From Methanocaldococcus jannaschii DSM 2661 (GTDB taxonomy: Archaea; AGJL01; Methanococci; Methanococcales; Methanocaldococcaceae): 6,484 bases of DNA. The DNA is taken from contig NC_001732.1 in the NCBI RefSeq assembly GCF_000091665.1, positions 1-6,484 of the forward strand. The letters run 5' to 3'. A program made the translations under genes and the position numbers. This document shows positions 1-6,484 of the stretch, piece by piece; positions within the stretch are counted from its first letter, which is position 1; every line of letters begins with the position of its first letter. The notes below the pieces were generated by a model, which ran no database searches, was not told the origin of the DNA, and was given only the letters and a program-made list of their open reading frames with translations.

Positions 1-177
1 TATACTCTCGTAATTTATATGTGCTATTTTTGAACTTAGATACCTTTAGGTATCACCATATAATAAATAAATTTACTTTAGCTCTCATCAAGTATGTGAA
101 TATACTGTTATTAACTCATGCATACCAGGAATAAATTTTAATTAATTTAGATATTAATCTCATTATAGGTGTTAAAA

Positions 178-348
178 ATGGATTATGAGAGCAAAAAAGT
201 TGATTATTTAGTTAATCCTAGCATAGAAAAACTAATCCAACTTTTAACTAGTGGAATTAACAACAGTGTTATAACCCTATTTACACATTGCAAGGTTTAT
301 TATGATGGGAGAGCAATTGGATTATCTTTTAAATATTGTCAAAAATGA
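178..348 (+). CDS. 56-aa ORF absent from the supplied track, with a NucS/EndoMS-N-terminal-like sequence; probably the 5' part of a frame-broken gene that continues in 302..1051
   Basis: ATG at 178 is preceded by AGGTG (167-171) at 6-nt spacing. It translates to MDYESKKVDYLVNPSIEKLIQLLTSGINNSVITLFTHCKVYYDGRAIGLSFKYCQK with stop TGA at 346-348. The C-x-V-x-Y-x-GR-A pattern recalls the NucS N-terminal beta-strand motif as I remember it. It overlaps the 302..1051 ORF in a different frame. Confidence 0.4.
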   Translation: MDYESKKVDYLVNPSIEKLIQLLTSGINNSVITLFTHCKVYYDGRAIGLSFKYCQK

Positions 349-1051
349 TAAAAAGTTTTTAGAAACTCTTAAAAACATGAAAATTGACGTAGATTCAGAT
401 GAAGAACTTAGTAAAATATTTTTTATAATAATAACATTCCCATTCTGGTTAAGATGTCATGATGATATCAAAAATGCCCTACGTCTAATAGACAAAATTA
501 CAAACAAGGGAAGTTTTACTAAAGTATTGGATAACTCAATGAAGGAATATCATGTATTCTATATTTATGATGTGGACAAACTATCTGACCTTATAGCTGA
601 AGAATTAAAAAGATTATACCTTATATGTAAATCAGAAGGAAAAAGTTATTATGAAAATATATTTTTCAGATTGGATAGGAAGTCAATATTAAAATTATTT
701 ATGAAAATATCCCCTTTCAAACAATTAGATGTTATTAAAGGAAAGCTCAAAAATCAATTAGATTTCTTTGAAGAATATTTCAATAATATTGAAAAAATTG
801 GTTATTTTTCAATAAGAATGGAAAATAGTCGTTATAATGAGCATATTAAATCACTTCATCCTAAATTAATAATATCATTGAGAGTAGATAAGGTGCATAT
901 ACGTTTAGAAGCTCAAATAGACTACTACAATATAAATAACGAAAATGAAGAAGCATATAAGAAAATTTTAGAACTGATGAAACTCAATTTACTCACAATA
1001 GGTTATAAAGCAGTTGAAAAATTCCTTGAGGAAATTTATGAAGAAGTTTAA
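302..1051 (+). CDS. hypothetical protein (249 aa as tracked); 5' end uncertain
   Basis: This is a long ORF with the same K/E/I/Y-rich composition as its neighbours. Only a weak AGGT (293-296) precedes ATG 302, and the frame is open back to 275. I recognised no catalytic or nucleotide-binding motif. It may be the downstream part of a gene that initiates at 178 (see findings). Confidence 0.6.
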   Translation: MMGEQLDYLLNIVKNDKKFLETLKNMKIDVDSDEELSKIFFIIITFPFWLRCHDDIKNALRLIDKITNKGSFTKVLDNSMKEYHVFYIYDVDKLSDLIAEELKRLYLICKSEGKSYYENIFFRLDRKSILKLFMKISPFKQLDVIKGKLKNQLDFFEEYFNNIEKIGYFSIRMENSRYNEHIKSLHPKLIISLRVDKVHIRLEAQIDYYNINNENEEAYKKILELMKLNLLTIGYKAVEKFLEEIYEEV

Positions 1052-1081
1052 CCAACTTCCAATATTGGTATAAAAATACTA

Positions 1082-1381
1082 TTATAACTTGCTTGCAATT
1101 TCTATTGCAGTTTTTAAATCCTCTATTGTCCTTTGGGAGAGGATATAATTATCCACACAAAATTTTAGATTCTCTTTTAATGATTTTTCTTGGTCTAACA
1201 AGGATAATCTTTGGATTATTCTTTTAATTACACCCTGATAATAATAAACTTCTGAATTTTTACTACTCTCCATTTTTAAAATAAGTTTTTTCAATTTGTA
1301 TATTGCTTCAATTGTTGGTAATTCTAAAAGTTCTTCAAAAGCTGTCATAATATCCCACCAAAATATTCTAAAGTTATTCAT
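1082..1381 (-). CDS. hypothetical small protein (99 aa, start trimmed from the 129-aa track ORF)
   Basis: The in-frame ATG at 1381-1379 overlaps the stop of the upstream 108-aa ORF, reading ATGAATAA on the minus strand. That 8-nt overlap is typical of translational coupling. The 30 codons upstream of it lie inside the 108-aa ORF and are Cys/Ser/Ile-rich junk-like sequence. An alternative start is ATG 1348, preceded by GGTGGG at about 7 nt, which would give 88 aa. I recognised no family. Confidence 0.55.
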
Positions 1382-1700
1382 CTGGGAATAGACACAAATT
1401 ACACTTGATAATCCACTTTTTATTCTTATCATCTGGATACACATCGATAATATTATGCTCATCATCAGCATACTCTAATCTTGAAGTCCATGGGAGTGTT
1501 TTTAGAGTGGAAATAAGAGCATTCAAAACATTCTTTCTAAAACTATCTTCACTTGAAGATTTTAACAAACTTTCCAAAGATTTTATAAATTCAACCAACT
1601 CCTCAATCTCTCCCCTCATAACCTCATCAAAAGTTAATTCTAAATCGCACTTTATAATCCATTCTCCAAAACCACCAACTTGAACCTTACAATCCCTCAT
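1374..1700 (-). CDS. hypothetical acidic small protein (108 aa) with related N- and C-terminal WIIKC segments
   Basis: ATG 1700 is preceded on the minus strand by GGGTGG (TTGTGGGTGGTTAA-ATG). By my count it has 22 acidic and 14 basic residues. [13 protein letters not shown] (1623-1661) and [13 protein letters not shown] (1377-1415) match at 9 of 13 residues. I recognised no family. Confidence 0.6.
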
Positions 1701-1886
1701 TTAACCACCCACAATTAGAATATAATTTAAGTATTCTCATAAGATTTTGTTAAAACTTCTTTCCTTATAATATAAATAGCATCTCCATCGTTATTCCAAA
1801 TAGCATATTTCTAAACTACTAACAATTAATATTAGGTAATGATACTTGAAGATGAGCGTTTTAAATATTTACCAAAACTCATAAAA

Positions 1887-1921
1887 ATGATAATTTCAAT
1901 TATCATAATTATAATTATCAT
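1887..1921. promoter_or_regulatory. operator-like dyad ATGATAATT-TC-AATTATCAT plus a third AATTATCAT half-site, just upstream of the ATPase start
   Basis: A 20-bp dyad with perfect 9-bp arms and a 2-nt spacer lies at 1887-1906. AATTATCAT recurs at 1913-1921, and the ATPase ATG is at 1934. The sequence is AT-only and low in complexity, so chance is not excluded. Confidence 0.25.
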
Positions 1922-1933
1922 TATGGGATTAGT

Positions 1934-3253
1934 ATGTTTGTGGATAGAGAAGAAGAACTAAAAGCATTAAATGAAAAGTTAGATAGTAACAACTTTGAAT
2001 TCATAGTTATTTATGGGAGAAGAAGAATAGGGAAGACAAAGTTGGCATTAAAAAGTGTAGAAAATAGGGAGCATATTTATTACTTAGCAGTTGAGGGAGA
2101 TAATTTAAAGCATTTTAAAAGATATGCTTCAAAGGTTGAACCAACAATTGAATATGCTAAAGAGGATTGGGAAGCATATTTTAACTTTTTAAAAGATAAA
2201 ATCATTATCATTGATGAGTTTCCAAACTTAATTAAAGAAAATCCTAATGTATTATCTCTATTCCAGAGAATTGTAGATATACATTTAAAAAATACAAAAA
2301 CAAAACTTATTATTCTTGGCTCATCAATATCCATGATGGGAGAGAAGGTCTTAAGTTATAAATCTCCTCTTTATGGGAGAAAAACTGGAGTTTTGAAGAT
2401 TAAACCATTGAAGTTTAAGCATTTAAAGGAATTTTTCCCAAAAGCTATTTGGGAAGAGTTGGTTGAAATTTATGGTTTTGCTGATGGTATTCCATACTAT
2501 CTTGAGAAGGTAAAACTTCCATTTTGGGATTACTTAGATAAAGAGATTAAGAGAGTTGATAGTTTTTTGAGATATGAGGTTGATTTCTTGATGAAGTATG
2601 AGTTTGAGGAGCCAACAACTTATAAAAAGATTCTTGAGGCAATAGCTTTTGGTAATCACACACTTGGAGAGATAAAGAATTACTTGGGCTTTAAGCATTC
2701 AGATTTAACACCATATTTAAAAAACTTGATTGAGGTTGAATTTATAGAGAGGCAAACTCCTATTACAGAAAGTGTAAAATCAAAAAAGGGGAGGTATTAC
2801 ATTAAAGATAATTTTATTGCTTTTTATTTTAGGTATATTTTTCCAAATTTATCTGCAATTGAAGAGGGGATTTTTGATATTGAGGAGATAAAGGCTGATT
2901 ATAATCAATATTTAGGATTTGTCTTTGAAAAAGTTGCTAAGGAGTTTTTAATTGAGCTGAATAAAATGAATAAATTACCATTTAAGTTTTTAAAGATTGG
3001 AAGATGGTGGCATAGGGGAGAAGAGATTGACTTAATTGCTTTAAATGATAATGATAAAAAAGCTTTATTTGTTGAGGTTAAATGGAAGGATTTGAAAGAT
3101 AGAGATGTTAAAAAGATATATAGGGATTTGTATAGAAAGTCAAAACTTGTTGGATTAGATGATTATGAAAAATATTATGCCATTGTTGGAAAGAAGATTG
3201 AGAGTAAAGAGAATGGAGATTGTTTATTATTTGATTTGGAGGATTTCTCATAA
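1934..3253 (+). CDS. AAA+ 'archaeal ATPase' family protein with wHTH and C-terminal DUF234-like PD-(D/E)xK module (439 aa)
   Basis: Walker A is GRRRIGKT (2015-2038) and Walker B is IIIIDEF (D94 at 2213). The segment LILGSSIS resembles sensor-1. A wHTH-like segment reads TLGEIKNYLGFKHSDLTPYLKNLIEVEFIER. The C-terminal EIDLIAL...ALFVEVKWK supplies D366 (3029), E381 (3074) and K383 (3080), a restriction-endonuclease-like D..ExK. The N-terminal FVDREEEL is typical of the multi-paralog Methanococcales/Thermococcales family. Confidence 0.9.
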   Translation: MFVDREEELKALNEKLDSNNFEFIVIYGRRRIGKTKLALKSVENREHIYYLAVEGDNLKHFKRYASKVEPTIEYAKEDWEAYFNFLKDKIIIIDEFPNLIKENPNVLSLFQRIVDIHLKNTKTKLIILGSSISMMGEKVLSYKSPLYGRKTGVLKIKPLKFKHLKEFFPKAIWEELVEIYGFADGIPYYLEKVKLPFWDYLDKEIKRVDSFLRYEVDFLMKYEFEEPTTYKKILEAIAFGNHTLGEIKNYLGFKHSDLTPYLKNLIEVEFIERQTPITESVKSKKGRYYIKDNFIAFYFRYIFPNLSAIEEGIFDIEEIKADYNQYLGFVFEKVAKEFLIELNKMNKLPFKFLKIGRWWHRGEEIDLIALNDNDKKALFVEVKWKDLKDRDVKKIYRDLYRKSKLVGLDDYEKYYAIVGKKIESKENGDCLLFDLEDFS

Positions 3254-3264
3254 AAGTTATTGGG

Positions 3265-3453
3265 GTGGAAATTATAGCATTATTGATTGAAGAAGGAATC
3301 ATAATAATAAAAGATAAAAAAGTTGCAGAGAGGTTTTTAAAAGATTTAGAATCATCACAAGGAATGGATTGGAAAGAAATTAGAGAAAGAGCAGAAAGAG
3401 CTAAGAAACAACTTGAAGAGGGGATTGAATGGGCAAAGAAGACGAAATTATAA
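3265..3453 (+). CDS. small charged hypothetical protein (62 aa, GTG start as tracked); possible antitoxin-like partner of the downstream pseudogene
   Basis: The ORF starts 11 nt after the ATPase stop and has a K/E-rich helical composition. Its 3' end is overlapped by 25 nt by the ATG (3429) of the downstream degraded gene. It has no well-spaced SD and a GTG start, so the start and even the reality of this gene are uncertain. Confidence 0.35.
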   Translation: MEIIALLIEEGIIIIKDKKVAERFLKDLESSQGMDWKEIRERAERAKKQLEEGIEWAKKTKL

Positions 3454-3723
3454 TCCTACTAAAAATATTATTAGAAGAATATGATGAAGAAAAAGTAAAA
3501 GCTTTATTAAACTCTTTTCTTGCCACAAAAATTTAGATGTTGAGAATTTTTTTTAAAGAATTCTGCAATATTATTTGAAAAATTAAATAAGAGCAGAATA
3601 TATCTAATTTTCAAAAGAGGGACTAATGATATTTTAGCATACTTCACTCTAACAATCTCTATCTTAAAAATAGTTGATGAAAAAATATCAAAAAAGACAT
3701 TAATTTTGTATAGGATAATTTAA
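3429..3723 (+). pseudogene. frameshifted, 3'-truncated remnant of a GNAT-acetyltransferase-like (TA-toxin-like) gene
   Basis: Three consecutive frames read MGKEDEIIILLKILLEEYDEEKVKALLNSF / SCHKNLDVENFF / LKNSAILFEKLNKSRIYLIFKRGTNDILAYFTLTISILKIVDEKISKKTLILYRII*. The frame breaks fall at the T4 run 3515-3518 and the T8 run 3547-3554, and adding one T at each restores the frame. The pattern F-x-C..(L)D.E.FL...A.....SR.YL....IL.YFTL matches the N-terminal half of GNAT toxins as I recall them. The acetyl-CoA motif (Q/R-x-x-G-x-G/A) is absent, so the gene is truncated. Confidence 0.45.
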
Positions 3724-3761
3724 GTTTAGAATTTAAAATTTATAAATTTTATAATTTAATT

Positions 3762-3787
3762 GTTAATTGACTTTGAAGTCAATTCAC
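3762..3787. repeat. 26-bp palindromic repeat, copy 1 (GTTAATTGACTTTGAAGTCAATTCAC)
   Basis: Read directly from the sequence. It differs from copy 3 at 2 of 26 positions. The TGA stop of the 116-aa minus-strand ORF (3784-3786) lies inside the arm. Confidence 0.9.
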
Positions 3788-4134
3788 CTTATCAATTTCT
3801 CATACTCTTTGTCAATGGCAGTTCTAAGTGCTTCCATCCAATTTTCTGAAAGTTTTATATATCTCCTCGGCCTATTTGCTGGAGCTTCCAATTTTCTTGT
3901 TTTTATTATACCCACTTCCTCCAAATAAGTAAAAACCCTCCTCCATTTTCTCAACACAAGAGTAGGATCTTCCTTCATCGCCTCAGCCAAGGCAATATTA
4001 CACATTTCCATAGGACCACACTTACAATAACCACTCTCAAAATGCCTCTCACAAGCAAAAAGAACTTTTTTAAATTCTTCTGAATGTTCAAGAACTGCAA
4101 TTAATCTAAATAATGTTCTAAGCTCTACACTCAT
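3784..4134 (-). CDS. small Cys/His-cluster protein with C-terminal winged-helix-like DNA-binding region (116 aa); candidate regulator
   Basis: The SD-like GGAGTG lies 5 nt before ATG 4134, and a TATA-like TTTTATAC lies about 27-34 nt upstream on the minus strand. The cluster C28-x2-H31-x5-C37-x-C39-x5-C45 spans 4000-4053. The segment RKWRRVFTYLEEVGIIKTRKLEAPANRPRRYIKLS looks like a recognition helix plus a basic wing. The gene is flanked on both sides by the 26-bp palindrome. Confidence 0.75.
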   Translation of the reverse strand: MSVELRTLFRLIAVLEHSEEFKKVLFACERHFESGYCKCGPMEMCNIALAEAMKEDPTLVLRKWRRVFTYLEEVGIIKTRKLEAPANRPRRYIKLSENWMEALRTAIDKEYEKLIR

Positions 4135-4176
4135 AATCCCACTCCTATAAAGATGCCAAGGTATAAAAGTCTATTA

Positions 4177-4202
4177 GTGAATTGACTTTAAAGTCAATTC
4201 AG
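4177..4202. repeat. 26-bp palindromic repeat, copy 2 (GTGAATTGACTTTAAAGTCAATTCAG); candidate operator
   Basis: The inner 24 bp (4178-4201) form a perfect palindrome. It sits 43 bp upstream of the 116-aa gene start, immediately upstream of a TATA-like element on the minus strand. Confidence 0.9.
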
Positions 4203-4278
4203 CATTATTATATAGTATATCCCTAATTGTTTATATTTCAAACGGAAAAATAAATATTTTGAAAATGAACAATAGCAT

Positions 4279-4419
4279 TTATTTTTCACATTTTTCATTA
4301 GATTCATCTTTTTTAATTGGTTTATCCAACATTTTAGGTATTAAAAGTGTAAGAACAAGAACTAACACTATATACACCAACATTGCAGTAAGAAACACTA
4401 ACAACCTTCCCTCAACCAT
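4279..4419 (-). CDS. 46-aa single-pass membrane peptide (ORF not in the supplied track)
   Basis: On the minus strand GGGAGGT is followed by 7 nt and then ATG 4419. The ORF translates to MVEGRLLVFLTAMLVYIVLVLVLTLLIPKMLDKPIKKDESNEKCEK with stop TAA at 4281-4279. It has a hydrophobic stretch of about 22 residues followed by a charged tail. T-rich tracts follow the stop. It lies between palindrome copies 3 and 2. Confidence 0.55.
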   Translation of the reverse strand: MVEGRLLVFLTAMLVYIVLVLVLTLLIPKMLDKPIKKDESNEKCEK

Positions 4420-4483
4420 TCTAATAACCTCCCAACAAACTAACTAATTTTTTATTCTAAAAAACTTATACTTAGATGCCATT

Positions 4484-4509
4484 GTGAATTGACTTTGAAA
4501 TCAATTCAC
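4484..4509. repeat. 26-bp palindromic repeat, copy 3 (GTGAATTGACTTTGAAATCAATTCAC)
   Basis: Read directly from the sequence. It lies 49 nt downstream of the nurA stop and 65 nt upstream of the 46-aa ORF start on the minus strand. Confidence 0.9.
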
Positions 4510-4538
4510 TCTCAAATTTGTATTCCAACAGTGACATG

Positions 4539-4553
4539 AAAAAGAAAATAAAC
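4539..4553 (-). terminator. oligo-T tract downstream of nurA (archaeal-type terminator candidate)
   Basis: The minus strand reads GTTTATTTTCTTTTT immediately after the nurA TGA stop (4560-4558). Archaeal RNA polymerase terminates at oligo-T runs. Confidence 0.4.
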
Positions 4554-4557
4554 TATA

Positions 4558-5796
4558 TCATTCTCCCAAAACTTCCCTCCCACTCTGGAAAAATAAGCTA
4601 AAATCCCTATTTTTCTCTGATATGTATTTTATCATGAATAAAATTTGCTTTTTAAATTCTTTTTTACTGATTTTCGCCTTATTATGAGCATCTTTCAAAT
4701 ACCTTGGATAACCAAGTTTAGAGTATGGAATAAGCAAACTTATAACTTCTTCAATTGATTTTTTGTTAGTTCTTGGAACTTCAAGTGCTAATATTGGACT
4801 GCTCTCGGCAAATCTAACATAAGTTTTAGGAATCATCTCAAAAGGATTTTCCCTGATAACTTCTAAAAATTTGAAATAATCTCCAAACACATCACAAATC
4901 TTGTTAATGTGCCTCCTACTCCTTTTTTTATTATAACAATCTTCCAATTTAAGAGTAGTGTATCCCCTCCCTCTAAATATTTGATTTAGAAGTGTAGCAT
5001 CAAGTAGGATATCAACATTTATGTTGTTTTCCTTTAATTTTTCTGTAATAATTGAATTCTCAAAATTTTTAGCTATGAATGTACAATCATACTCTAACAA
5101 TCTATTTAAAGAGTGTAGCAATTCTATATACTCAAAATATACTCCCCAACATGCAATTTCCAATCTAGAATTGAGAATATTTGCTGCAAATAACTCTTCC
5201 CTAATATCTTCAACATATTCAGAATACGTACTATCAAACTTTTGAAAAATCTTTATTGCTAAGAGAGTATTATCGTAAATATTCCCATCTAAATTCTCCA
5301 AAACTTCGTCCCAAAAATTATCCAATGATTTTATAAACTTCCAACCCAAATCTTCAGCTAAATCTGGATAAACAGTTAGAGGGTTAGTATCTCCACTTAA
5401 AAGTGGTGGCATTATTAAAGCCCCTGACAAAGTTCCATCTAAAAGGATTAAATCAACATTCTTGCTAACAAGTGTTGCAAGCCTATACTCTAAAGTCATC
5501 ATTAATCTTCTAACTCTATCCTCTTCTTTAAAAAATGGTAGAACACCCAATTCAAACATTCCCTTTTCAATATTCTTTCCAATAGCATAGGATGAGAGGC
5601 CATAAACAATACCACTACAGAATTCAACCTTCCCCCTACTACCATCTACCCCACATAATACCCCTTCAACACCTTTTGGCAACTCATTCCACACTACTTC
5701 ATCATTTATAATATTTCCAATACTGCTTATATTTTTAAACTCCCAATCCACAAAATTGTAAATTATATCCAAATGATTTTTACTAATAATAAACAT
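4558..5796 (-). CDS. nurA: NurA-family 5'-3' nuclease (412 aa from ATG 5796)
   Basis: The NurA-domain hallmarks are GVDGS (D54 of the tracked ORF, 5646-5644), the acidic E in MMTLEYRLA, and LILLDGTLSG (D123, 5439-5437). The gene lies immediately downstream of herA. I moved the start from the tracked 5805, which is a GTG lying inside the SD GGGGTGAT (5808-5801), to ATG 5796, which sits 4 nt after that SD. Confidence 0.85.
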   Translation of the reverse strand: MFIISKNHLDIIYNFVDWEFKNISSIGNIINDEVVWNELPKGVEGVLCGVDGSRGKVEFCSGIVYGLSSYAIGKNIEKGMFELGVLPFFKEEDRVRRLMMTLEYRLATLVSKNVDLILLDGTLSGALIMPPLLSGDTNPLTVYPDLAEDLGWKFIKSLDNFWDEVLENLDGNIYDNTLLAIKIFQKFDSTYSEYVEDIREELFAANILNSRLEIACWGVYFEYIELLHSLNRLLEYDCTFIAKNFENSIITEKLKENNINVDILLDATLLNQIFRGRGYTTLKLEDCYNKKRSRRHINKICDVFGDYFKFLEVIRENPFEMIPKTYVRFAESSPILALEVPRTNKKSIEEVISLLIPYSKLGYPRYLKDAHNKAKISKKEFKKQILFMIKYISEKNRDFSLFFQSGREVLGE

Positions 5797-5828
5797 TTTT
5801 ATCACCCCTAAACGTAAATTAAAGGTTT

Positions 5829-6484
5829 TTAAATTTTTAAATTTTTAAGACCATCTTCTCCTCCTAAAACTCCATCATATTTTTTAATTTTAACCAATGC
5901 TGGAAGTGGGAGTGAAGAACCAACTACTATTGCCTCTCCAGTTGATAATTGTGGTAAATCTTGAAGTAAATCCTCTCCAACATTCTCGGAACTCTCTAAA
6001 ATATATTTTTGGTCTGTTGGCTCTACAATTCTTAAAATTATCTTAGTATTCATTTGAGATAAGACTGTAGGATTCAATTCTTTAGGCCTCTGACTTACTA
6101 AACCCAATCCAACTCCAAATTTTCTTCCTTCTTTTGCAATTCTATTAATCCAATAACCAGACCTATCCTTCAAATTCTTTGCTGCAAAAAGGTGTGCTTC
6201 TTCTATAATTACTAATGTTGGTTTTTCAAGTGCTTTAATTTCAACTATCTCATCATGGACTGATTTAATTCTCTCTTTTAAAACTCTTTTTAAGAATTCT
6301 CCTACAATTGTTATTGCCTCCTCATCCTCAATCTTTTGAAGTGGGAGAACATTTATTTTATCACTCTTAATGTCAAACATTCCCTCATTCTCTCCCAAAA
6401 TATTTTTATTTTTGTTAATAAACCATCTCAACTTTTCAATAACTCTATTTATTGACATTTCATCATCTTTTTTTACAGTTTTAG
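5829..6484 (-). CDS. herA: HerA-type (DUF87/FtsK-like) hexameric ATPase, C-terminal part; the 5' end lies beyond the window
   Basis: Walker B is LVIIEEAH (E86 at 6203-6201). The stretch RIAKEGRKFGVGLGLVSQRP...VLSQMNTKIILRI...LSTGEAIVVG is the conserved HerA C-terminal core. The frame stays open upstream of the tracked Met 6458 to the window end (..KTVKKDDE-MSINR..), so the Walker A part is outside the window. The stop at 5829 is 32 nt before the nurA ATG. Confidence 0.85.
   Translation of the reverse strand, partial: KTVKKDDEMSINRVIEKLRWFINKNKNILGENEGMFDIKSDKINVLPLQKIEDEEAITIVGEFLKRVLKERIKSVHDEIVEIKALEKPTLVIIEEAHLFAAKNLKDRSGYWINRIAKEGRKFGVGLGLVSQRPKELNPTVLSQMNTKIILRIVEPTDQKYILESSENVGEDLLQDLPQLSTGEAIVVGSSLPLPALVKIKKYDGVLGGEDGLKNLKI

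What the first reader, a model, noticed from the sequence alone, without database searches (positions are those of the whole stretch)
3762..4509. Triplicated 26-bp palindrome partitions two mini-genes into cassette-like units downstream of herA-nurA
A dyad with consensus GTGAATTGACTTT|AAAGTCAATTCAC occurs three times, at 3762-3787, 4177-4202 and 4484-4509. The inner 24 bp of copy 2 are a perfect palindrome. The copies differ at only 2-3 of 26 positions and are spaced 415 and 307 bp apart. On the minus strand the order is nurA, pal3, 46-aa membrane peptide, pal2, 116-aa wHTH protein, pal1. The TGA stop of the 116-aa gene is itself the first triplet of the pal1 arm. Copies 2 and 3 also share a flank motif, TATA-n-AGATGCCA, with the exact 8-mer at 4151-4158 and 4474-4481. 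That motif lies on the promoter-proximal side for the two minus-strand genes, although its distance from the dyad differs (18 nt versus 2 nt). A long dyad is what a dimeric winged-helix protein would bind, so the simplest model is an operator set for the adjacent 116-aa protein. Alternative models are hairpin terminators, or recombination/insertion boundaries of a 748-bp segment. No coding feature explains this structure.
Basis: partly seen in the sequence, partly recalled or inferred. Interest (0 to 1): 0.75.

Follow-up and report, generated by a model that had tools for sequence, protein, structure and literature searches.

The report
Plasmid regulator with scattered palindromic sites
The three 26-bp palindromes are real, and they are most likely the DNA sites bound by the small winged-helix protein encoded between them; this protein-plus-site pair recurs on plasmids of two orders of heat-loving archaea and has not been described before, but it is an ordinary kind of gene-control device.

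Summary
**Observation:** confirmed. Three copies of GTGAATTGAC-N6-GTCAATTCAC lie at 3762-3787, 4177-4202 and 4484-4509, where chance predicts none.

**Source:** the window is most likely the large extrachromosomal element (ECE) of Methanocaldococcus.

**The palindrome is not local.**
- The same element has a fourth copy 5.7 kb away.
- A 59-kb relative has at least nine copies in about 28 kb.

**The palindrome travels with the 116-aa gene.** In all eight other lineages examined that allowed the test, homologues of that gene are flanked by this palindrome family.
- These include Thermococcales plasmids whose protein is about 63% identical.
- There, DNA similarity to the window is confined to the gene (63-66%) and the palindromes (80-92%).
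- A 42%-identical homologue on pTBMP1 is paired with a shifted variant site.

**What is conserved is sequence, not pairing.** Across 80 half-sites there is one compensatory change against dozens of one-sided changes.

**The protein** models as a MarR/ArsR-like winged helix with an invariant Cys/His cluster. It matches no curated family.

**Best reading (about 0.55):** these are cognate operator sites of a plasmid-borne autoregulator that also has sites across the plasmid. As long repeats, they also act as recombination points. One relative lacks exactly the 307-bp unit made of the 46-aa ORF plus one palindrome.

**Rivals:** RNA-hairpin terminators and Xer/dif-type sites are disfavoured. Binding has not been tested.

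The parts
3762..3787 (.). pal1: GTTAATTGACTTTGAAGTCAATTCAC. It overlaps the stop codon of the 116-aa gene and lies in a convergent intergenic region.
   Evidence: Homologues in L196, L053 and L203 also have a palindrome over or next to the stop codon.
3784..4134 (-). Gene for the 116-aa winged-helix protein. It has invariant C28, H31, C37, C39 and C45 and the wing motif RPRRYIKLS. It is the proposed binder of the palindromes.
   Evidence: alignment A1; model, pLDDT 71.5; Foldseek: MarR/ArsR-type regulators; Phr, 2p4w, E=0.016. No curated family matches.
4161..4168 (-). TATA-like box (TTTTATAC on the minus strand) between pal2 and the ATG of the 116-aa gene. It begins at the 9th base after the palindrome.
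   Evidence: Read from the sequence. A/T-rich TATA-like boxes follow the proximal palindrome within 2-9 nt in all six lineages compared. No transcription start site data are available.
4177..4202 (.). pal2: GTGAATTGACTTTAAAGTCAATTCAG. This is the proximal site; 42 nt separate it from the start codon of the 116-aa gene.
   Evidence: A proximal site ends 42-61 nt upstream of the start codon in six lineages.
4279..4419 (-). 46-aa hydrophobic ORF with the Shine-Dalgarno-like sequence GGGAGGT. Its status as a gene is uncertain.
   Evidence: It is an orphan: the only hit is a 74-aa frameshifted version in L053. It is absent from the L196/L197/L198 relatives.
4484..4509 (.). pal3: GTGAATTGACTTTGAAATCAATTCAC. 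It lies 49 nt downstream of the nurA stop and 65 nt upstream of the 46-aa ORF.
4190..4496 (.). 307-bp unit (one palindrome equivalent plus the 46-aa ORF) that is precisely absent in relatives. The junction falls inside the palindrome.
   Evidence: Window 4600-4497 aligns to L196 6175-6277, then window 4189-4101 aligns to L196 6278-6366.
4151..4158 (.). AGATGCCA flank motif, copy near pal2. It is the reverse complement of TGGCATCT in the promoter region of the 116-aa gene.
   Evidence: It is partly conserved in L196 (TTAGCATTT) and absent next to other copies.
4474..4481 (.). AGATGCCA flank motif, copy next to pal3.
   Evidence: Together, this suggests that pal2 and pal3 and their flanks arose by local duplication.

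Best explanation
**Claim.** The 26-bp palindromes (two 10-bp arms, GTGAATTGAC, around a variable 6-bp centre) are the cognate DNA-binding sites of the 116-aa winged-helix protein encoded between pal2 and pal1. Protein and sites form a self-contained module carried by plasmids of hyperthermophilic Methanococcales and Thermococcales.

**Proposed mechanism (inferred).**
- A dimer of the protein binds each palindrome.
- The sites flanking its own gene give autoregulation. The proximal site abuts the BRE/TATA region.
- Further copies elsewhere on the plasmid put other transcription units under the same control. This is comparable to a plasmid global regulator.
- The conserved Cys/His cluster may make binding metal- or redox-dependent.
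- Because the sites are long and nearly identical, they also act as recombination points. This produces cassette-like gains and losses such as the 307-bp unit holding the 46-aa ORF.

**Shown here.** Co-occurrence of gene and site, conservation at the sequence level, independence of the two half-sites, conserved position relative to the gene, co-divergence on pTBMP1, and the winged-helix fold.

**Inferred only.** Binding, the direction of any regulation, and the role of the distant copies.
For: 1. **Co-occurrence with the gene.** Palindromes of this family flank the gene in the window and in all eight other lineages that gave usable context: L053, L196-198, T. prieurii L190, L192 and L195, L199, L203 and, as a variant, pTBMP1. 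The short contig of the distant homologue P0017 (L202) showed none.
2. **Only shared gene.** The winged-helix gene is the only ORF shared by the ECE loci and all four Thermococcales loci.
3. **Sites outlast the gene.** Between the window and Thermococcales, DNA similarity is confined to the gene (63-66%) and the palindromes (80-92%).
4. **Sequence, not pairing, is conserved.** In 40 sites (80 half-sites), T6 is 100% conserved and T2, G3, T7 and G8 are 94-98% conserved. Deviations are one-sided, with a single compensatory double change.
5. **Conserved position.** The proximal site ends 42-61 nt upstream of the start codon in six lineages, with a TATA-like box 2-9 nt after it. In Thermococcales these sites lie in divergent promoter regions.
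6. **Co-divergence.** The 42%-identical homologue on pTBMP1 is paired with a variant, GAATTGC-N7-GCAATTC, at four sites. One ends 24 nt upstream of its ATG.
7. **Fold.** The AlphaFold2 model has winged-helix topology. Its best structural matches are MarR/ArsR regulators, several solved with operator DNA. There are also weak sequence matches to Phr and MarR.
Against: - No binding or transcription data exist.
- The structural model is of moderate confidence (pLDDT 71.5) and the Foldseek E-values are only about 1e-3.
- On the ECEs many copies lie just 3' of genes, and none lies in the three divergent regions of L053. That distribution is not what a pure promoter operator predicts.
- Enrichment of TATA boxes next to sites is weak: 5 of 27 sides with at most one mismatch, against a 4-8% background.
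- Six of 40 sites have a 5-bp rather than a 6-bp centre, which a rigid dimer might not tolerate.
- So many near-identical 26-bp sites cannot have arisen one by one through point mutation. Some copy-spreading process is needed, and the operator model does not supply it.
- These plasmids also share another DNA- or RNA-binding candidate, a zinc-finger plus Sm-like protein (PMC3543421).
Confidence: 0.55

Rival explanations
1. The same protein binds the same sites, but for plasmid maintenance rather than transcription. The arrays around the gene would be a replication-origin (iteron-like) or centromere-like nucleoprotein region, and the protein an origin-, copy-number- or partition-binding factor.
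For: - In Thermococcales plasmids the gene sits inside the largest non-coding regions. Two to three sites lie on each side at a regular 73-84 bp spacing.
- In L192 the gene lies next to a 366-aa gene, a Prim-Pol replicase gene and a Cdc6/Orc1 gene.
- Published analyses place the origin of pTN2- and pEXT9a-like plasmids in the large repeat-rich intergenic region next to the replication genes (PMC2926602, PMC3543421).
Against: - Nine sites spread over an 11-kb plasmid, and at least nine over 28 kb of an ECE, cannot all belong to one origin.
- No ParA-, ParM- or TubZ-type partner is consistently adjacent.
- Cumulative GC skew on L195 and pTBMP1 follows gene orientation and gives no origin signal at the cluster.
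- In the window the neighbours are herA and nurA, not replication genes.
Confidence: 0.15
2. The palindromes are selfish REP- or MITE-like elements that spread through the plasmids. The flanked gene would be their mobilising or domesticating factor, a 'REPtron'-like arrangement resembling RAYT genes flanked by REPs.
For: - The layout matches: a single-copy gene flanked by palindromes, with further copies in intergenic DNA, often just after stop codons.
- The high information content of the sites implies spread by copying rather than independent origin.
- Copies a and b in L053 share about 40 nt of flank.
Against: - The protein has a winged-helix fold. It has no HUH/Y1 transposase fold, no HUH motif and no Y1_Tnp match.
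- The genome-collection scan with the core pattern gave only single chance matches in unrelated taxa. No multicopy chromosomal family appeared.
- No target-site duplications or insertion polymorphisms of a bare palindrome were seen.
- The sites keep a fixed position relative to the gene's start codon across two orders.
Confidence: 0.1
3. The palindromes are core sites for site-specific recombination, like pdif modules, integron attC sites or shufflon sites. They would bracket exchangeable gene cassettes and be acted on by a host or plasmid recombinase.
For: - The geometry, 10-bp arms around a 6-bp centre that can be asymmetric (TTTGAA versus TTCAAA), resembles tyrosine-recombinase core sites.
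- The 307-bp unit is precisely present or absent, with its junction inside the palindrome.
- The 6.3-kb block shared by L053 and L186 ends 20 bp from a palindrome.
- Single genes such as the chromate transporter are bracketed by sites.
Against: - There is no similarity to the only experimentally defined archaeal dif site, P. abyssi ATTGGATATAATCGGCCTTATATCTAAA (PMC2958812).
- No recombinase was recorded among the called genes of the complete 11-kb plasmid L195 or near the sites in the other loci.
- Other homology breakpoints lie 190-800 bp from the nearest palindrome.
- A 26-bp direct repeat is enough for deletion by ordinary recombination or replication slippage.
- The 46-aa ORF is found in no other context.
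Confidence: 0.1
4. The palindromes act as RNA hairpins at the 3' ends of transcripts, as terminators, processing sites or stabilisers.
For: - On the ECEs every copy lies in a tandem or convergent intergenic region that contains a gene's 3' end. Several start within 0-50 nt of a stop codon.
- The few transitions in the arms of ECE copies give G-U wobble pairs on the sense strand of the upstream gene (6 of 6; read).
- The variable centre has the size of a tetraloop.
Against: - In Thermococcales the sites upstream of the gene lie in divergent promoter regions and would not be in any 3' UTR.
- There is no covariation: 1 compensatory change against about 45 one-sided changes.
- Sequence is conserved across orders, which a structure-only element does not need.
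- The predicted hairpin free energy is about 0 at 85 C for pal1 and pal3.
- No U-tract follows the palindromes.
- The wobble bias can equally come from strand-biased deamination.
Confidence: 0.04

Closest known systems
MarR/ArsR-type winged-helix autoregulators with palindromic operators (for example MarR, and Phr of Pyrococcus, PDB 2p4w)
   Same: - Small protein with a predicted winged helix-turn-helix and a C-terminal helix.
- Inverted-repeat site of about 26 bp next to its own promoter.
- Weak sequence similarity in the wing to Phr and MarR models.
   Different: - No Pfam, NCBIfam or PHROG model reaches its threshold.
- It has an invariant C-x2-H-x5-C-x-C-x5-C cluster.
- The family is tiny: 22 clusters among 1.84 billion representatives.
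- Sites also occur over the stop codon of the gene and at many distant places on the plasmid.
KorB with its OB operators on IncP-1 plasmids such as RK2 (twelve 13-bp palindromes spread over a 60-kb plasmid; cited from general knowledge)
   Same: One plasmid-encoded protein is paired with many copies of a conserved palindrome scattered over a plasmid of 11-59 kb. Some copies lie at promoters and some lie far from any promoter.
   Different: - KorB is a ParB-family protein with a partition role. The protein here has no ParB domain and no adjacent ParA.
- The site is twice as long.
- The hosts are archaea with TBP/TFB promoters.
REPtrons (RAYT genes flanked by REP palindromes)
   Same: A gene is flanked by the same palindromes that are dispersed through intergenic DNA, often after stop codons.
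   Different: - The protein is not a HUH/Y1 transposase.
- Copies are restricted to plasmids and number a few to about ten, not hundreds.
pdif modules of Acinetobacter plasmids, and Xer/dif sites in general
   Same: - Short inverted arms around a 6-bp centre.
- Multiple copies on one plasmid bracket single genes.
- One module-sized indel has its ends in the sites.
   Different: - There is no sequence similarity to the archaeal dif site.
- No evidence of Xer action.
- The sites co-vary with a winged-helix gene rather than with a recombinase.
AspA with its palindromic centromere site on Sulfolobus plasmid pNOB8 (cited from general knowledge)
   Same: An archaeal plasmid carries a small winged-helix protein that binds a palindrome of about 23 bp upstream of its own gene.
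   Different: AspA works with ParB and ParA encoded in the same operon and spreads from a single site. Here no partition partners are present and the sites are many.

Membership tests
MarR / ArsR / PadR winged-helix regulators (Pfam PF01047, PF12802, PF01022, PF03551) | Match to the family HMM above the curated threshold | tested here: not met
   the best hits are D123, DUF7599 and HTH_TbsP_C at about 14.5 bits, against cut-offs of 24-27. Phr and BagL/FevM at 14-21 bits, against cut-offs of 230-320.
MarR / ArsR / PadR winged-helix regulators | Winged helix-turn-helix fold (helices, a recognition helix and a beta-hairpin wing) | tested here: met
   the secondary-structure order is H-H-H-E-H-H-E-E-H, at pLDDT 71.5; the top 50 Foldseek matches are nearly all MarR/ArsR-type regulators plus TFE-alpha winged helices (E of 1e-3 to 4e-2).
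MarR / ArsR / PadR winged-helix regulators | A dimer binds a palindromic operator at its own promoter | not testable with these tools
   Only the position is shown: the site ends 42-61 nt upstream of the start codon in six lineages.
REP/RAYT (REPtron) | The flanked gene encodes a HUH/Y1 transposase (PF01797) | tested here: not met
   The Pfam scan gives no such hit. There is no H-hydrophobic-H motif among the invariant columns. The fold is a winged helix.
REP/RAYT (REPtron) | Palindromes dispersed in many copies through the host chromosome | tested here: inconclusive
   The scan of one genome per species with AATTGACTTTRAARTCAATT gave 42 single matches, none in Methanococcales. The source replicon itself was not found, so the source genome may be masked or absent.
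Xer/dif or pdif recombination sites | Sequence related to the host dif site recognised by XerA | tested here: not met
   The P. abyssi dif site is ATTGGATATAA-TCGGCC-TTATATCTAAA (PMC2958812). The site here is GTGAATTGAC-TTTAAA-GTCAATTCAC. The arms are unrelated.
Xer/dif or pdif recombination sites | Gene modules bounded by sites differ between related plasmids | tested here: inconclusive
   There is one exact case, the 307-bp unit, and one breakpoint 20 bp from a site. Three other breakpoints lie 190-800 bp away.
Integron gene cassettes (attC) | An adjacent IntI-type integrase with attI, and an array of promoterless cassettes in one orientation | tested here: not met
   No integrase is recorded in the window or the loci. 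Flanked genes lie on both strands and have their own TATA-like boxes.
Hairpin terminator or 3' RNA stem-loop | A stem kept by compensatory changes, stable at growth temperature, and located only at 3' ends | tested here: not met
   There is 1 compensatory change against about 45 one-sided changes. The free energy is about 0 at 85 C for pal1 and pal3. Sites occur in divergent promoter regions in Thermococcales.
ParB/KorB with parS/OB | ParB-family DNA-binding protein | tested here: not met
   The Pfam scan of the 116-aa protein gives no ParB-type hit.
Rfam RNA families | Match to any curated covariance model | tested here: not met
   the only hit in the window is a sub-threshold CRISPR-DR45 match at 6275-6298, away from the palindromes.

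The most novel reading that the evidence does not exclude
The palindrome and its winged-helix/Cys-His protein form an archaeal plasmid system for modular gene exchange, working like a REPtron or a pdif system. The protein, alone or with a host nuclease or recombinase, would recognise the palindromes. Recombination between them would move single-gene modules, many of them defence genes, within and between plasmids of Methanococcales and Thermococcales. That would explain why a 26-bp site is nearly identical at many unrelated intergenic positions and across two orders.
Probability: 0.12. Interest if true: 0.8.

Novelty: new member of a known kind. Interest (0 to 1): 0.5.

Why it matters
- **A testable pair.** If confirmed, this would be the first defined pair of a DNA site and its binding protein for the large extrachromosomal element of M. 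jannaschii and for several Thermococcales plasmid types. Their regulation, origins and maintenance functions are still only predicted.
- **A practical tool.** A short, very well conserved operator with a small thermostable binder would be useful for shuttle vectors and for controllable promoters in hyperthermophiles.
- **A sensor question.** The invariant Cys/His cluster raises the possibility of a metal- or redox-sensing switch.
- **Plasmid evolution.** The scattered, nearly identical sites, and one precise cassette-sized indel at them, offer a concrete way to study how defence-gene-rich archaeal plasmids reshuffle their cargo.

Tried and rejected
- **Rfam scan of the window.** Nothing at the palindromes.
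- **PLSDB and phage collections.** DNA search with the region gave no match, so the source replicon is not in PLSDB. Protein search against phages gave none.
- **Collection scans with the core pattern.** Genome, viral and metagenome scans returned mostly single chance matches in unrelated taxa. Only L102, L158 and L159 were related.
- **Walking along the ECE.** This was limited by the rule that only window proteins or their homologues can be looked up. Only 19.9 kb of a 22.7-kb contig was reached, and no contig crosses the fourth copy.
- **Fuzzy regex scan.** It skipped sites and was replaced by an edit-distance scan.
- **Thermococcus sp. 2319x1 homologue (P0005).** Not on record.
- **TATA-box enrichment next to sites.** Only weak.
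- **Cumulative GC skew.** It follows coding strand and is uninformative about an origin.
- **Literature.** No paper holds the site sequence or MJECL06/07. Searches for ECE palindromes or M. jannaschii transcription start site data gave nothing usable.
- **46-aa ORF as a mobile cassette.** No homologues elsewhere.
- **Distant homologue P0017.** No palindrome on its 1.1-kb contig.
- **scan_promoters_terminators.** Not used, because it models bacterial sigma-70 promoters and intrinsic terminators, which do not apply to archaea.
Full report
**1.
- The 26-mer GTGAATTGACTTTAAAGTCAATTCAC, searched with up to three mismatches, matches the window exactly three times. The matches are at 3762-3787, 4177-4202 and 4484-4509, with none in 200 shuffles. 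The spacings are 415 and 307 bp.
- The inner 24 bp of copy 2 are a perfect palindrome. The 8-mer AGATGCCA is at 4151-4158 and 4474-4481. The TGA stop of the 116-aa ORF lies inside pal1, at arm positions 2-4.
- The minus strand carries herA (partial), nurA, a 46-aa ORF and the 116-aa ORF.
- The half-site 8-mer GAATTGAC occurs nowhere else in the window.

**2. Where the window comes from.**
- The 249-aa ORF at 302-1051 hits Pfam MJECL01_C.
- The DNA is about 29% G+C.
- A 99%-identical copy of the 116-aa protein lies on a 59-kb contig.
- The window is therefore most likely the large extrachromosomal element (ECE) of Methanocaldococcus jannaschii or a close relative. This is an inference.
- The neighbourhood is rich in defence-type genes: type I restriction-modification, AAA_15/DUF3226, MazE, and an ATPase_2+DUF234 protein that hits PADLOC PDC-S27.

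**3. The palindrome is not a local feature.**
- In the same element, a contig covering 19.9 kb (L186) has a fourth copy 5.7 kb beyond pal3. Two independent assemblies end there.
- The 59-kb relative (L053 plus L158) has nine copies in about 28 kb, two of them with a 1-nt deletion. A third ECE type (L196, L197) and contig L102 carry more.
- All eight copies in L053 lie in tandem or convergent intergenic regions. None lies in the three divergent regions.

**4. The decisive comparison.** The 116-aa protein has few relatives: 15 hits in 5.8 billion proteins, and 22 clusters among 1.84 billion representatives. Most of those whose source could be identified come from Thermococcales plasmid-like DNA. 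Wherever enough context could be fetched, the same palindrome family flanks the gene.

| Locus | Source | Sites around the gene |
|---|---|---|
| L190 | T. prieurii | five sites within 3.7 kb, two of them 59 and 138 nt upstream of the gene |
| L192 | next to a 366-aa gene, a Prim-Pol replicase and Cdc6/Orc1 genes | three upstream (one within the neighbouring 366-aa ORF), two downstream |
| L195 | complete circle of 11,030 bp | nine sites, five of them around the gene |
| L199 | Thermococcales-type contig | six sites |
| L203 | hydrothermal-vent contig | two sites upstream, one over the stop codon |

Three further results tie the site to the gene.
- The winged-helix gene is the only ORF shared by the ECE loci and all four Thermococcales loci.
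- DNA similarity between the window and those loci is confined to the gene (63-66%) and the palindromes (80-92%).
- On pTBMP1 of T. barophilus, a homologue only 42% identical is paired with a shifted variant, GAATTGC-N7-GCAATTC. It occurs at four sites, one ending 24 nt upstream of the homologue's ATG.

**5. What is being conserved.**
- Forty sites (80 half-sites) give the consensus GTGAATTGAC-N6-GTCAATTCAC.
- T6 is invariant, and T2, G3, T7 and G8 are 94-98% conserved.
- The centre is variable. It is 6 bp long in 34 sites and 5 bp in 6.
- Departures from the consensus are almost always on one arm only, with one compensatory double change overall.
- Sequence, not base pairing, is under selection. 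That points to a sequence-specific binding factor rather than a structure-only element.

**6. Why RNA hairpins are unlikely.**
- The predicted hairpins are at about 0 kcal/mol at 85 C for pal1 and pal3.
- In Thermococcales the upstream sites lie in divergent promoter regions.
- No U-tract follows the sites.

**7. The protein.**
- The alignment shows invariant C28, H31, C37, C39 and C45 and the wing-like motif RPRRYIKLS.
- The AlphaFold2 model (pLDDT 71.5) has winged-helix topology.
- Foldseek returns MarR/ArsR-type regulators, several solved with operator DNA.
- Sequence profiles touch Phr and MarR only weakly.
- No Pfam, NCBIfam, PHROG or PADLOC model applies.
- It is therefore an unannotated winged-helix family with a probable metal or redox cluster.

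**8. Position of the sites.**
- A proximal site ends 42-61 nt upstream of the start codon in six lineages.
- A TATA-like box follows it within 2-9 nt. In the window this box is TTTTATAC at 4168-4161 on the minus strand.
- This is where an archaeal regulator would affect TFB/TBP binding.
- More generally, TATA-like boxes are only weakly enriched next to sites.

**9. The cassette idea.**
- Relatives L196, L197 and L198, whose protein is 89% identical, have a single palindrome between nurA and the gene. Its left flank matches that of pal3 and its right flank matches that of pal2.
- The alignment jumps from window 4497 to 4189. So exactly 307 bp, one palindrome equivalent plus the 46-aa ORF, are present or absent, and the junction lies inside the palindrome.
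- The 6.3-kb block shared by L053 and L186 ends 20 bp from a palindrome. Other breakpoints lie 190-800 bp from the nearest one.
- The 46-aa ORF is an orphan, and it is frameshifted in the nearest relative.
- The palindromes therefore do act as recombination points at least once. Ordinary recombination or slippage between 26-bp repeats is enough to explain that.
- The site is unrelated to the archaeal dif site.
- No recombinase accompanies the sites.

**10. Conclusion.** The best-supported reading is a cognate protein-operator module of hyperthermophilic archaeal plasmids. It is autoregulatory at its own gene, has additional sites across the plasmid, and its repeated sites also serve as recombination points.
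- Open points are how the sites spread to so many positions, and what the distant copies do.
- The rivals, in order of weight, are: a maintenance role (origin or partition) for the same protein-site pair; REP-like selfish spread; dedicated site-specific recombination; and RNA hairpins.
- Binding was not tested here. It is the single decisive experiment.

Noticed in passing
L186:19859-19884 (same element, 5.7 kb beyond pal3; outside the window): Two Logan contigs from different sequencing runs (L043, L051) both end exactly 5 nt beyond the fourth palindrome copy. The terminal 31-mer is therefore 5 nt plus the palindrome, and no contig crosses it. The DNA beyond may be repeated or variable in the population.
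   Followed up: partly
L053:1822-2039 and L053:3532-3740: A direct repeat of about 200 bp (79-83% identical) lies just outside the two palindromes that bracket the chromate-transporter gene. Those two palindromes also share about 40 nt of flank, including perfect TTTATATA boxes. No conserved ORF is present and the function is unknown.
   Followed up: partly
L200/L201 (pTBMP1, NC_015471.1): 9559-9579, 15131-15151, 16080-16100, 50929-50949: A variant palindrome, GAATTGC-N7-GCAATTC, accompanies a 42%-identical homologue (TERMP_RS11015, annotated as a hypothetical protein) on a 54-kb Thermococcus plasmid rich in defence genes.
   Followed up: yes
L202:236-598: A distant homologue of the 116-aa protein (P0017) lies directly behind a gene for a C2H2 zinc-finger plus Sm/Hfq-like protein. 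That family is known from pCIR10 gp2 and from MJECL27 of the M. jannaschii ECE. No palindrome is visible on this short contig.
   Followed up: no
window 4279-4419 (minus strand): The 46-aa hydrophobic ORF has a strong Shine-Dalgarno-like sequence but no homologues. The only hit is a version in L053 in which a 1-nt deletion replaces the C-terminal tail, giving 74 aa. It may not be a functional gene.
   Followed up: yes
window 1934-3253 (plus strand): The 439-aa ATPase_2 + DUF234 protein matches the PADLOC candidate defence family PDC-S27 (E=7e-43). Together with herA-nurA, type I restriction-modification and the AAA_15/DUF3226 genes nearby, the ECE looks like a defence-gene carrier.
   Followed up: no
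window 1082-1700 (minus strand) and 3265-3536 (plus strand): Two pairs of small overlapping ORFs (108 + 129 aa, and 62 + 35 aa) have no family assignment. Both pairs are conserved in the related ECE contigs.
   Followed up: no
L192:7838-7940, 8601-8707; L195:7858-7957, 8597-8787; L190:5839-5943: In Thermococcales plasmids, neighbouring palindromes on each side of the gene are spaced a regular 73-84 bp apart. This suggests a higher-order nucleoprotein arrangement.
   Followed up: no

Follow-up and report, generated by a model that had tools for sequence, protein, structure and literature searches.

The window analysed here is a stretch of 6,484 nt at the beginning of the 58-kb large plasmid (bases 1-6484) of Methanocaldococcus jannaschii DSM 2661, whose assembly consists of a chromosome of 1,664,970 bases, a large element of 58,407 bases and a small element of 16,550 bases, at 28-31% G+C. 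On the minus strand the window carries in order nurA, copy 3 of a 26-bp palindrome, a 46-codon ORF, palindrome copy 2, a gene for a 116-aa protein and palindrome copy 1. The 46-codon ORF runs from ATG to TAA (4279-4419, minus strand) and is preceded by the Shine-Dalgarno (SD)-like motif GGGAGGT (4427-4433, minus strand), located 7 nt 5' of the ATG (4419-4417) with TATTAGA as the spacer. Runs of T4 and T5 lie within 35 nt 3' of the stop codon, and the T5 run (4246-4250, minus strand; 29-33 nt past the stop) is a candidate archaeal terminator. An initial annotation of this DNA had described the minus-strand ORF, its peptide, the arrangement of GGGAGGT, 7 nt and ATG, and the oligo-T after the stop, and all of these are exact in the sequence. 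It had also called the ORF unlisted, which is correct, since the exact 46-aa sequence is missing from a collection of ~15 billion predicted proteins whereas two paralogues from the same genome are present in it. Both M. jannaschii paralogues also belong to NCBI's protein set; the large-plasmid copy alone was overlooked.

Taken by itself, an ORF of this length is within chance expectation in a replicon of 28% G+C. The SD motif, taken singly, is a mild predictor: across the genome, GGAGGT followed by 5-9 nt and ATG opens an ORF of at least 40 aa at 34 of 79 sites (43%), vs 20% for all ATGs. It is the comparative evidence that lifts the 46-codon ORF above chance. On this evidence we consider it probable (roughly 0.75) that the ORF is a real large-plasmid gene, unannotated so far, whose product is a single-pass membrane micro-protein.

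The proposal that the peptide is transmembrane holds by hydropathy calculation. Residues 1-5 form an acidic to neutral N-terminus, residues ~6-27 a transmembrane (TM) helix and residues 28-46 a tail rich in Lys and Glu. The 19-residue Kyte-Doolittle mean (KD19) reaches 2.96, and the Hessa scale sums to -4.9 kcal/mol over residues 9-27. One Lys or Arg lies on the N-terminal side of the helix vs six on the C-terminal side, so an N-out/C-in orientation is predicted. AlphaFold2, run with the family alignment, returned a single helix over residues 2-32 (mean pLDDT 74), and every member of the family described below keeps the TM helix and a positive-inside bias (KD19 2.45-2.96; K+R 0-1 N-terminal and 4-6 C-terminal to the helix). 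The product would thus cross the cytoplasmic membrane as one helix, with its short N-terminus outside and its Lys/Glu-rich tail in the cytoplasm.

Conservation and loss of the reading frame

Protein searches recovered orthologues of the ORF from metagenome contigs of hydrothermal vents. The intact 46-aa sequences fall into five distinct variants (the window's own, P0014, P0015, P0018 and P0019), present on at least eight contigs and always in the position nurA / ORF / 116-aa gene. At the nucleotide level these represent three intact haplotypes, among which the ORF is 84-93% identical with no gaps. When the window was compared with the two diverged lineages, L014 and L019, the ORF block was 84-87% identical and free of gaps vs 50-68% identity and 13-14 gap events in the 140-nt flanks; the bounds of the conserved block are the SD motif and ATG on one side and TAA on the other. 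The ATG, the TAA and GGAGGT are all kept, with GGAGGT 6-7 nt 5' of the ATG in both diverged lineages. When the observed substitutions were placed at random, start, frame and stop remained intact in both comparisons with a probability of 0.034, which fell to 0.013 when a TM-grade hydropathy was also required to survive.

Constraint on the residues themselves is weak. Between the window and L014 we counted 14 nonsynonymous and 5 synonymous changes in the ORF, hence few sites, for a dN/dS of ~0.7; L014 vs L019 gave a similar value. Such a ratio is indistinguishable from neutrality, and at the same loci the adjoining 116-aa gene has a dN/dS of 0.16. Synonymous divergence is also lower in the ORF than in this neighbour (0.20 vs 0.47).

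These values bear on two other readings of the locus, one of which makes the open frame incidental. The conserved 141-nt block might, on one strand or the other, be a non-coding RNA or act as a regulatory element in cis. The lower synonymous divergence is what constraint at the nucleotide level would produce; TATA-like boxes and T-runs occur on both strands, and in all three lineages no stop interrupts the sense frame or one of the antisense frames. Yet the region has no match in Rfam, the putative sense and antisense transcripts fold no better than shuffled sequences (z = -1.6 and -0.1, respectively), the edges of the conserved block coincide precisely with the ATG/SD and the stop codon, and the paralogues described below resemble the ORF as proteins, alike in length and in the arrangement of charges. 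We therefore regard a non-coding element as quite unlikely. The second reading concerns a plus-strand ORF of 62 aa (4259-4447), which the initial annotation had mentioned as present on the opposite strand, of low complexity and lacking a ribosome-binding site. This ORF exists as described, and it is the longer of the two; its frame, which has its third codon positions in common with the sense frame, gives a dN/dS of 0.3 over the overlap. However, it opens with TTG and no SD motif, its low-complexity product has no family matches, in L014 and L019 a stop codon severs it from its start, each lineage has a different end for it, and a stop interrupts the matching frame of the small-plasmid paralogue. 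We judged it not to be a gene, a gene here being very improbable. Because this antisense frame is unconserved at its ends and broken in the paralogue, and because no RNA family or fold signal was obtained, we read the sense frame as coding, with weak constraint on the identity of its residues.

Close relatives of the plasmid do not all carry the ORF intact. The contigs L010 (59 kb) and L011 (20 kb) represent a plasmid whose overall identity to that of the window is 94%, rising to 99.6% over positions 3200-4800. The few differences in this interval include, in both contigs, a 1-nt deletion (CCAATT to CCATT; 4317-4318, minus strand) that shifts the frame after codon 34 and yields a 74-aa product, in which the helix is retained and the tail is swapped for 40 other residues that run into palindrome copy 2. 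In two further contigs, L012 and L013, the ORF is absent and only 115 nt separate nurA from the 116-aa gene. When aligned with window positions 4177-4509, this interval (L012:2885-3001 and L013:2379-2495) contains one hybrid palindrome in place of copies 3 and 2 with all of the intervening sequence. The hybrid combines the left flank of copy 3 with the right flank of copy 2, the expected remnant of recombination from palindrome to palindrome. Given the frameshift and the absence, the gene is dispensable, and it would best be described as accessory: fast-evolving, frameshifted in one sister plasmid and probably deleted by palindrome recombination in another.

Over plasmid positions 1093-7350, L010 is a mosaic, with patches of ~85% identity (6000-7400, 1200-1400 and 3000-3200) and a 1.6-kb patch, the 3200-4800 interval mentioned above, of 99.6% identity, which suggests recent recombination between plasmid lineages.

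Conservation of the reading frame, on which the initial annotation had made its gene call depend, is therefore divided but holds in most relatives: the frame is intact in three diverged lineages, frameshifted in one near-identical plasmid and missing from one lineage. This pattern would also be expected if the family is real and the large-plasmid copy is a decaying relic, under relaxed selection and heading to loss. The dN/dS of ~0.7 in both orthologue comparisons, the frameshift in L010/L011 and the clean loss in L012/L013 are all in keeping with decay, as is the observation that the large-plasmid copy, unlike its paralogues, is not accompanied by a convergent multi-pass membrane partner. Against this, three diverged lineages have preserved a frame of exactly 46 codons together with its start, stop and SD motif, without a single indel amid indel-rich flanks, an outcome to which neutrality would give a chance of at most a few per cent; moreover, small membrane peptides commonly tolerate many substitutions. 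Decay is thus in our view an unlikely account of the locus, and we retain the reading of the ORF as a gene.

A micro-protein family of Methanocaldococcus mobile DNA

The closer of the two paralogues in the genome, P0001, is a 41-aa peptide encoded on the small plasmid (C3:6826-6948) and is 39% identical to the 46-aa peptide, with which it has in common the same start, an F-F/L-T-A-M-L-x-Y helix opening, a K-P-V/I-K motif and a charged end. Their pairwise score of 68 exceeds the maxima reached in 20,000 composition shuffles (48) and in 20,000 segment-preserving shuffles (59), but a hydrophobic segment of low complexity from another part of the genome comes near it, with a score of 63. The second paralogue, P0017 (40 aa), is chromosomal (C1:1464105-1464227) and adjoins an MCM-like gene; it has orthologues in two other Methanocaldococcus species, in one of them on the chromosome and in the other on the second contig, probably a plasmid. 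With an HMM built from five members other than that of the window, the window ORF was the top non-training match among 29,503 stop-to-stop genomic segments (E = 0.0032, 17.8 bits). The signal that joins it to its paralogues has a modest margin.

The two paralogues and their orthologues resemble the window peptide in several respects: all are 39-46 aa long, with an acidic N-terminus, an F-x-[TI]-A-M-x-x-Y helix start, a single TM segment and a K-rich cytoplasmic tail, and all are located on a plasmid or in a plasmid-like patch. The window peptide differs from the group by its divergence (25-39% identity) and by its setting, between palindromes and beside a regulator gene. It differs also in that the other copies stand tail-to-tail with a homologous multi-pass membrane protein of 139-144 aa, found beside the small-plasmid, chromosomal, G001 and G006 copies; the window copy has no such partner, and no homologue of the partner is encoded on the large plasmid. 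The tail-to-tail pairs, each formed by the 139-144-aa protein and a 39-41-aa peptide, map to C1:1463739-1464239, C3:6383-6948, L029:1492-2042 and L030:308-858. The L030 pair appears to lie beside a repeat array, CRISPR-like judging from the repeated ORF translations. On the small plasmid, a 140-aa protein with an N-terminal C2H2-type zinc finger is encoded directly 5' of the 41-aa paralogue and on the same strand (L002:1681-2103, minus strand), and its C-terminal part has a weak, below cut-off match to Hfq/Sm-like proteins (E = 0.0018).

A full hmmsearch of 1.84 billion representatives returned the family itself and nothing else; the genome and viral collections held no further relatives, and a metagenome scan found only the contig of L011 again. 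The 46-aa peptide would be the most diverged member of a small family of 39-46 aa seen only on Methanocaldococcus plasmids and plasmid-like chromosomal patches.

Palindromes and transcription signals around the ORF

The 26-bp palindrome GTGAATTGACTTTRAAGTCAATTCAC is specific to the 58-kb plasmid, where its 22-nt core is matched by 10 copies if up to two mismatches are allowed and by 11 if up to four are; none was found on the chromosome or the small plasmid, and a reversed control gave none either. Three copies lie in the window, copy 1 at 3762-3787, copy 2 at 4177-4202 and copy 3 (GTGAATTGACTTTGAAATCAATTCAC) at 4484-4509, and further copies are at plasmid positions 10162, 19838, 27892, 30524, 36686, 38027 and 41669. 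Every copy is situated within, or at the very edge of, a gap between longer ORFs. Copy 3 and copy 2 form the upstream and downstream boundaries of a 307-bp cassette that contains the 46-codon ORF, and copy 2 is also the upstream element of the 116-aa gene; in L014, copy 2 is 100% conserved although its flanks diverge.

An SD motif is found in just three of the ORFs whose start lies no more than 200 nt from a palindrome: the 116-aa gene, the 46-codon ORF and the gene of a ParA-type ATPase (259 aa, plasmid positions 28069-28848). In L019, an orthologue of this ParA (92% identity) comes directly after the 116-aa gene. In L014, the same position is occupied by a PIN/AF2212-like pair. Taken with the loss of the ORF in L012/L013, these arrangements suggest that genes adjoining the palindromes are shuffled as units.

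The 116-aa gene (3784-4134, minus strand), which is under stronger constraint than the 46-codon ORF, encodes a protein that combines a Cys cluster with a probable winged helix and has no family match in Pfam, PHROGs or NCBIfam. Its structural model is poor (pLDDT 60), with elements in the order H-H-H-H-beta-beta-H, and the fold matches of the model are weak (E >= 0.04, TM ~0.3); all are MarR-type winged-helix regulators, a hint only that the protein may adopt this fold. We infer that the 116-aa protein is likely the binder of the palindrome, and the palindrome may be the operator or the centromere-like site of a system formed by ParA and a small winged-helix protein. An arrangement of ParA, winged-helix protein and palindrome is loosely comparable to AspA/ParA of pNOB8. 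As the palindrome precedes the 116-aa gene and ParA as well as the 46-codon ORF, the peptide is probably expressed within a palindrome-controlled plasmid-maintenance regulon.

The initial annotation had set the ORF next to a nuclease/ATPase pair and a regulator. The neighbours are indeed nurA, herA and a regulator-like gene; the link to nurA/herA, however, looks incidental, because relatives exist in which nurA lies beside the 116-aa gene without the ORF, and because the paralogues occur in quite different contexts.

Promoters of M. jannaschii carry a TWTATATA box 23 +/- 2 nt before the transcription start site, with the SD motif ~14-19 nt into the transcript (PMC2699501). A putative TATA-like box, TAAGTATA (4467-4474, minus strand), matches this consensus at 6 of 8 positions and lies 9 nt after palindrome copy 3; it would place the start near 4443 and give a 24-nt leader with the SD motif at +11 to +17. 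This promoter assignment is weak, as the L014 and L020 lineages lack the 35-nt segment that holds the box. For the 116-aa gene, TTTATACC occurs at the matching offset from copy 2 and predicts a nearly leaderless mRNA. TATA-like boxes with at least 6 of 8 matches stand beside the palindromes in 11 of 20 cases, a marginal enrichment over a background of 33%.

On the other strand, the TATA-like ATTATATA (4207-4214, plus strand; 7 of 8 matches) points antisense into the ORF, and a T6 run lies at 4448-4453 (plus strand). Together they could, speculatively, frame an antisense RNA across the whole 46-codon ORF; because the DNA is A+T-rich, such motifs are weak evidence.

Possible roles of the 46-aa peptide

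That a single-pass membrane peptide gene had been overlooked, the core of the initial annotation, is borne out by the orthologues, the paralogues, the conserved SD motif, start and stop, and the lack of indels; the toxin, holin and anchor roles that it had suggested are conjectures of lesser strength, graded below. The peptide has no significant match in Pfam, PHROGs, NCBIfam, PADLOC or PDB sequence profiles, and nothing relevant was found in the literature searched on MJECL/MJECS. Matches to oxaloacetate decarboxylase gamma (E = 0.049) and to Pf1 coat protein (E = 1.4) were sub-threshold and were set aside as generic TM similarity. A Phage_holin_2 match of the small-plasmid partner protein (21 bits, below cut-off) was likewise discarded, its three homologues being without it.

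Phage holins and the major coat proteins of inoviruses do have an acidic N-terminus, a helix and a basic C-terminus in common with the peptide, and the Pf1 coat protein is also 46 aa long. However, matches to such proteins are at chance level (E = 1.4 in PDB, E >= 0.04 in PHROG), no holin of Pfam or PHROG matches the peptide, and neither lysis nor virion genes are found nearby, the neighbours being those named above.

There is also a likeness in form to bacterial type I toxins. The search criteria for such toxins given by Fozo et al. 2010 (PMC2887945) are a length of <60 aa, a hydrophobic TM helix and a charged or bulky C-terminus. Like the 46-aa peptide, the Hok and Fst/Ldr toxins are plasmid-borne, shorter than 60 aa and built of one hydrophobic helix with a charged C-terminal cluster, and type I toxins too are overlooked by annotation and patchily present among close relatives. 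The peptide nonetheless has no sequence relation to any toxin family: in Pfam/NCBIfam, the described families (Hok, Fst/Ldr, TisB, Ibs, ShoB, TxpA and others) gave no match at E <= 0.01. Its intergenic spacers are ~140 nt, vs >400 and >250 nt in the screen of Fozo et al. (PMC2887945). In Methanosarcina mazei, small-protein RNAs with cognate antisense RNAs have been described (bioRxiv 10.1101/2025.10.28.685009). That system resembles the present one in that archaeal micro-proteins are made from short transcripts and antisense overlap is possible, here as a possibility raised by motifs; it differs in that the M. mazei proteins are not homologous to the 46-aa peptide, are chromosomal and come with expression data.

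Assuming that the gene is real, a toxin-like membrane-active peptide, acting in addiction or exclusion, is our best, though tentative, guess, in which synthesis of the peptide would be held low by the regulator and possibly also by an antisense transcript. A role as passive anchor or modulator of a membrane partner is conceivable, if somewhat doubtful. Some other role, or none, is an equally tentative option.

[quoted passage not shown] A fully overlapping antisense transcript, which would span the plus strand from the TATA-like box (4207-4214) as far as the T6 run (4448-4453), and the palindrome-binding 116-aa regulator would together restrain the peptide; the module would be wired into the palindrome regulon of ParA and would move between plasmids as a palindrome-bounded unit. 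We know of no type I toxin-antitoxin system demonstrated in Archaea so far, and this one would, if true, be the first to our knowledge. We hold this proposal to be a long shot. As matters stand, the product of the ORF is an ordinary overlooked small membrane protein.

Altogether, the analysis brings to light an overlooked gene in a genome that is among the oldest archaeal references, and defines a small family of membrane micro-proteins restricted to the mobile DNA of Methanocaldococcus. Genetics are now available for the hyperthermophilic methanogen M. jannaschii, and a palindrome-bounded cassette that varies among sister plasmids and has its palindrome in common with a regulator and ParA offers a cheap experimental handle on plasmid biology. 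[quoted passage not shown]

Follow-up and report, generated by a model that had tools for sequence, protein, structure and literature searches.

HerA-NurA is usually described as an essential end-resection partner of Mre11-Rad50 in archaea. In many mesophilic archaea, mre11 and rad50 are not linked to herA/nurA. The HerA-NurA complex of T. kodakarensis can start from any dsDNA end and degrades both strands; the authors of this 2026 structural study propose an antiviral role and question HerA-NurA as an end-resection partner (PMC12977600). HerA-NurA paralogue pairs outside of the operon are already known, since stand-alone and CRISPR-associated nurA-herA pairs ('Cas HerA / Cas NurA') occur in Thermoproteales (PMC3396285, PMC3973734). 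In the bacterial anti-phage systems SIR2-HerA and DUF4297-HerA, the gene of a HerA-family hexameric ATPase adjoins that of a degradative effector. RecBCD destroys DNA after restriction in bacteria. The pair analyzed here adds a plasmid-borne example to the known HerA-NurA pairs. Our overall reading, for which we consider the case evenly balanced, is that herA-nurA forms a two-gene operon on a Methanocaldococcus jannaschii-type extrachromosomal element (ECE) and acts as a mobile, end-dependent DNA-destroying module.

The ECE pair shares both families and the domain order of the canonical archaeal operon (T. kodakarensis, PDB 9x1l; P. furiosus; S. solfataricus HerA, 4d2i). HerA has a HAS-barrel followed by a RecA-like ATPase, NurA is an RNase-H-like nuclease, and neither protein lacks a catalytic or ATPase motif. 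The HAS segment and Tyr that contact NurA are kept, and the best PDB and NCBIfam matches are to canonical proteins. However, the ECE pair is plasmid-borne, lacks mre11/rad50, has variable flanks and an upstream AbrB-like regulator, and is only 35-40% (HerA) and 25-32% (NurA) identical to its canonical counterparts.

The likeness to the Thermoproteales Cas HerA/Cas NurA is one of gene arrangement; both are extra, co-evolving pairs without mre11/rad50 that lie among immunity genes. In contrast to the Cas pairs, the ECE pair is euryarchaeal and plasmid-borne, with herA before nurA in one operon. No CRISPR array, cas gene or csm6 occurs within 10 kb of it, Cas Pfam families are absent from the flanks, and TRF found no arrays in three of the loci (L001, L010 and L017). 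The PADLOC 'HerA Type III coevolved' model matches with 99 bits, in the C-terminal part of HerA only.

The preliminary description of this DNA likened the pair to SIR2-HerA and DUF4297-HerA. As a functional analogy this stands, since a HerA-family ATPase gene adjoins a degradative effector in defense-island-like surroundings, but the effector is NurA and not SIR2 or a Cap4-like nuclease, and neither SIR2 nor DUF4297 was found in the examined flanks. By sequence the comparison fails. HerA is much nearer to the canonical proteins of T. kodakarensis (6e-72) and S. solfataricus (1.5e-63), its best PDB matches, than to the defense HerAs in the PDB (1e-31 to 1e-20). The NCBIfam HerA_antiphage models give 119-135 bits against cut-offs of 800-850, which equals the score of any archaeal HerA, and the protein does not belong to the anti-phage HerA subfamilies. 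RecBCD/AddAB is likewise a functional analogy. The proposed logic of an end-dependent, ATP-driven helicase-nuclease that leaves circular self DNA safe and sits beside restriction systems is similar, but the proteins are unrelated and no Chi-like control is known for HerA-NurA.

The herA-nurA gene pair

The window, i.e. the whole 6,484-nt stretch of DNA that was analyzed, is assigned on indirect evidence to the large ECE (58.4 kb) of M. jannaschii, which would carry the pair. A 249-aa ORF adjoining herA-nurA on the element contains Pfam MJECL01_C, and the GC content of 29% was counted as support for an extrachromosomal location. A megablast of the whole window against PLSDB gave no match; archaeal plasmids are apparently outside the coverage of that database. 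A literature search on the MJECL locus tags found nothing, and a scan of viral contigs found no relatives of the pair. The Rfam scan gave nothing meaningful, with a sub-threshold match to CRISPR-DR45 (E = 0.81).

The 3' part of herA lies at 5829-6484 on the minus strand and holds the last 218 codons of a gene for a 519-aa HerA. The frame is open from the window edge (6484) down to a TAA at 5831-5829, and this part matches Pfam HerA_C and DUF87. The complete gene, at L001:2803-4362 and taken from contigs identical to the window, encodes a HAS-barrel, DUF87 and HerA_C. Walker B (IIEEAH) and the SQRP motif fall within the window and Walker A (GAGKSNT) beyond it, and all three align with 39 other HerAs. 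The protein therefore combines a HAS-barrel with an FtsK/HerA-type ATPase that has both Walker motifs. The HAS domain evolves faster than the remaining protein. The 5' part of herA, its promoter and the divergent AbrB-like gene all lie beyond position 6484.

The nurA gene (4558-5796, minus strand) encodes a 412-aa RNase-H-like nuclease (Pfam NurA, 1e-47). It aligns with the NurAs of T. kodakarensis (1e-24) and P. furiosus (1.5e-20), and the alignment to PDB NurAs includes the D that is mutated in PDB variant 9x1n. The NurA domain has the catalytic Asp/Glu/Asp/His set as D51, E103, D120 and H371, which are invariant columns in an alignment of 15 sequences. The start codon is the ATG at 5796, which is backed by an alignment with 14 homologues. 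An alternative GTG start at 5805 (415 aa) falls within the Shine-Dalgarno (SD) sequence.

The preliminary description placed the herA stop 32 nt before an SD-led nurA with nothing in between, and both points were confirmed. The spacer (5797-5828, minus strand) is exactly 32 nt and carries the SD sequence AGGGGTGAT 4 nt ahead of the nurA ATG, a strong match to the anti-SD. Neither mre11 nor rad50 occurs between or beside the genes in the window or in 19 related loci. The junction is tight (13-36 nt) in all related loci; the genes are adjacent, co-oriented and co-evolving, with congruent HerA and NurA trees. Every lineage has full-length copies of both genes, and the L010 NurA is 98% identical. 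The pair is a strong family match rather than a feature due to chance.

Upstream regulator and promoter

An AbrB/MazE-like gene lies upstream of herA, outside of the window, is divergently transcribed and accompanies herA-nurA throughout the clade. It is 62% identical across subclades, which is above HerA (57%) and NurA (43%). The herA-nurA operon has its own BRE/TATA promoter just outside of the window, with the box TATATATA upstream of herA, and this promoter is conserved across relatives at 43-57% protein divergence. The conserved third gene of the clade is the AbrB-like gene instead of the small downstream genes.

Genes and signals downstream of nurA

The preliminary description considered a possible four-gene unit of herA, nurA, a membrane peptide gene and a winged-helix gene. 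The peptide gene itself is borne out: it lies at 4279-4419 (minus strand) and encodes 46 aa with a single membrane pass through a 23-residue hydrophobic core. No family match was found for it. The unit as a whole is not supported. An oligo-T tract, TTTATTTTCTTTTT (4539-4552, minus strand), starts 6 nt past the nurA stop and is kept in L010, L017 and L066; it probably serves as the archaeal-type terminator of herA-nurA transcription. It is followed by a palindrome, GAATTGAYTTYRAARTCAATTC (4486-4507, no strand), 51 nt downstream of the nurA stop, with a predicted RNA hairpin of an 11-bp stem.

The palindrome has three copies in the window, and six matches were found over both strands against 0 expected (200 shuffles). 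Copies 1 and 2 bracket the peptide gene; the second (4179-4200, no strand) lies 79 nt downstream of this gene and ~45 nt upstream of a gene for a 116-aa protein (3784-4134, minus strand). The third (3764-3785, no strand) overlaps the stop codon of the 116-aa gene. The same palindrome sits after other, unrelated genes on related plasmids. A role as an operator for the 116-aa protein was set aside because all three window copies are just past stop codons and others follow unrelated genes. A role as a terminator or cassette boundary would fit the palindrome better.

The peptide is conserved in L066 (74% amino acid identity) and in L010, where its ORF is frameshifted and reads 74 aa, and it is missing from L017 precisely between the palindromes. 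The peptide gene is probably a dispensable cassette outside of the core module. The 116-aa gene is located after nurA in L001, L010, L017 and L066. Its identity stays at 86-99%, also where that of NurA has dropped to 57%, and a metagenome scan found it in this context alone. In the deeper subclade (L012-L016) the two small genes are missing. It is therefore doubtful that the 116-aa gene is part of the herA-nurA module, as it is linked to nurA within the closer subclade only. Both small genes would be separately transcribed neighbors and not obligatory subunits.

The 116-aa protein has a Cys/His cluster (C28, H31, C37, C39, C45) and a C-terminal winged-helix-like region. Its AF2 model (pLDDT 72) has a helix-helix-strand-strand layout. 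The top Foldseek matches in the PDB are MarR-type winged helices and the best 50 are nearly all winged-helix proteins, but none is significant (best E = 0.076). No Pfam match was above the cut-off, and HTH matches were below it. The label of a wHTH regulator, which derives from the preliminary description, is weakly supported by this model. One source names one member of the protein cluster 'TFIIE alpha'.

Lineage and gene order

In the HerA tree the ECE+ECE2 clade has a bootstrap of 100, and the canonical and MJ1429-type clades are grouped apart from it (bootstrap 92.5). In the NurA tree this clade also has a bootstrap of 100 and lies outside of the clades holding mre11/rad50-linked euryarchaeal NurAs, with 84 at the joining node. 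Both are neighbor-joining trees, midpoint-rooted and without a crenarchaeal or bacterial outgroup. The ECE clade has a long stem in both. This is the comparison with the mre11-rad50-linked clade that the preliminary description had proposed, and the pair groups apart from that clade.

The NCBIfam models point the same way in their scores. The canonical HerA model gives 359 bits here vs 557-847 for operon-linked controls, and NurA_Pyro gives 151 bits vs 486 for the control. The equivalog cut-offs are 970 (HerA) and 650 (NurA), which the operon-linked controls (847, 557; 486) also miss; therefore, the cut-off alone does not discriminate.

Besides this pair, the members of the ECE clade are a few metagenomic relatives, and an exhaustive phmmer search against 1.84 billion representatives returned only 2 full-length clade representatives. 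In 19/19 clade loci herA directly adjoins nurA. Mre11 and Rad50 were detected by tblastn in ~35 control loci and in none of L001-L018 or L066. Within species-representative genomes, ~35 of the 43 loci with the nearest NurA relatives have enough upstream sequence, and all of these show herA-mre11-rad50-nurA, or its rad50-nurA part at cut contigs. Within the genus, the canonical operon is present on the chromosomes of M. infernus and one Methanocaldococcus MAG. A NurA-alignment scan of species-representative genomes, which depends on short patterns, found canonical operons only; neither a clade member nor the source genome was among the results.

The preliminary description suggested that the pair is a paralogous accessory module rather than the housekeeping machinery, an idea that would fail if this were the only pair in the genome, universally conserved in syntenic position, and grouped with canonical HerA/NurA. 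The first of these may hold. The other two do not: the flanks differ in L010, L017, L066 and L012, so a chromosomal, vertical and syntenic inheritance is not seen, and both proteins fall in a clade separate from the operon-linked ones, with mre11 and rad50 absent from the cluster. The extrachromosomal location, the rare separate clade, the canonical operons elsewhere in the genus and the changing, defense-rich flanks all agree with the suggestion. Since the pair belongs to a small separate lineage and never occurs with mre11/rad50, it is read as an accessory DNA-degrading module, and we are highly confident that it is accessory and mobile and not the housekeeping operon. It is a horizontally mobile module of this small lineage.

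The opposing explanation is a vertically inherited housekeeping herA-nurA that is viewed outside of its context, with mre11/rad50 elsewhere. The unlinked arrangement in many mesophilic archaea and the intact catalytic motifs are compatible with this, but it sits poorly with the extrachromosomal location, flanks that differ in each relative, a long-stemmed clade that is separate in both trees and a genus whose canonical operons are of another lineage. This explanation is very improbable and already largely refuted.

Genomic neighborhood

The four contexts of the clade were counted as independent settings. The first contains a type I R-M system, an OLD-like AAA_15-Toprim protein, a split AbiL/AriA-like ATPase with DUF3226, and a PDC-S27-like DUF234 ATPase. 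The second has NERD-UvrD, NucS, an MmeI-type R-M system and an integrase, and the third has McrBC, an MBL nuclease, an SNase and an MmeI-type R-M system. The fourth has a PIN/AF2212 toxin-antitoxin pair. The flanks vary between relatives, yet remain rich in restriction, defense and nuclease genes. This context makes an anti-phage or anti-virus role plausible. NurA is not modelled in PADLOC, whose HerA matches are partial and at a generic family level. Guilt by association is weak on a plasmid, where many nucleases and ATPases serve the maintenance of the plasmid itself.

The neighboring ATPase is broken into pieces of 209 and 114 aa. In M. jannaschii herA, the ancestral ATG has become ATA, and the start as called overlaps with the SD sequence. 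These two features, together with the frameshifted peptide ORF in L010, would fit a decaying remnant amid gene debris, without a current function. Such decay is very hard to reconcile with herA and nurA that are full length in every lineage, with catalytic residues that are invariant, and with a promoter and AbrB-like gene that are conserved across 43-57% protein divergence; a remnant is thus a most improbable explanation.

The flanks also bear on a role as a DNA-transfer helper, in which the pair would make ssDNA for moving the plasmid out of or into cells in a conjugation-like way, along the lines suggested for Ced/Ted. HerA is a member of the FtsK/VirB4-type superfamily with generic matches to CedD and VirB4 models, and a published hypothesis has HerA-NurA feeding archaeal DNA transfer (PMC9905601). 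However, no pilus, VirB, Ced or Ted genes occur in the 15-21 kb flanks of three contexts, and the CedD match of 108 bits is no better than that of other archaeal HerAs. A transfer function is therefore quite improbable.

NurA docking and the host chromosome

The chromosomal HerA of the jannaschii group (MJ1429-type) is TPR-linked and solitary and lacks the NurA-docking segment. The ECE HerA retains the HAS alpha1/loop segment and its Tyr (Y80 = Tk Y95), which touch NurA in the T. kodakarensis structure (PMC12977600). A charge swap at the HerA-NurA interface (Tk D91-R401 vs ECE K74-D369) holds in the window and L017, but fails in L010 and the ECE2 subclade and was therefore rejected as evidence. 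In searches with canonical Methanocaldococcus NurA and with HerA, orthologues were confined to M. infernus and one MAG; none came from the jannaschii group. The 10 weaker NurA representatives that were sampled belong to Asgard archaea, Altiarchaeales and Palaeococcus, none to Methanococcales, and are uninformative on the chromosome. Neither a canonical NurA nor a HerA of the NurA type was detected for the jannaschii group; on this indirect evidence, M. jannaschii cells may have no herA-nurA pair besides that on the plasmid.

With a chromosome seemingly without NurA and a NurA-competent HerA, the plasmid pair could supply ordinary end resection. It would then serve the recombination-dependent replication or multimer handling of the plasmid, or a chromosomal Mre11-Rad50 whose own HerA-NurA partners have been lost. 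The confinement of canonical orthologues to M. infernus and one MAG, the solitary TPR-linked chromosomal HerA without a docking segment, and sequences that are nearest to repair-annotated HerA and NurA and not to proven anti-phage HerAs all favor such a role in repair and recombination. Set against it is the extreme rarity of the clade (2 full-length representatives in 1.84 billion proteins). The genome scan also found no clade member in other Methanocaldococcus species representatives; therefore, those species live without the pair, which is unexpected for essential repair. In addition, the pair never co-occurs with mre11/rad50, and its flanks are defense genes and not replication or recombination genes. 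Plasmid-supplied repair is unlikely on balance, but deserves serious weight.

The same observations allow a more specific version of the defense reading, in which the only NurA and the only NurA-competent HerA of the M. jannaschii lineage are plasmid-borne, lie in a defense island and constitute a mobile, end-dependent module for immunity or plasmid competition. The chromosome would retain Mre11-Rad50 and a TPR-linked HerA without its former NurA-docking element, and HerA-NurA would then not be a housekeeping resection machine in this lineage. This combination of claims is speculative, and we regard it as rather unlikely.

Proposed function and implications

HerA and NurA probably form an active motor-nuclease complex, as the intact motifs and the retained docking segment suggest, and we hold this with good confidence. 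The mechanism proposed here is inferred from the complexes that were solved for T. kodakarensis and Sulfolobus. A hexamer of HerA would engage a free dsDNA end and use ATP to drive the duplex through the HAS-barrel face to a NurA dimer docked there, and this dimer would cut both strands. Linear invader DNA, or fragments from the adjacent restriction systems, would thus be destroyed in a RecBCD-like job. The requirement for DNA ends would protect the plasmid and the chromosome, both of which are circular. The biological role of this activity is tentatively placed in defense or inter-element conflict, at somewhat less than an even chance.

If the more specific reading with the only NurA on the plasmid held, the HerA motor would have NurA as its effector, and the pair would be the archaeal equivalent of SIR2-HerA and of RecBCD acting after restriction. 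The pair would then also lend itself naturally to testing the recent claim of a primarily antiviral role for archaeal HerA-NurA. A plasmid-borne HerA-NurA lineage without mre11/rad50, among restriction and abortive-infection genes, is a clean system for separating repair from antiviral function, and a host chromosome that apparently has no NurA partner adds to its value. M. jannaschii is genetically tractable. Even if the pair turns out to be ordinary, a label of 'DNA double-strand break repair' by homology alone is unwarranted for both genes.

Gene organization and enzyme integrity

The window is AT-rich (GC 25-33%), and its minus strand carries four ORFs between 6484 and 3784. The first is the 3' part of herA, an open frame that runs from the window edge at 6484 to a TAA at 5831-5829 and matches Pfam HerA_C and DUF87. 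It is followed by nurA (4558-5796, 412 aa, Pfam NurA 1e-47) and by two open frames of 46 aa (4279-4419) and 116 aa (3784-4134). The herA-nurA junction in the preliminary description is borne out by these Pfam matches, by the exactly 32 nt that separate the herA stop from the nurA ATG, and by AGGGGTGAT four nt 5' of that ATG. Alignment with 14 homologues favours this ATG at 5796 over a GTG at 5805. The complete HerA, taken from identical contigs in sequencing-run assemblies (locus L001), is 519 aa and contains HAS-barrel, DUF87 and HerA_C domains. A 249-aa ORF at 302-1051 belongs to Pfam family MJECL01_C. PLSDB yielded no match, and the genome scan did not return the source genome; the case that the window is part of the M. 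jannaschii large extrachromosomal element (ECE) is therefore strong but indirect. Two overlapping minus-strand ORFs of 129 and 108 aa at 1082-1700 are without family matches; gene boundaries there are uncertain because the relatives have a 108-aa and a 90-aa gene at this place.

Both proteins retain their catalytic motifs. HerA has the Walker A (GAGKSNT), Walker B (IIEEAH) and SQRP motifs found in 39 other aligned archaeal HerAs, and its nearest solved structures are the HerAs of T. kodakarensis (6e-72) and S. solfataricus (1.5e-63). The NurA residues D51, E103, D120 and H371 are kept in the alignment with 14 homologues and align to the T. kodakarensis and P. furiosus NurAs, including the Asp mutated in PDB variant 9x1n. 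HerAs from SIR2-HerA and DUF4297-HerA systems match the ECE HerA at 1e-31 or weaker. The canonical NCBIfam HerA model scores 359 bits on the ECE protein; the anti-phage HerA models score 119-135 bits, a level that any archaeal HerA reaches. PADLOC gave generic HerA matches, and its database has no NurA model.

A lineage separate from the housekeeping pair

The herA gene adjoins nurA in 19/19 loci that have the pair or its relatives (L001-L018 and L066), and tblastn detected no Mre11 or Rad50 in any of them. These relatives were labelled by HerA identity as ECE (77-83%) or ECE2 (49-58%). Thermococcus and Archaeoglobaceae supply the 43 nearest NurA relatives among species-representative genomes, with 25-32% identity. 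About 35 of these loci extend far enough upstream, and all of them show herA-mre11-rad50-nurA or, on truncated contigs, the rad50-nurA portion of it. The canonical operon is also present on the chromosome of M. infernus and in one Methanocaldococcus MAG.

In a neighbour-joining tree of 40 HerAs, the ECE pair groups with its relatives in one clade with a bootstrap of 100 and a long stem. Midpoint rooting groups the canonical clades with the MJ1429-type clade, a solo chromosomal HerA of Methanococcales, apart from ECE/ECE2 (bootstrap 92.5). The NurA tree (34 sequences) recovers the same clade at 100, outside the clades with operon-linked euryarchaeal NurAs (joining node 84). Both proteins are thus placed away from the mre11-rad50-linked group, the phylogenetic check that had been proposed. 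When 1.84 billion representative proteins were searched exhaustively with phmmer, 65 matches were returned, of which only 2 are full-length representatives of the ECE/ECE2 clade. A NurA-based genome scan found no members in other species-representative genomes, and a scan of viral contigs found none. Gene order, canonical operons elsewhere in the genus, phylogeny and rarity agree that the plasmid herA-nurA is not the housekeeping pair, and the earlier suggestion of an accessory pair is supported.

Chromosomal HerA and searches for a chromosomal NurA

The close relative M. bathoardescens has a 500-aa HerA alone after TPR-protein genes, which is taken as the MJ1429 orthologue because a nearby gene has MJ1433-family domains. 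The TPR-HerA arrangement also occurs in Methanotorris, and MJ1429-type HerAs of Methanococcales always follow TPR-protein genes (L009:6249-9503, L071:4294-7554). This clade is without about 30 HAS-domain residues. The missing segment is the HAS alpha1/loop, to which NurA binds in the complex of T. kodakarensis, and the T. kodakarensis HerA residues that contact NurA (W76, L77, D91 and Y95) are all within it (PMC12977600). The ECE HerA retains the segment and the Tyr. TPR-HerA appears to be an uncharacterised HerA system of a third kind. A long-branch HerA (P0138, L069:2379-4421) from the same vent metagenomes adjoins a gene for a PF01877 "RNA_binding" protein in place of nurA, and forms another HerA-plus-partner pair.

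With the canonical Methanocaldococcus NurA as query, orthologues were recovered only in M. infernus, followed by Thermococcales, and none in the jannaschii group; the canonical 550-aa HerA was not seen in that group. Since neither canonical protein appeared there, the plasmid pair may be the only NurA-HerA pair of the M. jannaschii cell. The main alternative to a defence role is that the plasmid takes on routine end processing for its own needs or for those of a host that has lost its HerA-NurA. This is a serious possibility, though less likely than defence.

Small genes and palindrome downstream of nurA

A conserved oligo-T tract (4539-4552) starts 6 nt past the nurA stop and is followed by the 22-bp palindrome GAATTGAYTTYRAARTCAATTC. 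Copies are at 3764-3785, 4179-4200 and 4486-4507, as well as at L001:9-28, L010:6723/8493 and L017:16020 in the ECE and related loci. The predicted RNA hairpin has a stem of 10-11 bp. The palindrome is 0-80 nt past the stop codon of nurA and of each of the two small genes, and in related plasmids it is also 3' of genes for a histone and a 90-aa protein. No copies are expected by chance, and it is absent from the chromosomal loci examined. It may act as a terminator, form a hairpin at 3' ends, bind a protein or mark the edge of a cassette.

The 46-aa gene is exactly between two direct copies, and in L017 it is missing precisely there (cassette of about 307 nt; window 4201-4485 versus L017:12871-12935), which suggests recombination between repeats or a cassette-like insertion. 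A 1-nt deletion in L010 frameshifts the gene, giving a 74-aa peptide. The 116-aa gene is 3' of nurA in four lineages and shows 86% identity where NurA shows 57%; it probably has a TATA-like element of its own, and a winged-helix fold is plausible but unproven. Both small genes are missing from ECE2 loci. Given the tract and palindrome after nurA, the loss or frameshift of the 46-aa gene and the state of ECE2, the proposed four-gene unit of herA, nurA, TM peptide and wHTH is not supported. The ECE2 locus L012 has about 1.4 kb without called genes past nurA (5100-6550), holding at least 3 copies of a different palindrome, ATGCCnTTGTAAWTTACAAnGGCAT, and repeated AAAAGTATTTAAAGATTATAG motifs. The stretch may have an origin-like or regulatory role.

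Upstream partner and HerA N-terminus

An AbrB/MazE-type gene (67-82 aa among relatives) is divergent from herA outside the window; in M. jannaschii it encodes 69 aa (L001:2451-2660, minus strand). Identity of the protein between ECE and ECE2 is 62%, and a PadR-like gene takes its place only in L010 and L011. This is the gene that actually accompanies herA and nurA as the conserved third member. The conserved intergenic region (L001:2661-2802) contains a BRE-like CGAAAA, a TATATATA box, ACGCAGA and an AGGTGAT SD. The AbrB-like protein probably represses the herA-nurA operon. The ATG start of the relatives' herA is ATA in M. jannaschii (L001:2803-2811), and the gene call begins at an ATG two codons further 5', directly abutting an SD-like GGGTG; therefore, initiation may be weakened or unusual.

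The HAS-barrel (HerA residues 1-150; L001:2803-3252) shows 61-69% identity among close relatives versus 85-91% for the rest. Between L001 and L010, NurA is 98% identical and the HAS domains 61%. The N/C-terminal identity ratio is mostly 0.56-0.81 (0.94 for one ECE2 pair) versus 0.78-1.06 in the canonical and solo clades. By these comparisons of sequence, the HAS domain of ECE/ECE2 HerA changes faster than the remaining protein.

Genomic neighbourhood

Flanking genes vary among relatives, and restriction and conflict genes are abundant in all. The M. jannaschii ECE has a type I R-M system, a DUF234 ATPase matching PDC-S27, and an AAA_15 protein of 707 aa that weakly matches an OLD-type Toprim domain. 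It also has an AAA_15 ATPase (best matches AbiLi, PDC-M38A and AriA) broken into 209- and 114-aa ORFs beside a DUF3226 gene (L001:1029-2033 and 301-1026, both minus strand), which looks like a disrupted AbiL/PARIS-like system. The flanks contain PadR, histone, integrase, NERD-UvrD, NucS and MmeI-type R-M genes in L010; McrBC, MBL-fold nuclease, SNase, NucS and MmeI-type R-M genes in L017; and a PIN/AF2212 pair in L066. In L001, L010 and L017, no CRISPR arrays or cas genes are within 10 kb of the pair. The 439-aa ATPase_2/DUF234 protein at 1934-3253 (plus strand) matches PDC-S27, a candidate defence family in PADLOC (7e-43); such a gene accompanies the pair in L001 and L010, and another gene is in its place in L017. 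A 40-aa ORF with a nine-Ile run (1839-1961) overlaps its 5' end.

Proposed function

The motor and nuclease genes of the pair are both intact and form one operon. The pair is plasmid-borne, keeps the docking segment and belongs to a separate lineage. Readings of it as a DNA-transfer system, a housekeeping pair or a remnant are less likely than defence or ordinary end processing. A role in defence or conflict is proposed tentatively. The T. kodakarensis HerA-NurA complex degrades dsDNA on both strands, starting at any end (PMC12977600). By analogy, a HerA6-NurA2 complex would engage free ends and break down linear DNA, and the circular plasmid and chromosome would escape. Bacterial RecBCD finishes off cleaved invader DNA, and HerA-NurA next to restriction systems would do the same.

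Stand-alone nurA-herA paralogue pairs, some of them CRISPR-associated, are known in Thermoproteales and other archaea (PMC3396285, PMC3973734), and an antiviral role has been proposed for the canonical pair too (PMC12977600); therefore, the plasmid pair is not a new kind. Its plasmid location, AbrB-type partner, separate euryarchaeal lineage and fast-evolving HAS domain set it apart among known HerA-NurA pairs. The main value of the ECE pair is as a tractable natural test of HerA-NurA in repair versus defence.
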